From the NCBI GenBank assembly GCA_944323285.1, contig CALURV010000024.1, positions 38,893 to 102,892 of the forward strand: 64,000 bases of DNA. The letters run 5' to 3'. Under the pieces are notes generated by a model, which saw only the letters and a program-made list of their open reading frames with translations, was not told the DNA's origin and ran no database searches. Every line of letters starts with the position of its first letter. Positions within the stretch are counted from its first letter, which is position 1. Made by a program: the position numbers and the translations under genes. This document shows positions 1-64,000 of this stretch, in pieces. This stretch comes from Candidatus Gastranaerophilales bacterium (GTDB taxonomy: Bacteria > Cyanobacteriota > Vampirovibrionia > Gastranaerophilales > Gastranaerophilaceae).

Positions 1-49
1 TTGCAATTTCTTCACCTTTTTGTCCAATTTCAATATTGTTATTAAACAT
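1..49 (-). CDS. 5' end of a gene running off the window (possibly YraN/UPF0102-like endonuclease)
   Basis: ATG at 49..47 follows an in-frame stop at 64..62 and translates MFNNNIEIGQKGEEIA. The IG-x-x-GE-x-x-A start resembles YraN-family N-termini. Only 16 codons are visible. Confidence 0.3.
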   Translation of the reverse strand, partial: MFNNNIEIGQKGEEIA

Positions 50-91
50 AATTTGATTATATCAAAGTTTTGTGCTAAATAATTACTTGTT

Positions 92-937
92 ATGAAAAAT
101 AAAAAATCAAAAGTAATTTTTATTACAGGTGCATCTTCAGGTATAGGTAGAGAAGTTGCAATTAAACTTGCAAAAGAAGGATATAAAGTTTTTGCAGGTG
201 TTAGAAGAAAAATTGATAAAAATGAAATTGAGTCTTTAAATAATAATATAATAGGTGTTTACGTTGATGTTACAAATCAATCAAGTATAGATAAAGCTTT
301 TTGGTTTATAATTAAACATACAGATAAAATAGATGTGCTTATTAATAATGCTGGTATTGTTGTTGCTGGTCCTGTTGAATTTCTTTGTATTAAGAAACTA
401 AAAGAACAATTTGATGTAAATACTTTTGGTGCAGTAGCAGTGGCTCAAAAATTTTTGCCATTTTTAAAAAATGGATTAATAATAAATATTAGTTCTATGG
501 CATCAACTGGAATATTTCCCTTCATATCAGCTTACTGTGCTTCTAAAAGAGCTTTAGATATATTATTTAATTCATTGTTACTTGAAAACAAAGATAATAT
601 AAAAGTTGTTTCAGTTAAGCCTGCAGCTATTTGTACTCCGATATGGAAAAAATCTGTTGATATGACAAAGGAATTATTTTCTGAATTAAATGAAAATGAT
701 TTAATTAAGTATGAAAAGGAAATGAATTATTTAGAAAGAAATGCTCTTGAAAATAATATGAAAGGTATAGATTCTTCTTATGTAGTTAATACTATTGTAA
801 AAATTATAAATTCAAAAAATCCTAAATTATCATATAATGTAGGCTTTTTATCTTATCTTGCTGATTTTGTTTCAAGATTGCCATTAGTTTTTGTTAATTA
901 TCTTGTTAAATTTAAATTAAATAAAATAAATAGGTAG
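92..937 (+). CDS. short-chain dehydrogenase/reductase (SDR family oxidoreductase)
   Basis: TGASSGIG Rossmann motif, NNAG, catalytic YCASK (YxxxK); 281 aa, typical classical SDR length. Confidence 0.85.
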   Translation: MKNKKSKVIFITGASSGIGREVAIKLAKEGYKVFAGVRRKIDKNEIESLNNNIIGVYVDVTNQSSIDKAFWFIIKHTDKIDVLINNAGIVVAGPVEFLCIKKLKEQFDVNTFGAVAVAQKFLPFLKNGLIINISSMASTGIFPFISAYCASKRALDILFNSLLLENKDNIKVVSVKPAAICTPIWKKSVDMTKELFSELNENDLIKYEKEMNYLERNALENNMKGIDSSYVVNTIVKIINSKNPKLSYNVGFLSYLADFVSRLPLVFVNYLVKFKLNKINR

Positions 938-993
938 TTAGTTTAGCTGATTGGGTTATAGTAAAATTTATTTGATTTTTATTATATATAAGT

Positions 994-1863
994 ATGAAAA
1001 AAATATATATAGTATTAATTATAATCTTTATAGTATTTTCTATTATATTCTTGTATAACCGTTTTGCATTTATAAATATAATAGTAAAGTTTGATGAACT
1101 TGAACCTTTTGAAAAGCAAATGAATGTTTATTATAAAGGTTTCAAGGTCGGTAGAACTACAAAAATATATCCGGATAAGGATTATATAAATACTTACTTA
1201 AAATTAAAGTTAAAAGCAAGTAAAGTTAATTTTCCGTCAAATATAACTGTTAGAATTAATAAAAAGAAGTCAAATGGCTATGTTAGTATATTGTATCCTG
1301 ATGATCCTTCATTAATTAAGTTAAAGAATAATGATCAGGTTAAAGGAATTATAACAAAAGATATTAATTCATTGTTAGATGAAAAATTCAGTGGTGATGA
1401 TATTGATGTTATTGTTGATGATGCGACTAATTTAATAGAAAGTGCAAATACTGCTGTTAAAAATTTAAGTGATATTTTTGTTGAAATAAAAGATCTTATT
1501 GCTGATTGTTCTCCTGATATTAAAATTGCAGCTAAAAATCTTTCAAATACTACTACTAATTTGGAAAAAATTTCAGACAATTTAAGTGTTTCTTTAGATA
1601 GTAATACTGTTTCATCTTCTGTTGGTAATATAAAAGATACAACTGAAAATATTAAAGAAATTACATCGAATCTTAGTGAAATTACAAATCAGATTGATAA
1701 AACAACACTTCCTATTGTTAATTCTGTATTATGTCAAACTCAAATGACAATAAAAAATGTTGACGAAATTACTGATGGTATAAAAAATACATTAAAAAAA
1801 CGTATGGGTTTGAGTCGTATGCTATTTGGAAAACCATTAAGCAATGATAATAATTCTGATTAA
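994..1863 (+). CDS. MlaD/MCE-domain protein (membrane-anchored, lipid-transport-type)
   Basis: N-terminal TM helix, then an MCE-like beta region (VYYKGFKVGRTTKIYPD), then a long Asn/Ser/Thr-rich helical repeat tail. No mlaE/mlaF genes are adjacent. Confidence 0.55.
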   Translation: MKKIYIVLIIIFIVFSIIFLYNRFAFINIIVKFDELEPFEKQMNVYYKGFKVGRTTKIYPDKDYINTYLKLKLKASKVNFPSNITVRINKKKSNGYVSILYPDDPSLIKLKNNDQVKGIITKDINSLLDEKFSGDDIDVIVDDATNLIESANTAVKNLSDIFVEIKDLIADCSPDIKIAAKNLSNTTTNLEKISDNLSVSLDSNTVSSSVGNIKDTTENIKEITSNLSEITNQIDKTTLPIVNSVLCQTQMTIKNVDEITDGIKNTLKKRMGLSRMLFGKPLSNDNNSD

Positions 1864-1907
1864 CTAAATTTCTTTTATTTATCTTTAATTACTGATACAA
1901 TATAAGA

Positions 1908-2837
1908 ATGGATAAAGTTCTTGTAATATTACCTGATAATAATAAGAGTAAATATATTTCAAAAGGATTTTCTTCTGCTTTTAGAGAATTGTCGTATTTT
2001 GTTTTTGAGAAAAAAATTTATGATTTGAAAATAGACGAAATTAATAAAATTTCTCCTGAAATAATTTTTGTTTTTTGGAGTGATGTTAAACAAGTTAATG
2101 ACTTAATATTATTTTTAGGAAATATAGAAACAGACAAAACAAAAATTATAAATTATGCAGAAGATATAGATGATATTCCAATAGAAATTGTAAATAAAAA
2201 TAATTCATATTGTTTTTCTTATGAAAATAAGAAGAAGAAATATAGTATACTTCCTGCTGTTCAAGCAAAAGATTATAAAAGAAAATTTTCAGGTTATAAA
2301 TTTTTGATTACATTTGCTGGTAATCCTTCTTATTTAAATAGAGAACAGTTGTTATCTAAAATTGTTTATAATTTTGGCATAATAAACATCTTTTGCCGTT
2401 CTTATGATTTCTATAAAAGCGTGGATGAAATTTATAAAAATAATTTACTGGATTCAAAATATATTGATTTATACAGAGAATCTTATAGAGGATATGTTGA
2501 AAATACAAAAGATTTGTCATATATATATTCTCACTCAAAAGTAAATATAGATATGTTGAGTAATAAAAATAAAAAGATTAACTATAGATGTATGGAAGTA
2601 TTAGCTTCGGGCGGTTTTTTAATAGCACCTTTTAGTAATATTTTAGTAAATAATTTTGAAGATGGTAAAGAGATTGAAACTTATAAATCTGATTTTGAAT
2701 TGATTGATAAAATTAGATTTTATTTATCTAATACAAATTTAGCTTTATTGATTGCTGCAAATGGAAAGAAAAATGTTGTAAGTAATCATTCTTTTTATGA
2801 TAGACTAAAAATAATGTTGAAGGTAATATATGGTTAA
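1908..2837 (+). CDS. CgeB-like / group-1-type glycosyltransferase-domain protein
   Basis: C-terminal segment RCMEVLASGGFLIAPFSN...FEDGKEIETYKSDFELIDKIRFYL matches the conserved C-terminal half of GT-B group-1/CgeB-like proteins. Its stop overlaps the next gene by 8 nt. Confidence 0.5.
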   Translation: MDKVLVILPDNNKSKYISKGFSSAFRELSYFVFEKKIYDLKIDEINKISPEIIFVFWSDVKQVNDLILFLGNIETDKTKIINYAEDIDDIPIEIVNKNNSYCFSYENKKKKYSILPAVQAKDYKRKFSGYKFLITFAGNPSYLNREQLLSKIVYNFGIINIFCRSYDFYKSVDEIYKNNLLDSKYIDLYRESYRGYVENTKDLSYIYSHSKVNIDMLSNKNKKINYRCMEVLASGGFLIAPFSNILVNNFEDGKEIETYKSDFELIDKIRFYLSNTNLALLIAANGKKNVVSNHSFYDRLKIMLKVIYG

Positions 2838-3549
2838 AATATTAGTAATTGATGATGATACAGCTATAAATGAATTAATAAAAGTTAATTTAGAACTGGC
2901 ATATTATAAGGTAGTAACTGCATTAGACGGTAATAAGGGGTTTGCTCTTGCAAAACAAGAATTACCTGATTTGATTGTTTTAGATGTAATGATGCCTGAG
3001 GTAGACGGATATACTGTTGCAAAGAGAATAAGAGAAAACAAATCAACAAAAGATATTCCTATTATTATGCTTACAGCTTTAAATATGCTTCAAAATAAAG
3101 TTCAAGGGTTTAATATTGGAGTTGATGATTATTTAGTGAAGCCTTTTGAAATGGAAGAACTTTTAGTTCGTATAAAAGCTTTATTAAAACGCTCGAATAA
3201 TATACCGAAATCATTTGTAGAAAAAGAAGTATTAACTCAAGGTGATATCACATTAATTCCGGAAACGTATTCAATAGAAATTAATGGAAAGATTGCAAAG
3301 GTTACCCCTATTGAATTTGATATTGTAAATTTACTAATGCAAAATTATGGCAATATGGTTTCAAGTGCAAAAATATTAAATGATGTATGGGGATATTCTT
3401 CTGATGATGCAGTAGAGACTATAAGAGTTCACATGCGTCATATAAGAACAAAAATTGATAAAATTTCTAATGGAAAAAAATATATTGAAACTATATATGG
3501 TGGCGGATATCGTTTAATTCCTGATGGTGTTGCTGAAAAGACAAAATAA
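2830..3549 (+). CDS. OmpR-family two-component response regulator (receiver + winged-helix), RpaB-like
   Basis: ILVIDDD...DLIVLDVMMPEVDGY...IPIIMLTA...DDYLVKPF receiver motifs. The C-terminal winged-helix ends in GGGYRL. No histidine kinase is adjacent. Confidence 0.9.
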   Translation: MVKILVIDDDTAINELIKVNLELAYYKVVTALDGNKGFALAKQELPDLIVLDVMMPEVDGYTVAKRIRENKSTKDIPIIMLTALNMLQNKVQGFNIGVDDYLVKPFEMEELLVRIKALLKRSNNIPKSFVEKEVLTQGDITLIPETYSIEINGKIAKVTPIEFDIVNLLMQNYGNMVSSAKILNDVWGYSSDDAVETIRVHMRHIRTKIDKISNGKKYIETIYGGGYRLIPDGVAEKTK

Positions 3550-3565
3550 AAGATATAATATAAAT

Positions 3566-4240
3566 ATGAAAAAGCTTTGTTTTTTATTATCATTATTTTG
3601 TATATTCAGTATTGCATCGGACGTTCAAGGAAACGATTTTGATGATTCTAATGCTGTTTTTTTGAATTTAGAGGATTCTCAAAATATTATAAATCAGAAA
3701 TATGAAAATATAAAAAAAGGTTCTGTTGATTATACTAATTTAAGTATAAAGAATGCTCCTGTTGAAAGAAATTATGATAAATTGTTATATCAAGATGTTA
3801 ATAGGCAAATACCTCAAAAAAAATCATATTCTAAATCATTAGAAAAAGACTTAAACAAGAATACTTTATTTGGTGCAACATATAAAACTACAGCGTCTTC
3901 GGCTGAATGGAGTGATTCGTTATCAGTTTATTCAAAATATAAAAAAGAACGATTTTCTTTTACATCTTCATATAGTCCAAGTAAATTAGATTTAAAGTCT
4001 AACAAAAATTCTGGAACAGTATCTTTTGCACCGGAGTTAAAATTAAATAATCATGTTTCCATAAAAAATGTATATTCTGATAATTTGGAAAACAGACAAA
4101 AAAAGAATGAAGTGGTATTATCCTTAAAACCATTTAAAGATGAGAGAATGGATTTAAATTTAGGTGCCGGTCAAACATATTCTACTGATAATTTACCGGC
4201 TAAGTCCCAGTTAAATTTTTCAACAAAATTTAGATTTTGA
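3566..4240 (+). CDS. secreted protein, probable small outer-membrane beta-barrel
   Basis: Start moved to MKKLCFLLSLFCIFSIA (signal-peptide-like), which removes the overlap with the regulator gene. Alternating hydrophobic pattern and C-terminal ...STKFRF (terminal Phe) are typical of OMPs. Confidence 0.5.
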   Translation: MKKLCFLLSLFCIFSIASDVQGNDFDDSNAVFLNLEDSQNIINQKYENIKKGSVDYTNLSIKNAPVERNYDKLLYQDVNRQIPQKKSYSKSLEKDLNKNTLFGATYKTTASSAEWSDSLSVYSKYKKERFSFTSSYSPSKLDLKSNKNSGTVSFAPELKLNNHVSIKNVYSDNLENRQKKNEVVLSLKPFKDERMDLNLGAGQTYSTDNLPAKSQLNFSTKFRF

Positions 4241-4293
4241 TATTAACAAAAAATATATTTAGATTCCTTATTCCAGTAGGAGTGTAAGTAAAT

Positions 4294-4680
4294 ATGAATA
4301 TAAAATCTATTAATTTATATAATTGTCCATTTTCTTCTAAAAAAACATTTAAAAAAAAATTTGATACTTGTACATATTCAGGAGAAAAGTTTGAGCAGCG
4401 TGATACTAAAACAATTGAACATATAATTCCGTTATCATTAGGAGGTAAAAATGAATATTCAAATTACCTTGTAGTAAAAAGAAGTTGGAATGGTTTAAGA
4501 AGTTCTATTCCTTTAAGGGAATTTATATCTAAATATCCACAAACTAAAGATAATATAATAAGAACAGTTTCAGAACATGAAGGTGAGATAATTGAAGGTA
4601 TTGATTGGTCTTGTGAGGTTAAAAAGACATTAAAGCAAGCTATAGGTTTCGATATTTTTTCAGAAAAAAGTAATATTTAA
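4294..4680 (+). CDS. stand-alone HNH (HNH_4-type) nuclease-domain protein
   Basis: EHIIPLSLGGKNEYSNYLVVKRSWNGLRSSIP fits H-I-x-P-x-S...N...N-x-x-[KR] of the beta-beta-alpha-Me HNH fold. AGGAG lies upstream of the ATG. Confidence 0.65.
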   Translation: MNIKSINLYNCPFSSKKTFKKKFDTCTYSGEKFEQRDTKTIEHIIPLSLGGKNEYSNYLVVKRSWNGLRSSIPLREFISKYPQTKDNIIRTVSEHEGEIIEGIDWSCEVKKTLKQAIGFDIFSEKSNI

Positions 4681-4773
4681 CTCTCAAATTTGTATATATT
4701 TTTTAATTAGTAGTTAAAAATCAAATAATACTATATAATAGACTTTTGTAATTGATAGAAAAAGGAGAGTAAA

Positions 4774-7194
4774 ATGTCATTTTTGAAAAAATGTCAAAAC
4801 TCAGTTTCAAAAATTTCTGCATTATTTATTGCGGTATTTTTGGTGAGTGTGCCTGCAATGGCTGGAGAGGCAAATCTTATTGTTCCGAAAATTGAAGGAA
4901 ATAATTTTAATCTTCTTCTTGCAGGAATTATAGTTTCAGTCTTAGGTTTAATATGGGGTCTTATAGCTTATGGTCAAATTAAATCTATAAAAGCTCATAA
5001 AAGCATGATAGAAATTGGTAATACAATTTTTGAAACTTGTAAAACATATTTAGTTCAACAAGGTAAGTTTTTAATTGTTTTAGAAATTTTAATTGCAATT
5101 TGTATTGCGTTTTATTTTGGTTTTTTACAAGAGATGAGTATAAAAAATGTTCTTATAATTTTAGCAGCTTCTGTTGTTGGTATACTTGGCTCTTATGGTG
5201 TTGCCTGGTTTGGTATAAGAATGAATACTTTAGCTAATGCAAGAACTTCATTTACTGCATTAAAAAATAAACCATTAGATATTTTAAATATTCCTCTAAA
5301 AGCTGGCATGAGCATTGGTGTTTTGCTTGTTAGTGTTGAATTAATAGTTATGTTATTTATATTATTATTCGTTCCTGGGCATTTAGCAGGAGCTTGTTTT
5401 ATTGGTTTTGCTATAGGCGAATCTCTTGGTGCTTCTGCATTAAGAGTTGCAGGCGGTATTTTCACAAAAATAGCAGATATTGGTTCTGACTTAATGAAAA
5501 TACAATTTGGCATTAAAGAAGATGATCCAAGGAATCCTGGGGTAATAGCTGATTGTACTGGAGATAATGCTGGTGATTCTATAGGACCTACGGCAGATGG
5601 CTTTGAAACATACGGTGTAACAGGTGTTGCGCTTGTAAGTTTTATTCTTTTAGGTGTATTCCCTGAATATCAAATACAATTATTAACTTGGATATTTGTA
5701 ATGAGATATTTAATGATAATAACATCTGTTGTTGCTTATGGAATAAATGGAATATTAAATAACTTATTATTTAAAAATAAACAAGAATTTGATTTCGAAG
5801 CACCTTTAACTAATTTGGTGTGGTTAACATCTATATTATCAATTTTAATGACATTCTGTGTAAGCCATTATTTAATAGGAGATATGCCAAATAAATTATG
5901 GTTAACATTATCGATAATAATAAGTTGCGGTACGTTAGGAGCTGCATTAATACCTGAATTTACAAAAGTATTTACAAGTCCTAAAGCAAAACACACAAGT
6001 GAGGTTGTTACAGCATCAAAAGAAGGCGGTGCATCTTTAACTATACTGTCAGGAATAGTATCAGGTAATTTTTCAGGTTTTTGGATAGGACTTGTTATTG
6101 TAGTTTTAATGACAATTTCATATTTTGCAAGTATTCATATATCACCTGATATAATGATATATTCTTCTGTATTTGCATTTGGACTTGTTGCATTCGGATT
6201 TTTAGGAATGGGGCCTGTAACGATTGCTGTAGACAGTTATGGCCCTGTTACAGATAACGCTCAATCAGTGTATGAATTATCTTTAATTGAAGAAATACCA
6301 AATATTTCTGATGAAATAAAAGATGAATTTGGATTTGAACCAAATTTCGAAACTGCAAAAAAATATTTAGAACAAAATGATGGCGCAGGAAATACTTTTA
6401 AGGCAACATCAAAACCTGTTTTAATAGGAACGGCTGTTGTTGGGGCAACTACAATGATATTTTCTTTAATATTAGTTATTAAAGAAACTTTAGGTATTAT
6501 GCCCGAAGCTATTTTAAACTTGTTAAATCCATATACTGTTTTAGGTTTATTAATGGGCGGTGCTGTAATATATTGGTTTTCAGGTGCATCTATGCAGGCT
6601 GTTACTACAGGTGCATATAGAGCTGTTGAATATATATCAAAACATATTAAACTGGGCGATAGTGATGATAAAAAGGCAAATGTTGATAATTCAAAAGAAG
6701 TTGTAAAAATTTGTACCGAATATGCTCAAAAGGGTATGTTAAATATATTTATTGCATTATTTGCTTTTGCATTAGCATTTGCTTGCTTATCTGCACCTAT
6801 GTGTAATAATGTAAATCCGGTATCATTTTTTGTAAGCTATTTAATAGGTATTGCTATTTTTGGATTATTCCAGGCAGTATTTATGGCAAATGCCGGAGGA
6901 TGTTGGGATAACGCTAAAAAAATAGTTGAAGTTGATTTAAATGAAAAAGGTACTCATCTGCATGATGCAACTGTAGTTGGTGATACGGTTGGTGATCCGT
7001 TTAAAGATACTTCATCAGTTGCAATGAATCCTATTATCAAATTTACAACTTTATTCGGATTATTAGCTATGGAAATAGCAATTGCACCTGCATTTAAAGA
7101 GGCTGCTCCGATTGTCGGTATTATATTATTTATAATTGCGTTAATTTTTGTTGTACGGTCTTTTTATGCAATGCGAATTCCTGCTGATAAATAA
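4774..7194 (+). CDS. hppA: membrane-integral (H+/Na+)-translocating pyrophosphatase
   Basis: Polytopic 806-aa protein with GDNAGDSIGPTADGFETY, GNTFKATSK, GGCWDNAKK and VGDTVGDPFKDTS signature blocks. Strong SD AAAGGAGAG before the ATG. Confidence 0.9.
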   Translation: MSFLKKCQNSVSKISALFIAVFLVSVPAMAGEANLIVPKIEGNNFNLLLAGIIVSVLGLIWGLIAYGQIKSIKAHKSMIEIGNTIFETCKTYLVQQGKFLIVLEILIAICIAFYFGFLQEMSIKNVLIILAASVVGILGSYGVAWFGIRMNTLANARTSFTALKNKPLDILNIPLKAGMSIGVLLVSVELIVMLFILLFVPGHLAGACFIGFAIGESLGASALRVAGGIFTKIADIGSDLMKIQFGIKEDDPRNPGVIADCTGDNAGDSIGPTADGFETYGVTGVALVSFILLGVFPEYQIQLLTWIFVMRYLMIITSVVAYGINGILNNLLFKNKQEFDFEAPLTNLVWLTSILSILMTFCVSHYLIGDMPNKLWLTLSIIISCGTLGAALIPEFTKVFTSPKAKHTSEVVTASKEGGASLTILSGIVSGNFSGFWIGLVIVVLMTISYFASIHISPDIMIYSSVFAFGLVAFGFLGMGPVTIAVDSYGPVTDNAQSVYELSLIEEIPNISDEIKDEFGFEPNFETAKKYLEQNDGAGNTFKATSKPVLIGTAVVGATTMIFSLILVIKETLGIMPEAILNLLNPYTVLGLLMGGAVIYWFSGASMQAVTTGAYRAVEYISKHIKLGDSDDKKANVDNSKEVVKICTEYAQKGMLNIFIALFAFALAFACLSAPMCNNVNPVSFFVSYLIGIAIFGLFQAVFMANAGGCWDNAKKIVEVDLNEKGTHLHDATVVGDTVGDPFKDTSSVAMNPIIKFTTLFGLLAMEIAIAPAFKEAAPIVGIILFIIALIFVVRSFYAMRIPADK

Positions 7195-7204
7195 AAAAAT
7201 ACAT

Positions 7205-7233
7205 AAAGAAACCGCCAATTTGGCGGTTTCTTT
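7205..7233. terminator. bidirectional intrinsic terminator between hppA and the pentapeptide gene
   Basis: GAAACCGCCAA / TTGGCGGTTTC GC-rich palindrome flanked by A-run and T-run, between convergent genes. Confidence 0.8.
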
Positions 7234-7251
7234 ATAATAATACTACAGATA

Positions 7252-7767
7252 TTAATATTCAATAGAGGACTCTTCTTCTTCTTCATTATCTTTTGAATAA
7301 TTTGTATCAAAATCGTCTGGCAATAAATCACTATCCGGCCATATTGTTGTTTCATCAGCCCTTGTTGCTGCTAAATTTAAACTTGCAGAAAAATCAGAAT
7401 CAGTTAATTCCGCTTCTTTTACAATACAACCTGCCATATCAGCATCAGTAAAGTTGCAATAGCTAACTGTAGCATAACTTAAATCAGTTCCGTTAAGAAT
7501 TGATTCTGAAAAATCACATTCTATAATATTTGCCCTTGTAAAATCAGCAGCATTTAAATCACAACCCGTAAAATTTACATTTGATAAATGTGAATCAACA
7601 AATGAAGTTCCAGCTAGTTCTGCATTTGAAAAATCTATATTTTCTATTGTAATATTAGAAAAATCAAGTTCTGTTAAATCAAGTTCATCTTCTATTGTAT
7701 TCTTGTATGAATTATATTCTTCCGGATTTTTTATAATAAGTTCTGCAAGTTCTTCTTTTGAATACAT
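7252..7767 (-). CDS. pentapeptide-repeat protein, highly acidic
   Basis: Repeated A(D/N)LxG/F-type pentapeptides (NAELAGTSFVDSHLSNVNFTGCDLNAADFTRANIIECDFSES...) and an acidic tail DNEEEEESSIEY. Confidence 0.85.
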   Translation of the reverse strand: MYSKEELAELIIKNPEEYNSYKNTIEDELDLTELDFSNITIENIDFSNAELAGTSFVDSHLSNVNFTGCDLNAADFTRANIIECDFSESILNGTDLSYATVSYCNFTDADMAGCIVKEAELTDSDFSASLNLAATRADETTIWPDSDLLPDDFDTNYSKDNEEEEESSIEY

Positions 7768-7944
7768 TGTTTTTCTCCTTAAAATTCTCTATTCTTATAA
7801 TATTGTAACTTTAATGCTATTCCACAATTATATATTTTTATAACATATTTTATATTTATTTTTCTTTGTTTTTTTTATTCTGTCAAGATTAAATTTGCTG
7901 AAAATGAACAATTATAATTTTATTTTTATAAAAGTATATTAAGT

Positions 7945-8811
7945 ATGTCAATTTTTTTTTATAAAATGTTTTTATTATTACATAGGGTAGGTTTTATAAA
8001 AGGTTTTGTCTTGAAGGTAAGTAATAATATTGATAAATTAAATATTGGGAATAATGATGCATTAAATAATGTTCCATTTAAAGGTACAATAACACCTTTT
8101 ATAAATAATAATGGAGATTATTTCCAAAAAAATATATATGTAACTGCTCCAAGTCCGAAGATTGACCATAATAATTTTGTGTATAGTAATTATAATTCTA
8201 AACAATTATTGAATGCATATTTAAATCCATCATATATTAAAAAGTTAGTTGATTCAAATCCAAAAATTAATGAAATGTTTAAAGAAAAAGGGATTTCTGT
8301 TAGTATAAATCCTGAAAATATTTCTGAAATCATAAATTCACACTTAACAACAACAACAGCTTATGCCTTACAAATTGCAAATTTTATGAATTTATCACCG
8401 TATGATAAACAAATATTAGAACAAGCTTGTATCTTCCATGATTTTGGAAAAGTTCTTATTCCAAGAGAAATATTAAATAAACCGACAAATTTAACCGCGC
8501 AAGAAAAAGAAATAGTTGACATGCACTCTCAATTAGGATATGAGCTTTTATCACAAACTGGAATGAATAAAAGAGTTCTTGATTTGGTTAAAAATCATCA
8601 TGATTATAATCCACAAAAAGATGATAAGTTAGCACAAATACTTTCAATAGCAGATATATATTCTGCATTGAGAGAAGAGCGAAGTTATAAGAAACCATTA
8701 AACGATAATATTACTTTCTCTATTTTAGAATCGAAAGCAAAAGCCGGTGAAATAAATGAAGAAGTTCTAACCGCATTAAAATCAGTATTATCATCACAGA
8801 AAGTAGCATAA
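7945..8811 (+). CDS. HD-domain protein of the HD-GYP family with a degenerate GYP motif
   Basis: HDFGKVLIPREILNKP..LT..EKEIVDMHSQLGYELL...HH...IADIYSALREERSYKKP matches HD-GYP blocks. The HHExDGxGYP block reads HHDYNPQKDDK. True start is uncertain (ATG 7945, ATG 7966 or TTG 8011). Confidence 0.7.
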   Translation: MSIFFYKMFLLLHRVGFIKGFVLKVSNNIDKLNIGNNDALNNVPFKGTITPFINNNGDYFQKNIYVTAPSPKIDHNNFVYSNYNSKQLLNAYLNPSYIKKLVDSNPKINEMFKEKGISVSINPENISEIINSHLTTTTAYALQIANFMNLSPYDKQILEQACIFHDFGKVLIPREILNKPTNLTAQEKEIVDMHSQLGYELLSQTGMNKRVLDLVKNHHDYNPQKDDKLAQILSIADIYSALREERSYKKPLNDNITFSILESKAKAGEINEEVLTALKSVLSSQKVA

Positions 8812-8838
8812 AAAAGAACCTATAATAGGTTCTTTTTT
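8812..8838. terminator. bidirectional intrinsic terminator (HD-GYP gene / rpmB)
   Basis: AGAACCTA-TAA-TAGGTTCT hairpin flanked by A5 and T6, between convergent genes. Confidence 0.8.
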
Positions 8839-8855
8839 ATATGAATATAAAACAA

Positions 8856-9047
8856 TTAAATAGCTCTTTGAACTTTACCAGCTCTTAAACAAGAAGTACA
8901 AACTTTAACCCTTTTTACAGTACCATTTTCAATAATTTTAACAGATTGTAAATTAGGGTTTTGTCTATATACATTATGTTTATGAGAGAATGAAAGTTTT
9001 GCTGCTTTCAATGGTTTTTTACCGCAAATTGCACATTCAACTGACAT
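8856..9047 (-). CDS. rpmB: 50S ribosomal protein L28
   Basis: MSVECAICGKKPLKAAKLSFSHKHNVYRQNPNLQ... is a typical L28. The track ORF begins at a TTG, and the downstream ATG is preceded by AAAGGA. Confidence 0.9.
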   Translation of the reverse strand: MSVECAICGKKPLKAAKLSFSHKHNVYRQNPNLQSVKIIENGTVKRVKVCTSCLRAGKVQRAI

Positions 9048-9204
9048 TTTTTTTCCTTTCAAATATATTTATAGGTTGATAATATAAGAAAAATAACTAA
9101 TAATCAAGTCTTATTTTAATAATATATTAAATAATCTAAACAAAAAGTACAAATAAGGTGATAATAAGGTTAGTTTAATATAAAATTATACAGGTGGGAT
9201 GTAT

Positions 9205-10248
9205 ATGAATTCGATTATAAGAACAGTAAGAGAAAAAATTGAAACAAGGGAATATAAATATTTATCTTCAATGGCATCAAAAAGTGCGGATAGTAAAGGA
9301 AGAAAGCGCAAAGAAAAACCTTGTTCCTTAAGAACAGAATATCAGCGTGATAGAGATAGAATACTGCATTCAAAGGCATTTAGGCGTTTAAAACATAAAA
9401 CACAAGTGTTTTTTTCTCCATATGATGATCATTTTAGAACAAGAATGACACATACGTTAGAGGTTTCTCAAATTGCAAGAACAATATCTAGAGCTTTGGA
9501 TTTAAATGAAGATTTAACAGAAGCTATAGCTCTTGGTCATGATTTGGGACATACTCCATTTGGTCATAGTGGCGAAAGAGTTTTAAATGAGTTAATGCCC
9601 AATGGATATAGACATAATGAACAAAGTGTTCGAGTAGTTGAATTTATTGAAGATTTAAATTTAACACATGAAACATTAGATGGAATATTAAATCATTCTT
9701 ATGAATGTATGCCATCAACGCTCGAAGGACAGGTCGTAAGGCTTTCAGATAAAATTGCATATATTAACCACGATATTCAAGATGCTATTAGAGCAAGAAT
9801 CATTTCAAATGAAGATATTCCAAAAGAAAGTGTTGAATATTTTTCTACAACAAACAGAATTAGATTAACAAAAATTGTTGCGGATATTGTTGAAAATAGT
9901 CTTGAAAAAGATAAAATATATATGTCAGACGAGTGCTTTAATCAATTTATAAAATTAAGAAGCTGGATGTTTGATCATGTTTATAATAATTCTCCGGCAA
10001 AAGAAGCAGAAGATAAAGCTCAAAATGTAATTAAAAGATTATTTGAGTATTATTGCGAAGAACTTTCAAAAATCTATCCAAATTCTTTAAATAGCGAAAT
10101 TATGTTAACTGCATGTGATTATGTATCAGGAATGACAGATAGATATGTATTAATAAAATATGAAGAAAATTTTCTTCCTTCACCATTTGTTCAAAAAAAT
10201 AATGATGAGTTTTTATTTAAACTTGCACAAATGAACGGATTAAAATAA
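9205..10248 (+). CDS. dGTPase-like deoxynucleoside triphosphate triphosphohydrolase (HD domain)
   Basis: DRDRILHSKAFRRLKHKTQVF, RMTHTLEVSQIAR and GHDLGHTPFGH motifs. AGGTGGG lies 6 nt before the ATG at 9205; the in-frame ATG at 9199 is also possible. Confidence 0.85.
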   Translation: MNSIIRTVREKIETREYKYLSSMASKSADSKGRKRKEKPCSLRTEYQRDRDRILHSKAFRRLKHKTQVFFSPYDDHFRTRMTHTLEVSQIARTISRALDLNEDLTEAIALGHDLGHTPFGHSGERVLNELMPNGYRHNEQSVRVVEFIEDLNLTHETLDGILNHSYECMPSTLEGQVVRLSDKIAYINHDIQDAIRARIISNEDIPKESVEYFSTTNRIRLTKIVADIVENSLEKDKIYMSDECFNQFIKLRSWMFDHVYNNSPAKEAEDKAQNVIKRLFEYYCEELSKIYPNSLNSEIMLTACDYVSGMTDRYVLIKYEENFLPSPFVQKNNDEFLFKLAQMNGLK

Positions 10249-12132
10249 ATGACAGCTGAAAAAACATATACAGATGTAATAGATGAAATTAGAAGTCGAC
10301 TAGATATACTTGATGTAGTTCAATCAAGGGTAGTGTTAAAGAAAAAAGGTAATAATTATTGGGGTTGTTGTCCTTTTCATAATGAAAAAACACCTTCATT
10401 TTGTGTTAATGTTCAAAAAGGAATTTTTAAGTGTTTTGGCTGTGGTGAAGGTGGCGATGCCATAAGCTTTTTGATGAAAATAAATAATCAATCCTTTAAT
10501 GATGTAATAAAAGATTTAGCTGTACAATTTGGTATTGAATTACCATCATATTCAGGAAATACAAAATCTGCTTCAGATGAAAAGCAAAAAGTAAAAGATT
10601 TACTTAAACAGGTTTGTGAATATTATAATAAAAACCTTTTAGAAAAAACGGAAGCAAAAAAAGCTGTTATTTACCTTGAAAAAAGAGGTATTAATATTGA
10701 TATTATAAATGAATACAAGTTAGGATATTCTGAGAAGAGTTATAATGACATTGTAAATCATTTTAAGAGTGAATATACTCCTGACATTATGGAAAAAGCA
10801 GGATTAATTATAAAAACCGAAAAGGGTGATTATATAGATAGATTTCGCCATAGAATTATGATTCCAATTAGAGATGAAAAAGGAGATGTAATAGCTTTTG
10901 GCGCTAGAGCTATAGAAGATGGACAAAACCCAAAATATTTAAATTCACCGGATACTATTTTATATAATAAAAGCAGGATATTATATGGTATCAATGTTGC
11001 TAAAGATAAAATGATAGAAGAAGACTATGTAGTTATAATGGAAGGATATTTTGATGTAATTTCAGCTCAAGCTGCAGGATTAAAAAATACTGTTGCATCT
11101 TGCGGTACTGCTCTTACGGTCGATCATATTAGACTTATTGCTAAATATTCAAAATCAAGGAAAATATACTTGGCTTTTGATACTGATGAAGCTGGATTAA
11201 AAGCAACTCAAAGAAGTACAGAAGTAATAAAAGAAGCCTTCTCAGGACTTGGAAATTTAAAAATTTTTGATCAAACATATTCTTCACTATCAGATGATAA
11301 ATATACCTGTGAAATTAGAGTAATTGCACCATTAGGTAGTAAAGATCCAGATGAATATATTAGAGAGTTTGGAATTGAAGCATATAAAAAGTACATAAAA
11401 AAAGCTCCTTTATTGTTAGATTTCGAGATTAATCAGATATTGAAAGATTATAATTCTAATTTTTCTCCAACAGATAAGCTAAAATTAGTAAAAAAAATCA
11501 TGCCTTTAATCGAGGAAATTCCAAATAATATCGTTCAAAATGAATATATAAAGATTATTTCTGATAAAATCGATGTGGATGAAAAGGCCTTGATTAGGGA
11601 GATTAATAAGGTTAAAATGTCTCAAAATCTTGTAGAAAAACCAATAGATAGAATTGTAACAAAATCTTTAAATTATTGTGAAAAAGCACAAAAAAATTTA
11701 TTATGCTTGTTTCTAACTGGTGGAAGTAATACGGATGTAAATTATCTTAAAGAAGTTATAAAAAATGTTAAATTTATAGATAAAAATTTAATTATTATCA
11801 AAGAAGCAATTGACAAATTATCATATCGGATAAATAATGATGTGGAAAAATTAATTGATGCCCTGTATACACAATTTGCTGAGGATAATGAATTAAAGGA
11901 TATAATAACTGATTTAATATATATAGCAGATAGTTTTAAAAACCTTTCGGAGCGTGATTTTAAAGCTGCTGTATGGGATAATATCAACAGTATACAACAA
12001 TACAATTTTAATTGTGAAAAGCATGAATTAATGTCAAAATATAAGCAATTAGATGATGATGATATAGAGTCAATGCAATATCAGATGCAAGTACGTGAAA
12101 GAATAAGAAATAAACATAAAATCGGAGAATAA
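10249..12132 (+). CDS. dnaG: DNA primase
   Basis: Zn-finger [12 protein letters not shown]...CFGCGEGGD, primase core, and [12 protein letters not shown] / DTDEAG. Starts immediately after the upstream stop. Confidence 0.95.
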
Positions 12133-12137
12133 ATTCA

Positions 12138-13247
12138 ATGAGCAAAAAGAAAATTTCAGATTTATCGGTAGTCGGAATATTAGAAGAAGAAGAAACAATG
12201 GAAAATGAATCTAGTGATGCATCAAGTATTATAATGATGACAGAACCCGAAGCTATTAGTAGTGACGGAATGGATGTAATCATTAGTTCTGAAAGAAATA
12301 AAATTATCGATACAATGGAAAATGAAGATTTATTTGCAAATGATATTGCAGATGAAGTAGATGACGAAGATGTTTCTATTACTGATGCACTTTTACCAAA
12401 AGGTGTTTCATTTGATGATCCAGTTAGAATGTATTTAAGAGAAATAGGCCGAATAAAGCTTTTAACAGCGGATCAAGAAATAGACTTAGCTAAGAAAATT
12501 ATTCAAGGTGGAAATGCAGGGGTAATTGCAAAGAGAAAATTGGTTCAAGCTAATTTAAGGCTTGTAGTAAGTATTGCTAAAAAATATGTTGGTAGAGGCA
12601 TGTTATTTTTAGATCTTATACAAGAAGGAAACCTTGGTTTAATAAGAGCTGCTGAAAAATTTGATCACGAAAGAGGATATAAGTTCTCTACATATGCTAC
12701 TTGGTGGATACGTCAAGCTATTACAAGAGCTATAGCAGATCAGGCAAGAACTATAAGAATACCTGTCCATATGGTTGAAACTATAAATAAACTTAAAAAA
12801 GTAACAAGAAAACTAGCTCAAGAGCTTTCAAGAAAACCGACTGAAGAAGAATTAGCTGTTGAGATGAATATATCAGTTCCTAAATTAAGAGAAATAATAA
12901 AAGTGGCTCAAGAACCATTATCATTAGAAACACCTATAGGTAAAGAAGAAGATTCAAGACTTGGTGACTTCATTGAAGATAAAGATGCTGATGCACCAGT
13001 AAAAACCGTTGCTCAGGAACTTTTAAGAGAAGATTTAGCTGAAGTATTAAGCGGTTTATCTCCAAGAGAAAGAGATGTTCTTCGTTTGAGATTTGGTATG
13101 GATGATGGCAGACAACGTACTTTAGAAGAAGTTGGTCAATTATTTGGTGTTACAAGAGAACGTATAAGACAAATTGAAGCTAAAGCGCTTAGAAAACTTA
13201 GACATCCAAATAGAAGTAAACGATTAAAAGAGTATATAGAAGTTTAA
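12138..13247 (+). CDS. rpoD: primary RNA polymerase sigma-70 factor
   Basis: Region 2 ([31 protein letters not shown]), region 3 and region 4.2 ([18 protein letters not shown]). Follows dnaG as in the macromolecular-synthesis operon. Confidence 0.95.
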
Positions 13248-13254
13248 TAAATGT

Positions 13255-13285
13255 AAAAAAGAAGCGAATAGCTTCTTTTTTTTTA
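13255..13285 (+). terminator. intrinsic terminator after rpoD
   Basis: AAAAAAGAAGC-GAATA-GCTTC followed by a T9 run. Confidence 0.75.
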
Positions 13286-13336
13286 ACAAAAAATATATTT
13301 TCATATTTTGTTTATAATCAGAAAAGAGGTAATATT

Positions 13337-14731
13337 TTGAGAATTATAAATAGAAATATAAGAAACAGTGTTTCATTTGGTTATGATAAAAAATTAAATA
13401 GTGAATTAAAATTTGCTATAAAATCTTTACCTGATAAACAATGGGCACAAACATTATCAAATTTGAATTCACAATGTAATAAATTAGAAGCTATTGTTGA
13501 TAAGTATTCACGTTCTGGCTGTAAAAAAACTGATTCTAAATATAATGATTATTTAGATTTATTTTTGTCATTAAAACAAATGCTTGTAGGGTTTATTGCT
13601 ATTACATTTGAAGGTTTAAAATTTCCAGATAGAGAATATATGTATTATAAAGATGAATATATAAATAATGGTGCCAAAAAAGATAGTTGGCAAAATGAGG
13701 TATGCGAAGTAATTGCTTGTTGGACAGATGGTTTTCAACCAAAGAAAGTAGTTACAGACCCTATAATTAAAGAACAAGATACAGTTGTTGAAAAGCCGAA
13801 ATTGGATGTGGCCGAAAAACCTCAAGCTAAGGGAGATATGCAAAATAAAAATAAATCTCTTCTTGAGGAATATATGCCAACTTCAGATTCACCGAAAGGT
13901 TTTTTGGAAGTTATGGGAATGAGTGATTTAAAACGAGATTTGAAAGAAGGTATACTTGATTATATTGCTGACCCTGAATTAGCAGATAGAGATTTAAAAG
14001 AGTATGGTATTTCAATTCCCAAGGGAATACTAATGTTTGGTCCGCCTGGTTGTGGAAAAACATATATTACTGAAGCCTTAGCTTCTGAAGCTCAACTTCC
14101 TCTTTATAAGTTTAATATTAGTAAAGCTGGATCTAGTTTTATAAATATGACATCAAAAAACATTCAAGCTGCTTTTGATGAAGCAATAAAAATTGCTGAA
14201 GATACAGGCAAGCCTTGCTTATTGTTTATGGATGAAATTGATACTTTAGGTTTTGATAGAAATTCAAGAACTGATAATGAAGATATGAAGCAAGTAGGTA
14301 CTATGCTTCAAGCAATAGATAAGGCTCAAAAGCACAATGTAATATTGATAGGCGCAACAAATAAATATAATTTACTTGACCCTGCTATTATAAGAAGATT
14401 TGAAAATCCATATTTTGTTGATTTACCTGACAGTGATGCTATAGGCGCTTTATTAAATAAAATTTTATCAGGAATTTCAAAAGGAAAAAATTTGCTTGAT
14501 TCTGAAGAAGACATGACAAAATTAATAAAACTTTTAAGTGGATATTCTAATAAATCTATTTGTATTATTTCTGCTAACGCTGCAAAACTTGCAAAAAGAA
14601 GAAATAGAGCGGATATTTCAGTAAATGATTATATAGAATCAATAAAAATATCTGCTCAAGAAAAGCCTGATAAAAGAGATTATTTACCTGATTCAAGGAA
14701 AAATCAATCTATAGGATTTAAATTTACTTAA
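13337..14731 (+). CDS. classic-clade AAA ATPase (Vps4/spastin/Msp1-like single AAA module) with an unassigned ~190-aa N-domain
   Basis: Walker A GPPGCGKT, Walker B LLFMDEID, sensor-1 GATN, SRH DPAIIRRFENPYFVDLPD. TTG start preceded by AAGAGGT. Confidence 0.8.
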   Translation: MRIINRNIRNSVSFGYDKKLNSELKFAIKSLPDKQWAQTLSNLNSQCNKLEAIVDKYSRSGCKKTDSKYNDYLDLFLSLKQMLVGFIAITFEGLKFPDREYMYYKDEYINNGAKKDSWQNEVCEVIACWTDGFQPKKVVTDPIIKEQDTVVEKPKLDVAEKPQAKGDMQNKNKSLLEEYMPTSDSPKGFLEVMGMSDLKRDLKEGILDYIADPELADRDLKEYGISIPKGILMFGPPGCGKTYITEALASEAQLPLYKFNISKAGSSFINMTSKNIQAAFDEAIKIAEDTGKPCLLFMDEIDTLGFDRNSRTDNEDMKQVGTMLQAIDKAQKHNVILIGATNKYNLLDPAIIRRFENPYFVDLPDSDAIGALLNKILSGISKGKNLLDSEEDMTKLIKLLSGYSNKSICIISANAAKLAKRRNRADISVNDYIESIKISAQEKPDKRDYLPDSRKNQSIGFKFT

Positions 14732-14748
14732 AATAAGTAAATAAGCAA

Positions 14749-15654
14749 TTATACCTGTAAATGTTTCTTTATTGAAAGCATACTTCCGCCTGCACTAAAA
14801 AATATTGCTATAACAAATATGCAAAATACAACAATTTGCACTGCAAAGTCTGAGGTTGGTACATTTAAAAAGTCATTTAATTTAACTAATGCATTTTGTA
14901 CTGTATTTAATGGTATTAAAGAAATAATTGCCCCTAAAAAGCCATATATTGCACCTTGTAAAATTAATGGGATTTTAATATACCAGTTGCTGACACCCAT
15001 TAACCTCATAATTTCAATTTCCTCTTTCCTTGATTGTATGACAAGTTGAATAGTGCAGTTAATTATAATAATAGTAAGTAGAGCTACTGCAATTAATACA
15101 AATACTGTAACGGTATTATAAACGGTGGTAATAGTTTGAAGTTTTTTCGCAAATTCTTGTGCGTAATTCATGCTGTCTATTCCGGGTAATTTTTTTATTG
15201 AATCACATACAACAAGAATATTCTTAGGATCATCTACAGTTACATGAATAGTATCAGGAAGCGGATTATCCATACCTGATACATCAATATTATTGTTCAT
15301 TTCTTCCCAAGCTTCTTCTTTTGTTTTTATAGAAACTTTTTTAACATGTTCAAGTTCATTAATTCTTGAAGACATAAGAACAGGATCAGTTTTTTGTTTA
15401 AGATATACTGATATTTCAAAAGTATCTCCAAGATTATCTACATATGAACTTAATGAAAAACTTGTTCTAAATAAAGCACCAAAAATAGTAAGTATAGCAG
15501 CAATTGCAGCAATAATGGCAATATTAATAAGACCGGTTCTTTTTATACCGTATACAGTTTCCATTGCTATCCTGTACATAATTCTTACAGAGGATAAATG
15601 TCTTTGCGGAATATGTCTTTTAACAGTTTCTTTTATTTGTCTTTTTTTATTCAT
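14749..15654 (-). CDS. ftsX: cell-division ABC permease-like protein FtsX
   Basis: Four-TM FtsX topology with a periplasmic domain after TM1. Start set to the ATG that overlaps the ftsE stop (ATGAATAA). Confidence 0.85.
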   Translation of the reverse strand: MNKKRQIKETVKRHIPQRHLSSVRIMYRIAMETVYGIKRTGLINIAIIAAIAAILTIFGALFRTSFSLSSYVDNLGDTFEISVYLKQKTDPVLMSSRINELEHVKKVSIKTKEEAWEEMNNNIDVSGMDNPLPDTIHVTVDDPKNILVVCDSIKKLPGIDSMNYAQEFAKKLQTITTVYNTVTVFVLIAVALLTIIIINCTIQLVIQSRKEEIEIMRLMGVSNWYIKIPLILQGAIYGFLGAIISLIPLNTVQNALVKLNDFLNVPTSDFAVQIVVFCIFVIAIFFSAGGSMLSIKKHLQV

Positions 15655-16321
15655 ATGTACCTGCCTGAACATCTCTTATTATTTGACCTTGTTCCATAGT
15701 AATTACTCTTTTTCTGAAATAATCAACTATATCTCTGTCATGAGTTGAAACAATAACAGTAATACCTTTATCATTAATTTGTTCAAGTATTTGCATAATT
15801 TCTAAAGAATTTTTAGGGTCTAAATTTCCGGTTGGTTCATCTGCTATTAAAAGTGGAGGGCCATTCACAATTGCCCTTGCAATACTTACTCTTTGTTGTT
15901 CGCCTCCGGATAATTCAGTAGGTTTTGCATTCATTTTATTTAATAATCCTACAATCTTTAATGCTCCTGTTACTCTTTCTTGAATTTCCTTTGAACGCAT
16001 TCCTAAAGTTCTTATAACGTATGCTATATTGTCATATACAGATATATTTGGAAGCAGTTTATAATCTTGAAAAACTATTCCCATACATCTTCTAATATTT
16101 GGAACTCTGTCATTTGGTAATTTTGCTATATTAATATTTCCTATCATGACAGTGCCTGAAGTTGGTATTTCTTCTCTATATAGAAGTTTCATCAGTGTTG
16201 ATTTTCCGGCACCTGATGAACCTGTTAAAAATACAAATTCACTTGACATAATATCTAAATTTATATTTTGAAGCGCATAATTATCTTTATATTTTTTATA
16301 TACATTTCTAAGTTGAATCAT
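15647..16321 (-). CDS. ftsE: cell-division ATP-binding protein FtsE
   Basis: Walker A GSSGAGKST, ABC signature LSGGEQQR, Walker B LLIADEPTGNLD; 224 aa. Confidence 0.9.
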   Translation of the reverse strand: MIQLRNVYKKYKDNYALQNINLDIMSSEFVFLTGSSGAGKSTLMKLLYREEIPTSGTVMIGNINIAKLPNDRVPNIRRCMGIVFQDYKLLPNISVYDNIAYVIRTLGMRSKEIQERVTGALKIVGLLNKMNAKPTELSGGEQQRVSIARAIVNGPPLLIADEPTGNLDPKNSLEIMQILEQINDKGITVIVSTHDRDIVDYFRKRVITMEQGQIIRDVQAGTYE

Positions 16322-17256
16322 TTAAGCAATTCCTGTATTTTTTGTACTAATTTATTTGCATTTAATCCGTAGAAATTCATTAATTCTTTTGCTTTACCGC
16401 TTTGACCAAATTCATCATTAGTTCCTATACGATGAATTTTTACTGGGTAATTTTCGCTTAGAATTTCACAAACTGAACTTCCTAAACCTCCAATTATTGA
16501 ATGATTTTCTATTGTGATTACTTTATTTGTCTTTTTTGCAGATTTTATAATTGTATCTTTGTCTATTGGTTTTACAACCGGAACATTAATAATTTCTGCA
16601 TCTATCCCATAATCTGATAATATTTTAGCACAATCTATTGTTTCTACCAATGTTTCTCCATTTGTAATTAAAGAAATATCTTTGCCTTCTTTAATAATAT
16701 TTGCCTTTAAAGGGTTAAACTTATAGGATGATTCATCAAATATATCAGGAAGATTAGTTCTTGCAATTCTAATGTAAACTGGGCCAAAGTGAGATGCTGC
16801 GAATTCTATTGCTTGTTTTGTCTCTGTTGCATCAGCAGGAACTATAACCATCATATTTGGAATACTCCTCATAAGAGAAATATCTTCGAGTGCCTGATGG
16901 CTGGCTCCGTCTTCTCCAACAGTAATACCGCCATGTGTAGCTGCTATTTTTACGTTTAAGTTAGAGTAGCAAATGGTATTTCTAATTTGCTCCCATGCTC
17001 TTCCTGTTGCAAACATTGCAAAGGTTGAAACAAAAACTGTTTTTCCGCAGCACGCAAGTCCTGCTGCTGTTGTCATTAAATCTTGTTCTGCTATTCCTAC
17101 ATTAAAAAATCTATCAGGAAATTCTTTCGCAAAAATCTGTGTCTGGGTTGAACAGGATAAATCTGCATCTAGAACTACAATATTATTATTTTTCTTTCCG
17201 AGTTCTACTAAAGTTTTTCCGTAAACGCTTCTTACTGATTTACATTCTCTATCCAT
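16318..17256 (-). CDS. transketolase, C-terminal (pyrimidine-binding) subunit
   Basis: FPDRFFNVGIAEQDL..., GASHQALEDISLMRSIPN; split-type transketolase; 312 aa. Confidence 0.9.
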   Translation of the reverse strand: MDRECKSVRSVYGKTLVELGKKNNNIVVLDADLSCSTQTQIFAKEFPDRFFNVGIAEQDLMTTAAGLACCGKTVFVSTFAMFATGRAWEQIRNTICYSNLNVKIAATHGGITVGEDGASHQALEDISLMRSIPNMMVIVPADATETKQAIEFAASHFGPVYIRIARTNLPDIFDESSYKFNPLKANIIKEGKDISLITNGETLVETIDCAKILSDYGIDAEIINVPVVKPIDKDTIIKSAKKTNKVITIENHSIIGGLGSSVCEILSENYPVKIHRIGTNDEFGQSGKAKELMNFYGLNANKLVQKIQELLK

Positions 17257-17265
17257 ATTGACCCC

Positions 17266-18867
17266 TTAAACTAATTCTATTAAAGCTTCTTTTAATTGTT
17301 CATCATTAGGAGCTTTTCCGTGCCATCCGGCATTATTTTCCATAAATGATACGCCTTTACCTTTTATGGTATTTGCAATAATAACTGTAGGTTTTATAGC
17401 TTTTTTTGCATCTTCAATTGCATTATATATTTGTAAAATATCATGCCCGTCTATTTCAATTGTATTCCATCCAAAGGCTTTGAATTTGTCATTTACGTTT
17501 CCTATTGATTTGACATTTTCTGTAGAACCGTCAATTTGTAATTTATTTCTATCAACAAAAGCTATAATGTTGTTAAGTTTATTATGGGATGCATTCATTG
17601 CTGCTTCCCAAACACTGCCTTCTTCAAGTTCTCCGTCACCCATATATACATATACTTTGCTGTTTATATTATCAAGTTTTAGACCTAATGCCATACCGCA
17701 TCCAATAGAAAGTCCTTGCCCTAGAGATCCTGTTGAAACTTCTATTCCATTTAGTTTTTTTGAACAAGGATGACCTTGAAGTCTGGAACCGAATTTTCTA
17801 AATGTCATTAATTCTTCTTCATTGAAATATCCGCAATGAGCAAGAATTGCATATAATGATGCTGATGCGTGTCCTTTTGACAAGATAAATCTGTCTCTAT
17901 TTTTATAGTCTGAATTTTTTTCGCATTCAGGATAGTGTTTCATACATTTTGTAAATAAAACATTTAGTATATCTATACAAGATAATGAACCGCCAGGATG
18001 TCCTGATTGTGCATTATGTATCATCATTATAACTTCTCTTCTAAGCTTTTTTGATACTTCCTTTATTTTTTCAATATCAAGTTCATTAATTTGTTTTATC
18101 ATTTTTTCCCCTTTGATGCAAAAATAATCTGTATTGTATTGTATTGCTTCTATTATAGCTTTAATTGCAAAGAGAGGCAAAGTTTTATATATTCTTTTTA
18201 ATCTTTGAGGTTGTTTATATGTTCTATATACCCACTCTAGTCCCATTACTCTAAAGAATTCCGGTGCTCTTTCTATAATTCCGGCCCATACATCAAAACT
18301 TCCGCCTACCCCTATATATATTGAATTGGGTATTTTTTCTCTACATTTTTTTATGAAAAATTCTTGTTTCGGAGCTCCAAGTGCAACTAATATAACATTA
18401 GGATTTGCTTGCTCTAAGTCTTTTATAATTTTTTCTTCCATTTGTAGTGTAAAATATCCATTTCTATAATAGCAGATATCTAAATCACTATATCTTTCTC
18501 TTATATTACTTACAGCTAATTTAATTATGTCTTCTTTCGCTCCAATCATTGCTATAGAATATCTTAATGAATTACAATGATTTATAAGCTCAATAGCTAA
18601 ATCAACTCCCGGTATTCTTTCTTGATTTATACCTTTTAATTTTAGTGCAAGTTGAATACCGCTTCCATCTGCTACAACAAGTTCTGCTTCCTTTATTATT
18701 TCATCCAATTCTTTGTTATTTATTGCTTGTTCTATAATTTCAGGATTGATAGTGATGACTTGTGTTCCTTGTTTGTTTTTTATTCTTTCAATAAGAAATC
18801 TTATTGAATCATCAAATGATATTAAATCTACATCATACCCTAATACTTTTTGTGTTTTTCTTTCCAT
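17266..18867 (-). CDS. in-frame fusion ORF: WecG/TagA/CpsF-family glycosyltransferase (aa 1-~250) + transketolase N-terminal (TPP-binding) subunit (aa 256-533)
   Basis: The N-half has VITINPE, ADGSGI, GAPKQE and GVGGSFDVWAG motifs of the WecG/TagA family. The C-half has SGHPGGSLS, GSLGQG and GDGELEEG transketolase TPP motifs. No stop lies between them. An internal ATG at 18102..18100 is preceded by AAAGGGGAAAAA. Confidence 0.8.
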   Translation of the reverse strand: MERKTQKVLGYDVDLISFDDSIRFLIERIKNKQGTQVITINPEIIEQAINNKELDEIIKEAELVVADGSGIQLALKLKGINQERIPGVDLAIELINHCNSLRYSIAMIGAKEDIIKLAVSNIRERYSDLDICYYRNGYFTLQMEEKIIKDLEQANPNVILVALGAPKQEFFIKKCREKIPNSIYIGVGGSFDVWAGIIERAPEFFRVMGLEWVYRTYKQPQRLKRIYKTLPLFAIKAIIEAIQYNTDYFCIKGEKMIKQINELDIEKIKEVSKKLRREVIMMIHNAQSGHPGGSLSCIDILNVLFTKCMKHYPECEKNSDYKNRDRFILSKGHASASLYAILAHCGYFNEEELMTFRKFGSRLQGHPCSKKLNGIEVSTGSLGQGLSIGCGMALGLKLDNINSKVYVYMGDGELEEGSVWEAAMNASHNKLNNIIAFVDRNKLQIDGSTENVKSIGNVNDKFKAFGWNTIEIDGHDILQIYNAIEDAKKAIKPTVIIANTIKGKGVSFMENNAGWHGKAPNDEQLKEALIELV

Positions 18868-18885
18868 ATTTCAATTATTATTATC

Positions 18886-20283
18886 TTACATTTTTACTGA
18901 GTCTTGTAATTTAGAATTTACTTCATGTGCTGAGTCTTCATAACCAACTCTTCCCATCAGAGCATATGTATAATTCTTAGATTGCTCTACTCCGGGTTGA
19001 TCAAATGCATCTATATTGTATAAAGCCCCTGTTATAGCTGTTTGTATTTCAAACATATATAATAATTGTCCCATATAATATGGCGTTATTTTTGGTACAG
19101 TTATAGTTACACTTGGTCTTTTATAATCAATTAATGACGCCATTGTTGAATCAGCTTCCGCATTAAATAATTGATTGATTGTTTTTCCTCCAAGATAACT
19201 TATTCCCGTATATTCAAAAATATTTGGAATGTCAAGAGTTGTATCGTATTCTTTTACTCTTAAAAAATTAATGATTTTATCACTTGGTCCTTCATTATAA
19301 AGTTGAATTTGAGAATGCTGGTCTGTAACTCCGATTGCTTTTACCGGAGTTTGTCCAGTATTTACAATATTATTATTTTTATCTTTTTCTTTTCCAAGAG
19401 ATTCTGCCCATAATTGACAATACCAGTCAGCTACGTACCTTAATCGATATGAATATGGCATCATTACAGAAATATTTTTGCCCTTTTTTACATCCATTAA
19501 AAAGTGAATTAGCGCATTTTGAGCTGCTATGTTACAATGAATATCTGTATTCTTTAGAGCTAAATCCATATCTTTTATGCCTTGAGTAATTTCTTGGATA
19601 TCTATTCCTAAAAGAGCAAAAGGTAATAACCCTACTGCTGAAAATACTGAAAATCTTCCGCCAACATCATCAGGTATATAAAATGTTTTGTATCCTTCTT
19701 GATCTGATAATTGTTTTAATATGCCTATATTTTTATCTGTTGTTGCTATAATATTTTTTCTGTAATCTTCACCAAGTTCTTTTTCCATTCTGTCTTTTAA
19801 AATCATAAATTGTGCCATTACTTCAGCTGTAGAACCTGATTTTGTTACAACATTTACTAATGTCTTTTTTAAATCCAATATATTTAATAAAGAATTCATT
19901 TGATCAGGGTCAATGTTATCTAGAAAGAATATTCTTGGATAGTTATTTCTTTGTTCTTTTGTTAAAAAATTCCAATAAGTAGGTAAAAGGGCTTCACAAA
20001 CAGCTTTGCCTCCAAGGGATGAACCGCCCATACCTAAAATTAGTAAATTTTCAAAACGATTTTCAACAAGCGCGGCATATTCTTTTACATACCAAATGGT
20101 TTCTTCATTGTATCCTAAGTTCATCCATCTAAGCTTTTGTCCCGGTTTATCTTTGTTCGAATTTAAATCGGCAATTATTTTATGTATGGCATCTTTATAA
20201 TTGTCAAATTCTCTTTCAATATCTAAACCGTTTTCACAGCCTATGATTTCTTCTTTGATATTACGATAGTTTAATTCTATCAT
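18886..20283 (-). CDS. pgi: glucose-6-phosphate isomerase
   Basis: GMGGSSLG, VVTKSGSTAE and GGRFSVFSAVGLLP motifs; 465 aa short-type PGI. Confidence 0.9.
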   Translation of the reverse strand: MIELNYRNIKEEIIGCENGLDIEREFDNYKDAIHKIIADLNSNKDKPGQKLRWMNLGYNEETIWYVKEYAALVENRFENLLILGMGGSSLGGKAVCEALLPTYWNFLTKEQRNNYPRIFFLDNIDPDQMNSLLNILDLKKTLVNVVTKSGSTAEVMAQFMILKDRMEKELGEDYRKNIIATTDKNIGILKQLSDQEGYKTFYIPDDVGGRFSVFSAVGLLPFALLGIDIQEITQGIKDMDLALKNTDIHCNIAAQNALIHFLMDVKKGKNISVMMPYSYRLRYVADWYCQLWAESLGKEKDKNNNIVNTGQTPVKAIGVTDQHSQIQLYNEGPSDKIINFLRVKEYDTTLDIPNIFEYTGISYLGGKTINQLFNAEADSTMASLIDYKRPSVTITVPKITPYYMGQLLYMFEIQTAITGALYNIDAFDQPGVEQSKNYTYALMGRVGYEDSAHEVNSKLQDSVKM

Positions 20284-20429
20284 TTATACCTCGCTTTGTT
20301 ATATTAATGTTTGGCTCATTAACCAAATTCTCCTTTATTTATTGTACATGTTTACAAAATATTTAAAAGATAAAATAACTAATATTTAACATATTTAAAT
20401 TTTTATTATTTATATTGTAAAATATTAAA

Positions 20430-21383
20430 ATGAATGAAATTGAATTATTAGAAATTATAAATAATAACTTATCGTGTAATTCATATTTAGGCGATGACTG
20501 CGCTTTTTTAGATGATTTAAATATTTTTATTACTCACGATACCTTGGTTGAAGGTGTACATTTCTCAATGTATACAACTTCTGCATATTTATTGGGGAGA
20601 AAGTCAGTGGCTGTTAATTTAAGTGATATAGCAGCAGCTCTTTCTTGCCCTAAATATTTAACTATTTCTTTGTCACTTCCTTCAAATACTAAAAATAGTT
20701 TTGTTGAGGAATTTTATCGAGGAGTTAACGACATTTGCAATGAGTATAATGTTAAAGTTGTTGGCGGTGATATTACAGGTTCAGACAAAGTTGTTATTTC
20801 TGTCTGTGTAATAGGGAATAAAAATTCAAAATTTTTATCTTCAAGAAAATATGCAAAAAAAGGTGATTATGTTTTAACAACAGGCTTTCATGGCTCAAGT
20901 TCTGCAGGCTTATATGCATTATCTAATTTTTTATATTCTGATAAATCTTTATTAAACGCTCATTTAAATCCTGTTCCCAGACTAAAAGAAAGTGCTTTGA
21001 TAATCAATTCTTTGGACTCGAATATCGCTGTTATGGATTCTTCTGACGGATTAATTGATGCTTTATATAAAATTGCTATATCTAGTAAACATTCAATTGA
21101 AATAGATATTAACAAAGTCCCTGTTAGTGAAGAATTAGTTCATTTCTCAAAAACAAATAATCTTGATTATAAAGAGTTTGTTATGTGGGGAGGCGAGGAC
21201 TTTGAATTAATTGCTTGTGTTCCTGAAAGTTTGTATTTAAAACTTGATAAGAATTTGTTTACTTGTATTGGCAAAGTTCTTAATAAAGATTTATCTCCTT
21301 GTGTGTATGTTAGAGATAATAATGTTAAAGAAAAAATTAATAATGATATTTTTATGTCTAAAACTTTTAATCATTTTAAATGA
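20430..21383 (+). CDS. thiL: thiamine-monophosphate kinase
   Basis: LGDDCAFLD, THDTLVEGVHF, AVNLSDIAA and VVGGDIT motifs of the AIR-synthase-related ThiL family. Confidence 0.85.
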   Translation: MNEIELLEIINNNLSCNSYLGDDCAFLDDLNIFITHDTLVEGVHFSMYTTSAYLLGRKSVAVNLSDIAAALSCPKYLTISLSLPSNTKNSFVEEFYRGVNDICNEYNVKVVGGDITGSDKVVISVCVIGNKNSKFLSSRKYAKKGDYVLTTGFHGSSSAGLYALSNFLYSDKSLLNAHLNPVPRLKESALIINSLDSNIAVMDSSDGLIDALYKIAISSKHSIEIDINKVPVSEELVHFSKTNNLDYKEFVMWGGEDFELIACVPESLYLKLDKNLFTCIGKVLNKDLSPCVYVRDNNVKEKINNDIFMSKTFNHFK

Positions 21384-21475
21384 TAAATTAAGATATATTA
21401 AAAATGATAGGAATTTATAGCAAAAAAAATATTGTTTTCACTTAGTGCATGTGAATAGATAATTGGATAACAGCA

Positions 21476-23038
21476 ATGAATATTCTTACACAAAATATAG
21501 CCGCACAAAATCTTTCTACTAAAGGTCTGCAAACGAATGATGCTTCTTCTAGAAGGACTGTAAATCCAATATCGACAACAAAAACAACTATAATGTATAT
21601 GAATGATTTGCACGGTCAAGTTCCCAAAATGCAAAGATTATTATCAGCTGGTGAGCATGCTCAGTTTGTTGCAAAACAAAATGGTTCTGATATGTTAAAA
21701 CTTTGTTCAGGTGATACTTTTATAGGATCTGATGAGAAAAGAAATATTGTTGGTGCAAAATTTTTAGATTTAGCCGGTATTCATGCACAGGCTCCCGGTA
21801 ATCATGAATTTGATATAACTGCATCTATTTGTGGAAAATTGTTAAAAAATTCTAAAACGCATATTCTTGGTATGAATATGAATTTCCCTAATAATGATTC
21901 TGATTTAGCGAAGAAAGTTCTTCGCTCTACTATTATTCAAGGAGAAAGTGGTGAAAAATACGGCTTAATAGGTGTTCAGCCTTCTGATATGAATTCTCGT
22001 CTTAAAGATAAAAAAATTTTAGAAGGTATTACAATTGATGATAAAGATCAAACAATAAAAGAGTTAAAAGAAGAAGTTAAAAAACTTCAGGAACAAGGTG
22101 TAAATAAAATTATTTTGTTATCACATGAAGGTAATACTATTGAAAAAGAAATTGCTCAGACAGTAAGTGGTATTGATGTTATATTAGGTGGTCATTCTCA
22201 TGACTTGATAGAAAGTATCAGACCCGGAGAAAACATGTTTTATTCTCCAACGGGTGAACCTGTTGTTATTACTCAAGCCGGTAGAGATGGAAATCATTTC
22301 GGTATTTTAAATCTTGAATTTAATAAAGATGGTCAAATTACTTATGTTCAAAATAATGTATTAGATACAAATCTTTATTCACCAAACTTAATTATGTCTA
22401 AAACAATTGATTCAATACTGGGTGAATCACCTGAAATTGGTAATCTTAGACATGTAGACTCTATCCCTAAAAATAATTTAATTGAAGAAAACCCTTGGGC
22501 TGATTTTGTATCAGATGCAATTAGACAAAACTTGGAGGCTGATATCGTATTAATTAATTCTGCAAATTTTAGAGGTAGTGTTGATTACGGAAGGGTTACA
22601 GAAAGAGACATTACAAGTATTTTTCCATTTAATAATAAACTTTTTAAAGTAAAATTAAATGAAAAAGATTTAGTTGATGCAATTAAGCTATGTGGTCAAT
22701 CTTTATCCGCAAAAAATTCTAAACCTGGTATTATGCAGGTTTCAGGATTATCATATAAATTAGACAGAAGCGGTAACTTGTTAGAATTAATTTATGTTGA
22801 CAAGCAAGGTCATAAAAGGTTTATTGATGTTAATAATCCTAATCCGAATATGGTATATACCGCTGTTTACGATGAATTTCTTATAGGCGGTGGTGATAAC
22901 CTTGAAATGCTAAAACGTGATGATAAAGATATTCTGGAACGTTATACATTTGATAAAGATAAAGTTACAATTGATTATATTAAGGGTATTCAACAACCAT
23001 TTGAGGTTAGAAAAGATAATAGAATTCAAATTGTTTAG
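21476..23038 (+). CDS. bifunctional metallophosphatase/5'-nucleotidase family protein
   Basis: MNDLHG, GDTF.GS, GNHEFD and LSHEG..GGHSH calcineurin-like motifs, plus a C-terminal 5'-nucleotidase substrate-binding domain. No signal peptide. Confidence 0.8.
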   Translation: MNILTQNIAAQNLSTKGLQTNDASSRRTVNPISTTKTTIMYMNDLHGQVPKMQRLLSAGEHAQFVAKQNGSDMLKLCSGDTFIGSDEKRNIVGAKFLDLAGIHAQAPGNHEFDITASICGKLLKNSKTHILGMNMNFPNNDSDLAKKVLRSTIIQGESGEKYGLIGVQPSDMNSRLKDKKILEGITIDDKDQTIKELKEEVKKLQEQGVNKIILLSHEGNTIEKEIAQTVSGIDVILGGHSHDLIESIRPGENMFYSPTGEPVVITQAGRDGNHFGILNLEFNKDGQITYVQNNVLDTNLYSPNLIMSKTIDSILGESPEIGNLRHVDSIPKNNLIEENPWADFVSDAIRQNLEADIVLINSANFRGSVDYGRVTERDITSIFPFNNKLFKVKLNEKDLVDAIKLCGQSLSAKNSKPGIMQVSGLSYKLDRSGNLLELIYVDKQGHKRFIDVNNPNPNMVYTAVYDEFLIGGGDNLEMLKRDDKDILERYTFDKDKVTIDYIKGIQQPFEVRKDNRIQIV

Positions 23039-23136
23039 AATGGTTTCTTTATAAATATTTAATTTGACCTTTTTTTTCTTATTTTTTACAATAATAATGT
23101 TATATAGTACATGTTGTAAGAATTTTGGAGTATAAA

Positions 23137-24135
23137 ATGAAATTACATAACATAGGTGTAATAGGTTGTGGAATATGGGGAAAGAATGTTGTTAGGAATT
23201 TTTATAATTTGAACGCATTACATACAGTTTGTGATTTAGATGCTGAAAATAGAAAAAATTTAAGTGAATTATATCCTGATATATATCTTACTGCTGATTC
23301 AAATGAAGTTATTAATAATCCTGAAATTGAAGCAGTTGCTGTTGTTACTCCAAGCCATACTCACTATAAAATTGTAAAACAAGCAATTGAAGCAGGTAAA
23401 CATGTTTATGTAGAAAAACCTATATCTACAGTTTCAAGTGAGGCTATGGCTTTAGCTGAGCTTGCTGATAAGAATAATATTGTATTAATGGTTGGACATT
23501 TGTTAATGTATCATCCTGCTGTAAATAGGTTAAAAATGCTTATAAATGAAGGTATCTTGGGCGACATAACTTATGTCCAAAGCGATAGACTAAATATTAA
23601 TCATTTTAAAAATGATAGAAGTGTGATGTGGGATTTAGCTCCTCATGATGTTTCTATGACAAGTTACATTTTAGGTAAAGAACCTGTTAGAGTTATTAGT
23701 GCTGTCGGAGCTTCTTCTGATAATAATGATATTATGGACATTACCCATGTTACCATTGAATATGAAGGAAATATTATTGCTCATATTTCTGATAGCTGGA
23801 TTCATCCTCAAAAGAGGGTAAATTTGTTGGTAAGAGGGACAAAGGCTACTGCTATTTTTGATGATACACTTGCTGAAAATAAATTACAAATTTTTGAAAG
23901 TTCAAGTCCTAAAGTCTCTAAAACAGAAGTTCTTGATTATATAGAAATTGAACCTTTAAAATTAGAATGTCAACACTTTCTAAATTGTATAGAACAAGGT
24001 AAGCAAGCAAGAAGCGATGGTCATAATGGTTTTAATGTAGTTAAAATTTTAGAAGATGCAGAAAAAATAATGTTAGGCGAAAAGGTTAAAAAACTAGATA
24101 ATGTTAGTTTTGCTTTATCGAGAAGTAAAAGATAA
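23137..24135 (+). CDS. Gfo/Idh/MocA-family NAD(P)-dependent oxidoreductase
   Basis: IGVIGCGIWGKN Rossmann start and the EKP motif (VYVEKPIS). Start moved to the ATG preceded by GGAGTATAAA; the track ORF begins at a TTG inside the SD. Confidence 0.85.
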   Translation: MKLHNIGVIGCGIWGKNVVRNFYNLNALHTVCDLDAENRKNLSELYPDIYLTADSNEVINNPEIEAVAVVTPSHTHYKIVKQAIEAGKHVYVEKPISTVSSEAMALAELADKNNIVLMVGHLLMYHPAVNRLKMLINEGILGDITYVQSDRLNINHFKNDRSVMWDLAPHDVSMTSYILGKEPVRVISAVGASSDNNDIMDITHVTIEYEGNIIAHISDSWIHPQKRVNLLVRGTKATAIFDDTLAENKLQIFESSSPKVSKTEVLDYIEIEPLKLECQHFLNCIEQGKQARSDGHNGFNVVKILEDAEKIMLGEKVKKLDNVSFALSRSKR

Positions 24136-24152
24136 TTTGATAGGGGTAAATA

Positions 24153-24788
24153 ATGGCTAATTTATTAACAATATTAAGAATGATACTTGCTGTAATTGCA
24201 ATTGAATTTCTTTTTACAGGTAATCCTGCTTTAAGTATTGGTGCTATATTCTTAACATTACTTGTTATAATTTTAGATGGTTTAGATGGTTATGTTGCAC
24301 GAAAATTAAATGAACAGTCTAAATTTGGTTCTGTTTTTGATATTTTAGGTGATAGAGTTGTTGAAAACCTTTATTGGATTGCTTTTGCTGTAATAGGAAC
24401 TGTTGGCGTTTGGGTCCCTATGGTTGTTGTTACAAGAGGTATTATTACTGATGGTTTGAGAAGTATAGCTCTTGCAAAAGGGTATACTGCATTCGGTGAT
24501 TCTTCTATGATGAAGAATAAGTTTTGTCATTTCTTAACTGCTTCAAGATTTTCTAGAGCAATATATGGTGTTGCTAAAACTTTGGTATTTTTAATGCTTA
24601 TTATTGCTTATATACCTAATTTTGAATATTATGATGCATTAACTGTTGACCAGTTTGTCTATTATAGTAATATTCAGCCTTATTTAATAACAACAGCAAA
24701 TGTTTTGGTATATATTACCGTTGCAATGTGTGTTATAAGGGGACTTCCTGTTATTTTTGAAAGTAAAAGATATATAAATGAAGATTAA
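24153..24788 (+). CDS. CDP-alcohol phosphatidyltransferase family protein
   Basis: DGLDGYVARKLNEQSKFGSVFDILGDR fits D-G-x2-A-R-x8-G-x3-D-x3-D; polytopic membrane protein. Confidence 0.8.
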   Translation: MANLLTILRMILAVIAIEFLFTGNPALSIGAIFLTLLVIILDGLDGYVARKLNEQSKFGSVFDILGDRVVENLYWIAFAVIGTVGVWVPMVVVTRGIITDGLRSIALAKGYTAFGDSSMMKNKFCHFLTASRFSRAIYGVAKTLVFLMLIIAYIPNFEYYDALTVDQFVYYSNIQPYLITTANVLVYITVAMCVIRGLPVIFESKRYINED

Positions 24789-25239
24789 CTCAAAATATAA
24801 TGTTGTATTATATGAACCAGAAATACCTCAAAATACTGGTAACATAGCAAGACTTTGTTCTTGTTGTGGTGCAAGATTATTTTTAGTTGGAAAATTGGGA
24901 TTTTCCTTATCTGATAAATATTTAAAAAGAGCAGGGTTAGATTATTGGGATAGTGTTGAAATTATAAAATATGATAATTTAGATGATTTAATTGCAGATT
25001 TTCCTAATTCTAACTTTTATTATCTTACTACTAAGTCAAAAAATATTTATACAAACTTTAATTTTAAAAGTGGTGATTTTTTTGTATTTGGTCCTGAAAC
25101 AAGAGGATTGCCAGAGGATTTATTAAAGAAAAATAATAAGTCTGCCGTTACTATTCCTATGTTAGATGGACGAAGAAGTTTGAATCTTTCTAATTCTGTG
25201 GCAATTGTTATATATGAGGCAATAAGACAAAATGGCTAA
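24778..25239 (+). CDS. trmL: tRNA (cytidine/uridine-2'-O)-methyltransferase, SpoU/TrmL type
   Basis: YEPEIPQNTGNIARLC, FGPETRGLP and SLNLSNSVAIVIYE SPOUT motifs; 153 aa. Confidence 0.85.
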   Translation: MKINSKYNVVLYEPEIPQNTGNIARLCSCCGARLFLVGKLGFSLSDKYLKRAGLDYWDSVEIIKYDNLDDLIADFPNSNFYYLTTKSKNIYTNFNFKSGDFFVFGPETRGLPEDLLKKNNKSAVTIPMLDGRRSLNLSNSVAIVIYEAIRQNG

Positions 25240-26101
25240 TAATATTAATAAAAAATTTATAAGTACTTTATTACCCAAAAGAACACAAAACTCTAATAAA
25301 TCAACTTATGGTCGTATATTAAATATTGCAGGTTCTGCTTTTTATCCGGGTGCTGCATATTTGTCTTCTGTATCTGCATTAAGAATTGGGGCAGGTTATG
25401 TTTCTCTTGCTTGTATTCCGCAATTAATTAATGTTATTTCTTCAATGGCGCCAGAAATTACATATTTGCCTTTGAATTCTTCTTCTATTGGGTGTATTGA
25501 TTCTAATAATAATATTAAAGATTTATCGAGTTATAATGTTATTTCTTTAGGTTGTGGTATTACTACTAATGAGTCAACTAAAAAATTTATTTTAGAGTTG
25601 ATTTCTCTTATTAATGAAAGACAAAGACTAATTATTGATGCAGATGGTATTAATATAATAGCTATGAATAAAAGTAATATTTATTTAAAGAATGCAATTA
25701 TAACCCCTCATCCAAAAGAACTTTCAAGACTACTAAATGTAAGTGTTGCCGAAATAAATGATAATAGAGAAAAATACGCAAGAATTACATCTCAAACATA
25801 TGAATGTATTACTGTATTAAAAGGAAATCAAACAATTGTAACAAATGGTGAAAAAATATATATAAATCAAAGTGGTAATTCTGCTTTAGCTAAAGCTGGA
25901 ACTGGTGATGTTCTTACAGGTATTATTGCAGGACTTGCTGCTCAAAAACTTTCACCACTTGATGCAGCTTTAGTTGGTGTGTTTATTCATGGTTTATCAG
26001 GTGATATTGCTTCTTCTGATATGACAGAGTATTCTGTTCTTGCTTCTGATGTTATTGAATATATTCCTTTTGCACTAAAGGAAATAATTACAGAGGAATA
26101 G
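25232..26101 (+). CDS. nnrD: ADP-dependent NAD(P)H-hydrate dehydratase (YjeF C-terminal type)
   Basis: KSTYGRILNIAGS..YPGAA, TPHPKE and AKAGTGDVLTGIIAG motifs. Confidence 0.85.
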   Translation: MANNINKKFISTLLPKRTQNSNKSTYGRILNIAGSAFYPGAAYLSSVSALRIGAGYVSLACIPQLINVISSMAPEITYLPLNSSSIGCIDSNNNIKDLSSYNVISLGCGITTNESTKKFILELISLINERQRLIIDADGINIIAMNKSNIYLKNAIITPHPKELSRLLNVSVAEINDNREKYARITSQTYECITVLKGNQTIVTNGEKIYINQSGNSALAKAGTGDVLTGIIAGLAAQKLSPLDAALVGVFIHGLSGDIASSDMTEYSVLASDVIEYIPFALKEIITEE

Positions 26102-26110
26102 TTTTTTATA

Positions 26111-27037
26111 ATGGAAGATATTAAATTAATACAGGAAAAATTAAAGCAAAATCCTAATGATTATAATCTTTTAGAAGAGTATGCTGTTATGCTTTCTGAT
26201 ATTGGTGAAAATGAAGAAGCTTTAAAAAGTTTTATTTTCTTAAAAGATAAATTCCCAAATAATCCTAAAATTCTATATAATATTGGTATAATTTTAGAAA
26301 AATTAAAATATTATGATGAGGCAATAACTTCTTATATTAATGCTTTGAATATTTCTCCTAATGATACTGATATAATGTATAACTTGGCTAATGTTTATAT
26401 TACCATTAAGAATTATGATAATGCTGAAAAATTATTTTCTCAAGTAATACAAAAAGATAAAAATGATGCTAATTCATATTTCCATCTTGGTGAAATATAT
26501 TCTAAAAAAAAGTTTCATTCTAAAGCCATTGAGCATTTGACTAAAGCTATAGAGCTTAATAGTGATGATATTATTGCTAAATTTTATTTGGCTTATGAAT
26601 ACAAATCAATTGGTGAGGTTGATTCAGCTATTAATTGGTATAATAATGTTTTAGCTCAAAATCCTGATTATAGCTGGGCTTATTATAATTTAGCTTTAAT
26701 ATATTTAGAAAAGGGTGTTGATAATAAAGCCATTTCATTTTTAGAAAATACAATCAAAACTAATCCTTTAGATAAGGATGCAATTAAATTACTTGTTAAG
26801 GTTTATGCAAAACATAAAAAATATTTATTTGCAGAAAAAATTTTAAAGCAAGCTATAATCGATTTGCCGCAAGAAGCTGATTTTTGTTATTTATTAGCTA
26901 AAATATATAAAGAATCAAAAAATAAAATTAATTACATAAAATATTTAAAATATACTATAAATAAACAAGTAACTTTTTCAGGAAATATAAAGCAAGTTGA
27001 AGAAGAGCTAAAGCAGGCTAGTGAAAGTAAAAATTGA
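26111..27037 (+). CDS. tetratricopeptide-repeat protein
   Basis: Multiple 34-aa TPR units (e.g. YNLANVYITIKNYDNAEKLFSQVIQKDKNDANSYFHLGEIY). Confidence 0.85.
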   Translation: MEDIKLIQEKLKQNPNDYNLLEEYAVMLSDIGENEEALKSFIFLKDKFPNNPKILYNIGIILEKLKYYDEAITSYINALNISPNDTDIMYNLANVYITIKNYDNAEKLFSQVIQKDKNDANSYFHLGEIYSKKKFHSKAIEHLTKAIELNSDDIIAKFYLAYEYKSIGEVDSAINWYNNVLAQNPDYSWAYYNLALIYLEKGVDNKAISFLENTIKTNPLDKDAIKLLVKVYAKHKKYLFAEKILKQAIIDLPQEADFCYLLAKIYKESKNKINYIKYLKYTINKQVTFSGNIKQVEEELKQASESKN

Positions 27038-27062
27038 GAATTCAAAAAGAATTCTCAATTTT
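27034..27062. terminator. bidirectional intrinsic terminator shared by the TPR gene and the SRP RNA
   Basis: TTGAGAATTC-AAAAA-GAATTCTCAA perfect 10-bp stem followed by T-runs on both strands. Abuts the SRP RNA 3' end. Confidence 0.8.
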
Positions 27063-27319
27063 GCCGTGCCACTACCTATCGACAATTATAAATATGGTTT
27101 TATTTATATTTATCTCCCTCAAAAATAATTACACCCATAGTTTACATCTTAGTGCTGCTATGTTCCCATCCTGACACGGTTCGATGGACTACGCCATAAA
27201 TACTTTTGCTATCAGCAATAAAGATAAACTCTGCCGTATTCACAAGTGCCTCACAGTAGGCTCTGCACCCCGCTGTGCGTTCGGGTCAAGAGATCCGCAA
27301 TGTCCCCGTGGAGCACGGC
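27063..27319 (-). ncRNA. ffs: signal recognition particle RNA, long (Alu-domain-containing, Bacillus-type) form
   Basis: On the minus strand, CGUGUCAGGAUGGGAACAUAGCAGCACUAAG matches the conserved helix-8 / domain IV core (GUCAGGUCCGGAAGGAAGCAGC). The 5' GCCGUGC pairs with the 3' GCACGGC. The GC-rich ~257-nt island has no ORF and has its own promoter and terminator. Confidence 0.85.
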
Positions 27320-27325
27320 TATATT

Positions 27326-27354
27326 ATTTTAAAATAAAAATTATTTTCTTGCAA
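27326..27354 (-). promoter_or_regulatory. sigma-70-type promoter of the SRP RNA
   Basis: Minus strand reads TTGCAA-N17-TAAAAT-N6-G, placing the start at the first base of the terminal SRP RNA helix. Confidence 0.5.
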
Positions 27355-27356
27355 AT

Positions 27357-28601
27357 TTAATTTTTATATAGTTCTTCCTCTATACGTATTAATTGATTAT
27401 ATTTTGATGTCCTTTCGCTCCTTGATAGTGATCCGGTTTTTATTTGTCCTGCATTTACTGCTACGGATAAATCCGCTATAAATGTATCTTCTGTTTCTCC
27501 TGATCTGTGTGAGATAATTGTTTTGTATCCGTTTTTTTGTGCAAGATATATTGTTTCAAGAGTTTCTGTCAATGTTCCGGTTTGATTTGGTTTTATTAAA
27601 ATTGCATTTGCTATTTTTCTTTCTATTCCTTCTTTTAATCTTTTATAGTTAGTTACAAATAAATCATCACCAACAATTTGACATTTTTCGTTAAGGTTTT
27701 TTGTTATTTCTTTCCATCCTTCTTTATCATCTTGATCTAAACAGTCTTCTATTGAAATTATTGGATATTTATTAATCAAGTTTGAAATATAGTTAATCAT
27801 TTCGGTACTTGTAAATTCTTTATTCTCACCAGCTAATATATATTTGCCATTTTTATATAATTCAGATGCTGCTATATCAAGACATATCTTAACCTCATCT
27901 GTTGAAAATCCGGTATTTTTTATTGCTTCAATTATTGTGTCAAGTGATTCAGTATTTGAATTAAAATTTGGCGCAAATCCACCTTCATCTCCTACAGTTG
28001 TTGAATAACCATTTTTTTCTAGTATTTTTTTTAATTCGTGAAAAATTTCAACACCTATTTTTAAGCTTTCTTTTATACTGCAGGCTTTTATTGGCTGTAT
28101 CATAAATTCCTGAAAGTCTAATTTATTATTTGCGTGGGCTCCTCCATTAATTATGTTCATCATTGGTATTGGTATTATATATCCATAAATACCGCCTATA
28201 TATTTATATAATGGTAAATTTTTACTTTTTGCAGCCGCTTTTGCTATTGCTAAAGATACACTTAATATTGTATTTGCACCCAGATGTTGTTTATTAGTTG
28301 TGCCATCTTTTTCAATCATTAAATAATCAATTTCTCTTTGATCATATATGCTTTTACCTATTAACAGAGGTTTAATTACTTTTTCTATATTATTAATTGA
28401 TTTGAATATGCTTTTACCAAAATAATTTTTTTCCTCTTTATCTCTTAGTTCTAATGCCTCATATTTTCCTGTAGATGCTCCTGATGGAATACTGCATCTT
28501 CCAATGCTTCCGTCATTTAATATTACATCTGTTTCTATTGTTGGTATTCCTCGTGAATCGATTATTTGTCTCGAAATTATGTTTTCAATTATTGTTTTCA
28601 T
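27357..28601 (-). CDS. eno: enolase (phosphopyruvate hydratase)
   Basis: IDSRGIPTIETDV, SIPSGASTGKYEALELRD, IEDCLDQDD and LIKPNQTGTLTE motifs; 414 aa. Confidence 0.95.
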   Translation of the reverse strand: MKTIIENIISRQIIDSRGIPTIETDVILNDGSIGRCSIPSGASTGKYEALELRDKEEKNYFGKSIFKSINNIEKVIKPLLIGKSIYDQREIDYLMIEKDGTTNKQHLGANTILSVSLAIAKAAAKSKNLPLYKYIGGIYGYIIPIPMMNIINGGAHANNKLDFQEFMIQPIKACSIKESLKIGVEIFHELKKILEKNGYSTTVGDEGGFAPNFNSNTESLDTIIEAIKNTGFSTDEVKICLDIAASELYKNGKYILAGENKEFTSTEMINYISNLINKYPIISIEDCLDQDDKEGWKEITKNLNEKCQIVGDDLFVTNYKRLKEGIERKIANAILIKPNQTGTLTETLETIYLAQKNGYKTIISHRSGETEDTFIADLSVAVNAGQIKTGSLSRSERTSKYNQLIRIEEELYKN

Positions 28602-28688
28602 TTTAATTATCCCTCCGTTTTTATGAAAACAATCTCACGTATTTTTATAATATGGTATAATCTACATGTATATATTTATGGAGGTAAT

Positions 28689-29423
28689 ATGAAAAGTTCT
28701 AATCCAATATTAAGAGATAATTTATTAGAGCAAACTTACGCATTAACTGAAAGGCCTATGAGTATTTCAGGTACTATGAACAAACTATTAATTCTTTCTT
28801 TAATAATGCTAGCTGGTGCTGCAGCTGTGTTTTATCAATTCTCATTGCAACATTTTGATTTTGTAAATATGATTATGACAGCAGGTATAATTGTAGGTTT
28901 TATTTGCGCGATAATTATTGCTTTTAAAGCAGATTTAACCAAATATCTTGCACCGATTTATGCTTTTTCTCAAGGTGCAGTTTTGTCAGGCATTTCTTGC
29001 TTTTTCGAAAAAGTTTATCCGGGTATTGTTATTCAGGCAATTTCAATGACTTTAATTGTGGTATTTTCAATGGCCATGCTTTTTAAATTAGGTGCTATTA
29101 AAGCAACTGAAAAATTTAAAGCTGTAATTTTTATTGCGACACTGGCTATTTTAATTTTTTATGTTGTATCTTTTATAATGTCTTTTTTTGGTGCATTGCC
29201 GACTTATTTTTATTCAAATTCCAATATTTCAATTGTAATCAATGTTGTTATTGCTGTTATTGCTGCATTAAATTTAATTATTGATTTCGATTTTATTGAA
29301 AAAGGAGTACAAGCTCCGCTCCCTTCTTCTTATGAATGGTATGGTGCTTTTGGACTTTTGGTTACAATCTTATGGCTTTACATTGAAATACTAAGACTTT
29401 TGTCTAGATTAAGAAATAGATAA
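28689..29423 (+). CDS. Bax-inhibitor-1/YccA-family membrane protein
   Basis: Start set to the ATG preceded by GGAGGTAAT, which removes the overlap with eno. MKSSNPILR... N-terminus followed by about 7 TM helices, typical of the BI-1-like family. Confidence 0.65.
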   Translation: MKSSNPILRDNLLEQTYALTERPMSISGTMNKLLILSLIMLAGAAAVFYQFSLQHFDFVNMIMTAGIIVGFICAIIIAFKADLTKYLAPIYAFSQGAVLSGISCFFEKVYPGIVIQAISMTLIVVFSMAMLFKLGAIKATEKFKAVIFIATLAILIFYVVSFIMSFFGALPTYFYSNSNISIVINVVIAVIAALNLIIDFDFIEKGVQAPLPSSYEWYGAFGLLVTILWLYIEILRLLSRLRNR

Positions 29424-29426
29424 TTT

Positions 29427-30305
29427 ATGAAAATTATAAAAATTATATTTATTAATATTCTTTTTCTTATTCTTTTATTAGGTATTTTTGAATTGATTTT
29501 ATTTTTTTATTATTCTAACAAAGAACCTAATGAAAAATATCATATTGGAAAAATACCTTATATTAATTTATTAACTCCCGACAGGTTTAGACCGCCTGTT
29601 GGAGTTAATTATAATAAAAGACCAATTATAATTTTAGGTTGTTCTTTTGCTTTTGGTCAATATCTAAATGAAAATCAAACTTTAGGCTATAAATTAGCGA
29701 ATTATTCTCATAGGCCTGTTTATAATTATGCAGTTTGTGGTAAAGGTATTCAAAATGCTTTATTTATATTGCAAAATAAGTTATATGATACATCTATTAA
29801 AGATCCAGAATTTATAATTTATGTTATGATGAGTGATCATATTCGTCGATTATATACTAATGTTTGTATGGGTGATTTTGTCGGTTATCCTGATTATAGA
29901 ATTGATAAGAATGGTAATATTAAGTTGTATAGAGATTATTTCCCAGTATATAGACAGTTTTATACTTTTTATTATTTTAATAATTTATTTTATAAATATA
30001 TATTGAGAAAAAATTATAAACGCCATAATTTGTATATTAATGCTTATTTTGAAGAAATGAATAAAGAAATTAAAAAACAATTTCCTAATATAAAATTTGT
30101 AATATTAATTTATGGAGATAAAAATAATTTTGGGCTTGATTTATCTAAATTAGAAAAAGATGGATTTATAATTTTGCAAACAGATGAAATCTCTGGTGTT
30201 AATCTTTTACAACGTAAATATCAATTATCTGAAACGGATACTCACCCAACCGAAGAAGCTTGGGATATTATTATTCCAGCTTTAGTAAATAGGTTATGTT
30301 TATAA
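29427..30305 (+). CDS. membrane-anchored SGNH/GDSL-like hydrolase or acyltransferase, paralogue 1
   Basis: N-terminal TM anchor, block-I-like IIILGCSFAFGQ, Gly block YNYAVCGKGIQ, C-terminal TDTHPTEEAW (Asp/His block). Same 292-aa length as the next gene and alignable with it throughout. Confidence 0.5.
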   Translation: MKIIKIIFINILFLILLLGIFELILFFYYSNKEPNEKYHIGKIPYINLLTPDRFRPPVGVNYNKRPIIILGCSFAFGQYLNENQTLGYKLANYSHRPVYNYAVCGKGIQNALFILQNKLYDTSIKDPEFIIYVMMSDHIRRLYTNVCMGDFVGYPDYRIDKNGNIKLYRDYFPVYRQFYTFYYFNNLFYKYILRKNYKRHNLYINAYFEEMNKEIKKQFPNIKFVILIYGDKNNFGLDLSKLEKDGFIILQTDEISGVNLLQRKYQLSETDTHPTEEAWDIIIPALVNRLCL

Positions 30306-30306
30306 A

Positions 30307-31185
30307 ATGAAATTTGTAAAAATTTTACTTATAAATGTTATTTTATTTATTTTGCTACTTTTTTTATTAGAAATGTGTCTTTTTATCTCATTTAAAAGGA
30401 CGCATCCTAATATTAAATATCATTTAAAAAGTATAAGTTATGAAGATTATTTAAAAACAGTGGTTCAAAGATTTCCAGTTGGGTTAAATTATAAAAAAAG
30501 ACCAATTATTTTATCAGGATGTTCTTATATATATGGTTTGTATTTTGAAGGTATTCATACTCCACAGTATAAATTGTCTGAGTTATCAAAAAGACCAGTT
30601 TATAATTATGCTATTCCAGGTAAAGGTATACAACATACTTTATATGTTCTCAGTCATAAACTGTACGATAAAAACATAAATAATCCTGAATATTTTATAT
30701 ATTTTATGATTAGTGATCATATTAGAAGAATGTATTCTCCTGTGATGTTTAATGATTGTGTTGCTAATCCAGTCTTTAATGTTGATAAATATGGGCATGT
30801 TATTGAGTATAAAGGGAACTATCCTCTATACAAAAAAACATTCACTTATTATTATTTTTTTAATATTTATTATTTTAACTTTTTCAATAAGGATTATATT
30901 ACTCATAGAAAAAATATAGTAGCTTATTTTAGAGAAATGAATAGACTTTTAAAAAATTCTTTTCCAGACATAAAACTGGTCATAATTTTATATGATGATT
31001 TATCACCATATGATATAGTTTTTTCTTCTTTAAAAAATGATGGTATTATTGTATATAAAGCAAATGAATTGACAGATGTTAACTTGATTAATTCTAAATA
31101 TTGGATTTCAAAGACAGATCCCCATCCTAATGAAGCTGCTTGGGATGTTCTTATGCCAAAATTAGTTGAAAAATTAAACTTATAG
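30307..31185 (+). CDS. membrane-anchored SGNH/GDSL-like hydrolase or acyltransferase, paralogue 2
   Basis: Same architecture: PIILSGCSYIYG, YNYAIPGKGIQ, TDPHPNEAAW. Starts 1 nt after the upstream stop. Confidence 0.5.
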   Translation: MKFVKILLINVILFILLLFLLEMCLFISFKRTHPNIKYHLKSISYEDYLKTVVQRFPVGLNYKKRPIILSGCSYIYGLYFEGIHTPQYKLSELSKRPVYNYAIPGKGIQHTLYVLSHKLYDKNINNPEYFIYFMISDHIRRMYSPVMFNDCVANPVFNVDKYGHVIEYKGNYPLYKKTFTYYYFFNIYYFNFFNKDYITHRKNIVAYFREMNRLLKNSFPDIKLVIILYDDLSPYDIVFSSLKNDGIIVYKANELTDVNLINSKYWISKTDPHPNEAAWDVLMPKLVEKLNL

Positions 31186-31313
31186 TTTATTTTTGTATGT
31201 ATTTTAGGTATAAAATCTAAAAATTTTATATTATCTTCATATTTTTTATCTGTAGAATCTGTAGAAAATATCTTGTGATGGATTAATATTTTATTATTGA
31301 CATTATTTTTATA

Positions 31314-32309
31314 TTAAAATCCGGCTATGTTTTCTTCTCTTGAGTGTTCGACTTCGCATTTTACTTGAAAAATTTGTCCATACAACTCGCATTTTAAGCC
31401 TATTTCTTTTGATGTTTTTAATGTGTATTGCATTAAATTATATATTGGTATTAAATCATTGTTTACATTATCCATAATCCATCTGAAATCAAGATTTAGT
31501 ACAACACTTTTTATTCCTATTTCTTTACATTTTTTTAGCCAAATTAAAATTTCTTCTTCTCTATCATTATATCCAGGAACAATTATATACTTGGCCTTTA
31601 CATAATCAGCATCTTTAGGTTGATTTTTTGCATATTCTTTTAAATTTTTCCAAACATCTTTGTATGAATTTACTTGCTTAACTTTTTTATGAGTTTCTTG
31701 TGTTCCAGCATCTATTGATACTAATACCCTAATTACTCCTTTTCTTAATCCTTTTATTATAGAATTACTTCTCTTTATAGCATTAGTATGAATAATAATT
31801 TTTCTGAAATCATTTTTAATGAATTCTTTTAAGAGTGATTCAAATTCACAATATATAGTTGGTTCTCCGCCTGCAAAATCAATAGTTCCTTCCTTTTTTA
31901 ATATGTTATTTTTTATCATATCTTTTATTAATGGCAGTACCTTATATGGTTTTGTATTTTCAAGAACATATTTATCTCTTGGAGCATCGCAATATATACA
32001 ATTTGAATTACACTGAACCCAGGGGGTTAATAATAAATAATCAATATAATCATCATTATTCCACTCTTTATATGCTATATTTACGCACTCTTTGCATAAT
32101 TCAGGACAAGAATTTTCTCTAAAGTTTTTCCTTAGTTCGCTTTTTATATTGAAAAATTCTTCCCAATTTATTTTTTCACCATGGTAGTTCTCATAAATTA
32201 TTGGTCTTCCGCCATGTCTTGGATTAAAATTATTACAAAATCTTATAGTGTTACAAGAATCAAGTACCATTCCGTGTTCTATATAGCTGCAACTTTCAAA
32301 TTTTTCCAC
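31314..32309 (-). CDS. radical SAM protein with N-terminal four-Cys (twitch/SPASM-like) domain, paralogue 1
   Basis: CNSNCIYC (CxxxCxxC) at aa 100-107, FAGGEPT, SIDAGTQETHKKVK. N-terminal conserved Cys at 7, 25, 72 and 75. GTG start preceded by AAGAGGGAAA. Confidence 0.85.
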   Translation of the reverse strand: MEKFESCSYIEHGMVLDSCNTIRFCNNFNPRHGGRPIIYENYHGEKINWEEFFNIKSELRKNFRENSCPELCKECVNIAYKEWNNDDYIDYLLLTPWVQCNSNCIYCDAPRDKYVLENTKPYKVLPLIKDMIKNNILKKEGTIDFAGGEPTIYCEFESLLKEFIKNDFRKIIIHTNAIKRSNSIIKGLRKGVIRVLVSIDAGTQETHKKVKQVNSYKDVWKNLKEYAKNQPKDADYVKAKYIIVPGYNDREEEILIWLKKCKEIGIKSVVLNLDFRWIMDNVNNDLIPIYNLMQYTLKTSKEIGLKCELYGQIFQVKCEVEHSREENIAGF

Positions 32310-32319
32310 ATTTCCCTCT

Positions 32320-33303
32320 TCATATTAATTTGTATTCTGTTGTTAAATACCTGAAATTATTGTAGTCAATTAAATTTAAATTTAATTCTCTTGATTTTTC
32401 AATTATGTATTTGCATAAATCAATTAAATATTGTGGGGTTGTTATATTGTTTTCTCTTAGCTTTTTGCAATATTCATTTTCTATATCTATAACAATAGAT
32501 TTTATACCATTTTTTATATTTAGTTCAAACCATTTGTCTATTTCTTCTTTATTTGTATTAATATCCGGTATTAATATATATTTAGTTTCAACAAAGTTCT
32601 TAGTAATATCTGTTTGAGCATTAGCATATTTTTTTACATTTTTCCAAAACTTATCAAAGCAATCAACTCTCTTAATTTTATTGTACATTTCTCTTGTGCC
32701 TGAATCTGCAGAAAGACAGACGTGCAATTTTTGTTCTTTTATCCCTCTTTCAATAGCTTTAGAAAACTTAATACCGGAAGAATGAACAGTAATTCTGTCT
32801 GCGCCATTTTTTAATAGTAACTTTATTAGTTCATCAAATTCTTCAAGTATTGTAGGTTCACCTCCGGCAAATGTTATTTCTCCTCCTGGTCTAAATAATT
32901 TCTTTTTAAATAAATCTTTTATTATAGGTAATACATTATAATGTTTTTTCTTTTGAAAATTCTTTTTATCCCAAGAAGTATAACAATATATACAATCACT
33001 GTTGCACCTTGTCCAGTGGTTAAAATGTATATAATTTATATATTTTTCATTATCATCCCATTCCCTGTTTGAAAGATTAAAACACCCTTCACATCTTCTG
33101 TCTATTATATTTTCTTTATTTTCATTAATAAATTTTTGTTTTAAGTCGATGATATTGTCCCAAGTTAATCCTTTTCCATTATAATTTTCTTTTATATATA
33201 ACCTGCCGCCACCTTTATGGCAACATAAGCAACACATTTCAATATGATCATTTTCGAAACTTAAACCATGTAATATCCAGTGGCAGCTAGTATATTTATT
33301 CAT
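32320..33303 (-). CDS. radical SAM protein with N-terminal four-Cys (twitch/SPASM-like) domain, paralogue 2
   Basis: CNSDCIYC, FAGGEPT, SADSGTREMYNKIK. N-terminal Cys at 7, 24/25, 71 and 74. The ATG overlaps the upstream stop (TAATG). Confidence 0.85.
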   Translation of the reverse strand: MNKYTSCHWILHGLSFENDHIEMCCLCCHKGGGRLYIKENYNGKGLTWDNIIDLKQKFINENKENIIDRRCEGCFNLSNREWDDNEKYINYIHFNHWTRCNSDCIYCYTSWDKKNFQKKKHYNVLPIIKDLFKKKLFRPGGEITFAGGEPTILEEFDELIKLLLKNGADRITVHSSGIKFSKAIERGIKEQKLHVCLSADSGTREMYNKIKRVDCFDKFWKNVKKYANAQTDITKNFVETKYILIPDINTNKEEIDKWFELNIKNGIKSIVIDIENEYCKKLRENNITTPQYLIDLCKYIIEKSRELNLNLIDYNNFRYLTTEYKLI

Positions 33304-34310
33304 TATTGGTGCTCTTTCTCTTTATGAAATTTCATCATGTGCTCTGCTCTTTCATATAGTTCGTACTTTAATCCAAGTTGCTCAGCTTTTTCTTTTGCAT
33401 AATTAAATATTTCAAAAATTTTATCATCTACATTTTCTCTTCGTGCATAAAACCACTTTGATTCTATTTCGTGTAATACAAAATTAATTCCATTCTCTTT
33501 TGATTTTATGAGCCAAGTATCTATTTCTTCTTTAATATCATTTTCACCGGGAATCACAATATATTTTGTCTTTACCGCATACTTATCTTTTTGCTTTGAA
33601 GCATAATTTTTAAGATTTTTCCAAACTTTATCGTACGAATCTACTCCTTTTATTTTTCTATGCATTTCTTTTGTTCCTGAATCAACAGAAACAATTAAGT
33701 CAACACATCCTTCTTTTAGTCCTTTTTCGATTGCTTTTGAATATAAAATGCAAGATGAGTGAATTCTGATTAATGGAAATCCAAAATCTATAAATATATT
33801 AAGAAGTTTTTCAAACTCTTTTAATAAAGTAACTTCACCGCCGCCAAAACTTACGTGTCCATTTGGTCTTAATATATCTCTTTTTATCATATCTTTTAAG
33901 ATTGGAAGGAAGTTATAATTTTTAAAACTATTATATCGTTTTTTATCTGTCATTGTATGACAATATGAACATCTTGAATTACATTTTGTCCAATAATCAA
34001 GATTTATCATACTTATCTTTGTATGATTGTCATCCCAATCTTTTTCTTCTAAGAATATGCAACCTTCACATTTTGGATATATTTTCCCACTTTTGAAGAC
34101 ATCTTTCATTTGTTTCTTAAATTCAAATACTTTTTCCCAATTTATTGGTTTCCCTTTATAGTTATCTTCAATTATTGTATTACCGCCGCCCTTTGCACTA
34201 TACAAACAGCATACTTTATATGCATCTATATCAAAATTTATTCCAGATTCTATCCAATAACAACTTTTATAGCGCAAAATTATTCCTCTTCTCATTAATA
34301 ATTTTATCAT
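33303..34310 (-). CDS. radical SAM protein with N-terminal four-Cys (twitch/SPASM-like) domain, paralogue 3
   Basis: CNSRCSYC, FGGGEVT, SVDSGTKEMHRKIK. Alignment with the paralogues and an AGAGGAA SD favour a TTG start at 34277 rather than the ATG at 34310. Confidence 0.85.
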   Translation of the reverse strand: MIKLLMRRGIILRYKSCYWIESGINFDIDAYKVCCLYSAKGGGNTIIEDNYKGKPINWEKVFEFKKQMKDVFKSGKIYPKCEGCIFLEEKDWDDNHTKISMINLDYWTKCNSRCSYCHTMTDKKRYNSFKNYNFLPILKDMIKRDILRPNGHVSFGGGEVTLLKEFEKLLNIFIDFGFPLIRIHSSCILYSKAIEKGLKEGCVDLIVSVDSGTKEMHRKIKGVDSYDKVWKNLKNYASKQKDKYAVKTKYIVIPGENDIKEEIDTWLIKSKENGINFVLHEIESKWFYARRENVDDKIFEIFNYAKEKAEQLGLKYELYERAEHMMKFHKEKEHQ

Positions 34311-34320
34311 AACTCTACTT

Positions 34321-34352
34321 AAAATAAAAAGACATTCTATTGAATGTCTTTT
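34321..34352 (-). terminator. intrinsic terminator overlapping the stop codon of the 443-aa gene
   Basis: Minus strand reads AAGACATTC-AATA-GAATGTCTT followed by TTTATTTT. The stop codon lies in the loop. Confidence 0.65.
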
Positions 34353-35668
34353 TTATTTTGTTTTTTTATATCTTCTGCAACATGAAATTTTGTAGTTCCT
34401 GTTTTCATTTCTCTATATTTGTATATGAGTTTTGGAATTACATATCCAAGAACTAGGCAGGATATTCCAATATTTGCCATAACAGAGCTTACCTTAAGTG
34501 CTTTTGTTTTTGCTAAAAATTTATTAACTGGTTCTTTTGCTGCTTGGAAGTTTTTATCAATATTTAGAAGTTGTTGTGCTAAAGCTTCTATTTCTTTTAT
34601 ATCAATATATTTTGAGGTATCTATTATATTTGCTCCATTTGTATCTTTTAAAGTTTGTATAAATTTTGACTTCTTTGCTGCTTGAACTATTATATTATTT
34701 GGATTATTTATAAGAAAATTTAATTTTTCCGTTAAAGATTTATCTTTTTTAGGCAATTGAGCAACATCTTTTGCTATTTTACCATTTAATAGTGCGTCTG
34801 CTAATTTATTATCCATTAATACATCAATTTTTAAATCTATAGGTTTGTGGAAGAATTTATCAGCAGCTTTATTTATACCTTTTTCTATTAAATTTCCAAA
34901 CCCATATATAAAGAATAAAAATCCGCCTTCTTTTATTGCATGTTCAAAAAATTCTGTTTTATTTCTTGAACATGCAAGTCTTTCTGTTGTAATTCCTGCA
35001 TCTATAATTTTCATATTGTGCACAGGGTTAAACATTATTGCTTCACCTAAATTTTTACCTATTCCTTTGAATGTTGGATTTTTACTTGAATGGTATTCAT
35101 TAAATTCTGAAAAAATATTCTTTTCTTCATTTTGTTTTATTTTATGGTCTTTTATTGACTTCATTTCATCAATAACAGTATTTTTTGTTCTTTTTTGTTT
35201 TGTTTTAGTTAAGAGAAAAAATGTAGCAAGAGTTAAGGCTGTTGCTGCGATGATTTTACCTTTATATAAATTTTTAGCTAGCTTTCCTCCATCTTTCAGA
35301 CAATCTTTTATAGCTGATTGTACAGTTTGACTCTTTGTATTGGCCATTATACCCTTTGCATTTTCTTTTGCCCAGGCAGAATATTCTTTATTCGCTATTA
35401 TTCTTGGATCTACTTGTGGATTTATTTTCCCTATTTTATATGCAGTATAATCTATTAATTTTTTATAAAATGGTATTCCACCAATCCAAATAGCTTGTGT
35501 ACCAAACTCATCAATTGCTCTATCCATTCCTTCGATGGGACCACCTTCTTTAAATGATTTATATGTTAAACTTGATGAATCAACTCCATCTTTTATCATT
35601 ATTGGTATTAATGATTCTTTGTTTCCTAATGTTGAAACTATTTTTGTTGTTATTGATTGTATCGACAT
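34337..35668 (-). CDS. hypothetical membrane protein (443 aa), no recognisable domain
   Basis: Long ORF with SD AAAGGAAA and predicted TM segments (IIAATALTLATFFLL, GGFLFFIYGFGNLI, VMANIGISCLVLGYVIPKLI). I recognise no catalytic motif. Confidence 0.6.
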   Translation of the reverse strand: MSIQSITTKIVSTLGNKESLIPIMIKDGVDSSSLTYKSFKEGGPIEGMDRAIDEFGTQAIWIGGIPFYKKLIDYTAYKIGKINPQVDPRIIANKEYSAWAKENAKGIMANTKSQTVQSAIKDCLKDGGKLAKNLYKGKIIAATALTLATFFLLTKTKQKRTKNTVIDEMKSIKDHKIKQNEEKNIFSEFNEYHSSKNPTFKGIGKNLGEAIMFNPVHNMKIIDAGITTERLACSRNKTEFFEHAIKEGGFLFFIYGFGNLIEKGINKAADKFFHKPIDLKIDVLMDNKLADALLNGKIAKDVAQLPKKDKSLTEKLNFLINNPNNIIVQAAKKSKFIQTLKDTNGANIIDTSKYIDIKEIEALAQQLLNIDKNFQAAKEPVNKFLAKTKALKVSSVMANIGISCLVLGYVIPKLIYKYREMKTGTTKFHVAEDIKKQNKKDIQ

Positions 35669-35687
35669 ATTATTTCCTTTTTATTTG

Positions 35688-35771
35688 CTACAAGCCCCAA
35701 GCTAGATTCATTAATTTGACAATTGGGGCAATTGTCTTTTTTATTCTTTCTTCTCGTCGGATATTTTTCAT
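35688..35771 (-). CDS. candidate 27-codon micro-ORF (MKNIRREERIKKTIAPIVKLMNLAWGL)
   Basis: GGAG-TATAAA-ATG is the identical SD and spacer seen at the bona fide gene at 23137. The stop lies 19 nt before the ATG of the 443-aa gene. Not in the supplied ORF track (too short). Confidence 0.35.
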   Translation of the reverse strand: MKNIRREERIKKTIAPIVKLMNLAWGL

Positions 35772-35791
35772 TTTATACTCCTTCTTGTACT

Positions 35792-35824
35792 AAAAAACCT
35801 TCTAATTTAAATTAGAAGGCTTTT
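35792..35824 (-). terminator. intrinsic terminator after rplI (palindromic, could act in both directions)
   Basis: CCTTCTAATTT/AAATTAGAAGG perfect 22-nt palindrome, followed by T6 on the minus strand. Confidence 0.8.
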
Positions 35825-35940
35825 AATATTTATACACATAAAAATCGTACGATTATATCGTAAAGCCTCCTTTATTTACATAACGTCGATTTTGAATGTT
35901 TAACATGATTTACCCTTTTCTTTCTTTAGTATATCACAAA

Positions 35941-36435
35941 TTATTCTTCTGTTTTAGTTTCTTCTTCTATTTCTTCTTTTAATACTTCAGAAGCTGTAAC
36001 ACTAACACCTAATGAAACTTTAACTTTTGATGTTAATTTAATTTGCATGTTGAATTTACCAAGTTTATTAATAGGTGCATCTAAAGAAATAGTTTTTCTA
36101 TCTACTTCAATGCCTGTTTTATTTTTAATTTCTTCAGCAAGCTTCTTTGTTGTAATTGCACCAAATAATTTACCACTTTCACCTGCTTTTGCAGAAAATT
36201 CAATTACTTCTAAGGCTTCTATTTTTTTAGCTAATTCTAAAGCTTCAGCGTGTAACTTTTCTTGTTTCGCTTTAATTCTTGCAATATTTTTTTCTCTATT
36301 TTCTTTTGCACCTTTTGTTGCTATTTCAGCGAAATTTTGTGGTAATAAAAAATTTCTGGCATAGCCATCCTTTACATTAACTATATCGCCTGCTTCTCCA
36401 ATATTTTGTACGTCTTTTTTTAGAATTACTTCCAT
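35941..36435 (-). CDS. rplI: 50S ribosomal protein L9
   Basis: MEVILKKDVQNIGEAGDIVNVKDGYARNFLLPQ is the canonical L9 N-domain, followed by a long helix and C-domain with an acidic tail. Confidence 0.9.
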   Translation of the reverse strand: MEVILKKDVQNIGEAGDIVNVKDGYARNFLLPQNFAEIATKGAKENREKNIARIKAKQEKLHAEALELAKKIEALEVIEFSAKAGESGKLFGAITTKKLAEEIKNKTGIEVDRKTISLDAPINKLGKFNMQIKLTSKVKVSLGVSVTASEVLKEEIEEETKTEE

Positions 36436-36554
36436 TTTATGTCTCCTTAATATAATTATCGTCTTATAGTATTAAAATAATAATAAAAACATAATAAATT
36501 GTCACGTTTATATTAATAATTTTAACCGTGAAGTTGTTTTTGAGTTATTTAATA

Positions 36555-36755
36555 CTACTGGCCAATAACTGCATTAAGGTCTTCAACCATTTTCTCAGGG
36601 TCTATTCCATGAACTTTTGCTCCTGCTTCTAAATTTTCAAATCTTGCTGCTGCACAGCCTATACATCCTAATCCGTATTTTTGAAATACTTCTATTGTCT
36701 CAGGATATTGTTGTACTATTTCTATCAATCCCATTTCTTTTGTAATTTTTGACAT
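36555..36755 (-). CDS. DUF1858 / hybrid-cluster-protein-associated redox disulfide domain protein
   Basis: 66 aa; IVQQYPETIEVFQKYGLGCIGCAAARFENLEAGAKVHGID with the CxxC pair typical of this small family. Confidence 0.7.
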   Translation of the reverse strand: MSKITKEMGLIEIVQQYPETIEVFQKYGLGCIGCAAARFENLEAGAKVHGIDPEKMVEDLNAVIGQ

Positions 36756-36891
36756 GTTTATTTGACCTTTCCTTGATTATTTAATATTTATCATTAAAAT
36801 TATACAACAAGATTAGTATAGGTGTATATGTTTAGATTCTTATTTGATATTTTTTGTAAAGATACTACTATTGGTCTTTGTCAAATTGAAA

Positions 36892-36941
36892 AGAAAAAAA
36901 ATATTAGAATATTCAAAAATAAATATTCTAATATCCTTTTT
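36892..36941 (-). terminator. intrinsic terminator after the bifunctional-nuclease gene
   Basis: ATATTAGAATATT / AATATTCTAATAT 13-bp stem, followed by T9 on the minus strand. Confidence 0.65.
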
Positions 36942-36981
36942 AATAACAAAGATAATAGTCAATATTTTTTTAATAGTTTTA

Positions 36982-37491
36982 CTATTGATCAGACTGCTTA
37001 TCGTCTTTAAGCAATTTTTCAAAGTCAGAAGGTTTTATACTTTGTATAAAATTTCTAAATTCTTCCGATTCTTCTTCATCTTTGGCACTATCACAAGAAA
37101 CACTTCCATCTGCTAAAACTTTTGCAGATACAAATATTGGTGCATCAACTCTAATTGCTACAGCAATTGCATCTGATGGTCTTGCATCTATTGTTATTTC
37201 ATTTTCATTTTCATTTGTCAGATAAATTGTTGAGTAATATGTTTCTTTTTCTACATCATTTATTTCAATTCTGTTAACAGTATATCCAGTTTTTTCTATT
37301 ATATCTATAATTAAATCGTGTGTCATTGGCCTTAGAACTTTTATATTTTCTATTTTTCTTATTATTGCACTGGCTTCTGCTGATCCTATCCATATTGGAA
37401 GTGCTTTTCTATTTTCTTTATCATTTAAAACAATAATAGGAGAACCACTTGCAGTATCTATTGCTATACCCATAACTTTCATTTCAATCAT
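36982..37491 (-). CDS. bifunctional nuclease family protein (BFN/DUF151)
   Basis: VMGIAIDTASGSPIIVLNDKENRKALPIWIGSAEASAI...RPMTHDL...ARPSDAIAVAIR are DUF151 hallmarks. SD AAGGAA. Confidence 0.75.
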   Translation of the reverse strand: MIEMKVMGIAIDTASGSPIIVLNDKENRKALPIWIGSAEASAIIRKIENIKVLRPMTHDLIIDIIEKTGYTVNRIEINDVEKETYYSTIYLTNENENEITIDARPSDAIAVAIRVDAPIFVSAKVLADGSVSCDSAKDEEESEEFRNFIQSIKPSDFEKLLKDDKQSDQ

Positions 37492-37501
37492 TTTATATTC
37501 C

Positions 37502-38254
37502 TTATAATAATTTAGTTAAAATTTCAGCACCATCATCTGTAACGTGAACTGTATGTTCAAAGTGGGCAGATGCCTTTTTATCTCTTGTTACAACAGTCCA
37601 TTCATCTTCTAATACATCAACTTCATCACATCCTAGGTTTAACATTGGTTCTATTGCAATAGTCATTCCTTTTTGTAAAATAAGCGGATGATTTGTTCTA
37701 TAGTTAAAAACAAATGGATCTTCATGCATTTCACGGCCGACTCCATGTCCACCATATTGTCTTACTATTCCCAGTTTATATTTTTTTGCAACATCTTCTA
37801 TTGCTCCGGCTACTGTTTCTAGTCGTTCATTGCTTTTCATATATTCTAAGCCTGCAAATAATGACTCTTCTGTTGCTTTTAATAGCATTTTCTTTTCTTC
37901 TGATATCTTGCCAACTGGATATGTCCAGGCACTGTCTCCTACAAAACCTTTTAGTGTTGCACCTACATCTATACTTATAATGTCCCCTTCTTTTAATATT
38001 ACGTCATTAGATGGAATACCATGTACAACTTGTTCATTTACTGATGTACATATTGTTCCGGGAAATCCATGGTAACCTAAAAATGTTGGATCTGCTTTGT
38101 TGGCTTTTATTATTTTATATGCTAATTCATCAAGCTCTTTTGTTGTAACTCCTTCTTTTACTGCATCTTTCATTGCCGCATGAACTAGTGCTACAACATT
38201 ACCTGCTTGTTTCATTAGATTTACTTCAAACTTTGATTTCCTATGAATAGACAT
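37502..38254 (-). CDS. map: type I methionine aminopeptidase
   Basis: FLGYHGFPGTICTSVNEQVVHGIP, DVGA, GHGVG and EPM metal-ligand blocks; 250 aa. Confidence 0.95.
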   Translation of the reverse strand: MSIHRKSKFEVNLMKQAGNVVALVHAAMKDAVKEGVTTKELDELAYKIIKANKADPTFLGYHGFPGTICTSVNEQVVHGIPSNDVILKEGDIISIDVGATLKGFVGDSAWTYPVGKISEEKKMLLKATEESLFAGLEYMKSNERLETVAGAIEDVAKKYKLGIVRQYGGHGVGREMHEDPFVFNYRTNHPLILQKGMTIAIEPMLNLGCDEVDVLEDEWTVVTRDKKASAHFEHTVHVTDDGAEILTKLL

Positions 38255-38912
38255 TCTCTTTTATTGCTCCCTTTAAATTATTATAAATTGTATCTATATC
38301 TAAACTTGCATCTAACTGTGTTAACAAACCTCTATCATTATACAATTTCACAAGAGGTTCTGTTTGTTTAAAGTAGGTTTCAAAACGCTTTTTGGCAACT
38401 TCTTCTGTGTCATCTTCTCTTCTTATAAGTTCTCCGCCACATTTTTCGCACTTTGTTTTATCATTTAATGTCATTGTCTTTAAATTGTATATTGCTCCAC
38501 ATTTACTGCAGGAACGTCTATTTACAAGTCTTTCAACTAGCTTTTCTTGTGATACATTAAAATAGAATACTTGTAGTTCTGATTTTATATTTTTATCTAT
38601 TTCTTCTAATATATTATCAAGTGCTAATGCTTGTTCTAAACTTCTTGGATATCCATCAAGAATAAATCCTTTATTACAATCTTCTTTTAATAATCTGTTT
38701 TTAATGATTGTCGAAACTAATTCTATTGGCACTAATTGTCCGTTTTCCATATAACTATTAGCTAATTTACCGTTCTCACTTCCAGAAGCTACCTCTTCTC
38801 TTAATAGTGAACCGGTATCAATATGTGGCAGGTTGAATTCTTTTGATAATTTTTTTGTTTGTGTTCCTTTTCCACTTCCAGGCGGGCCTATAAATATAAA
38901 TTCTTTTTTCAT
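38241..38912 (-). CDS. adk: adenylate kinase (Zn-lid type)
   Basis: P-loop GPPGSGKGTQ, GFILDGYPR, and a four-Cys lid CSKCG...CEKCGG. Confidence 0.95.
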   Translation of the reverse strand: MKKEFIFIGPPGSGKGTQTKKLSKEFNLPHIDTGSLLREEVASGSENGKLANSYMENGQLVPIELVSTIIKNRLLKEDCNKGFILDGYPRSLEQALALDNILEEIDKNIKSELQVFYFNVSQEKLVERLVNRRSCSKCGAIYNLKTMTLNDKTKCEKCGGELIRREDDTEEVAKKRFETYFKQTEPLVKLYNDRGLLTQLDASLDIDTIYNNLKGAIKENVYS

Positions 38913-38973
38913 AATTTTCTCCTGCTTTGACTAGTTACTTCAAAATTATATCACATAATACTCTTTCAGCATT

Positions 38974-39002
38974 AAAAAAGAACCCTTATTGGGTTCTTTT
39001 TA
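38974..39002 (-). terminator. intrinsic terminator between secY and adk
   Basis: AGAACCC-AATAA-GGGTTCT hairpin with T6 on the minus strand, directly after the secY stop. Confidence 0.75.
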
Positions 39003-39019
39003 ATTTTTACTGAATTAAT

Positions 39020-40363
39020 TTATTGTTTTAAGAAACTTTCGTAGTTCTTTGGTAATAAATTAGTTCTTACTTGATTTATAAAATCAAGTGCAACACCAAC
39101 CATAATTATTAATGAGGTTGCTCCAATTCCGTGAAGTGTTGTAATTCCTGTAATACTACAAGCAATAGAAGGAATTAAAGCAACAATACCAAGTCCAAAA
39201 GCACCTATAAAGGTAGTTTTGCTTAAAATTTTATCCAATGCTTCTGCTGTTGGTTTCCCTGGCTTTATTCCGGGAATTGATGAGCCATATTTTTTTAAAT
39301 TTGTTGCTATTTCTTTTGGTTGTAAATTAGGAATTATTGAAGCATAGAAGAATGTTAATCCTACAATCAGTGCAAAATATATTGCATTATATAAAAAACC
39401 TGAAGGGTTCAAGGCATTCGATATAAATACTAATATGCTGCCAAAAGTTCCGTTACTCATATTTGCTCTTCCAACAAGCTCTATTATTGTAGTTGGAAAT
39501 AGTAATATTGCTATAGCAAAAATTATTGGCATTACACCGCCTGGATTTAACTTAAAAGGAATAAATGTATTTGTCCCGCCATATACTTTATTTCCTACTT
39601 GTCTTCTTGGATTTACAATAATAACTTTTCTAGCTGCTTCTTGCATTATTACGATAAATATCATTGTAGCAAAAAATATTAGCAATAATAATATTAAGCC
39701 GGGTTGTAATGAAGAATTACCGGATACTAATGTTGCTGTTTGTTTTGTATAGAATGGGATTTTAGAAATAATACCGCAAAATATTAACATTGAAGCACCG
39801 TTTCCAATTCCTCTTTCTGTCATTAATTCTGCAAGCCACATTGTAAATGCTGAACCGGCTGTCATTATAATTATAGAGCCAATTGCAAATGCCACTATAT
39901 TTACGTCAGGCATTATTGCTCCCCTTGCTGTCTTTAGTAAATATATTACAAATACCATTGACTGCAAAGCTGCTATTACTATTGTGAAAATTCTTGTATA
40001 TTGAGAAAGTTTTCTTCTCCCTGCTTCACCCTCTTCTTTTTGCAGTTGTTCTAATTGAGGAATAACTACCGCTAATAACTGCATTATAATTGATGCTGTT
40101 ATATAAGGTCCTATCCCTAACGCGATTATTGATACATTTCCAAGAGCACCCCCTGAAAACATATCTAGAAATCCAATTAGATTATTTGTTGCAGCTAAAT
40201 TTGCAAAATTTTGTGCATCAATGCCAAATAATGGTAATTGAGCACACAATCTGAATATCATTATCATTGCAAGTGTAAATATTATTTTATTTTTTAAACC
40301 GGCTATGTTTAAATTAGATAACATTGCTTGCAAATTTTGCTGATTTGGTGTGTATTGTTGCAT
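39020..40363 (-). CDS. secY: preprotein translocase subunit SecY
   Basis: 10-TM protein with GIGPYITASIIMQLL and GNGASMLIF motifs, in the spc context after rplO. Confidence 0.95.
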   Translation of the reverse strand: MQQYTPNQQNLQAMLSNLNIAGLKNKIIFTLAMIMIFRLCAQLPLFGIDAQNFANLAATNNLIGFLDMFSGGALGNVSIIALGIGPYITASIIMQLLAVVIPQLEQLQKEEGEAGRRKLSQYTRIFTIVIAALQSMVFVIYLLKTARGAIMPDVNIVAFAIGSIIIMTAGSAFTMWLAELMTERGIGNGASMLIFCGIISKIPFYTKQTATLVSGNSSLQPGLILLLLIFFATMIFIVIMQEAARKVIIVNPRRQVGNKVYGGTNTFIPFKLNPGGVMPIIFAIAILLFPTTIIELVGRANMSNGTFGSILVFISNALNPSGFLYNAIYFALIVGLTFFYASIIPNLQPKEIATNLKKYGSSIPGIKPGKPTAEALDKILSKTTFIGAFGLGIVALIPSIACSITGITTLHGIGATSLIIMVGVALDFINQVRTNLLPKNYESFLKQ

Positions 40364-40815
40364 TATACTAACTGTGCCTTTCCACCTGCTTTTTCAATTT
40401 TTTCTTTCGCTGATTCTGTAAAGTATCTTGCACTCACATTTACTGCTTTTGATAGTTCCCCATTGCCTAATACTCTTAGTGCTTGTGCCTTTGAATCAAC
40501 TTTTCCTTCTGCTTTTAATGATTCTAAAGTTATTTCATTTGCTTGTACATTAGACAACTCACCTACATTAATTGCAGCATAACATATTGCATTAAAATTT
40601 TTAAATCCTTTTAATTTTGGCATTTGTCTGTAACCAGGCATCTGTCCACCTTCAAATCCTCTTTTTGAAGATCTTCCGGCTCTTTGTCCTTCACCGTTGT
40701 TGCCGCGACAAGATGTTTTACCCATGCCTGATGATCTGCCTCTGCCTACTCTCTTTATTTTTCCGGTAGCACCTTCTGCCGGTCTTAAATCTTCTATTTT
40801 TATTCTTTCTGTCAT
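40363..40815 (-). CDS. rplO: 50S ribosomal protein L15
   Basis: RVGRGRSSGMGKTSCRGNNGEGQRAG...GFEGGQMP canonical L15. Confidence 0.95.
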   Translation of the reverse strand: MTERIKIEDLRPAEGATGKIKRVGRGRSSGMGKTSCRGNNGEGQRAGRSSKRGFEGGQMPGYRQMPKLKGFKNFNAICYAAINVGELSNVQANEITLESLKAEGKVDSKAQALRVLGNGELSKAVNVSARYFTESAKEKIEKAGGKAQLV

Positions 40816-40833
40816 TTTAAATTACCTTTCTTA

Positions 40834-41016
40834 TTACTCAGCTACCTTTAATAAGTGAGAGATTGCATTTACCATACCCTTTATTACCGCTGTATTTTTA
40901 TGTTCAACAGTTTGGTCTTTTTTTGTTAATCCTAAAGCTTTTGCAACTCTTCTTTGTTTCTCAGTTGAGCCTATTAAACTTTTTACTAATGTGATTTTTA
41001 TATTTTTATTTGCCAT
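40834..41016 (-). CDS. rpmD: 50S ribosomal protein L30
   Basis: 60 aa; IKITLVKSLIGSTEKQRRVAKALGL. Confidence 0.9.
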   Translation of the reverse strand: MANKNIKITLVKSLIGSTEKQRRVAKALGLTKKDQTVEHKNTAVIKGMVNAISHLLKVAE

Positions 41017-41029
41017 TTTTACTTTCCTC

Positions 41030-41569
41030 TTAATTTAGCATATTTTTTAATGATAATCCGCGTCTTTTTGCAACTACATCAAATGGTTTCAATGATTGAA
41101 GTGCTTTTAATGTAGCATTTGCAGCATTTAATGGAGATTTAGAACCTAATGATTTACTTAATATGTTTTCTATTCCGGCAAGCTCTAATACTGCACGTAC
41201 TGCACCACCAGCAATAACTCCTGTACCTTGTGATGCCGGTTTTAGCATTACACTGCCTGCTCCTGATGTTCCTGTTATTGGGTGCGGAATTGTTGTTTTG
41301 AAGATTGGTACTGTTATTAAATTTTTACGTCCGTCTGCTACTGCTTTTTGTATTGCTACAATTACTTCTGATGCTTTTGCACAGCCTACACCTACTTGTC
41401 CGTTTTTATTTCCTACTACTACTATAGCTCTGAAACTTAACTTTTTACCACCTTTTACAACTTTTGTTACTCTTCTTACTTGAATAACTTGTTCTTTCCA
41501 TTCTGTTTGTTGTGTTTCAACTACAGTTTCAACTTTTCTCTTTTTACTTTTTGTTTTAGTTTCTTCCAC
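41030..41569 (-). CDS. rpsE: 30S ribosomal protein S5
   Basis: [39 protein letters not shown]...; has a basic N-terminal extension. Confidence 0.95.
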
Positions 41570-41724
41570 TTTAATTGCCTTTCATATATTATGTATCCTT
41601 AAAAATAAAAAAACATGTTATACAACCTTTACCTACCTTAGCATAAGTATTTTTGTTGCTTTCATGTTATGTGTTGGATTTATATTTTTCTGACAATTTT
41701 ATGTTATTACATAAATATTTAATT

Positions 41725-42576
41725 TCAAGTACTTTTTTTATCCAGCTTAATATATTTTGATTCTTTCCAAGACAAATCTATATATTTTATATTTTCTTTT
41801 AACATTTTTACTTCTGGCAATATATCTCTAATTGCTTTTATCCTTTCAAACACTGAAACGTCAAGCTCTCCAAGCCTTATTTTTACACTAGTAAGCTGGA
41901 CAAATACATTATGCGGTTGTCTTAAATCTATATATTCTACTTTCTCTTTAGAATAATTTTCTATATTTTTTGCTAGATTATATAAGTTCGCAATTTTTTT
42001 ACCATCCCACTTCTCATAATCATCGCCTTGTGTTCCGTAACTTAGTACTTTTACTACTTTATAGCTATCATCAAGAGGTAAATATTCTTTTTGTATAATT
42101 TCTCCAGTAATTGCAAATGCTATAATTGCTTGTGATTCTTCCGTTGGTGAAACTATTATAGCTGGAGTTACTTCTTCTATCATTACTACTAATCTCGCAG
42201 GTAGCCAGAATCTTCTTACATAAGCTCTTTTTATAGGTTTTAATGTCTCTATCTGTTGTGCTATAGGTGCAGGATCTATTTTGTATATTGGCTTTTTTTG
42301 GAGATTTATTTTTTTCATCTCTCCTACGATTTTTTCTTTTTTTACAATTTTATTTCCTAAAATTTCAATTTGATTACTATTTGGATTTGTATAAATATCA
42401 TTTGGAAGATACCAATAATGTGACATTAAAACACGATACACTCCATAAAATATTATGAGTATAAATATAAATCTTATTAATTTATATATTCTTCGTATTG
42501 TTATTTCACCTCGTCTTGCTTTTCTACGAAGTTTATGTTGTTTTATTCTTCTTTCTACTGAATATTCATTTGACAT
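41725..42576 (-). CDS. ftsQ: cell-division protein FtsQ/DivIB (POTRA)
   Basis: Basic N-terminus, single TM, POTRA-like IEILGNKIVKKEKI, in the position after ddl in the dcw cluster. Confidence 0.65.
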   Translation of the reverse strand: MSNEYSVERRIKQHKLRRKARRGEITIRRIYKLIRFIFILIIFYGVYRVLMSHYWYLPNDIYTNPNSNQIEILGNKIVKKEKIVGEMKKINLQKKPIYKIDPAPIAQQIETLKPIKRAYVRRFWLPARLVVMIEEVTPAIIVSPTEESQAIIAFAITGEIIQKEYLPLDDSYKVVKVLSYGTQGDDYEKWDGKKIANLYNLAKNIENYSKEKVEYIDLRQPHNVFVQLTSVKIRLGELDVSVFERIKAIRDILPEVKMLKENIKYIDLSWKESKYIKLDKKST

Positions 42577-43530
42577 TTATTTATTTAAACCTGCATTGTT
42601 TAAAATTAATAATACTAAATCATCGTAAGAAATTCCCATTACTAAAGATTGAGCAGGCAAATCGCTTGTATCCGTCATTCCTGGACTTGTATTTATTTCA
42701 AGAAAATATGGACTATCATTCATTATCATAAAATCTATTCTTGATACTCCTGAACAACCTGCTGTCTTATGGGCTTCTATTGATATTTCTTTTATTTCTT
42801 TTGTTGCTTTTTCTGATAATGATGTTGATGGTACTATAAAATCTGACATTCCTTTTGTATATTTAGCTTCATAGTCGTACCATTCATTTTTTGGTCTTAT
42901 CTCTAGTATTTCTGTTGCAAATGTTTCATTGCCTTTTTCTAATACACCTACTGTTACAAAATAACCGTTAATAAATTCTTCAACTAATACGTCATCATTA
43001 AATTTTGTTGCTTCTTTATATGCAGGCATAAGTTCTTCTTTTGTATTTACTTTAGTCATTCCAAAACTAGAACCTTCACATACTGGTTTTGTTATGATAG
43101 GATAGTTTAAGTTTTTACATTTTTCTAATACGTCTTCACCTTTTCTTACAAATACAGATTTTATTAAAGGAATTTTTTTGTTTGAGGATAATACTCTTTT
43201 TGTATATTCTTTATTCATACATATAGAACTTGCCATTACGCCGCTTCCTGTATAAGGAATTTTTAAAATTTCCAATATTCCTTGTATACATCCGTCTTCA
43301 CCATATTTACCATGAAGCGCATTATATGCAACTTCTATGTTCTTCTCTATTAATGTATTTGATATATTCTTATCTACATCTATAATTTGGGCATTTTTAT
43401 ATCCTAATCTTATTAAGGCATCTAAAACATTTTTCCCTGATCTTAGCGAAACTTCTCTTTCGCTTGATAAGCCTCCACATAATACCCCTATTTTTGTATT
43501 TTCTGAATATTTTCTGTAATTGTTTCCCAT
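42577..43530 (-). CDS. ddl: D-alanine--D-alanine ligase
   Basis: IGVLCGGLSSEREVSL, HGKYGEDGCIQG, ATP-grasp, EINTSPGMT. Confidence 0.9.
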   Translation of the reverse strand: MGNNYRKYSENTKIGVLCGGLSSEREVSLRSGKNVLDALIRLGYKNAQIIDVDKNISNTLIEKNIEVAYNALHGKYGEDGCIQGILEILKIPYTGSGVMASSICMNKEYTKRVLSSNKKIPLIKSVFVRKGEDVLEKCKNLNYPIITKPVCEGSSFGMTKVNTKEELMPAYKEATKFNDDVLVEEFINGYFVTVGVLEKGNETFATEILEIRPKNEWYDYEAKYTKGMSDFIVPSTSLSEKATKEIKEISIEAHKTAGCSGVSRIDFMIMNDSPYFLEINTSPGMTDTSDLPAQSLVMGISYDDLVLLILNNAGLNK

Positions 43531-44408
43531 ATTTTATTCTCTTCTGTTCCTTTATTTCCTATATACTTGATTTCTGGTACTAGTTTTATTGTATATTTCT
43601 CTTTTACTTTTGATTGCATTCTATACATTAATTTTAATACATCTGTCGATGTTGCATTATCTTTATTTATTATAAAATTTGCATGTTTGTCAAAAACCAT
43701 TGCTCCGCCCTCTTTTTCTCCTTTCATTTCACATAAATCAAGTAATCTACCTGCTGAATCATTGGCCGGATTTTTAAATATGCTTCCTGCATTTGGATAT
43801 GTTAAAGAGGGCTGTCTTGTTTTTCTGAACTCAATATTTCTTTTCATTATCTCATTTATATCGTCTTCATTACCTTTTTTTAGTTCGAATTCTGCATTTA
43901 AAATAATATAATTATTATTTGTAACAACAGACTCTCTATATCTAAAATTCATTTCTTCTTTATTTAGTGTTATTATTTTTTTATTTTTTATATCATATAA
44001 GTTTGCTCTTATAAATGAATCAGATATAGATTGGTTATGTGCAGAGGCATTCATACATATCATTCCACCGAAACTGCCCGGAAATCCTATTAAAAATTCA
44101 AATCCGCTTAAAACCCTTTTTCGGCATTCACTTGATATAATTGGTCCTTTTGTTCCGCATGAAACATTTATTCTGCATCCATTTATAAAATATTTATTCA
44201 ATTTTTCTGTTAAAATTATTGATTTATCAATATATTCAGATGAAAATAATATATTTGAGCAATTGCCAAGTACATAATCATATTCTTCTGTACTTAATAA
44301 ATTAATAAGTTCTTCTATAGTTTCTGGAAATGCAACTTTTTTTACGTTGCCACCAATTTTAAATGTTGAATGTTTTTTTATATTGTAATTATTGTATACT
44401 ATGGTCAA
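43488..44408 (-). CDS. murB: UDP-N-acetylenolpyruvoylglucosamine reductase
   Basis: FKIGG, GNCSNILF, PGSFGG, RQPSLTYPNAGSIFKNP. Confidence 0.9.
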   Translation of the reverse strand: MTIVYNNYNIKKHSTFKIGGNVKKVAFPETIEELINLLSTEEYDYVLGNCSNILFSSEYIDKSIILTEKLNKYFINGCRINVSCGTKGPIISSECRKRVLSGFEFLIGFPGSFGGMICMNASAHNQSISDSFIRANLYDIKNKKIITLNKEEMNFRYRESVVTNNNYIILNAEFELKKGNEDDINEIMKRNIEFRKTRQPSLTYPNAGSIFKNPANDSAGRLLDLCEMKGEKEGGAMVFDKHANFIINKDNATSTDVLKLMYRMQSKVKEKYTIKLVPEIKYIGNKGTEENKIWETITENIQKIQK

Positions 44409-44409
44409 C

Positions 44410-45810
44410 TTAATTTTTTCCCTCTAAATTATTTATTAAGGCTTTACCGAATTTTGTTATATCACCTGCTCCTAATGTTATCACTATATCACCTTTTTTT
44501 AGCTCGGGATATATTCTATAAGCAGCTTCTTCTATACTTCCTGATATGTATTGTGAATTCTTATTCTCAATTTCTTTGGAAAAGGTTTTTGAATTTATAT
44601 TGGGTATTTCATCTTCTCCAGCGGAATATACATCTGTTATATAAACGATATCTGCACAATTAAATGCTGTTTTAAAATCATTCCATAACCCTTGAAGTCT
44701 TGTATATCTGTGTGGCTGAAATATTGCTACTAGTCTATTTGTTTTTTTTATCGAATTTTTGACACTATTTAAAGTTGTTTTTATCTCACTTGGATGATGA
44801 GCATAATCATCATATATATTTATTTCATTATATTCTCCAACTTTTTGAAATCTTCTTCCCATGCCTGAGAATCTTGAAAAATAATCTTTTATATTTTTTA
44901 TATCAATTTCTGATTCTATAAGTGCTGCTATAACACCTAATGCGTTATATATGTTGTGTTCTCCTGGTATAATTATTTTAAATGTATCTATATATTTTTC
45001 ATTTTTATATACATCAAATTGTGATGTTAAGCCCTCTTTTTGTACATTTTGTGCCATATACGTAGACTTATTTTTTAGTCCAAATGTTATGTAATTATAT
45101 TCTCTATATAATTCTATAAATTTTCTGTTTCCTATATTATCATTGTTAATTATAACTTTCTGGTTTTTATTATTTGACAAATATTTGCCAAAAGTTTTTG
45201 CAATATCAATAAAGCCATTTTTATAGTAATCAAGATGGTCTTCCTCCATATTATTAATTACTGCAATATCTGTAGAATATTTTTGTATTGTTCCATCTGA
45301 TTCGTCTAATTCTGCTATAAAATATTTTTCGTGATTATACTTACCATTTGTATTAATTTCTGGAATAATTCCTCCAACAATATATGAAGGAGAAAATCCA
45401 CCTTTTTCTAAAACATAAGCACATAATCCACTTGTTGTTGTTTTGCCATGTGTACCTGAAAAACCTATAAAATAAGCCCCGCTTTTTTGTGCAAATTCAT
45501 CTGATATCATTTTTAATATGTCAGAACGATGGTATATTTTTAAATTAAGCTCTTTTGCTCTTTGAATTTCAGGATTATCATCATGTATCGCACTACTTGC
45601 AATTATAATCATATCTTTTGAAATATATTCTTTCTTATGTCCAATATTAATTTTAACTCCAATGTTGTTTAATAATTTTGTATATTTACTCTCTTGTATA
45701 TCAGAACCAGATATTGTTGCACCTCTTTCTCTTAAATACTTTGCTAGTGCACTCATTCCAACTCCGCCAATTGCTATAAAATGAAAATGTTTATTAGCTA
45801 TATTTTCCAT
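44410..45810 (-). CDS. murC: UDP-N-acetylmuramate--L-alanine ligase
   Basis: HFIAIGGVGMSALA, GTHGKTTT and DDYAHHP Mur-ligase motifs. Confidence 0.95.
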   Translation of the reverse strand: MENIANKHFHFIAIGGVGMSALAKYLRERGATISGSDIQESKYTKLLNNIGVKINIGHKKEYISKDMIIIASSAIHDDNPEIQRAKELNLKIYHRSDILKMISDEFAQKSGAYFIGFSGTHGKTTTSGLCAYVLEKGGFSPSYIVGGIIPEINTNGKYNHEKYFIAELDESDGTIQKYSTDIAVINNMEEDHLDYYKNGFIDIAKTFGKYLSNNKNQKVIINNDNIGNRKFIELYREYNYITFGLKNKSTYMAQNVQKEGLTSQFDVYKNEKYIDTFKIIIPGEHNIYNALGVIAALIESEIDIKNIKDYFSRFSGMGRRFQKVGEYNEINIYDDYAHHPSEIKTTLNSVKNSIKKTNRLVAIFQPHRYTRLQGLWNDFKTAFNCADIVYITDVYSAGEDEIPNINSKTFSKEIENKNSQYISGSIEEAAYRIYPELKKGDIVITLGAGDITKFGKALINNLEGKN

Positions 45811-45956
45811 GGTTTTTCTCTTTTTGTATTCTACTTTTATAATTTTATTATAAAAATATTAAATATTATTTTCTATTTTTTCAATTTTTTAAATAGTTGA
45901 ATTATTATTGAAATAATTGTACAATGAGGACACTTCAGTATGAATAAGAGGTTAAT

Positions 45957-47288
45957 ATGAAATTACACGTACAAACATTATTTGTAGCCATAGGTCTTGG
46001 TATAAAGAGAAATTGGCATATTTTTCTTGCTATTATTGCAGGTGTGATTTTCGGTAATTATATTCACGAAAATCCTGGATTTTTAGTACCATTTGTTAAA
46101 GTTCTCAATATTATTGGTCAAGCATTTATCAGAATTATTCAAATGGTTGTTATTCCTCTAGTTTGTAGTGCCATTGTAGTTGGTATATCTAGTATTGGTG
46201 ACAGCAAACAAATAGGTAAATTTGGTAAAAAGATGATTCTTTACTATGGGATTATAACTGTACTTGCTGTTGCACTTGGTGCTTTTCTTGTTTTAGCTAT
46301 AAAACCAGGTATTGGGGTTCAAAGTTATATTAGTCAAGCGTCTGCTTTAGAACTTCAAAATCAAGTAAATAGTGTAATTACTGCTCAAAAAGGACAACTT
46401 GGGAACATGTTTTTGAATATGATTCCTCAAAATCCTTTAGAATCTTTATCTAAAGGTGAAATGATTCCTATTATTTTCTTTGCCTTAATTTTTTCTTTAG
46501 CATTATCTAAAGTTGGAGAAATTAATAGACCAATTGTTTCTTTCTTTGAGTCTGTTTTCGCAGCAACAATGAAACTTACTGATTGGATTATGATTTTTGC
46601 AGCTCCAGGTATTTTTGCTCTAACTACAGTTGCAGTATCTTCTTTTGGTTTAAGTATATTTAATACTATTTCTAAGTTTTTTGCTGTAATATTTGTTGGG
46701 TTCATTTTGCAGCTACTTGTTGTTTATCCGTTGATATTAAAATTCTTTAGTAAGGTTCCGGTTGGTACTTTATATACCGCTGTAATTGAAGCTTTATTAG
46801 TTGCGTTTGGTACCGCATCAAGTAGTGCTACTCTCCCATTAACTATTGCTTGTTGTGAAAAAAGAGGAATTTCTCATAAAGTTTGCAGTTTTGTACTTCC
46901 TTTAGGTGCAACTTTGAATATGGATGGTACAGCTTTATTTCAAACAGTTGCCGTTATATTTTTAACTCAAGCATACGGTATTACTATAGAACCATTGCAA
47001 GTTATTCAAATAATGATATTAGCTATTATTGCTTCAAGTACTAGTGCAGGTATTCCTGGTGCCGGTTTGATTACTATTGCTCTTGTTTTAAATGGATTAG
47101 GCTTAACACCACAGCAAATGGTTGAAGGCTTTGCTTTCTTATTCGCTATTGATAGAGTTGTTGATATGCTTAGAACAACTGTTAATGTTGCTAGTGATGC
47201 TGTAGTTGCCGCTGTTATTGCTGATAATGAAAATGAAATTAACTATGATTTATTAAATAATACCGAAGAATATAAAGAAATTATTTAA
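45957..47288 (+). CDS. dicarboxylate/amino acid:cation symporter (DAACS family)
   Basis: Polytopic; GTASSSATLP and NMDGTALF hairpin motifs, AIDRVVDMLRTTVNV. Confidence 0.85.
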   Translation: MKLHVQTLFVAIGLGIKRNWHIFLAIIAGVIFGNYIHENPGFLVPFVKVLNIIGQAFIRIIQMVVIPLVCSAIVVGISSIGDSKQIGKFGKKMILYYGIITVLAVALGAFLVLAIKPGIGVQSYISQASALELQNQVNSVITAQKGQLGNMFLNMIPQNPLESLSKGEMIPIIFFALIFSLALSKVGEINRPIVSFFESVFAATMKLTDWIMIFAAPGIFALTTVAVSSFGLSIFNTISKFFAVIFVGFILQLLVVYPLILKFFSKVPVGTLYTAVIEALLVAFGTASSSATLPLTIACCEKRGISHKVCSFVLPLGATLNMDGTALFQTVAVIFLTQAYGITIEPLQVIQIMILAIIASSTSAGIPGAGLITIALVLNGLGLTPQQMVEGFAFLFAIDRVVDMLRTTVNVASDAVVAAVIADNENEINYDLLNNTEEYKEII

Positions 47289-47308
47289 TTATTTATTTAT
47301 ATTTAAGA

Positions 47309-47338
47309 TAAAAGCTCCATTTTAGGAGCTTTTATTTT
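47309..47338 (+). terminator. intrinsic terminator after the symporter gene
   Basis: AAAGCTCC-ATTTTA-GGAGCTTT followed by a T-run. Confidence 0.75.
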
Positions 47339-47341
47339 GTC

Positions 47342-47370
47342 AAAAAAAAAACTCTCTTTCGAGAGTTTTA
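47342..47370 (-). terminator. intrinsic terminator after the small Cys-rich gene
   Basis: Minus strand reads AAAACTCTC-GAAA-GAGAGTTTT followed by T10. Confidence 0.75.
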
Positions 47371-47374
47371 TATT

Positions 47375-47593
47375 TTAATCTACCAAAACTTGTTGAATTT
47401 CAACATTTGGTTTTCCCAATACTCTCACCAATTCTAAAACGGATGCTTTCATCTGACAACGTTGAGATGTTCCGTTAAAAAAGTCCGTATAAAAACAACC
47501 TTCACAAACACAACCTCTTTTATAACACTCTAAAGCTGTATTTGTCCATCTTCTAACTGCGATGGATCTACCCATATCTCTGCTTCTAAGCAC
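47375..47593 (-). CDS. small cysteine-rich protein (72 aa), function unknown
   Basis: GTG start 8 nt after AAGGAGG, with its own terminator. Cys pattern ECYKRGCVCEGC...C suggests a metal-binding site. Confidence 0.5.
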   Translation of the reverse strand: MLRSRDMGRSIAVRRWTNTALECYKRGCVCEGCFYTDFFNGTSQRCQMKASVLELVRVLGKPNVEIQQVLVD

Positions 47594-47782
47594 TAGAAAT
47601 TCCTCCTTGAATTTATCCCCAAATAATTTTGTAATGTATTGTTTTTAAGCATGTACATTCCTTAATTACTTATTTATATTATATCTGTTTAGATTAGTAT
47701 TTCAATAAAAATTTAGTCAATTATTACGTTATGATACAATTTGTAATATTATATGACTTTGTATATTATATTTATCTGTTGA

Positions 47783-50236
47783 CTATCTAAATATTATTGT
47801 AGGGAATTTTTTAACTAATCCAGATTTTATAGTATTTACTTCTTTTTCTATTATATCGTCTGTTAGTGTTGCTTCTTCATTTTGCAGGGTTATTCTATAG
47901 GCAAGACTCTTATAACCTTCCTGTATATGTTCTCCTTCATATATGTCAAATAAGTTTGAACCTTTAAATAATTTTGAATCAGCGCTCTTTTTAATTGCTA
48001 ACATTATTTGTTCATTTGTAATATCTTTCTCTATCGCAAATGAAATATCTCTTTGAACTTCAGGATATTGCGGTAATTGTTTATATTTTACAACTGAAGA
48101 AGTTACTGCTTTTATTAATTTACCAATATTAATTTCAAATAACAATATTTCTTGATTTATCTTTAATTTGTCTTTAATTATAGGATAGATTTCTCCGAAA
48201 AATCCTACAATTTCAGGATTTTTTCCTAACAGTATAACTTTTGCATCTCTACCAGGGTGTAAATATTCACAATCATCGGCAGGAACAAGCTTTATTCTGT
48301 TATTAATATTTAATGTTATAAATAAACTCTCTATAATACCTTTTAGTGTATAAAAGTCAACTTTGGGTAATTTTTTCCATAAATTTGAATTTGTTTCACC
48401 ACAAATAGCACCTGAAAGAATTTGATTTTCTTCAACTCCGCTATCTTTTTGTGTAGCTGATTCTTTTATAAAATAGGTTTTCCCTACTTCATATATCCAT
48501 ATATTTTTTTGTCCATTATCAAAATTTGATTTTATTACATTTAAGATATTTGCTATTGTTGTTTGCCTTAGCATAGTATGTTCATCTGATTGAGGATTTT
48601 GTACATATACGGCTTTTTCTTTTTCATATGAAAGTCCAAATTGATTTAATAATGGTTCCCCTATTAAGGATGATGTTACAGCTTCATTAAACCCATAACC
48701 GATAAATAGCGAATTAATATCATTTAAAAGCTTTGTTTCTATTGATACTTCAGGTGATTTTGTTTTATTCGGAAGTGTTGGTTCTATTTTGTCATATCCA
48801 TATATTCTTGCTATTTCTTCTATTAAATCAACTTCTTGCATTACGTCATTAACTCTATAGCTTGGAACCTTAAATTTTGCTGCAGAATCATTTTTACCTA
48901 TTAATTCAAATCCAAGATTTTTAAGAATTTCTATGCATTTTTCTTTTTCTATTTGTGTTCCAAGCATTCTTTTAATTTGACTAAATCTTAAAGTAATATG
49001 TGTTTCTTCAAGCTTATTTGAACCTGTTTCTGCGATACCGTCAATTTTAGCATTTGCGTATTCAGCTAGTAATTGCATAGCTCTTAACAATGCAGGTTTT
49101 GTTGCTTCAATATCTACGCCTCTTTCAAATCTTGCGCAAGCTTCACTTCTATAACCTATACTTCTTGAATTCTTTCTGTTTGTTGATGGGGTAAAATAAG
49201 CAGATTCTAATACAATATTTTTTGTATTTTCATCAATTCCAGAATTTTCTGCACCAAATACACCTGCTACGCATACACCTTTTTCTTTTGTTGCACATAA
49301 TATTGAATCATTATTCAATTTTCTTTCAACCCCATCAAGTGTAACTATTGTTTCGTTTTCATTTGCTCTTCTGACACATATATATCCATTTAATTTATCC
49401 ATATCAAAAGCGTGTAGTGGTTGACCATATTCAAGCAACACATAGTTTGTTATATCAACAACATTATTTATTGCTCTTATCCCCGAAACTTCCAGTCTTC
49501 TTTTCATCCACTCCGGTGATGGTTTTATTACAACATTTTTAATTAAGCCTGCTGCATAATATTTACAAGCATCATTTGCTATAATTTCAACTTTAAATTT
49601 ATCTGTTCTTAAATCATTTATTGATTCTATTTCAGAAAACTTTAATTTTCTATTGAATAGTGAGGATATTTCTCTTGCAACACCAAGTACCGACATCTCA
49701 TCACCACGATTGGCTGTGGGCGCTACATCTATTATTATATCTTCTTTTATATTTAGTACTTTTTCAAGTGGTTCACCTATTCTTATATTATTGTATATTC
49801 TGTTTAATATTAAAATACCGTCTTCATTTTGCATTCCTTCAAGACCTAATTCATCTTGTGAACATAGCATTCCTTCTGATGATACTCCTCTTATTACTGC
49901 AGGGGTAAGTTCAAATTGCTCGCCTGTTTTTCTTGAAAAGACCTTTGAACCAACTGAAGCATATGGAATAATTTGACCTACTTCTATATTTTGTGCTCCG
50001 CATACTACTGTCTTTATTTTATCCCCAAGATTAACATCTACTAAATGTAACTTATCTGCATTTGGGTGTTGTCTTATTTCTTTTATTTCTGCTGTAATTA
50101 TATTTGTAAATTTTGCACCAGACTTTTCTATTTCTTCTACTTCTAATCCGCTCATTGTTAGCGCATGTACTATTTCTTCAGTGCTTATATCACTTATATC
50201 TACAAGTTCACTTAACCACTCTAATGATATCTTCAT
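47783..50236 (-). CDS. pheT: phenylalanine--tRNA ligase beta subunit
   Basis: MKISLEWLSELVDI start, tRNA-binding, B3/4, B5 and FDX-ACB domains; 817 aa. No pheS is adjacent. Confidence 0.95.
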   Translation of the reverse strand: MKISLEWLSELVDISDISTEEIVHALTMSGLEVEEIEKSGAKFTNIITAEIKEIRQHPNADKLHLVDVNLGDKIKTVVCGAQNIEVGQIIPYASVGSKVFSRKTGEQFELTPAVIRGVSSEGMLCSQDELGLEGMQNEDGILILNRIYNNIRIGEPLEKVLNIKEDIIIDVAPTANRGDEMSVLGVAREISSLFNRKLKFSEIESINDLRTDKFKVEIIANDACKYYAAGLIKNVVIKPSPEWMKRRLEVSGIRAINNVVDITNYVLLEYGQPLHAFDMDKLNGYICVRRANENETIVTLDGVERKLNNDSILCATKEKGVCVAGVFGAENSGIDENTKNIVLESAYFTPSTNRKNSRSIGYRSEACARFERGVDIEATKPALLRAMQLLAEYANAKIDGIAETGSNKLEETHITLRFSQIKRMLGTQIEKEKCIEILKNLGFELIGKNDSAAKFKVPSYRVNDVMQEVDLIEEIARIYGYDKIEPTLPNKTKSPEVSIETKLLNDINSLFIGYGFNEAVTSSLIGEPLLNQFGLSYEKEKAVYVQNPQSDEHTMLRQTTIANILNVIKSNFDNGQKNIWIYEVGKTYFIKESATQKDSGVEENQILSGAICGETNSNLWKKLPKVDFYTLKGIIESLFITLNINNRIKLVPADDCEYLHPGRDAKVILLGKNPEIVGFFGEIYPIIKDKLKINQEILLFEINIGKLIKAVTSSVVKYKQLPQYPEVQRDISFAIEKDITNEQIMLAIKKSADSKLFKGSNLFDIYEGEHIQEGYKSLAYRITLQNEEATLTDDIIEKEVNTIKSGLVKKFPTIIFR

Positions 50237-50359
50237 TTTATTATCCTCTTTTTCTATATATTTATTCTATTATAAAGAAATTTTTATGTCATGGAGCTAT
50301 ATTTTAGTTAATATTTTTTATATTTTTGCCAAATATATCTATTTCGTTAGAATAGTTAT

Positions 50360-52336
50360 ATGAATAAAATTTTTACACCAAAATTAACTATAATTTTAGT
50401 TTTTATTTGTATTATTATCTCCACTTATTTTATTTCAATAAATTTTTGTGATAATAAGGTTACTGATTTGTTTACAAGAACTTATGTTCATTTATTTAAT
50501 AAAAAAGCATCAGAAAATATTGTTTTAGTTGTTATTGATAATAAATCTTTAGATAAAATTAAATGGCCGTGGAGTCGTGATATTATATCAGATATTTTTG
50601 ATTATCTTGAATTTATTTGTGGTGCTAAAGTAATTGTTTTTCATAATCTTGTTGTTTTTCCTGATACTTATAATCCAAAAAGTGATGCTTATTTTTATAA
50701 AAATTTATCTTTACATAATAAGTTAATTAATAGTTATATTTTATTAAATTCCAACTTAACAGGTGATGTTCTTCCTCCAGAATTTCTTGAGCAATTTGCT
50801 GAAAAGTCAAATATTAATATTATTGATAAAAGAATTAATAAAAATATTTCTGCATATAAGGGGGTTATTAAATTACCTAAAGATTTTCTTAAAAATGTAA
50901 AAATCCTTGGCTCCTCAATTATTCAAGAAGATAAAGATGAAAATGTCCGAAATTATATGCCAGTTGTTCAATTAAACGATAAATTATTGCCTTCTATAGC
51001 ACTTAGTGCTTATTCTTTATATAGTGATATTTATTCATTTACTCTTAATGATGACTTTTTATGTTCATATGATGATTGCAAATCTTTAAAAATACCAATT
51101 TTTACAAGAAAAGGACGTGATTATATTGGGAATAGTGTTTTTGGAATACTTTCTCATATAAATTGGTATAAACCTATAAGTGATTATTATACACATAATA
51201 CATATTCTGCTATTGATGTAATTGACTCTTATAATGCATATAAAAATGGAATAATTCCAAAGCTTTCAAGTAAAAATTTTAAAGATAAAATTGTAGTCAT
51301 TGGTTTAAATGCAGATAAAAATGTTTGGGAGCAACTTAGTGAAACGCCTGTTTTAAAAAAACATGCTGATATTGATGTTCATGCGACTGTTATTGATAAT
51401 ATGATTAATAATAGTTTTCTTTCAACAATAAAAGATGATTTTACACTATTAATTACTTTTATTTTTTCTATTTTAGTAATTTGGGGATTTAAAAATTTCA
51501 AATATAATTTATTATTTACAACAATGCTTTCTTTAATATACTTTTCATATTTTGTTTTTCAGTATAATTCTAATATATTAATACCTCCTTTTACTCCAAT
51601 AGTTACGTTATATGTATGTGCTTTCTTAAAAAAGATATACTCTTTAATTACTACTGATAAAACAACTGAAATGATTAAACACGCTATGGGTAAATATATA
51701 TCAAAAGATGTAATGAAAAAGGTATTATTAAATTTAGATAAATTAAAATTAGGCGGAACAAGGACTGTTGTTACTATTTTGTTTGTTGATATACGAAATT
51801 TTACAAAAATATCAGAAGAATTGAGTCCACAAGATGTTACATCAATATTAAATGAATATTTTTCAACAATAGAACCTATTATTGCAAAATATCACGGTAT
51901 CGTTAATAAATATATGGGAGATGGTGTTCTCGCCATCTTCGGTGAACCAATTAAATGTCAATCTCATGCTTTAAATGCAATTTCTTGTGGTGTAGAAATT
52001 ATTAAAAATGTTAAAATTCTTAGAGAAAAACTTATTAAAGACGGTAAGCCTAAAATTGAAATAGGTATTGGTATAAATACTGGAGAAGTTTTTGCCGGTA
52101 ATATTGGAACTGAAGAAAGATTTGAGTATACGATAATTGGTGATAATGTTAATCTTGCATATAGAATTGAAGCTTATAATCAAATTCTAAAAACACAATT
52201 TTTAATTAGTGAGTATACTTATGAATTTGTTAAAAATTATGTTGATGTTGTAAAATTAACGCATGTAACAATCAAAGGTAAATCAAAGCCTATTAATATA
52301 TATGAAGTACTTAATATAAAAAATAAAAATGATTGA
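50360..52336 (+). CDS. CHASE2-sensor class III adenylate/guanylate cyclase
   Basis: The N-terminal extracytoplasmic CHASE2-like region (VVIDNKSLDKIKWPWSR) is followed by TM helices. The cyclase domain has FVDIRNFT, KYMGDGVLAIFG and GINTGEVFAGNIG motifs. Confidence 0.85.
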   Translation: MNKIFTPKLTIILVFICIIISTYFISINFCDNKVTDLFTRTYVHLFNKKASENIVLVVIDNKSLDKIKWPWSRDIISDIFDYLEFICGAKVIVFHNLVVFPDTYNPKSDAYFYKNLSLHNKLINSYILLNSNLTGDVLPPEFLEQFAEKSNINIIDKRINKNISAYKGVIKLPKDFLKNVKILGSSIIQEDKDENVRNYMPVVQLNDKLLPSIALSAYSLYSDIYSFTLNDDFLCSYDDCKSLKIPIFTRKGRDYIGNSVFGILSHINWYKPISDYYTHNTYSAIDVIDSYNAYKNGIIPKLSSKNFKDKIVVIGLNADKNVWEQLSETPVLKKHADIDVHATVIDNMINNSFLSTIKDDFTLLITFIFSILVIWGFKNFKYNLLFTTMLSLIYFSYFVFQYNSNILIPPFTPIVTLYVCAFLKKIYSLITTDKTTEMIKHAMGKYISKDVMKKVLLNLDKLKLGGTRTVVTILFVDIRNFTKISEELSPQDVTSILNEYFSTIEPIIAKYHGIVNKYMGDGVLAIFGEPIKCQSHALNAISCGVEIIKNVKILREKLIKDGKPKIEIGIGINTGEVFAGNIGTEERFEYTIIGDNVNLAYRIEAYNQILKTQFLISEYTYEFVKNYVDVVKLTHVTIKGKSKPINIYEVLNIKNKND

Positions 52337-54740
52337 TAGTTATATTAATAATATTGACATAGAGCAAATAAAAAGAGCGATTTGTGTTGAAGAAAAATAC
52401 AATTATATTGATATTATGGGTCGTGAAACTTCTTTTTCGGGATTTATATTAAAACAGCTAAAACTGATTTATAAATTTTCTTCGAAAAATCCCAAATGGT
52501 TGCCTATTATTGAGGCCTTTGAACATTATCCACAAGAAAATATTTTGCAAAGAAAAAAAACTATTTCCAGGTTTATTACTCTTTTAAAAAAAGATTCATC
52601 AAATTGTTATGAAGCTCAAATTTCAAATAATGATGTAAATAATTCTGATATATATTCTATGGATGTTATACATCTAAGAGGTATTGGTCCTAAATTTGGT
52701 TATTTACTAAATAAAATAGGTATTTTTTCTGTTTTTGACTTAATAAGTTATTATCCTAAAAAGTATATTGATTATTCAAAAAGAGTTTTAATAAAAAATT
52801 TAAAAATTGGTCAAAATGTAACAATATATGGACAAATTTCAGCTTTAAAAACATTTACTACTAAAAATAATTTAACTATTATTAAAGTTACAATAAAAGA
52901 TGAATCTTCTTTTTTTAATTTGAATTTCTTTTATTCCAAAATTAATAGATATTCTATCGAAAGATATAAATCGCAATTTCCGTTGTATTCAAATATCATG
53001 GTGTCTGGTTGTGTAAAATATGATAATTATTCAAATGAACTTACAATAGACAAACCACAATTTCAAATTGTAGGAGAAAGTACAATTCTTGATGAAAATT
53101 TAAATTTAGGTCGAATAGTTCCAGTATATCCGGTTACTGAAAATTTAAATATTAAAGCATTAAGAAAGGCTATTAATAATGCACTTATTGAATATAGACC
53201 TATAATTAAAAATCTTATTCCTGAAGAAATAAGAAAAAAATATAATATGCTGGATAGAAATAAAGCGCTTAGTATTATTCATTTCCCCAAAAATATGAAA
53301 GAGCTCGAAAATGCCAGATTTACCTTGGTTTATGAAGAATTATTCCTATTGCAATTAAAGTTATTTCTTATTAAGGAAAAAAATACAAAAGCATATAAAA
53401 CTGTTGCCTTAAATATTCATGATGATGGTTTAGTAAATAAATTCATAAAGTCTTTACCTTTTGAGTTAACTGATGCACAAAAAAGAGTAATAAATGAAAT
53501 ATTAAATGATATTAATTCTGAAAAACCAATGCAAAGACTTCTTCAAGGAGATGTTGGAAGTGGAAAAACAGTTGTTGCTTGCATTATGCTTCTTGCTGCA
53601 ATAGAAAACGGCTTTCAGACTGCTATAATGGCGCCAACTGAAATACTTGCACAGCAACATTTTAATAATTTTATTAAATGGCTTACTCCATTTGGTATAA
53701 ATATTGCTTTGTTTACTTCTTCTAATACAAAAAAACAAAAGGATAAACTTGCAAAAGATTTAAGAAATGGACAAATAAATATTGCTGTTGGAACTCACGC
53801 TCTTATACAGGATAATATTGAATTTAATAATCTTGGTGCAGTTGTAATAGATGAACAACATAGATTTGGCGTTAAACAGAGAAATATTTTAAAATCAAAA
53901 GCAGCAATTCCCCAAATGCTTACTATGACTGCTACTCCTATTCCAAGAACATTGGCGCTTACTGTTCATGGAGACTTGGATTTATCTGTTATTGATGAAC
54001 TTCCAAAAGGTCGAAAACCAATCAAAACAGCTTTATTATCTGCTATCCAAAGAAAAAAAGCATTAATTTTGATAAAGGAACAAGTTAAGCTTGGACATCA
54101 AGCTTATATAGTTTTTCCTTTAATAGATGAGTCAGAAACATTATCAGCAAAAGCTGCAACTAAAGAGGCGGAAAACTTGAAAAATGGTTATTTCTCTGAC
54201 TTAAGAGTTGGTCTATTACACGGAAAAATGAAAACTGACGAAAAAGATAAAGTTATGTCTGATTTTAAAAATAAAAAATATGATGTGCTTGTTTCAACCA
54301 CTGTTGTTGAAGTCGGTGTTGATGTTCCTAATGCTACTGTTATTGTAATTGAAAATGCAGAAAGATTTGGTTTATCTCAGCTTCATCAATTAAGAGGCAG
54401 AGTTGGAAGAGGGGCTGATCAATCTTATTGCGTTCTTATATCCTCATCCAGAAGCGATGAAGTCCTAAATAGACTTAATGTTCTTGTTCAAACTAATGAT
54501 GGTTTTATTATTGCTGAAAAAGATTTAGAAATTAGAGGTCCTGGAGAATTCTTAGGTGTTAGACAAAGCGGCATTGTAGAATTGCATTTAGCTGATTTAT
54601 CAAAAGACTTATATATACTTGAAATGGCCAGAAGTGATGTCAAACATTTGATTGATAATAAAATTGAGTTTGATGATTCCTTGAAAAATTATATCAATTC
54701 AAATTTGTTAGCATTAGTTGATTTCAAACTATCTGATTAA
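52329..54740 (+). CDS. recG: ATP-dependent DNA helicase RecG
   Basis: Wedge/OB N-domain, GDVGSGKT, DEQHRFG, TATPIPRT, QLHQLRGRVGRG; 803 aa. Confidence 0.95.
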   Translation: MIDSYINNIDIEQIKRAICVEEKYNYIDIMGRETSFSGFILKQLKLIYKFSSKNPKWLPIIEAFEHYPQENILQRKKTISRFITLLKKDSSNCYEAQISNNDVNNSDIYSMDVIHLRGIGPKFGYLLNKIGIFSVFDLISYYPKKYIDYSKRVLIKNLKIGQNVTIYGQISALKTFTTKNNLTIIKVTIKDESSFFNLNFFYSKINRYSIERYKSQFPLYSNIMVSGCVKYDNYSNELTIDKPQFQIVGESTILDENLNLGRIVPVYPVTENLNIKALRKAINNALIEYRPIIKNLIPEEIRKKYNMLDRNKALSIIHFPKNMKELENARFTLVYEELFLLQLKLFLIKEKNTKAYKTVALNIHDDGLVNKFIKSLPFELTDAQKRVINEILNDINSEKPMQRLLQGDVGSGKTVVACIMLLAAIENGFQTAIMAPTEILAQQHFNNFIKWLTPFGINIALFTSSNTKKQKDKLAKDLRNGQINIAVGTHALIQDNIEFNNLGAVVIDEQHRFGVKQRNILKSKAAIPQMLTMTATPIPRTLALTVHGDLDLSVIDELPKGRKPIKTALLSAIQRKKALILIKEQVKLGHQAYIVFPLIDESETLSAKAATKEAENLKNGYFSDLRVGLLHGKMKTDEKDKVMSDFKNKKYDVLVSTTVVEVGVDVPNATVIVIENAERFGLSQLHQLRGRVGRGADQSYCVLISSSRSDEVLNRLNVLVQTNDGFIIAEKDLEIRGPGEFLGVRQSGIVELHLADLSKDLYILEMARSDVKHLIDNKIEFDDSLKNYINSNLLALVDFKLSD

Positions 54741-56428
54741 TCTTTTATTTTTACGTATACAACTAAAGTCCAATCTCCGGCATGAGTTATTGAATCAATT
54801 TTATAATTATCTTTGAAAGATGCCATTAACGAATTTTTAATTGTTGAAAATACTAAAAATATAAAAGGAGTTCTGTTATATAAATTTTTATCTTCTAAAA
54901 TTTTTTGAATATTCTCATTTGAGAAAAAAGATACATTATTTAAATATATTATTCCTATTCTATCTCCTATTTTCATTTCGTTTTGAAAATTATTTTTTGA
55001 ATAAGAAATAATATTTTTATTTGGATATTCTTTAAATTTATCTCTATATATTATTGAACCGTAGTTAATAACTTTTTTATAATCCGGCTCATTATATAAG
55101 AAATAATTAAAGTTAAACTTATTAATTGAATAAAAATTGTAATTATCATTATTAGTCAAATATCTTTCAAATTTATCTTTATCATAATATGTTAATACAA
55201 CAAAATCGTCTTGCTTAAGTCTTGAATTTCTAAGTAATTCAACAACACACCTGTGTCCTTCAGGGCGAGTTCTTTTTGGTGCGGAATCAATTGCAGCAAA
55301 TATGTAAAATAAATTTAAAATTAAATAAGAAGAAATAAGTATTAATCTTATTTTTTTATTTTTCAGTTTATATAATCCATAACACATTAATAAAATTAAT
55401 GCAGGATACATTTCTGTAGAATATTTTGTTATTAAAACCATTCTGCCAGTATATGATATTAGTATTAGATAAATGAAAAAAATTGATATTATAATTAACA
55501 AATAATGTATGATTTTGTTTTTTGATTTTATACCATTGAAGATGCCAATAAATGCTAATAATGTTGGTAAAATGCCAAAAAGTATGAAAATATAGTTTAT
55601 TTCTCCATTTTGATATAGAAAAAAATTAATAGCATCTGGGGTATTAAGAATATTTGATTGTATTGGTGAAAAATAATCTGTAAATGTTAATAAAATTTTA
55701 GCTGTACTGAAATTAGTCCAAAATTGTGATAATGAATTATATGTAAGTATATTGTATAAAAATGGTGAAATTATTATAAATATTAATATTATAGGAAATA
55801 ATAAATAAATTAATAAATTATAAATAGTACTTTTTTTTGCAGTATTATCCAATCTATTTATTAGGTAATAAATTGTTATTGTTAACAGTATAAATACATA
55901 TATAATTCCTAAAGTGTGTATTAAAATAATAAGAGTATTAAAAATAAAAAATAAGAATAAATCTTTTTTCTTAGGATTTCTCAGAACTTTAATTGTAAAT
56001 AAAAGCGATATAGAGGTTAAAAAAAACAATAAACTATAGGGTCTTAGTTCTTGTGCAAAGTATATTGAAAAAGAACTTATTGCAGTAGTGAAAGCACATA
56101 AAAACCCTAATTTATAATTTTTAATTTCTTTTCCAACTAAATACATTATTGGAATAGAAAATATAGATGGAATAACGGAAGAATATCTAAGTGCAGTATC
56201 AGAATTATTGAAAAAAAATATCCAAAATTTTAAATATAAAAAATATAATGGAGTATGACAATTTTTTACTATATTTTGGAAAAACAACCATAAATTGTCT
56301 TGTGCAGCTATTTGCCAGCCTAAATACTCGTCATACCAGAAACCTTCAGGTTTATCTATATACCATATTCTAAGTAAAAAACCAAATACTATAATTAAAA
56401 TTAATTTAAACGTATTATTATTTTTCAT
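54737..56428 (-). CDS. GT39/ArnT-like polytopic glycosyltransferase (PMT_2-type)
   Basis: More than 10 TM helices. The first loop reads GFWYDEY (acidic motif as in ArnT/PMT). Has a C-terminal soluble domain and sits divergent from a GT2 gene. Confidence 0.6.
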   Translation of the reverse strand: MKNNNTFKLILIIVFGFLLRIWYIDKPEGFWYDEYLGWQIAAQDNLWLFFQNIVKNCHTPLYFLYLKFWIFFFNNSDTALRYSSVIPSIFSIPIMYLVGKEIKNYKLGFLCAFTTAISSFSIYFAQELRPYSLLFFLTSISLLFTIKVLRNPKKKDLFLFFIFNTLIILIHTLGIIYVFILLTITIYYLINRLDNTAKKSTIYNLLIYLLFPIILIFIIISPFLYNILTYNSLSQFWTNFSTAKILLTFTDYFSPIQSNILNTPDAINFFLYQNGEINYIFILFGILPTLLAFIGIFNGIKSKNKIIHYLLIIISIFFIYLILISYTGRMVLITKYSTEMYPALILLMCYGLYKLKNKKIRLILISSYLILNLFYIFAAIDSAPKRTRPEGHRCVVELLRNSRLKQDDFVVLTYYDKDKFERYLTNNDNYNFYSINKFNFNYFLYNEPDYKKVINYGSIIYRDKFKEYPNKNIISYSKNNFQNEMKIGDRIGIIYLNNVSFFSNENIQKILEDKNLYNRTPFIFLVFSTIKNSLMASFKDNYKIDSITHAGDWTLVVYVKIKD

Positions 56429-56491
56429 GATGATTGTTATAAAATTTATAATGTAATATAATAAATTTTAACATATTTAAGAATAATTAGT

Positions 56492-57430
56492 ATGAAATTA
56501 ATAATTCAAATACCTTGTTATAATGAAGAAATTGCACTTCCTGTTACATTGTCAAAACTTCCAACTCAAATAGAAGGAATAGATGAAATAGAAGTACTTG
56601 TATCAGATGATGGTAGTACCGATAGAACAATTGAAATAGCAAAAGAGTACGGTGTAAATCACATTGTAACAACAACACATCATAGAGGTTTGGCTAGAAC
56701 ATTTACAGCAGGAATTCAAAGAGCATTAGCAGAAGGGGCTGATATAATTGTAAATACAGATGCAGATAATCAGTACAATGCTGATGATATAGAAAAATTA
56801 GTTAGACCTATAATACAAAAGAAAGCTGATATAGTTATTGGAGCAAGACCTATCACACAAATAAAAACTTTTTCACCATTAAAAAAGTTTTTACAATTTT
56901 TTGGTTCTAAAGTTGTAAGATTATTAAGTTCAACAGCAACTGAAGATGCTCCAAGCGGGTTTAGGGCTTTTTCAAAAGATGCTGCTTTATCTATTAATGT
57001 TTTTGATAATTATACATATACAATTGAAACTGTAATTCAGTCAAAAACAAAAGGATTGCATATTATTTCTGTTCCAATTAGAGTTAATGATTCATATCGA
57101 AAATCAAGACTTGTAAAAAATATATTTCAGTATATTCAAAAAAATTCATTTACAATTTTGAGAATGTTTATTATATATAGACCATTTAGATTTTTTGCTA
57201 TAATAGGAGGTAGCATTTTTCTAATAGGGATTTCTTTATTGGCCAGGTTTATTTTTTTATATATTTTAGATGATGGTAATGGTCATATTCAATCATTAAT
57301 TATATCTTCGATGCTTGTTATTACTGGATTTCAAACATTCCTTTTTGGAATATTAGCAGATTTATTGGCTATTAACAGAAAACTTATTGAAGATGTTCAA
57401 GTAAGAACAAAAAAACTTGAAAATAAATAG
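56492..57430 (+). CDS. GT2-family polyprenyl-phosphate glycosyltransferase (ArnC/GtrB/DPM1-like)
   Basis: IIQIPCYNEE, SDDGSTD and NTDADNQ (DxD) motifs, with two C-terminal TM helices. Confidence 0.85.
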   Translation: MKLIIQIPCYNEEIALPVTLSKLPTQIEGIDEIEVLVSDDGSTDRTIEIAKEYGVNHIVTTTHHRGLARTFTAGIQRALAEGADIIVNTDADNQYNADDIEKLVRPIIQKKADIVIGARPITQIKTFSPLKKFLQFFGSKVVRLLSSTATEDAPSGFRAFSKDAALSINVFDNYTYTIETVIQSKTKGLHIISVPIRVNDSYRKSRLVKNIFQYIQKNSFTILRMFIIYRPFRFFAIIGGSIFLIGISLLARFIFLYILDDGNGHIQSLIISSMLVITGFQTFLFGILADLLAINRKLIEDVQVRTKKLENK

Positions 57431-57489
57431 CCTATACAAATATCTAGTAGACTAACTGAATTAATATAAATTTAAAACATAATTTTCAT

Positions 57490-58968
57490 ATGAGAATTAT
57501 ATTTTTATTTGTAATTTTATTTTTTTTTATAATGCCTGTATATGCTGATATAACAGATTATATTGATGATTATCTAAACTCATATCAAAGTGAATCATAT
57601 AAAAAATTTTCAGAAGTTGTAAAAGGAAATGCAACCATATCGGATATTGAAAAACGACTTCTGATAGATAGAGAAATATCAGAAGAACTCGGGTCAAATT
57701 TTATATATTTAGACTTAGATAATTGTATAAAAACCGCATTAGGCGAAAATTTTGATATAAAAATAAGAAAAGAAAATAAAAACGAGGCATATTGGTTAAA
57801 TAAAAATGCCCAATTCAGTTTATTACCAGATGTTTATTATAACTTTGATATAAGGTATTTAACAGGAGAATATTTAGTCGGAGGAATAGTTGCAACAAGC
57901 GCTCATGAAGTTCCAATACAAAGTTTGGCCGTGTTGGAATGGTCAACTATAAATCAAGGTAAATATTTTTTTCAAAATTCAATTACAAGAAATGCCTTAA
58001 AATCACAAAAAGCACAACTTGAATATACAAGAGAAGAAACAATTTTGAAGACAGTACTTGCTTATTATGATACATTGCAAAAAAAAATGGAAATAGAAGT
58101 ACAGAAAGTAAATTTATTTGATAGAATTGAACAGCTTAAATATACAAAAGCACGTTTTGATAGTGGTTTAGGTACTTTATATGATGTAAAAAGAGCACAA
58201 GCTGAACTTGCAGGTGCTCAACAAGATTATACTACTACATTAAATACTTTAAGGTTAAGTCAAGCTGCACTTGCCAATATTATGGGGGTTGATATTTTAG
58301 ATGCTATTTATCCTTTTGAAATATCTGTTGATAAAAGGGTTCTAGTAAACCCATCTTTTGATATTGAAACGTTATATAATCAAGCGTTAAAATCAAGAGA
58401 AGATATTCGTTCTAAAAAGTCTGAAGTCGCAATGTATAGAGCTATGAGAAATATGAATTATACTGATATTATTCCAGAAGTTACATTCTCATATCAAAAT
58501 GGACTTGTTGGAACAAGAAGAATAGGATTGTCATCACATAACAGCGTTACTTTAGATGTAAGAGCTCATTTGGGTAAAAATATGTTATTAGGTACTATTA
58601 CACAAATGAAGGCTGATACTGCGGTTCTTAGAGCAAAAAAACTTGAACTGATTAATTTAGAAAGAACTGTGAAAGAAAACATACTTAATGCATATTATGA
58701 TTCTGAAAATGCTTTAAAAAAAATTGAAGCGGCAAAACATGAAACTGAGGCTGCCAATTTAAGTCTAGATTTATCTTTAGCAAATATGAAAGCCGGCGAA
58801 GCAACTTTTATTGATGTTATTGCTTCTCAAAACTTAAAAGTTCAATCAAATCTTAATTTAATTAATAATATGATTGAATATAATAAAGCTCAGACAAAGC
58901 TTCTGTTTGAAATTGGATTAATTAGTCCAGAAAGTGTTTTAAAAGATTATCAAAAAAAATTTTATTAA
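57490..58968 (+). CDS. TolC-family outer-membrane efflux protein
   Basis: Signal peptide and two OEP repeats with long coiled segments (YDVKRAQAELAGAQQDY...). Confidence 0.7.
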   Translation: MRIIFLFVILFFFIMPVYADITDYIDDYLNSYQSESYKKFSEVVKGNATISDIEKRLLIDREISEELGSNFIYLDLDNCIKTALGENFDIKIRKENKNEAYWLNKNAQFSLLPDVYYNFDIRYLTGEYLVGGIVATSAHEVPIQSLAVLEWSTINQGKYFFQNSITRNALKSQKAQLEYTREETILKTVLAYYDTLQKKMEIEVQKVNLFDRIEQLKYTKARFDSGLGTLYDVKRAQAELAGAQQDYTTTLNTLRLSQAALANIMGVDILDAIYPFEISVDKRVLVNPSFDIETLYNQALKSREDIRSKKSEVAMYRAMRNMNYTDIIPEVTFSYQNGLVGTRRIGLSSHNSVTLDVRAHLGKNMLLGTITQMKADTAVLRAKKLELINLERTVKENILNAYYDSENALKKIEAAKHETEAANLSLDLSLANMKAGEATFIDVIASQNLKVQSNLNLINNMIEYNKAQTKLLFEIGLISPESVLKDYQKKFY

Positions 58969-59016
58969 TGTATAATTAATTATCTTTTAGGGTATTTTAA
59001 TATCAGGAATAAGGAA

Positions 59017-60108
59017 ATGAATATTTTAAAAAATATTTTTAATAAACTACATTTAAAATCTTGTCTTAAAACAAATATGGAAACAGAAATTTTTGAGCAA
59101 CCTGTTGTAATTGATAGAGTTCTTAAAAAATATGTATCAAAAAAAGGTTCAATTAATATTGAGATACCAGATAATGTTCATAAAATAGCATTAATAGCAA
59201 GCGGATCTTCATATCATAGTGCTACTATTGCAGCTAATTATCTCAGAAATAATGTTCATTGTGAAGCACAATCATATTATGCCAGCGAATTTTCTCTTGT
59301 TGAAAATGTTGATGTTGATTCTGATACATTATATATTTTTATATCACAATCAGGTGAAACTTTTGACACTAATAAATCTCTAGAAAAAGTTAGTAAAAAA
59401 ACAAATAAAACTATTGGTATTACTAATACAAAAGATTCAACTTTATATAAAGGTGTTAAATATAAAATATTAACCTATGCAGGTGAGGAACAATCTATAG
59501 CCTCTACTAAATCAATGAGTGCGCAACTCTTTTGTTTATTTTTAATTGCAGCAAAAATAATGCAACAGAAAGAAATTCCATCTGATAAAATTATTTATGA
59601 ACTTCAAAATGTTAAAAATAGCATAAAAAAGGCGTTTAATTATAGAGAATTAATAAAGGATTATTCTAAAAAACTTTATAATTATGAAAATGCTGCAATA
59701 TTAGCATCAGGCATGTTTTATCCATTAGCAAAAGAAGGAGCTTTAAAAATAAAAGAAACTTCTTATATAAATACTACTGCATATCCAACCGGAGAATTTC
59801 TTCATGGACATATTGCTATTTTAAATAAAAGATGTGCTGTTATTTCAATAATAAATAATTATAATATTGATTTTACTCAAAATGTAATAGAGAAAATTCG
59901 CAATAATTATAAATCAGATTTATTAATAATTTCTGCAATCCCTGTAAAGAATATTGATAATAATATTGTAATTTCTGTTAATACAATGTTTGATATTGAT
60001 TTTATATTTACAACTTTGGTTATAATGCAGCTTTTAGCATACGAAACAGCTTTTTTATTAAATAGAAATGTTGATAAACCATTAGGTCTATCAAAAGTTG
60101 TAAAGTAA
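59017..60108 (+). CDS. double-SIS-domain sugar-phosphate isomerase/deaminase (GlmS C-terminal/AgaS-like)
   Basis: EIFEQP, ASGSSYHSA and ISQSGETFDT in the first SIS domain, then a second SIS domain. No glutaminase domain. True start may be the internal Met at 59077. Confidence 0.7.
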   Translation: MNILKNIFNKLHLKSCLKTNMETEIFEQPVVIDRVLKKYVSKKGSINIEIPDNVHKIALIASGSSYHSATIAANYLRNNVHCEAQSYYASEFSLVENVDVDSDTLYIFISQSGETFDTNKSLEKVSKKTNKTIGITNTKDSTLYKGVKYKILTYAGEEQSIASTKSMSAQLFCLFLIAAKIMQQKEIPSDKIIYELQNVKNSIKKAFNYRELIKDYSKKLYNYENAAILASGMFYPLAKEGALKIKETSYINTTAYPTGEFLHGHIAILNKRCAVISIINNYNIDFTQNVIEKIRNNYKSDLLIISAIPVKNIDNNIVISVNTMFDIDFIFTTLVIMQLLAYETAFLLNRNVDKPLGLSKVVK

Positions 60109-60166
60109 TTTTAACTAATAAATTTTAAGTAACAAAATTTTTTTTTATAAGTTTTAAATTAGTATT

Positions 60167-61672
60167 ATGATTAATCTAGTTCAGAATTTTAATATTAACT
60201 ATATAAATAGTTCAAATTTTGTCAAAAGAATTTTACCACACAAAAAATATGACAATCTAAGTCCTCTTAAATCTGATGTTGTTTCTTTCTCCGGTAGAGC
60301 AAAATTGATTGCAGCAAATATGCAGGATGCGCCATCTGGATACACTTGCAGAGTTACTGAGGAAAATTCTGAGCCTGCCAGGTTTTATTTAAATTCTGTT
60401 TTAGAAAAATATCTAGGTTCATTTGTTTCTAAATCTTCAGATGATAAAGCTTCAGAAAAACCGATTGCCAGATTATATACAAGGACAAAATCAGCATCAA
60501 GTATAAGAGAAAAAGTTGTATCTAAGTATTCAAAATTACAAAGAGAAGAAGTTATAAAATTTTCGGATCAAGTTTTTGAAGAATTATCGCAATATTTTAA
60601 AATAAATCCTGATACTAATAAAGAAACAATAATATCTGAAATAAAAAGAGTTATTGATCCTGAAGATGGAAGAAGAAAACTGCCTCCATATACAAATAGC
60701 GCTTATTATTTAGTTGAAATAATTGATGTTCTAAAAAAATATAATAGGTTTGATTTTGATTCAGTTTCTCCAGAACGGTTTAAAAAAATCTTTACCGAAA
60801 TTGTTGAATCTTTTGAAGATTCAGATTTTGAAAGTAAAACTAGTGTTGACCCGACAGGAGTAAATGGAATTAAGTATTATGCAAAAGACATAGTTGGCGC
60901 TAGAGTTATTTTAAGGGATCCAAATCCTGAGTATACGTCAATGATAATTAACGCTTTGAAGTCTGCTGTTGAAGATAAAAAATTGAAAATTACATCAATA
61001 GAAAATAATATTCCTGATTCTGATAATCTACCAAATGGTAAACAAATTTCAGATTATTTATATGCAACAGATGCTCAACTTCGTTCACTTGCAAAAGCTG
61101 CTGGTGCTGAGCTTATTAAAAATAAGTCCAAAACAGGATATCTTGCTATACACATAAATGTTGATTTATCTGATGATGCATTTAATCGTAATAATGGTGT
61201 TTTTAATGGATATTGCGGTGAAATCCAAATTATTGGTGCTGATGTTGAAAGATTAAAAGACATTGAAGATTTATGTTACAAATTAAAGGATAATAAAAAT
61301 GCAATACATATTGCATATAAGCCTTTTAAAGACCATTTCCTTAGATATTATAATGATTCTACAAAAGACGCTTTTGATGATTATACATATGAATCGTATC
61401 TTTATCAACGAGCAATAAGTAAAAAACAAAAAAGAAATTCTGTATTTCCATCTTTATCAGAGTTAGGTTTTGAAAAGAAATTACCTCCAGAACTTGATTT
61501 TAATTATTTGCGTAGAATAAAGATTGAGTGTGATAAAAAATATAAAGAAATGCAAGAAGAAGAGGAAGCTAAAGTAAATGCTAAAGTTGCAATGTCTCAA
61601 AAATATATTAAAAAAAGAGATGAGATTAGATTAGCTAAAAGTTATGTTACATACATGCTAAATCAATTATAA
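60167..61672 (+). CDS. RelA/SpoT-domain (alarmone-synthetase-fold nucleotidyltransferase) protein, 501 aa, atypical
   Basis: The synthetase motifs occur in order. They are RTKSASSIREKV (R-x-KS), DIVGARVIL (D-x-x-G-x-R), TGYLAIHINV (G-Y-x-x-x-H) and GEIQIIG (E-x-Q), separated by long inserts. Confidence 0.7.
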   Translation: MINLVQNFNINYINSSNFVKRILPHKKYDNLSPLKSDVVSFSGRAKLIAANMQDAPSGYTCRVTEENSEPARFYLNSVLEKYLGSFVSKSSDDKASEKPIARLYTRTKSASSIREKVVSKYSKLQREEVIKFSDQVFEELSQYFKINPDTNKETIISEIKRVIDPEDGRRKLPPYTNSAYYLVEIIDVLKKYNRFDFDSVSPERFKKIFTEIVESFEDSDFESKTSVDPTGVNGIKYYAKDIVGARVILRDPNPEYTSMIINALKSAVEDKKLKITSIENNIPDSDNLPNGKQISDYLYATDAQLRSLAKAAGAELIKNKSKTGYLAIHINVDLSDDAFNRNNGVFNGYCGEIQIIGADVERLKDIEDLCYKLKDNKNAIHIAYKPFKDHFLRYYNDSTKDAFDDYTYESYLYQRAISKKQKRNSVFPSLSELGFEKKLPPELDFNYLRRIKIECDKKYKEMQEEEEAKVNAKVAMSQKYIKKRDEIRLAKSYVTYMLNQL

Positions 61673-62112
61673 TTCTTCATTGTTTTCTGCATAAAATTTG
61701 ATAAGTATGGAATATAAAATATTCTACCAAGTAATATTCCAATAATTATATAAATTAATAATAAAAATAATATAAGCTCAAATGCTGTAAATGAGATTCC
61801 TAAAGAATAAAATCTAATTATTTTAAAAGATATTACATAGTATATAATAGCAGCTATAAAATCAAGTAATGGAATTCGTCCAAGAATTGAAAGAATTATA
61901 TCTAGTCCTAATTTTAAAATTGTCAATAATATAGAAATAACCATCGATTGTACAACATTATACATAAGAAAAAAACGTAGTTTTTTATTCTTTAAATGTG
62001 CAACTATTAGCCATAATAATCCAATAATGCCCATCGATATATATGATAATATAGAAATAATTTTTTCTATTGTAGTAATTTTTATAGTATTATGCTGCAC
62101 TTTTATCATCAT
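61663..62112 (-). CDS. small 4-TM membrane protein (Tic20/DUF4870-like?)
   Basis: 149 aa with four hydrophobic helices. The KKLRFFLMYNVVQS segment resembles the conserved F-x-x-x-x-QS region of Tic20-like proteins. Weak call. Confidence 0.4.
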   Translation of the reverse strand: MMIKVQHNTIKITTIEKIISILSYISMGIIGLLWLIVAHLKNKKLRFFLMYNVVQSMVISILLTILKLGLDIILSILGRIPLLDFIAAIIYYVISFKIIRFYSLGISFTAFELILFLLLIYIIIGILLGRIFYIPYLSNFMQKTMKNYN

Positions 62113-63166
62113 CTTTCTTTTTCATTTTATCATTAATAAATTCTTGAATAATTTCAATATAAATAAGTTTTAATTCATCATTATCAGAATCAATATCAAT
62201 AGCTTGTTTATACATTGAAATAGCTGTTCTCAAATCTTTTAACATTACATATGTATTACCAAGTAAAGTATAAGTATTGGAATTAATTGGATCTATTTCA
62301 AGTACCTTTTTATATAGCAAAATTGTTTTATCATAATTTTTTATTGAAAAATATAAGTTGCCTAATAGAATATATGCATTTATTAAATTAGGATTAATTT
62401 CAATTGCTTTATTATAATACTTAATAGCTAATTTTATATTATTTTGTTCATATAATGAAATAGCATAACAAACATAAGCCTGATAATATTTAGGATTAAT
62501 TTTAATTACTTTTTTAAATAGTTTATTTGCAATATCATATTTTATGGATGCAGAATATGCATTTGCAGAATATAAAATAAATTTTGGATTATTCGGTTGT
62601 AATTTACAAGCAGTATCAAAATAATAACAAGATTCTGCATGCAATCCTTTCTTCATTAATACTAAAGCAATATTAATGTAATTTTCAGGCAAAGTACTAC
62701 ATAAGGATAATGCTTTATTATAGTATCTTAATGCTTCATCGTAGTTTTGATTATCTTGATATAACATTGCAATAGCAGAAAGAGTCAAATAATTATTTTT
62801 GTCTATATTTAAAGCTTTTATGTAATTAGACATAGCTTGCTTAAATTCTCCAAGTTCTGCATATGCATTACCGAGATTATAAAATACTGATATATTGTTT
62901 ATTCCAAGTTCTGCAGCTCTTGAATAATAATTGGCTGCTTTTAAAAAGTCTTTTTTATAATAATATAAATTACCTAAATTTGTTAATGCAATAAAATTTG
63001 TAGGTTCAAAGCTCAATAAGCTTTCAAGTACATTAACTGCAAGCTCATATTCTAAATTTTCTATATAAATATTTGCCAGATGTAAATAATTATCTGAGTT
63101 ATTTGGATTATTTACAACTTTATTTATTAACTCTTTGATTTTTTTTACATCTGATGTTTTACTCAT
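62090..63166 (-). CDS. tetratricopeptide-repeat protein
   Basis: About 9 TPR units. Start placed at ATG 63166 to avoid a 56-nt overlap with the upstream gene. A GTG at 63235 would add a TM-like N-terminus. Confidence 0.8.
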   Translation of the reverse strand: MSKTSDVKKIKELINKVVNNPNNSDNYLHLANIYIENLEYELAVNVLESLLSFEPTNFIALTNLGNLYYYKKDFLKAANYYSRAAELGINNISVFYNLGNAYAELGEFKQAMSNYIKALNIDKNNYLTLSAIAMLYQDNQNYDEALRYYNKALSLCSTLPENYINIALVLMKKGLHAESCYYFDTACKLQPNNPKFILYSANAYSASIKYDIANKLFKKVIKINPKYYQAYVCYAISLYEQNNIKLAIKYYNKAIEINPNLINAYILLGNLYFSIKNYDKTILLYKKVLEIDPINSNTYTLLGNTYVMLKDLRTAISMYKQAIDIDSDNDELKLIYIEIIQEFINDKMKKKDDDKSAA

Positions 63167-63179
63167 AAATACTATTATA

Positions 63180-64000
63180 CTAGATAAAAAATCTAGTAGC
63201 AAATAAAATAAGATTAGAATCAGGTAAATTATCACAATTTCTTCTTACATAATTTAGCATTATTTTCATATTAGAAAAAATTGTATAAGTAATTCCAATT
63301 GTATATTCTTGGATATTATCATTATGTATATTTTTATTATAGTCAAAGATATCATATCTTCCCAATAAAGTAAGTTTAGGAGTTATGTCATATGAAATAA
63401 GTGTATATAATCCATCTACATTATTTTTTGATTCAAATATTGAATTATATCCATCGGAATTTGCATATTCAATATGAGAGTGAAATTTATAATAATCATA
63501 TCCAACTAAAAAAGAAAAAGTATTATAACTTATGTTGTTTTTGCCAAAGTTGTATCCGCCTCCAATTTTAAGATCACCTGTTTTTTTAGATAAATTAGCT
63601 AGAGGTTTTATAAGTAAATACCCTGTAAAATCTGCGCCATTACCAAAATCTTTCATATATCTTGTACTGTCATATATTCCTATATCATAGTCAATATATT
63701 TATAACTTCCAATATTTCTTAATCCAACGGAACGAGAATCACCGAGAATTCTTCCCAACTGTGATTTTAAGACCATTTCTTGTTCCCAAGTACTTCTACT
63801 TCCATCGTAAGAATTAGGAATTCTTCTATATTGTCCAATAATTAATTTTTGATTTGGTGTAATTTGATGAGAAAAATAAAGTTGCGAAATTCTTTGTGTA
63901 AACCAATTTGAGTATCCTTCTAAATTCCTTGTAAGATTAATGTCGAACATGAATTTAGATTTATTTTCATTGAAATGAACTGAAATCATAGGTTCGACAG
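63180..64000 (-). CDS. porin-like outer-membrane beta-barrel protein (5' end probably beyond the window)
   Basis: Alternating amphipathic strands rich in Tyr/Gly/Asn (GGGYNFGKNNISYNTFSFLVGYDYY). The frame stays open upstream of the first Met to the window edge. Confidence 0.45.
   Translation of the reverse strand, partial: VEPMISVHFNENKSKFMFDINLTRNLEGYSNWFTQRISQLYFSHQITPNQKLIIGQYRRIPNSYDGSRSTWEQEMVLKSQLGRILGDSRSVGLRNIGSYKYIDYDIGIYDSTRYMKDFGNGADFTGYLLIKPLANLSKKTGDLKIGGGYNFGKNNISYNTFSFLVGYDYYKFHSHIEYANSDGYNSIFESKNNVDGLYTLISYDITPKLTLLGRYDIFDYNKNIHNDNIQEYTIGITYTIFSNMKIMLNYVRRNCDNLPDSNLILFATRFFI

Follow-up and report, generated by a model that had tools for sequence, protein, structure and literature searches.

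Do the genes that lie between a BI-1 family gene and rplI in this “Candidatus Gastranaerophilales” genome, from an uncultured gut bacterium, form one pathway, or are they neighbors with separate histories? A preliminary description of the window (the whole 64,000-nucleotide stretch of DNA analyzed here) had treated them as an accessory cassette of duplicated enzymes wedged between housekeeping genes. We favor, with a probability of about 0.5, a reading in which three units, each inherited independently of the others, make up the region, with a modify-export-trim pathway around a trio of radical-SAM enzymes (R1, R2, and R3). The genes, junctions, and terminator are as first described, with coordinates and spacers that match the sequence (Table 1). 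Homolog searches returned 267 matches for R2, 74 for S1, and 226 for M443, and on this evidence the ORFs of the region are real genes, each with many homologs. The combination itself matches no characterized cluster, as had been stated.

Table 1. Features of the region between the BI-1 family gene and rplI, in window coordinates
Feature	Coordinates	Strand	Description
BI-1 family gene (BI1)	28689..29423	+	Pfam BaxI_1 1.4e-65, full length
S1	29427..30305	+	N-terminally anchored SGNH-fold protein; putative extracytoplasmic esterase/acyltransferase
S2	30307..31185	+	Second S-family paralog
R3	31314..32309	-	Third radical-SAM paralog, GTG start, cytoplasmic; PF04055 8.3e-21
R2	32320..33303	-	Second radical-SAM paralog; PF04055 2.7e-17
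R1	33303..34277	-	First radical-SAM paralog; mechanical ORF to 34310; PF04055 1.3e-17
Terminator-like hairpin	34326..34353	-	12-bp stem and T-run, between M443 gene and R1
M443 (443-aa ORF)	34337..35668	-	Lys-rich, C-terminally anchored protein
uORF B (27 codons)	35688..35771	-	Micro-protein gene
Leader	35793..35906	-	ORF A, structured RNA, terminator; downstream of rplI, upstream of uORF B
rplI	35941-36435	-	

The BI-1 gene is the first in the transcription unit that bears S1 and S2, with spacings read from the sequence of 3 nt (BI-1 to S1) and 1 nt (S1 to S2). On the other strand, a TAATG overlap, likewise read from the sequence, joins R1 to R2, and the 10-nt spacer between R2 and R3 (AGAGGGAAAT) holds a Shine-Dalgarno sequence and is followed by the start of R3. 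The probable start codon of R1 is the TTG at 34277, served by a Shine-Dalgarno sequence (AGAGGA), and most public gene calls make the protein 324 amino acids long. The hairpin and T-run overlap the M443 stop codon. GC content across the region (0.23 to 0.28) shows no anomaly and is similar to that of the flanks, none of the ORFs is conspicuous as an integrase or a transposase, and relatives were not found on plasmids and hardly at all in phages (one real IMG/VR match). A genomic island or mobile cassette was rejected based on the flank-like GC content, the lack of a conspicuous mobility gene, and the presence of the trio in the same place in ∼39 species; patchiness is confined to the S genes.

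The idea of an accessory cassette fails for the trio, which lies in conserved synteny and is conserved as housekeeping genes are. The order adk-map-BFN-rplI-(leader/B/M443)-R1-R2-R3-(DH)-(S)-BI1-eno recurs in ∼39 Gastranaerophilales loci. Median identities over 39 loci were 78.9% for R1, the most conserved of the three paralogs, 78.2% for R3, and 72.8% for R2, compared with 68.6% for enolase, 74.8% for adk, and 65.4% for BI-1. The three proteins are 36 to 43% identical to one another. Each has its own 1:1 orthologs, so the tandem duplication is not a recent one. We conclude that the ancient paralogs R1, R2, and R3 make up an operon that is translationally coupled and has been inherited vertically. 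In the sister-clade loci checked, R1 orthologs are 55 to 66% identical. The slot between rplI and R1 holds the leader/uORF B/M443 unit, an XRE gene with a pilin-like gene, a transporter, or nothing, and the slot between R3 and the BI-1 gene is empty or holds DH, DH plus S, or S plus S. No substrate-defining gene is conserved beside the trio, and within 10 kb of it the clade of the window has neither a MatE nor an alpha/beta hydrolase gene.

Judged by their sequence features, R1 to R3 are cytoplasmic radical-SAM enzymes of an uncharacterized subfamily, in keeping with the initial call of three radical-SAM paralogs. Pfam PF04055 scores (64.9 bits for R1, 63.9 for R2, and 75.3 for R3) exceed the cutoff of 29.5, the AF2 model of R2 has a pLDDT of 92.8, and every listed Foldseek match of R2 was a radical-SAM enzyme with a probability of 1.0. 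The motifs C100-x3-C104-x2-C107 and G147-G148-E149 (GGE, SAM-binding) are invariant in 74 paralogs. This CX3CX2C/GGE core is preceded by a ∼95-residue domain holding four cysteines (C7, C24, C71, and C74), which are 81 to 99% conserved across the same paralogs. This N-terminal domain is a probable binding site for an auxiliary Fe-S cluster, comparable to a twitch or half-SPASM domain moved to the N terminus. Some paralogs from multigene arrays match Pfam SPASM at residues 8 to 72, ahead of the radical-SAM core, and are collinear with NCBIfam NF033640 (N_Twi_rSAM). In a MAFFT alignment the four cysteines line up with these SPASM-positive paralogs; hhalign of R2-type against SPASM-positive paralogs aligns the radical-SAM core only, so twitch homology of the R1 to R3 domain is not demonstrated. 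R1 to R3 themselves have no match to Pfam SPASM (PF13186) and neither an RRE nor a C-terminal SPASM domain.

With the NF033640, SPASM, and twitch enzymes (BtrN, BlsE, DesII, SkfB, and anSME), R1 to R3 share a radical-SAM core combined with a Cys-rich auxiliary domain, and their four conserved cysteines are equivalent in position. Scores against that model, however, are 28 bits for R3 (core only) and 51 to 58 bits for the array paralogs, far under the curated cutoff of 170. A literature search found no paper on an N-terminal twitch/SPASM radical-SAM enzyme, and the NF033640 comparison therefore gives no functional lead. The R subfamily comprises 552 clusters at 50% identity (E <= 1e-30), with arrays of 10 or more paralogs and fusions of the types R-R, methyltransferase-R-R, and R-MatE. 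The structural neighbors of R2 are mixed (SkfB, SuiB, BlsE, PFL-AE, DesII, and viperin) and do not indicate a substrate; the best PDB sequence matches of the R proteins are BlsE, SkfB, and GDGT-MAS. Among named NCBIfam and PADLOC models, those for viperin (pVip) and MoaA score best for R1 and R2, but the 41 to 62 bits reached fall short of cutoffs that start at 180, and only half of each model is matched, over the N-terminal half of the core. Viperin identity was rejected based on scores of 41 to 55 bits against 180, a PADLOC match that was only partial, and a setting in conserved housekeeping synteny rather than a defense island.

The S1 and S2 proteins share 45% identity, and structural modeling supports their assignment as candidate N-terminally anchored SGNH-fold serine hydrolases or acyltransferases. 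The transmembrane segment of S1 spans residues 1 to 31, its AF2 model has a pLDDT of 95.4, and all 29 Foldseek matches in the PDB at E <= 0.001 are SGNH/GDSL esterases or acyltransferases, including Est2A, CE2, TesA (TMt 0.72), and OafB. These data uphold the first description of the 292-aa proteins as membrane anchored and SGNH-like, and the catalytic domain probably lies outside the cytoplasm. Neither protein has a match in Pfam or NCBIfam, including the Lipase_GDSL families, at E <= 0.1, and an S profile found nothing significant among PDB sequences (best E = 0.02, a designed protein). The S family resembles SGNH/GDSL enzymes (CE2/Est2A, TesA, and the OafB domain) in its predicted fold, its N-terminal anchor, and its invariant Ser and His in the putative blocks I and V; the invariant positions are G71-C72-S73, G77, R141, and H273-P274, with N100 nearly so. 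It differs in having G-C-S rather than G-D-S in block I and in the invariant Arg141; moreover, the DxxH motif, which ends in the putative catalytic His, does not have a conserved Asp. PatB/Ape, DltD, and AlgJ/X are SGNH-type enzymes of envelope polymers, and one S gene adjoins MBOAT, AlgX-like, GT9, and GT2 genes. The S family looks lineage restricted, as the few taxon-labeled sequences among the 74 matches are from Gastranaerophilales-type MAGs.

S1 and S2 are cotranscribed with the BI-1 gene and occupy a slot of variable content that follows it. The window is collinear with its nearest relative (L006) at 84 to 88% nucleotide identity, apart from one replaced segment (window 30306-31301, L006 12003-12973), where in place of S2 the relative carries a gene (DH) for a 326-aa D-2-hydroxyacid dehydrogenase (Pfam 2-Hacid_dh_C, 1.3e-48). 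The BI1-S arrangement is found in this relative as well as in L008 and L011. The S genes converge on the trio, lying within the BI-1 transcription unit and outside the R operon. S and the trio do co-localize, but sporadically, with S adjoining the trio in only 3 of ∼39 related loci plus the window. Within the sequence retrieved, an R-family gene was present in only 3 to 4 of 44 S-seeded metagenome loci, many of them on short contigs; the R family is multicopy, so some co-occurrence of R and S is expected by chance.

This distribution makes it possible, if rather unlikely, that the adjacency is accidental. The trio would then be a self-contained core enzyme set (for cofactor, RNA/protein modification, or lipid), S1 and S2 would be unrelated envelope esterases in a recombination-prone slot behind BI-1, and M443 would be likewise unrelated. 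Consistent with such an account, the trio is flanked on both sides by variable slots, most S loci have no nearby R gene and S is missing from the majority of trio loci, the S family is multicopy and often tandem with many different neighbors, and the high conservation of R1 to R3 resembles that of housekeeping functions.

The organization of the sister clades argues against accident. R-R-R-MatE-alpha/beta hydrolase operons occur in four sister-clade loci or groups (L110/111, L112-114, L117, and L118/119); their hydrolases bear an N-terminal signal or anchor, and in L118 all junctions of the operon overlap. L061 encodes R-R1-R2-R-S-MatE on one strand, with an S-type SGNH protein taking the place of the hydrolase. 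Exported serine hydrolases of two unrelated folds are in this way coupled to R and MatE in five locus groups. In sister clades a MATE transporter comes after the R2 ortholog or forms one protein with it; these fusions (807 aa in L045 and 763 aa in P0318) link the enzymes to export. The same MatE ortholog follows an R cluster in L001, L002, L045 (the fused form), and L046. Additionally, S genes lie within or beside several R-paralog arrays (L051, L053, L056, L059, and L065).

Based on these operons, we favor a modify-export-trim pathway, and the earlier suggestion of cytoplasmic radical chemistry paired with ester chemistry outside the cytoplasm gains support. By analogy with the sister clades, the three radical-SAM enzymes would successively modify one small or amphiphilic substrate in the cytoplasm, perhaps a precursor of the nucleotide-sugar, glycan, or lipid type. 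Their product would cross the inner membrane, in sister clades via the MATE transporter coupled or fused to the R2 ortholog. An exported or membrane-anchored serine hydrolase, of alpha/beta fold in most sister clades and of the S-type SGNH fold in L061, would then act on the exported product, removing or transferring an acyl or ester group, a role that S1 and S2 would fill in this genome.

A comparable export-then-process logic is known from colibactin, for which the MATE transporter ClbM acts with the membrane-anchored periplasmic hydrolase ClbP. The sister-clade loci appear similar in coupling cytoplasmic biosynthetic enzymes to a MATE transporter and an anchored or exported serine hydrolase. 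They differ from the colibactin system in that NRPS/PKS scaffold genes are absent and the hydrolase has an alpha/beta or SGNH fold rather than being an S12 peptidase; in the window, moreover, there is no MATE gene close by. The resemblance concerns a possible mode of working, not family membership.

A more specific version of the modify-export-trim pathway, in which the R substrates are nucleotide-sugars or glycan intermediates and S proteins (de-)O-acylate a surface glycan (LPS or capsule) outside the membrane, seems doubtful to us. The twitch-type enzymes BtrN, DesII, and BlsE act on sugars, and two of them, BlsE and DesII, rank with the closest matches of R in sequence and structure. The fold matches of S1 include the SGNH domain of OafB, an O-antigen acetyltransferase. 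Within or alongside R arrays lie genes for GT2 glycosyltransferases, a PIG-L deacetylase, an ApbA-like reductase, and large polytopic membrane proteins. Gene orders in L045 (GT2, R, R::MatE), L059 (R-like, GT9 heptosyltransferase, AlgX/DHHW, MBOAT, GT2, S), and L063 (S, carbamoyltransferase, MatE) point the same way, and the L118 transporter has an additional weak Polysacc_synt match. However, none of the ∼39 trio loci has a glycosyltransferase or sugar-nucleotide gene adjoining the trio, the transporter is MatE-type and not a Wzx-type flippase, and genes for glycan tailoring are usually variable, whereas the trio is strongly conserved.

The preliminary description had also drawn M443 and its micro-ORF into the system, from which both must be separated. 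In L115 and L116, M443 remains near rplI, with uORF B upstream of it, and the trio is 400 kb distant; conversely, L025, L034, L035, and L040 lack M443 and keep the R genes. M443 (15% K) is not polytopic; it has one clear transmembrane segment, at the C terminus (residues 393 to 415), and around residue 140 its hydrophobicity rises more weakly. It has no match in Pfam, NCBIfam, or PADLOC; none of its 226 homologs carries a Pfam domain, and the few that are named come from Gastranaerophilales/Cyanobacteria MAGs. uORF B, which has a strong Shine-Dalgarno sequence, is kept in ∼28 loci, always immediately upstream of M443, and ends in a conserved ...PFVKLMNL[IV]WGL. Its variability by codon position (0.13/0.11/0.28) shows the third-position excess of coding sequence, which identifies it as a real micro-protein gene.

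That a micro-ORF encodes a RiPP precursor matured by R1 to R3 is very improbable, despite the peptide maturases SkfB and SuiB among the best Foldseek matches, weak NCBIfam matches to maturases such as WgkB and StsB, and the conserved WGL of uORF B: this ORF travels with M443, even far from the trio (L115 and L116), and is missing from L025 and L035 and from every R operon of the sister clades, a nonsystematic look noticed no conserved small ORF in R operons or packed arrays, and R1 to R3 lack an RRE or C-terminal SPASM domain. We rejected a RiPP cluster, in which a precursor gene co-occurs with its maturase, as uORF B co-occurs with M443 rather than with the trio and ORF A is RNA-like.

The leader RNA, uORF B, and M443 constitute a separate unit tied to rplI and not part of the radical-SAM system. 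The conserved leader with ORF A lies outside the coordinates covered by the preliminary description and was missed there. The leader RNA has no match in Rfam. It comprises the 17-codon ORF A (35853-35906), whose conservation is of the RNA type and not the coding type, a structured RNA (∼35841-35893) with P2 96% paired, and a conserved terminator (35793-35824) with 100% pairing, including 4 compensatory pairs.

Gene order around the three minus-strand radical-SAM paralogues R1, R2, and R3 (the trio) was compared in 52 genome loci seeded with R2. The order adk-map-BFN-rplI-...-R1-R2-R3-...-BI1-eno-TPR, in which BI1 encodes a BI-1-like membrane protein, is common to ∼39 species, and the closest species (locus L006) shares 84 to 88% DNA identity over the region. 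Relative to the window proteins, median identity is 78.9% for R1, 72.8% for R2, and 78.2% for R3, compared with 68.6% for enolase, 74.8% for adk, 65.4% for BI1, and 67.4% for M443, the protein encoded between rplI and R1. Based on the shared order and high identity, we conclude that the trio is vertically inherited under strong constraint, and the paralogy is ancient, because each paralogue has its own orthologues. These observations contradict the preliminary description, which read the genes between BI1 and rplI as an accessory cassette; the lesson for annotation is that such an appearance can reflect conserved core synteny between two variable slots.

The slot between R3 and BI1 is empty in six loci (e.g., L007 and L015), and in 18 loci it holds a gene for a 326-aa D-2-hydroxyacid dehydrogenase (DH; Pfam 2-Hacid_dh_C, 1.3e-48), which follows R3 by 5 nt in the same orientation. 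L006, L008, and L011 carry the DH gene and one S gene, and the window carries two S genes, S1 and S2, which encode SGNH-fold paralogues. Alignment with L006 revealed a clean replacement between the DH gene (L006 12003 to 12973) and S2 with its spacer (window 30306 to 31301), with S2 on the strand opposite to the DH gene. In DH-bearing species, the dehydrogenase may be part of the R operon. The slot between rplI and R1 is usually occupied by a unit of leader, uORF B (a short ORF upstream of M443), and M443. This slot is empty in L025 and L035, holds an XRE regulator and a pilin-like gene in L034 and L040, and holds a transporter in L023.

Homologues come from metagenome-assembled genomes (MAGs) labeled Candidatus Gastranaerophilales, “Cyanobacteria bacterium SIG29,” or Vampirovibrio, that is, gut Melainabacteria. 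In six loci (L032, L035, L038, L044, L046, and L050), the full Gastranaerophilales block or its R-MatE/pyrG-R variants are present at 57 to 93% protein identity (MatE, MATE transporter; pyrG, CTP synthase), although the MAG records bear the title “uncultured Muribaculaceae bacterium”; these are probably taxonomically mislabeled or chimeric bins.

All ORF positions in the preliminary description match those found here, and the gaps and overlaps it described were all checked in the sequence and are as it stated.

Features of the region in the window and of the paralogues and M443 units discussed in the text
Feature	Sequence	Position	Strand	Remark
BI-1-like gene (BI1)	window	end 29423	+	Pfam BaxI_1, 1.4e-65
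S1	window	29427-30305	+	3-nt gap after BI-1
S2	window	30307-31185	+	1-nt gap after S1
R3	window	31314-32309	-	GTG start; 10-nt gap AGAGGGAAAT ahead of start
R2	window	32320-33303	-	TAATG common to R1 and R2
R1	window	33303-34310	-	mechanical ORF, ATG at 34310; probable start TTG at 34277
M443 ORF	window	34337-35668	-	443 aa
uORF B	window	35688-35771	-	27 codons
rplI	window	35941-36435	-	
SPASM-positive paralogue	L053	4944-5975	-	SPASM E ~1e-14
SPASM-positive paralogue	L056	6619-7662	-	SPASM E ~1e-14
SPASM-positive paralogue	L048	13052-14119	-	SPASM E ~1e-14
uORF B + M443	L115	5876-7353		
uORF B + M443	L116	5877-7389		

The GC content of the region (0.23 to 0.28) is the same as that of its flanks. 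Pairwise identity is 36 to 43% among R1 to R3 and 45% between S1 and S2. R1 probably starts at the TTG rather than at the upstream ATG, since the resulting 324-aa form dominates public gene calls; the TTG is preceded by AGAGGA, and the N terminus so defined matches those of R2 and R3. With this start, a 59-nt spacer carries a terminator-like hairpin and TGATAAAAT, an extended -10-like motif.

Scans of all seven proteins with Pfam, NCBIfam, and PADLOC returned no characterized pathway, in keeping with the preliminary description, which had been unable to place the gene combination in a known cluster. Matches to R1 to R3 were at the superfamily level only, and there were none for S1, S2, M443, or the micro-ORF. 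Pfam Radical_SAM matched R1 to R3 well above threshold, no NCBIfam family came near its cutoff (best viperin, MoaA, PFL-AE, and Tes, at 40 to 55 bits versus 180 to 450), and PADLOC gave only partial pVip matches. A viperin-like defense role was rejected, given these partial, subthreshold matches and the core synteny, as was a phage or plasmid origin, because IMG/VR yielded a single real relative and PLSDB yielded none. AF2 modeled R2 with confidence (pLDDT, 92.8), and the Foldseek neighbors of the model (SkfB, SuiB, BlsE, PFL-AE, DesII, anSME, viperin, and GDGT-MAS) range over enzymes of peptides, sugars, nucleotides, and lipids; superfamily membership is thus confirmed by the fold, which gives no pointer to the substrate. 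PDB sequence searches with the R family likewise gave core-level matches only (GDGT-MAS, BlsE, and SkfB). The membrane-spanning-lipid synthase of a published paper represents larger enzymes that differ from R1 to R3.

The hallmark of the R family is a ∼95-residue N-terminal domain carrying four cysteines (C7, C24, C71, and C74), which are conserved in 81 to 99% of 74 paralogues alongside an invariant C100/C104/C107 motif. Distant paralogues in the same genomes have a Pfam SPASM match at residues 8 to 72, ahead of the radical-SAM core, and are collinear with NCBIfam NF033640 (N-terminal twitch radical-SAM), though far below its cutoff. The domain order of these SPASM-positive paralogues is the reverse of the usual one. 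In a multiple alignment, the N-terminal cysteines of R1 to R3 line up with theirs, but hhalign aligned only the radical-SAM cores of the two groups and not the N-terminal domains; we thus infer, reasonably though not as demonstrated fact, that the N-terminal domain of R1 to R3 is homologous to twitch. Literature searches returned nothing relevant on radical-SAM enzymes of Gastranaerophilales or Melainabacteria or on N-terminal or permuted SPASM/twitch domains. When 1.84 billion representative proteins were searched with a profile, 552 clusters were recovered at an E value of ≤1e-30 and 1,816 at ≤1e-10. Family members include fusions of an R2-like protein to MatE (L045 9989 to 12412, 807 aa; P0318, 763 aa), tandem R::R proteins of 643 to 653 aa (P0315, P0316, and P0317), and a methyltransferase::R::R protein of 993 aa (P0328). 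In L047 (466 to 4283) and L050 (8370 to 11960), the R cluster overlaps the end of pyrG or begins ≤2 nt from it, an intriguing arrangement given that viperin and MoaA, the named families that R1 and R2 match best, are nucleotide-using enzymes; the adjacency may reflect a single lineage.

Neither the Pfam and NCBIfam scans nor a PDB sequence search gave S1 or S2 a significant match. The S AF2 model is very confident (pLDDT, 95.4), and every significant Foldseek match is an SGNH/GDSL esterase or acyltransferase. Among 59 S-family members, G71-C72-S73, G77, R141, and H273-P274 are invariant and N100 is nearly so. A single N-terminal transmembrane segment (residues 1 to 31) serves as the anchor, and based on the positive-inside rule, we infer an outward-facing catalytic domain. 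Tandem S genes (2 to 5 copies) are frequent, and their neighbors vary. The clearest functional context for any S-family member is L059 (3328 to 10930), where an R-like radical-SAM gene is followed by genes for a GT9 heptosyltransferase, an AlgX/DHHW SGNH-like protein, an MBOAT protein, a GT2 glycosyltransferase, and an S-family protein, in what looks like a glycan O-acylation locus.

The link between radical-SAM and SGNH proteins proposed in the preliminary description stood in part. In the sister-clade loci checked, where R1 and R2 orthologues are 55 to 66% and 50 to 57% identical to those of the window, the operon R(A)-R1-R2 is followed by MatE (L001, L002, and L046), which in L045 is fused to R2. 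In four separate locus groups (L110/111, L112 to L114, L117, and L118/119), MatE is followed by a gene for an alpha/beta hydrolase of 266 to 276 aa; both hydrolases translated (L110 and L112) have an N-terminal signal or anchor, and all five genes of L118 (R-R-R-MatE-hydrolase) overlap or abut. L061 encodes R-R1-R2-R-S-MatE on one strand, with an S-family SGNH protein in the hydrolase position. The strongest evidence that R and S can function as a pair is this recurrence of an exported serine hydrolase, in two unrelated folds, beside the same radical-SAM and MatE genes. Against the link, the two families are mostly apart: only 3 to 4 of 44 S-seeded metagenome loci, many of them short contigs, have an R-family gene within the retrieved DNA, and in distant genomes an S homologue lies ∼400 kb from the trio. 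Within the window's own clade, there is no MatE or alpha/beta hydrolase gene ≤10 kb from the trio, and the window's S1 and S2 are part of the BI-1 transcription unit, which is convergent with the trio. Given the few S loci with R genes, the varied S neighbors, the lack of a nearby MatE or hydrolase, and the membership of S1 and S2 in the BI-1 unit, we put functional coupling of R and S in this genome at about even odds.

Seven loci (L048 and L051 to L056) contain 10 to 13 R-family paralogues within 12 to 21 kb, and several array-bearing MAGs also hold the core trio (e.g., Lapin-015__bin9, with L026 and L054, and Lapin-004__bin83, with L042 and L055). The genes alternate in orientation with very short spacers (L048, L051, L053, L054, L055, and L056), and the arrays include or adjoin genes for S proteins, GT2 glycosyltransferases, a PIG-L deacetylase, an ApbA-like reductase, and polytopic membrane proteins of 517 to 521 aa that have no Pfam match. 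Together with the L059 gene order, these neighbors suggest that the expanded paralogues, at least, act in envelope-glycan chemistry; they do not establish which substrate the conserved trio uses.

The window encodes three cytoplasmic radical-SAM enzymes with coupled translation and an anchored SGNH-fold pair, and in relatives the R genes are genetically coupled to MatE and exported hydrolases. As a possible mechanism, R1 to R3 would successively modify one substrate by radical chemistry, the product would be exported from the cytoplasm, and an acyl or ester group would be removed or transferred outside it. We assign a probability of roughly 40% to the reading that Gastranaerophilales possess an undescribed three-step radical-SAM pathway built on a new subfamily with an N-terminal auxiliary-cluster domain, with dedicated MATE export, an anchored serine hydrolase of interchangeable fold (alpha/beta or SGNH) finishing the product outside, and arrays that expand the repertoire. 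The enzymes are all members of known superfamilies. The uncharacterized parts are the R subfamily, the S family, and the operon logic, and literature searches on these three found nothing.

Gastranaerophilales are uncultured, nonphotosynthetic relatives of cyanobacteria from animal guts and, to our knowledge, are essentially without cultured representatives, so their chemistry is known from genomes alone. Conservation of the trio beyond that of enolase implies a product that is important and defines the lineage, and arrays of at least 10 R paralogues per genome could yield a repertoire of envelope or secreted molecules specific to it. The R family would also extend radical-SAM enzymology to an N-terminal auxiliary-cluster domain in proteins sometimes fused to each other or to MATE transporters. 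The trio is a good target in an uncultured lineage, although no surprising mechanism is demonstrated, and its repeated linkage to genes for an exporter and an exported hydrolase offers a concrete unit for heterologous expression, for which the L118 operon is the best candidate.

M443 and uORF B, described earlier as members of the cassette, form a separate unit. In L115 and L116, M443 is near rplI, with the trio ∼400 kb away on the same 1.87-Mb scaffold, and the trio is kept in loci without uORF B or M443; by this neighborhood criterion, neither is part of the radical-SAM system. M443 was accordingly rejected as a partner of the trio, as was a RiPP reading, since uORF B accompanies M443 and not the trio. 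M443 is Lys-rich and was described as a membrane protein; a transmembrane segment is indeed present, but it is a single clear one, placed as a C-terminal anchor. A 12-bp hairpin with a T-run overlaps the M443 stop codon. uORF B is always 15 to 25 nt upstream of M443, a pairing kept in every M443-bearing locus examined. Its N terminus is basic, its C terminus (...PFVKLMNL[IV]WGL-stop) is conserved in ∼28 loci, and its codon-position variability (0.13/0.11/0.28) has the third-position excess expected of coding sequence; judged from these sequence patterns, it is a real conserved microprotein. A hairpin inside uORF B (GACAATTGCCCCAATTGTC) appears to be kept with compensatory change in relatives.

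Between rplI and uORF B lies a conserved leader (window 35793 to 35906, minus strand) comprising ORF A, a structured RNA, and a terminator. ORF A (17 codons, MLNIQNRRYVNKGGFTI) has a nearly invariant ATG start and two invariant Arg codons (CGA CGU), and its codon-position variability is flat (0.12/0.15/0.15), a pattern that reflects constraint on the RNA and not on coding. The structured RNA combines an outer helix (AAAAUCG/CGAUUUU) with an inner hairpin (UACGAU/AUCGUA), the latter swapped compensatorily for CUUUAU/AUAAAG in L007 and L041. The terminator (GCCUUCU...AGAAGGC) is unusually conserved in sequence; its stem is 100% paired, including 4 compensatory pairs, and an invariant loop GGAGGC can pair with its 5' arm (95.5% of cells paired, no double changes). 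This arrangement looks like an attenuator. Rfam gave no match in window 31000 to 37000, and the leader element is missing wherever M443 is missing.

Follow-up and report, generated by a model that had tools for sequence, protein, structure and literature searches.

Three tandem radical-SAM paralogues with a putative twitch-like four-cysteine domain ahead of the core in a gut Gastranaerophilales genome

A 64,000-nucleotide stretch of contig CALURV010000024.1 (referred to here as the window), from a gut Melainabacteria (Gastranaerophilales) genome, contains three adjacent radical-SAM open reading frames on the minus strand (pairwise identity 36-43%). In each of them, a domain of about 95 amino acids with four invariant cysteines precedes the core, which starts at about residue 95. 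On balance, the trio are probably ancient paralogues in which a diverged N-terminal twitch domain with a predicted auxiliary cluster is joined to a radical-SAM core acting on a sugar-type substrate. The three genes, their N-terminal domains (N-domains) and their SAM-cluster motifs are located as follows:

33303..34310, minus strand: par3, radical-SAM paralogue of 335 aa, first in the trio
33990..34310, minus strand: par3 putative N-terminal twitch-like domain, residues 1-107, with Cys 17, 34, 35, 81 and 84
33960..33983, minus strand: par3 CxxxCxxC (SAM-cluster motif), CNSRCSYC, residues 110-117
32320..33303, minus strand: par2, radical-SAM paralogue of 327 aa
33013..33303, minus strand: par2 putative N-terminal twitch-like domain, residues 1-97, with Cys 7, 24, 25, 27, 28, 71 and 74
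32983..33006, minus strand: par2 CxxxCxxC, CNSDCIYC, residues 100-107
31314..32309, minus strand: par1, radical-SAM paralogue of 331 aa
32019..32309, minus strand: par1 putative N-terminal twitch-like domain, residues 1-97, with invariant Cys 7, 25, 72 and 75
31989..32012, minus strand: par1 CxxxCxxC, CNSNCIYC, residues 100-107

An initial annotation, made from the sequence alone, had described three tandem radical-SAM paralogues, and the open reading frames lie at exactly the coordinates that it gave. The sole Pfam match in each product is PF04055 (approximately residues 95-260; E 1e-17 to 8e-21), and the scores of 63.9-75.3 bits, against a cut-off of 29.5, place all three in the radical SAM superfamily. 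The CxxxCxxC motif, said to begin at about residue 100 in every copy, does so at residue 100 in par1 and par2 and at residue 110 in par3. All other motifs quoted in that annotation were recovered, namely GGE (FAGGE/FGGGE) and S-x-D-[AS]-GT (SIDAGT, SADSGT and SVDSGT) in the core, and SC-x-[WY]-I, C-[EK]-[GE]-C, GG and NY-x-G-x3-W in the N-domain.

The trio is conserved as a translationally coupled unit in Gastranaerophilales. The par3 stop and the par2 start overlap by 1 nt (TAATG), and par1 begins with a GTG codon 10 nt past the par2 stop, preceded by the Shine-Dalgarno sequence AGAGGGA. The three genes are syntenic, in the order par3-par2-par1, in about 27 loci or species, and the par3 orthologues of about 27 related loci are 76-84% identical. 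In a neighbour-joining tree, each paralogue forms its own exclusive clade. Recent tandem duplication, on which the initial annotation had asked for a phylogeny, is rejected by this synteny and by the separate clades; the copies are ancient paralogues.

The invariant cysteines of the N-domain are C7/C25/C72/C75 in par1, C7/C24/C71/C74 in par2 and C17/C34/C81/C84 in par3. Their conservation, noted at first for the three copies, extends to homologues: all four are invariant in 123 par2-type sequences and in 82 representatives of clusters formed at 50% identity. Most family members have a fifth cysteine as part of a CC pair at the second Cys position, and in the par2 clade the sequence MCCLCCH raises the number to seven. 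No Cys motif was found C-terminal to the core in the trio. A search of 1.84 billion representatives with an N-domain profile recovered 386 clusters at E<=1e-3; the domain was nearly always at the N-terminus, with a radical-SAM core directly downstream in every case examined. An AF2 model of par2 (pLDDT 92.4, pTM 0.87) predicts strand E2-6, helix H8-12, hairpin E13-16/E20-22, strand E36-39 and helix 48-63, followed by the CxxC. The predicted order is therefore C7, hairpin, C24, helix 48-63, then C71 and C74. The canonical twitch order is Cys, beta-hairpin, Cys, helix alpha2' and two Cys (PMC6231123). As modelled, the N-domain topology is the canonical twitch order, with cysteines placed for full ligation of the BtrN type.

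BtrN (2-deoxy-scyllo-inosamine dehydrogenase; PDB 4M7S/4M7T) is a twitch-domain radical-SAM enzyme with a single auxiliary-cluster motif, as in the present family. The BtrN-like cysteine spacing pointed out in the initial annotation is borne out by the 4m7s alignment, in which BtrN has C-x17-C-x44-C-x2-C against C-x16-C-x46-C-x2-C in the window family. Both domains share the Cys/hairpin/Cys/helix/two-Cys order, and in both four cysteines are available for full ligation; however, the twitch domain of BtrN follows the core, whereas that of the window family precedes it.

Direct searches did not recover this resemblance. The three isolated N-domains had no match in Pfam or NCBIfam at E<=10, including the SPASM/twitch models PF13186 and TIGR04085 against which the initial annotation had proposed to check them, and PF13186 touched only 2 of 35 family members, at E ~0.05. 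A profile of 35 N-domains found no SPASM/twitch protein among all PDB sequences, where the only match was a spurious one to a dihaem cytochrome c (E 0.09). Similarly, a Foldseek search of PDB with the AF2 model of the isolated N-domain (pLDDT 92), a further check proposed at the outset, matched no fold (best E-value 2). An N-domain HMM aligned the helix and CxxC with the BtrN helix and C232-x2-C235 at 7 bits, a score equalled in 24 of 2000 shuffles (empirical p ~0.01), and the N-domain profile gave a weak match to the C-terminal SPASM domain of protein P0358. In hhalign, the N-domain alone reached probabilities of 2-7%. Thus, the homology case rests on transitivity and collinearity.

The transitive link is provided by a sibling family in Gastranaerophilales (e.g. 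L035:4858-5862, P0269-P0355), the members of which are annotated with PF13186 followed by PF04055. The two families have full-length homology and a length of about 335 aa, and they occur in the same genomes, interleaved in the same gene arrays. A full-length hhalign alignment between them, made at a permissive mact of 0.05, has a probability of 98.7% (E 3.2e-16) over 304 collinear columns, with the four cysteines aligned. PF13186 recognises the N-domain of the sibling family at E 1e-14, and the profile of that domain finds the BtrN twitch domain as the best PDB match (E 8.7e-8), with anSME at 0.02. The sibling domain retains the SPASM hallmarks GNI, EIWNG and FR and ends in C-x4-C, whereas in the window family these hallmarks are lost, the domain terminates in C-x2-C and PF13186 does not recognise it.

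Against this homology, the N-domain could be read as an unrelated Cys4 module, a structural Zn site or another Fe-S fold that mimics twitch spacing, with the match to the sibling family forced by the homology of the cores. The empty profile and fold searches, the low hhalign probabilities of the N-domain alone and the permissive setting of the full-length alignment are all in keeping with such a module. However, when the N-domains alone were aligned with those of the sibling family, the score of 20.4 lay above every one of 150 column-shuffled controls (11.1 +/- 2.0, maximum 17.7). In addition, the order Cys/hairpin/Cys/helix/CxxC is that of a canonical twitch domain, the C-x16-C-x46-C-x2-C spacing is unlike the paired-knuckle pattern of Zn-ribbons, and the two families occur in the same gene arrays, with proteins of like length and the domain in the same place. 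An unrelated module is thus quite improbable, and the N-domain is very likely a strongly diverged N-terminal twitch (half-SPASM) domain. Of the twitch/SPASM-like character first proposed, the BtrN-like spacing, the predicted topology and the homology to the sibling family stand, while a direct profile or fold match does not.

The SPASM/twitch auxiliary domain is by definition a C-terminal extension of the core (PMC9012708), which the N-domain, at residues 1-97, is not. About 165,000 radical-SAM genes have been counted with SPASM/twitch domains as such an extension (PMC9012708). The permuted architecture noted at the outset is real in that the N-domain precedes the core, but the layout, though rare, is not new. 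NCBIfam model NF033640, 'N_Twi_rSAM' (twitch domain-containing radical SAM protein), has the twitch domain before the core, and both this model and the annotation of the sibling family precede the present description. The domain order is the same, the NF033640 profile covering positions ~3-100 on a PF13186-positive N-domain and ~109-271 on the radical-SAM core. The model has ~398 positions, against 327-335 aa in the trio. It matches par1 at only 28.3 bits (cut-off 170), with the core alone aligned, and it is absent among the matches listed for par2 and par3 (25 families each). A sibling protein reaches 50.7 bits over its full length, which is also below the cut-off. As the trio fails NF033640 (28 bits against 170), the 386 clusters constitute a separate, uncurated family. 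The result is incremental, because the layout was already familiar to curators. In the literature, no paper on an N-terminal SPASM/twitch domain was found, the curated NCBIfam model name being the only description of one, and nothing relevant was found on radical SAM in Gastranaerophilales.

Other radical-SAM enzymes share parts of this arrangement. Auxiliary clusters N-terminal to a radical-SAM core occur in the methylthiotransferases MiaB and RimO (UPF0004 domain) and in lipoyl synthase. These enzymes differ from the trio in the fold and Cys pattern of the N-domain; the trio has no PF00919 match, and its LipS2 matches are weak and confined to the core. The canonical SPASM enzymes (anSME, PqqE, SuiB and CteB) and twitch enzymes (MoaA and SkfB) join an auxiliary Fe-S domain to a radical-SAM core, as the trio is predicted to do; SPASM domains, however, have a 7-Cys motif and two clusters, and their RiPP members carry an RRE, which the trio lacks.

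The core itself is generic. Foldseek with the full-length model found only generic radical-SAM cores (TMq <= 0.53); the nearest were SkfB (E 6e-9), SuiB, CteB-like enzymes and anSME, and BtrN was absent from the best 50 matches. A full-length profile matched GDGT-MAS, BlsE, SkfB and viperin best among PDB sequences, in each case over the core alone. Viperin-like nucleotide modification or activation of glycyl-radical enzymes is suggested by the best NCBIfam and PADLOC matches, which include prokaryotic viperin (E 7e-15; pVip 62 bits), PFL-activase and NrdG, and by the JGI name 'organic radical activating enzyme' given to some relatives. These scores fall far short of the curated thresholds (55 bits where 180 are required, 51 where 232 are), the matches are limited to the N-terminal half of the core, and an N-terminal Cys4 domain is foreign to both families, so that both functions are highly improbable. 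In particular, the trio stays at 41-55 bits for the prokaryotic viperin model NF038283, which requires 180. The PADLOC pVip match of par2 spans positions 5-144 of the 262 in the profile, and the nucleotide-binding C-terminal part is therefore missing; a role as viperin or as another defence system is rejected on this ground. The trio also falls short of the glycyl-radical activase models (TIGR02493/TIGR02494), with 23-51 bits against cut-offs of 174-232, and its CxxxCxxC is at residue 100, whereas activases have this motif near the N-terminus.

A mechanism consistent with the preferred reading, that of a diverged twitch domain ahead of the core, can be proposed. The N-domain would bind one fully Cys-ligated auxiliary [4Fe-4S] cluster, the putative ligands being one Cys ahead of the hairpin, the next Cys (or CC pair) behind it and the CxxC that follows the long helix. 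In the (beta/alpha)6-type core, the CxxxCxxC cluster would cleave SAM to a 5'-deoxyadenosyl radical, which would abstract a hydrogen atom from the substrate. The resulting substrate radical may then pass an electron to the auxiliary cluster, a role that has been proposed for this cluster in BtrN and anSME; the net outcome would be a two-electron oxidation or a cross-link. The three paralogues may act on successive or related positions of a substrate.

The initial annotation had favoured a small molecule, sugar or lipid over a RiPP, on the absence of an RRE/PqqD-like peptide-recognition domain. That absence is upheld by Pfam and NCBIfam scans of the trio, and no precursor-type small ORF flanks the three genes. 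The preference itself finds favour in the fusions and neighbours of the family, albeit in distant branches. Fusion partners in the family are GT2, MatE, and an aldo/keto reductase together with a class III aminotransferase. In 4 of the 5 contexts examined, a module of radical-SAM, aldo/keto reductase and aminotransferase genes is conserved beside GT2/GT4, APH kinases and sulfotransferases. These three kinds of gene are present, for example, at a locus of Humisphaera borealis (CP063458.1, 516958-538082). These sugar-type contexts come from branches that have only the domain architecture in common with the window trio. BtrN oxidizes its substrate, which is then transaminated by its aminotransferase (PMC9012708); the same succession is suggested by the link or fusion to an aminotransferase in one distant branch of the present family, whereas no aminotransferase lies near the window trio. 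A non-peptide substrate of the sugar, cyclitol or glycan type is thus more likely than a RiPP, though this assignment is tentative.

The alternative, maturation of a peptide (RiPP-type) or modification of a protein by the trio, with a substrate encoded elsewhere or in a 27-aa ORF nearby, turns in part on two upstream features:

34337..35668, minus strand: gene for a 443-aa protein, directly upstream of the trio and syntenic in most species
34326..34353, minus strand: terminator-like hairpin (12 bp and T-run) between the 443-aa gene and par3

Among SPASM/twitch enzymes of tandem arrays, the majority of those characterised mature RiPPs, and the core has SkfB, SuiB, CteB-like enzymes and anSME among its nearest matches in structure. 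A conserved 27-aa ORF with an NLIWGL end, which lies on the same strand 1.4 kb upstream of the trio and upstream of the 443-aa gene, could be a precursor. However, both this ORF and the 443-aa gene are absent in two loci (L013 and L023) in which the trio persists; the ORF is thereby rejected as an obligatory substrate, and a functional link between the 443-aa gene and the trio is uncertain. The terminator-like hairpin also stands between them and the trio, and transcription into the trio may be separated or attenuated there. Together with the missing RRE/PqqD domain and flanking ORF, and with fusions to sugar or small-molecule enzymes rather than to peptidases or RiPP-type transporters, this makes a maturase unlikely, and a sugar-type substrate is preferred.

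Related genomes contain arrays of up to ~21 family-type genes. It is conceivable, if doubtful, that the family is an undescribed permuted-twitch clade in which the Gastranaerophilales arrays carry out combinatorial tailoring of an envelope glycan or sugar-derived metabolite, while the aldo/keto reductase-aminotransferase branch, in Planctomycetota and others, oxidizes an alcohol as BtrN does, with transamination as the second step. If so, the latter branch would belong to an amino-sugar or aminocyclitol pathway not yet recognised. Sugar or metabolite chemistry still to be explored is indicated both by the expansion of the family in gut Melainabacteria and by the conserved module of environmental bacteria. 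An auxiliary-cluster domain placed before the barrel would also be a natural test of domain docking and electron transfer. Precomputed and local Pfam scans of family proteins report radical-SAM core domains alone (PF04055, sometimes PF13353), and profile-based censuses of 'single-cluster' radical-SAM enzymes would miss these members with two predicted clusters.

The neighbours of the trio in the window, the 443-aa protein, a Bax-inhibitor-like protein and ribosomal protein L9, are uninformative on the substrate, and the 443-aa protein and neighbouring 292-aa paralogues have no match in NCBIfam or Pfam. The SRP RNA is the only Rfam match in the whole window. A search of the window found no further family copies, no MatE and no homologues of the polytopic membrane proteins of related arrays. 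In sister lineages, a MatE/Polysacc_synt transporter follows the trio.

Three neighbouring radical-SAM genes, par3, par2 and par1, are arranged head-to-tail in the window, whose source genome is that of a member of the Gastranaerophilales (Melainabacteria/Vampirovibrionia) with ~27% GC:

33303-34310, minus strand: par3, ORF of 335 aa
32320-33303, minus strand: par2, ORF of 327 aa
31314-32309, minus strand: par1, ORF of 331 aa with a GTG start

The par2 start and the par3 stop share one base (TAATG), while par1 starts 10 nt past the par2 stop and is preceded by an AGAGGGA ribosome-binding site. The CxxxCxxC motif occurs as CNSNCIYC and CNSDCIYC at residues 100-107 and as CNSRCSYC at residues 110-117, and F[AG]GGE and S-x-D-[AS]-GT motifs are also found. 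Ahead of the core lies a region of about 95 aa (the N-domain) with cysteines at 7/25/72/75 in par1, 7/24/71/74 in par2 and 17/34/81/84 in par3. All the ORFs and motifs listed in the initial annotation were recovered at the positions quoted there. The only Pfam match in the three proteins is PF04055, at about residues 95-260.

The N-domain is real and conserved. A profile of this region alone retrieved 386 clusters at E<=1e-3, including 112 at E<=1e-10, from 1.84 billion representative proteins. Almost all occurrences are N-terminal in proteins of 320-360 aa; where the protein is longer, the domain is still placed immediately ahead of the radical-SAM core. C7, C24, C71 and C74 are invariant in 120 par2-type homologues and the three window copies, and the four cysteines are the sole invariant N-domain positions among 82 representatives from 50%-identity clusters. 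In 67 of these 82 the second cysteine is doubled to CC, which gives a fifth cysteine. The par2 clade carries MCCLCCH at this point (window 33217-33234, minus strand; par2 residues 24-29), and of 123 sequences 120-122 keep C25 and C28, 105 keep C27 and 121 keep H29. This brings the par2 N-domain to seven cysteines in total, exceeding the need of one [4Fe-4S] cluster, which could point to a second metal site or to another mode of ligation.

The proposal that this region is a twitch (half-SPASM) domain fared unevenly. Isolated N-domains of the three proteins gave no match in Pfam or NCBIfam, and PF13186 (SPASM) was barely matched by two of 35 family members (E ~0.05). Likewise, no SPASM or twitch match was obtained with the N-domain profile against PDB sequences, and the isolated domain, modelled by AF2 with high confidence (pLDDT 92), had no Foldseek match. 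The window-family HMM matched a C-terminal SPASM domain weakly and aligned its helix and CxxC to the BtrN helix and C232-x2-C235, an alignment that 24 of 2000 shuffles equalled in score.

The indirect evidence is considerably stronger than these direct tests. A sibling family of equal length is present in related genomes; its residues 7-72 pass PF13186 (E 1e-14), and its N-domain profile matches the twitch domain of the radical-SAM dehydrogenase BtrN in the PDB (E 8.7e-8) and anSME (0.02). Judged by these comparisons, the sibling N-domain is a genuine twitch domain. Homology of the window and sibling families extends over their whole length: in hhalign, 304 columns (1-320 versus 1-319) were collinear, at Prob 98.7% and E 3.2e-16, and all four cysteines aligned. 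When the N-domains alone were aligned, the score was 20.4, against 11.1 +/- 2.0 (maximum 17.7) for 150 column-shuffled controls, and the cysteine, CC, helix and third cysteine were in register. The predicted secondary structure (C7, hairpin 13-16/20-22, C24, helix 48-63, C71-x2-C74) also follows the canonical order of BtrN-type domains, in which one Cys precedes a beta-hairpin, another follows it and two follow alpha2' (PMC6231123). The N-domain of the trio is therefore quite likely a diverged twitch domain.

SPASM and twitch domains are defined in the literature as C-terminal extensions (PMC9012708), and a literature search found no paper on an N-terminal SPASM/twitch domain. The permuted layout is nevertheless not without precedent. 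The NCBIfam model NF033640 ('N_Twi_rSAM') is named for exactly the twitch-before-core order, and automated Pfam annotation of the sibling family already places PF13186 ahead of PF04055. The sibling family aligned with NF033640 over its full length with a score below threshold. For par1, whose core alone aligned, the score was 28.3 bits where the cut-off is 170. Membership of NF033640 does not extend to the window proteins, which form a separate family recognised by no curated model; database entries carry the name 'radical SAM protein' or the incorrect 'organic radical activating enzyme'. Neither curated nor characterised, the trio is a variation on a known layout, of moderate interest for radical-SAM enzymology.

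The initial annotation also raised recent duplication, which the phylogeny does not bear out. At ~27 loci from different Gastranaerophilales species, the genes lie in the order [443-aa gene]-par3-par2-par1 on the downstream side of rplI and the map/adk/secY block. Orthologues are 66-84% identical, as opposed to 36-43% for pairs among par1, par2 and par3, and in a tree built from 112 family members by neighbour joining, the par1 (25), par2 (27) and par3 (28) orthologues formed exclusive clades. Three loci of more distant relatives (L039-L041) also have three such genes, two of them clear orthologues of par3 and par2 and the third a different copy. Together, these observations indicate an ancient triplication. 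A gene for a MatE/Polysacc_synt-type transporter comes after the trio in L039-L041. In the regions L039 7906-12398 and L040 8008-12465, from relatives with ~52% identity to par2, this transporter has 444 aa; no MatE gene was found within the window. Trio-bearing genomes have extra family copies at other loci. Five radical-SAM genes occur in a row in locus L035 (3873-10262), and the related Gastranaerophilales MAG GCA_011262095.1 (JAAGKN010000196.1, 276419-308779; L042/L043) has ~21, of 320-453 aa, in ~32 kb, where the window family is intermixed with the PF13186-positive sibling family. The family flags a lineage-specific expansion in gut Melainabacteria. Interspersed in the L042/L043 array are two ~515-aa polytopic membrane proteins without Pfam or NCBIfam match and one 764-aa TPR protein.

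No characterised enzyme is close to the trio. NCBIfam matches (MoaA, viperin, PFL-activase, Tes) were 5-10-fold under cut-offs and limited to the core, PDB neighbours were generic radical-SAM cores, and PADLOC pVip models matched over the N-terminal part only. The trio's own neighbours are uninformative on function; those upstream are:

34326-34353, both strands: perfect 12-bp hairpin followed by a T-run, terminator-like
34337-35668, minus strand: 443-aa protein with two hydrophobic segments and no family assignment
35688-35771, minus strand: conserved 27-aa ORF, MKNIRREERIKKTIAPIVKLMNLAWGL, preceded by a strong GGAG ribosome-binding site

Lying 16 nt ahead of par3, the hairpin overlaps the 443-aa gene at its stop codon. 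In most species the 443-aa gene shares synteny with the trio (60-75% identity). The 27-aa ORF, 16 nt upstream of that gene, is matched over its full length, at the corresponding position, in 14 related loci; every match ends N-L-[IV]-W-G-L-stop, and the surrounding 272-nt intergenic region is 71-79% identical across loci.

This ORF is the only conserved small ORF near the trio, and a role of the trio in RiPP maturation was considered. Against such a role, no RRE (peptide-recognition) domain was found in the trio proteins, in agreement with the initial annotation, and no small ORF flanks the trio itself. Moreover, the 27-aa ORF travels with the 443-aa gene, and both are absent from two loci (L013 and L023) that keep the trio. 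A small-molecule substrate, one of the types initially preferred, is plausible, on evidence from other branches of the family. Fusions there include rSAM-GT2, rSAM-MatE (P0128, 763 aa) and a 1594-aa Sulfitobacter protein (P0228, WP_335748979.1) that joins N-domain, rSAM core, aldo/keto reductase and class III aminotransferase. The last three functions are encoded adjacently in four of five contexts examined in a distant branch. In Humisphaera borealis (CP063458.1; L044 6765-11125) GT2, GT4 and APH-type kinases lie near this module, and another module locus has five sulfotransferases and an Acyl_transf_3/SGNH protein. The module has the appearance of a still uncharacterised pathway of amino-sugar or aminocyclitol type and shares the oxidise-then-transaminate logic of BtrN. 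These fusions and neighbours favour a sugar-type or small-molecule role for the trio. Under the favoured reading, a sugar, cyclitol or glycan-type substrate would undergo two-electron oxidation or cross-linking, and the auxiliary cluster, predicted to be fully ligated, would accept the electron; this substrate class, suggested by distant relatives, is a tentative assignment at about even or slightly lower odds. The loci carrying the three-part module include L046, L047 and L048 as well as L044; the genes beside it are for GT2/GT4, APH-type kinases, sulfotransferases or a member of the inositol-monophosphatase family.

Other features of the window are:

29427-30305 and 30307-31185, plus strand: two tandem 292-aa paralogues, 45% identical, with an N-terminal hydrophobic segment
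27064-27318, minus strand: bacterial large SRP RNA (RF01854, 84 bits), between a TPR gene and enolase

The 292-aa paralogues, convergent with the trio, have no Pfam or NCBIfam match. On visual inspection, their GCS..G motif and C-terminal D-x-H-P are reminiscent of SGNH-type esterases or acyltransferases, a resemblance that no tool supported. Homologues at that position occur only in some related loci (L009, L012, L018), so this spot is variable.
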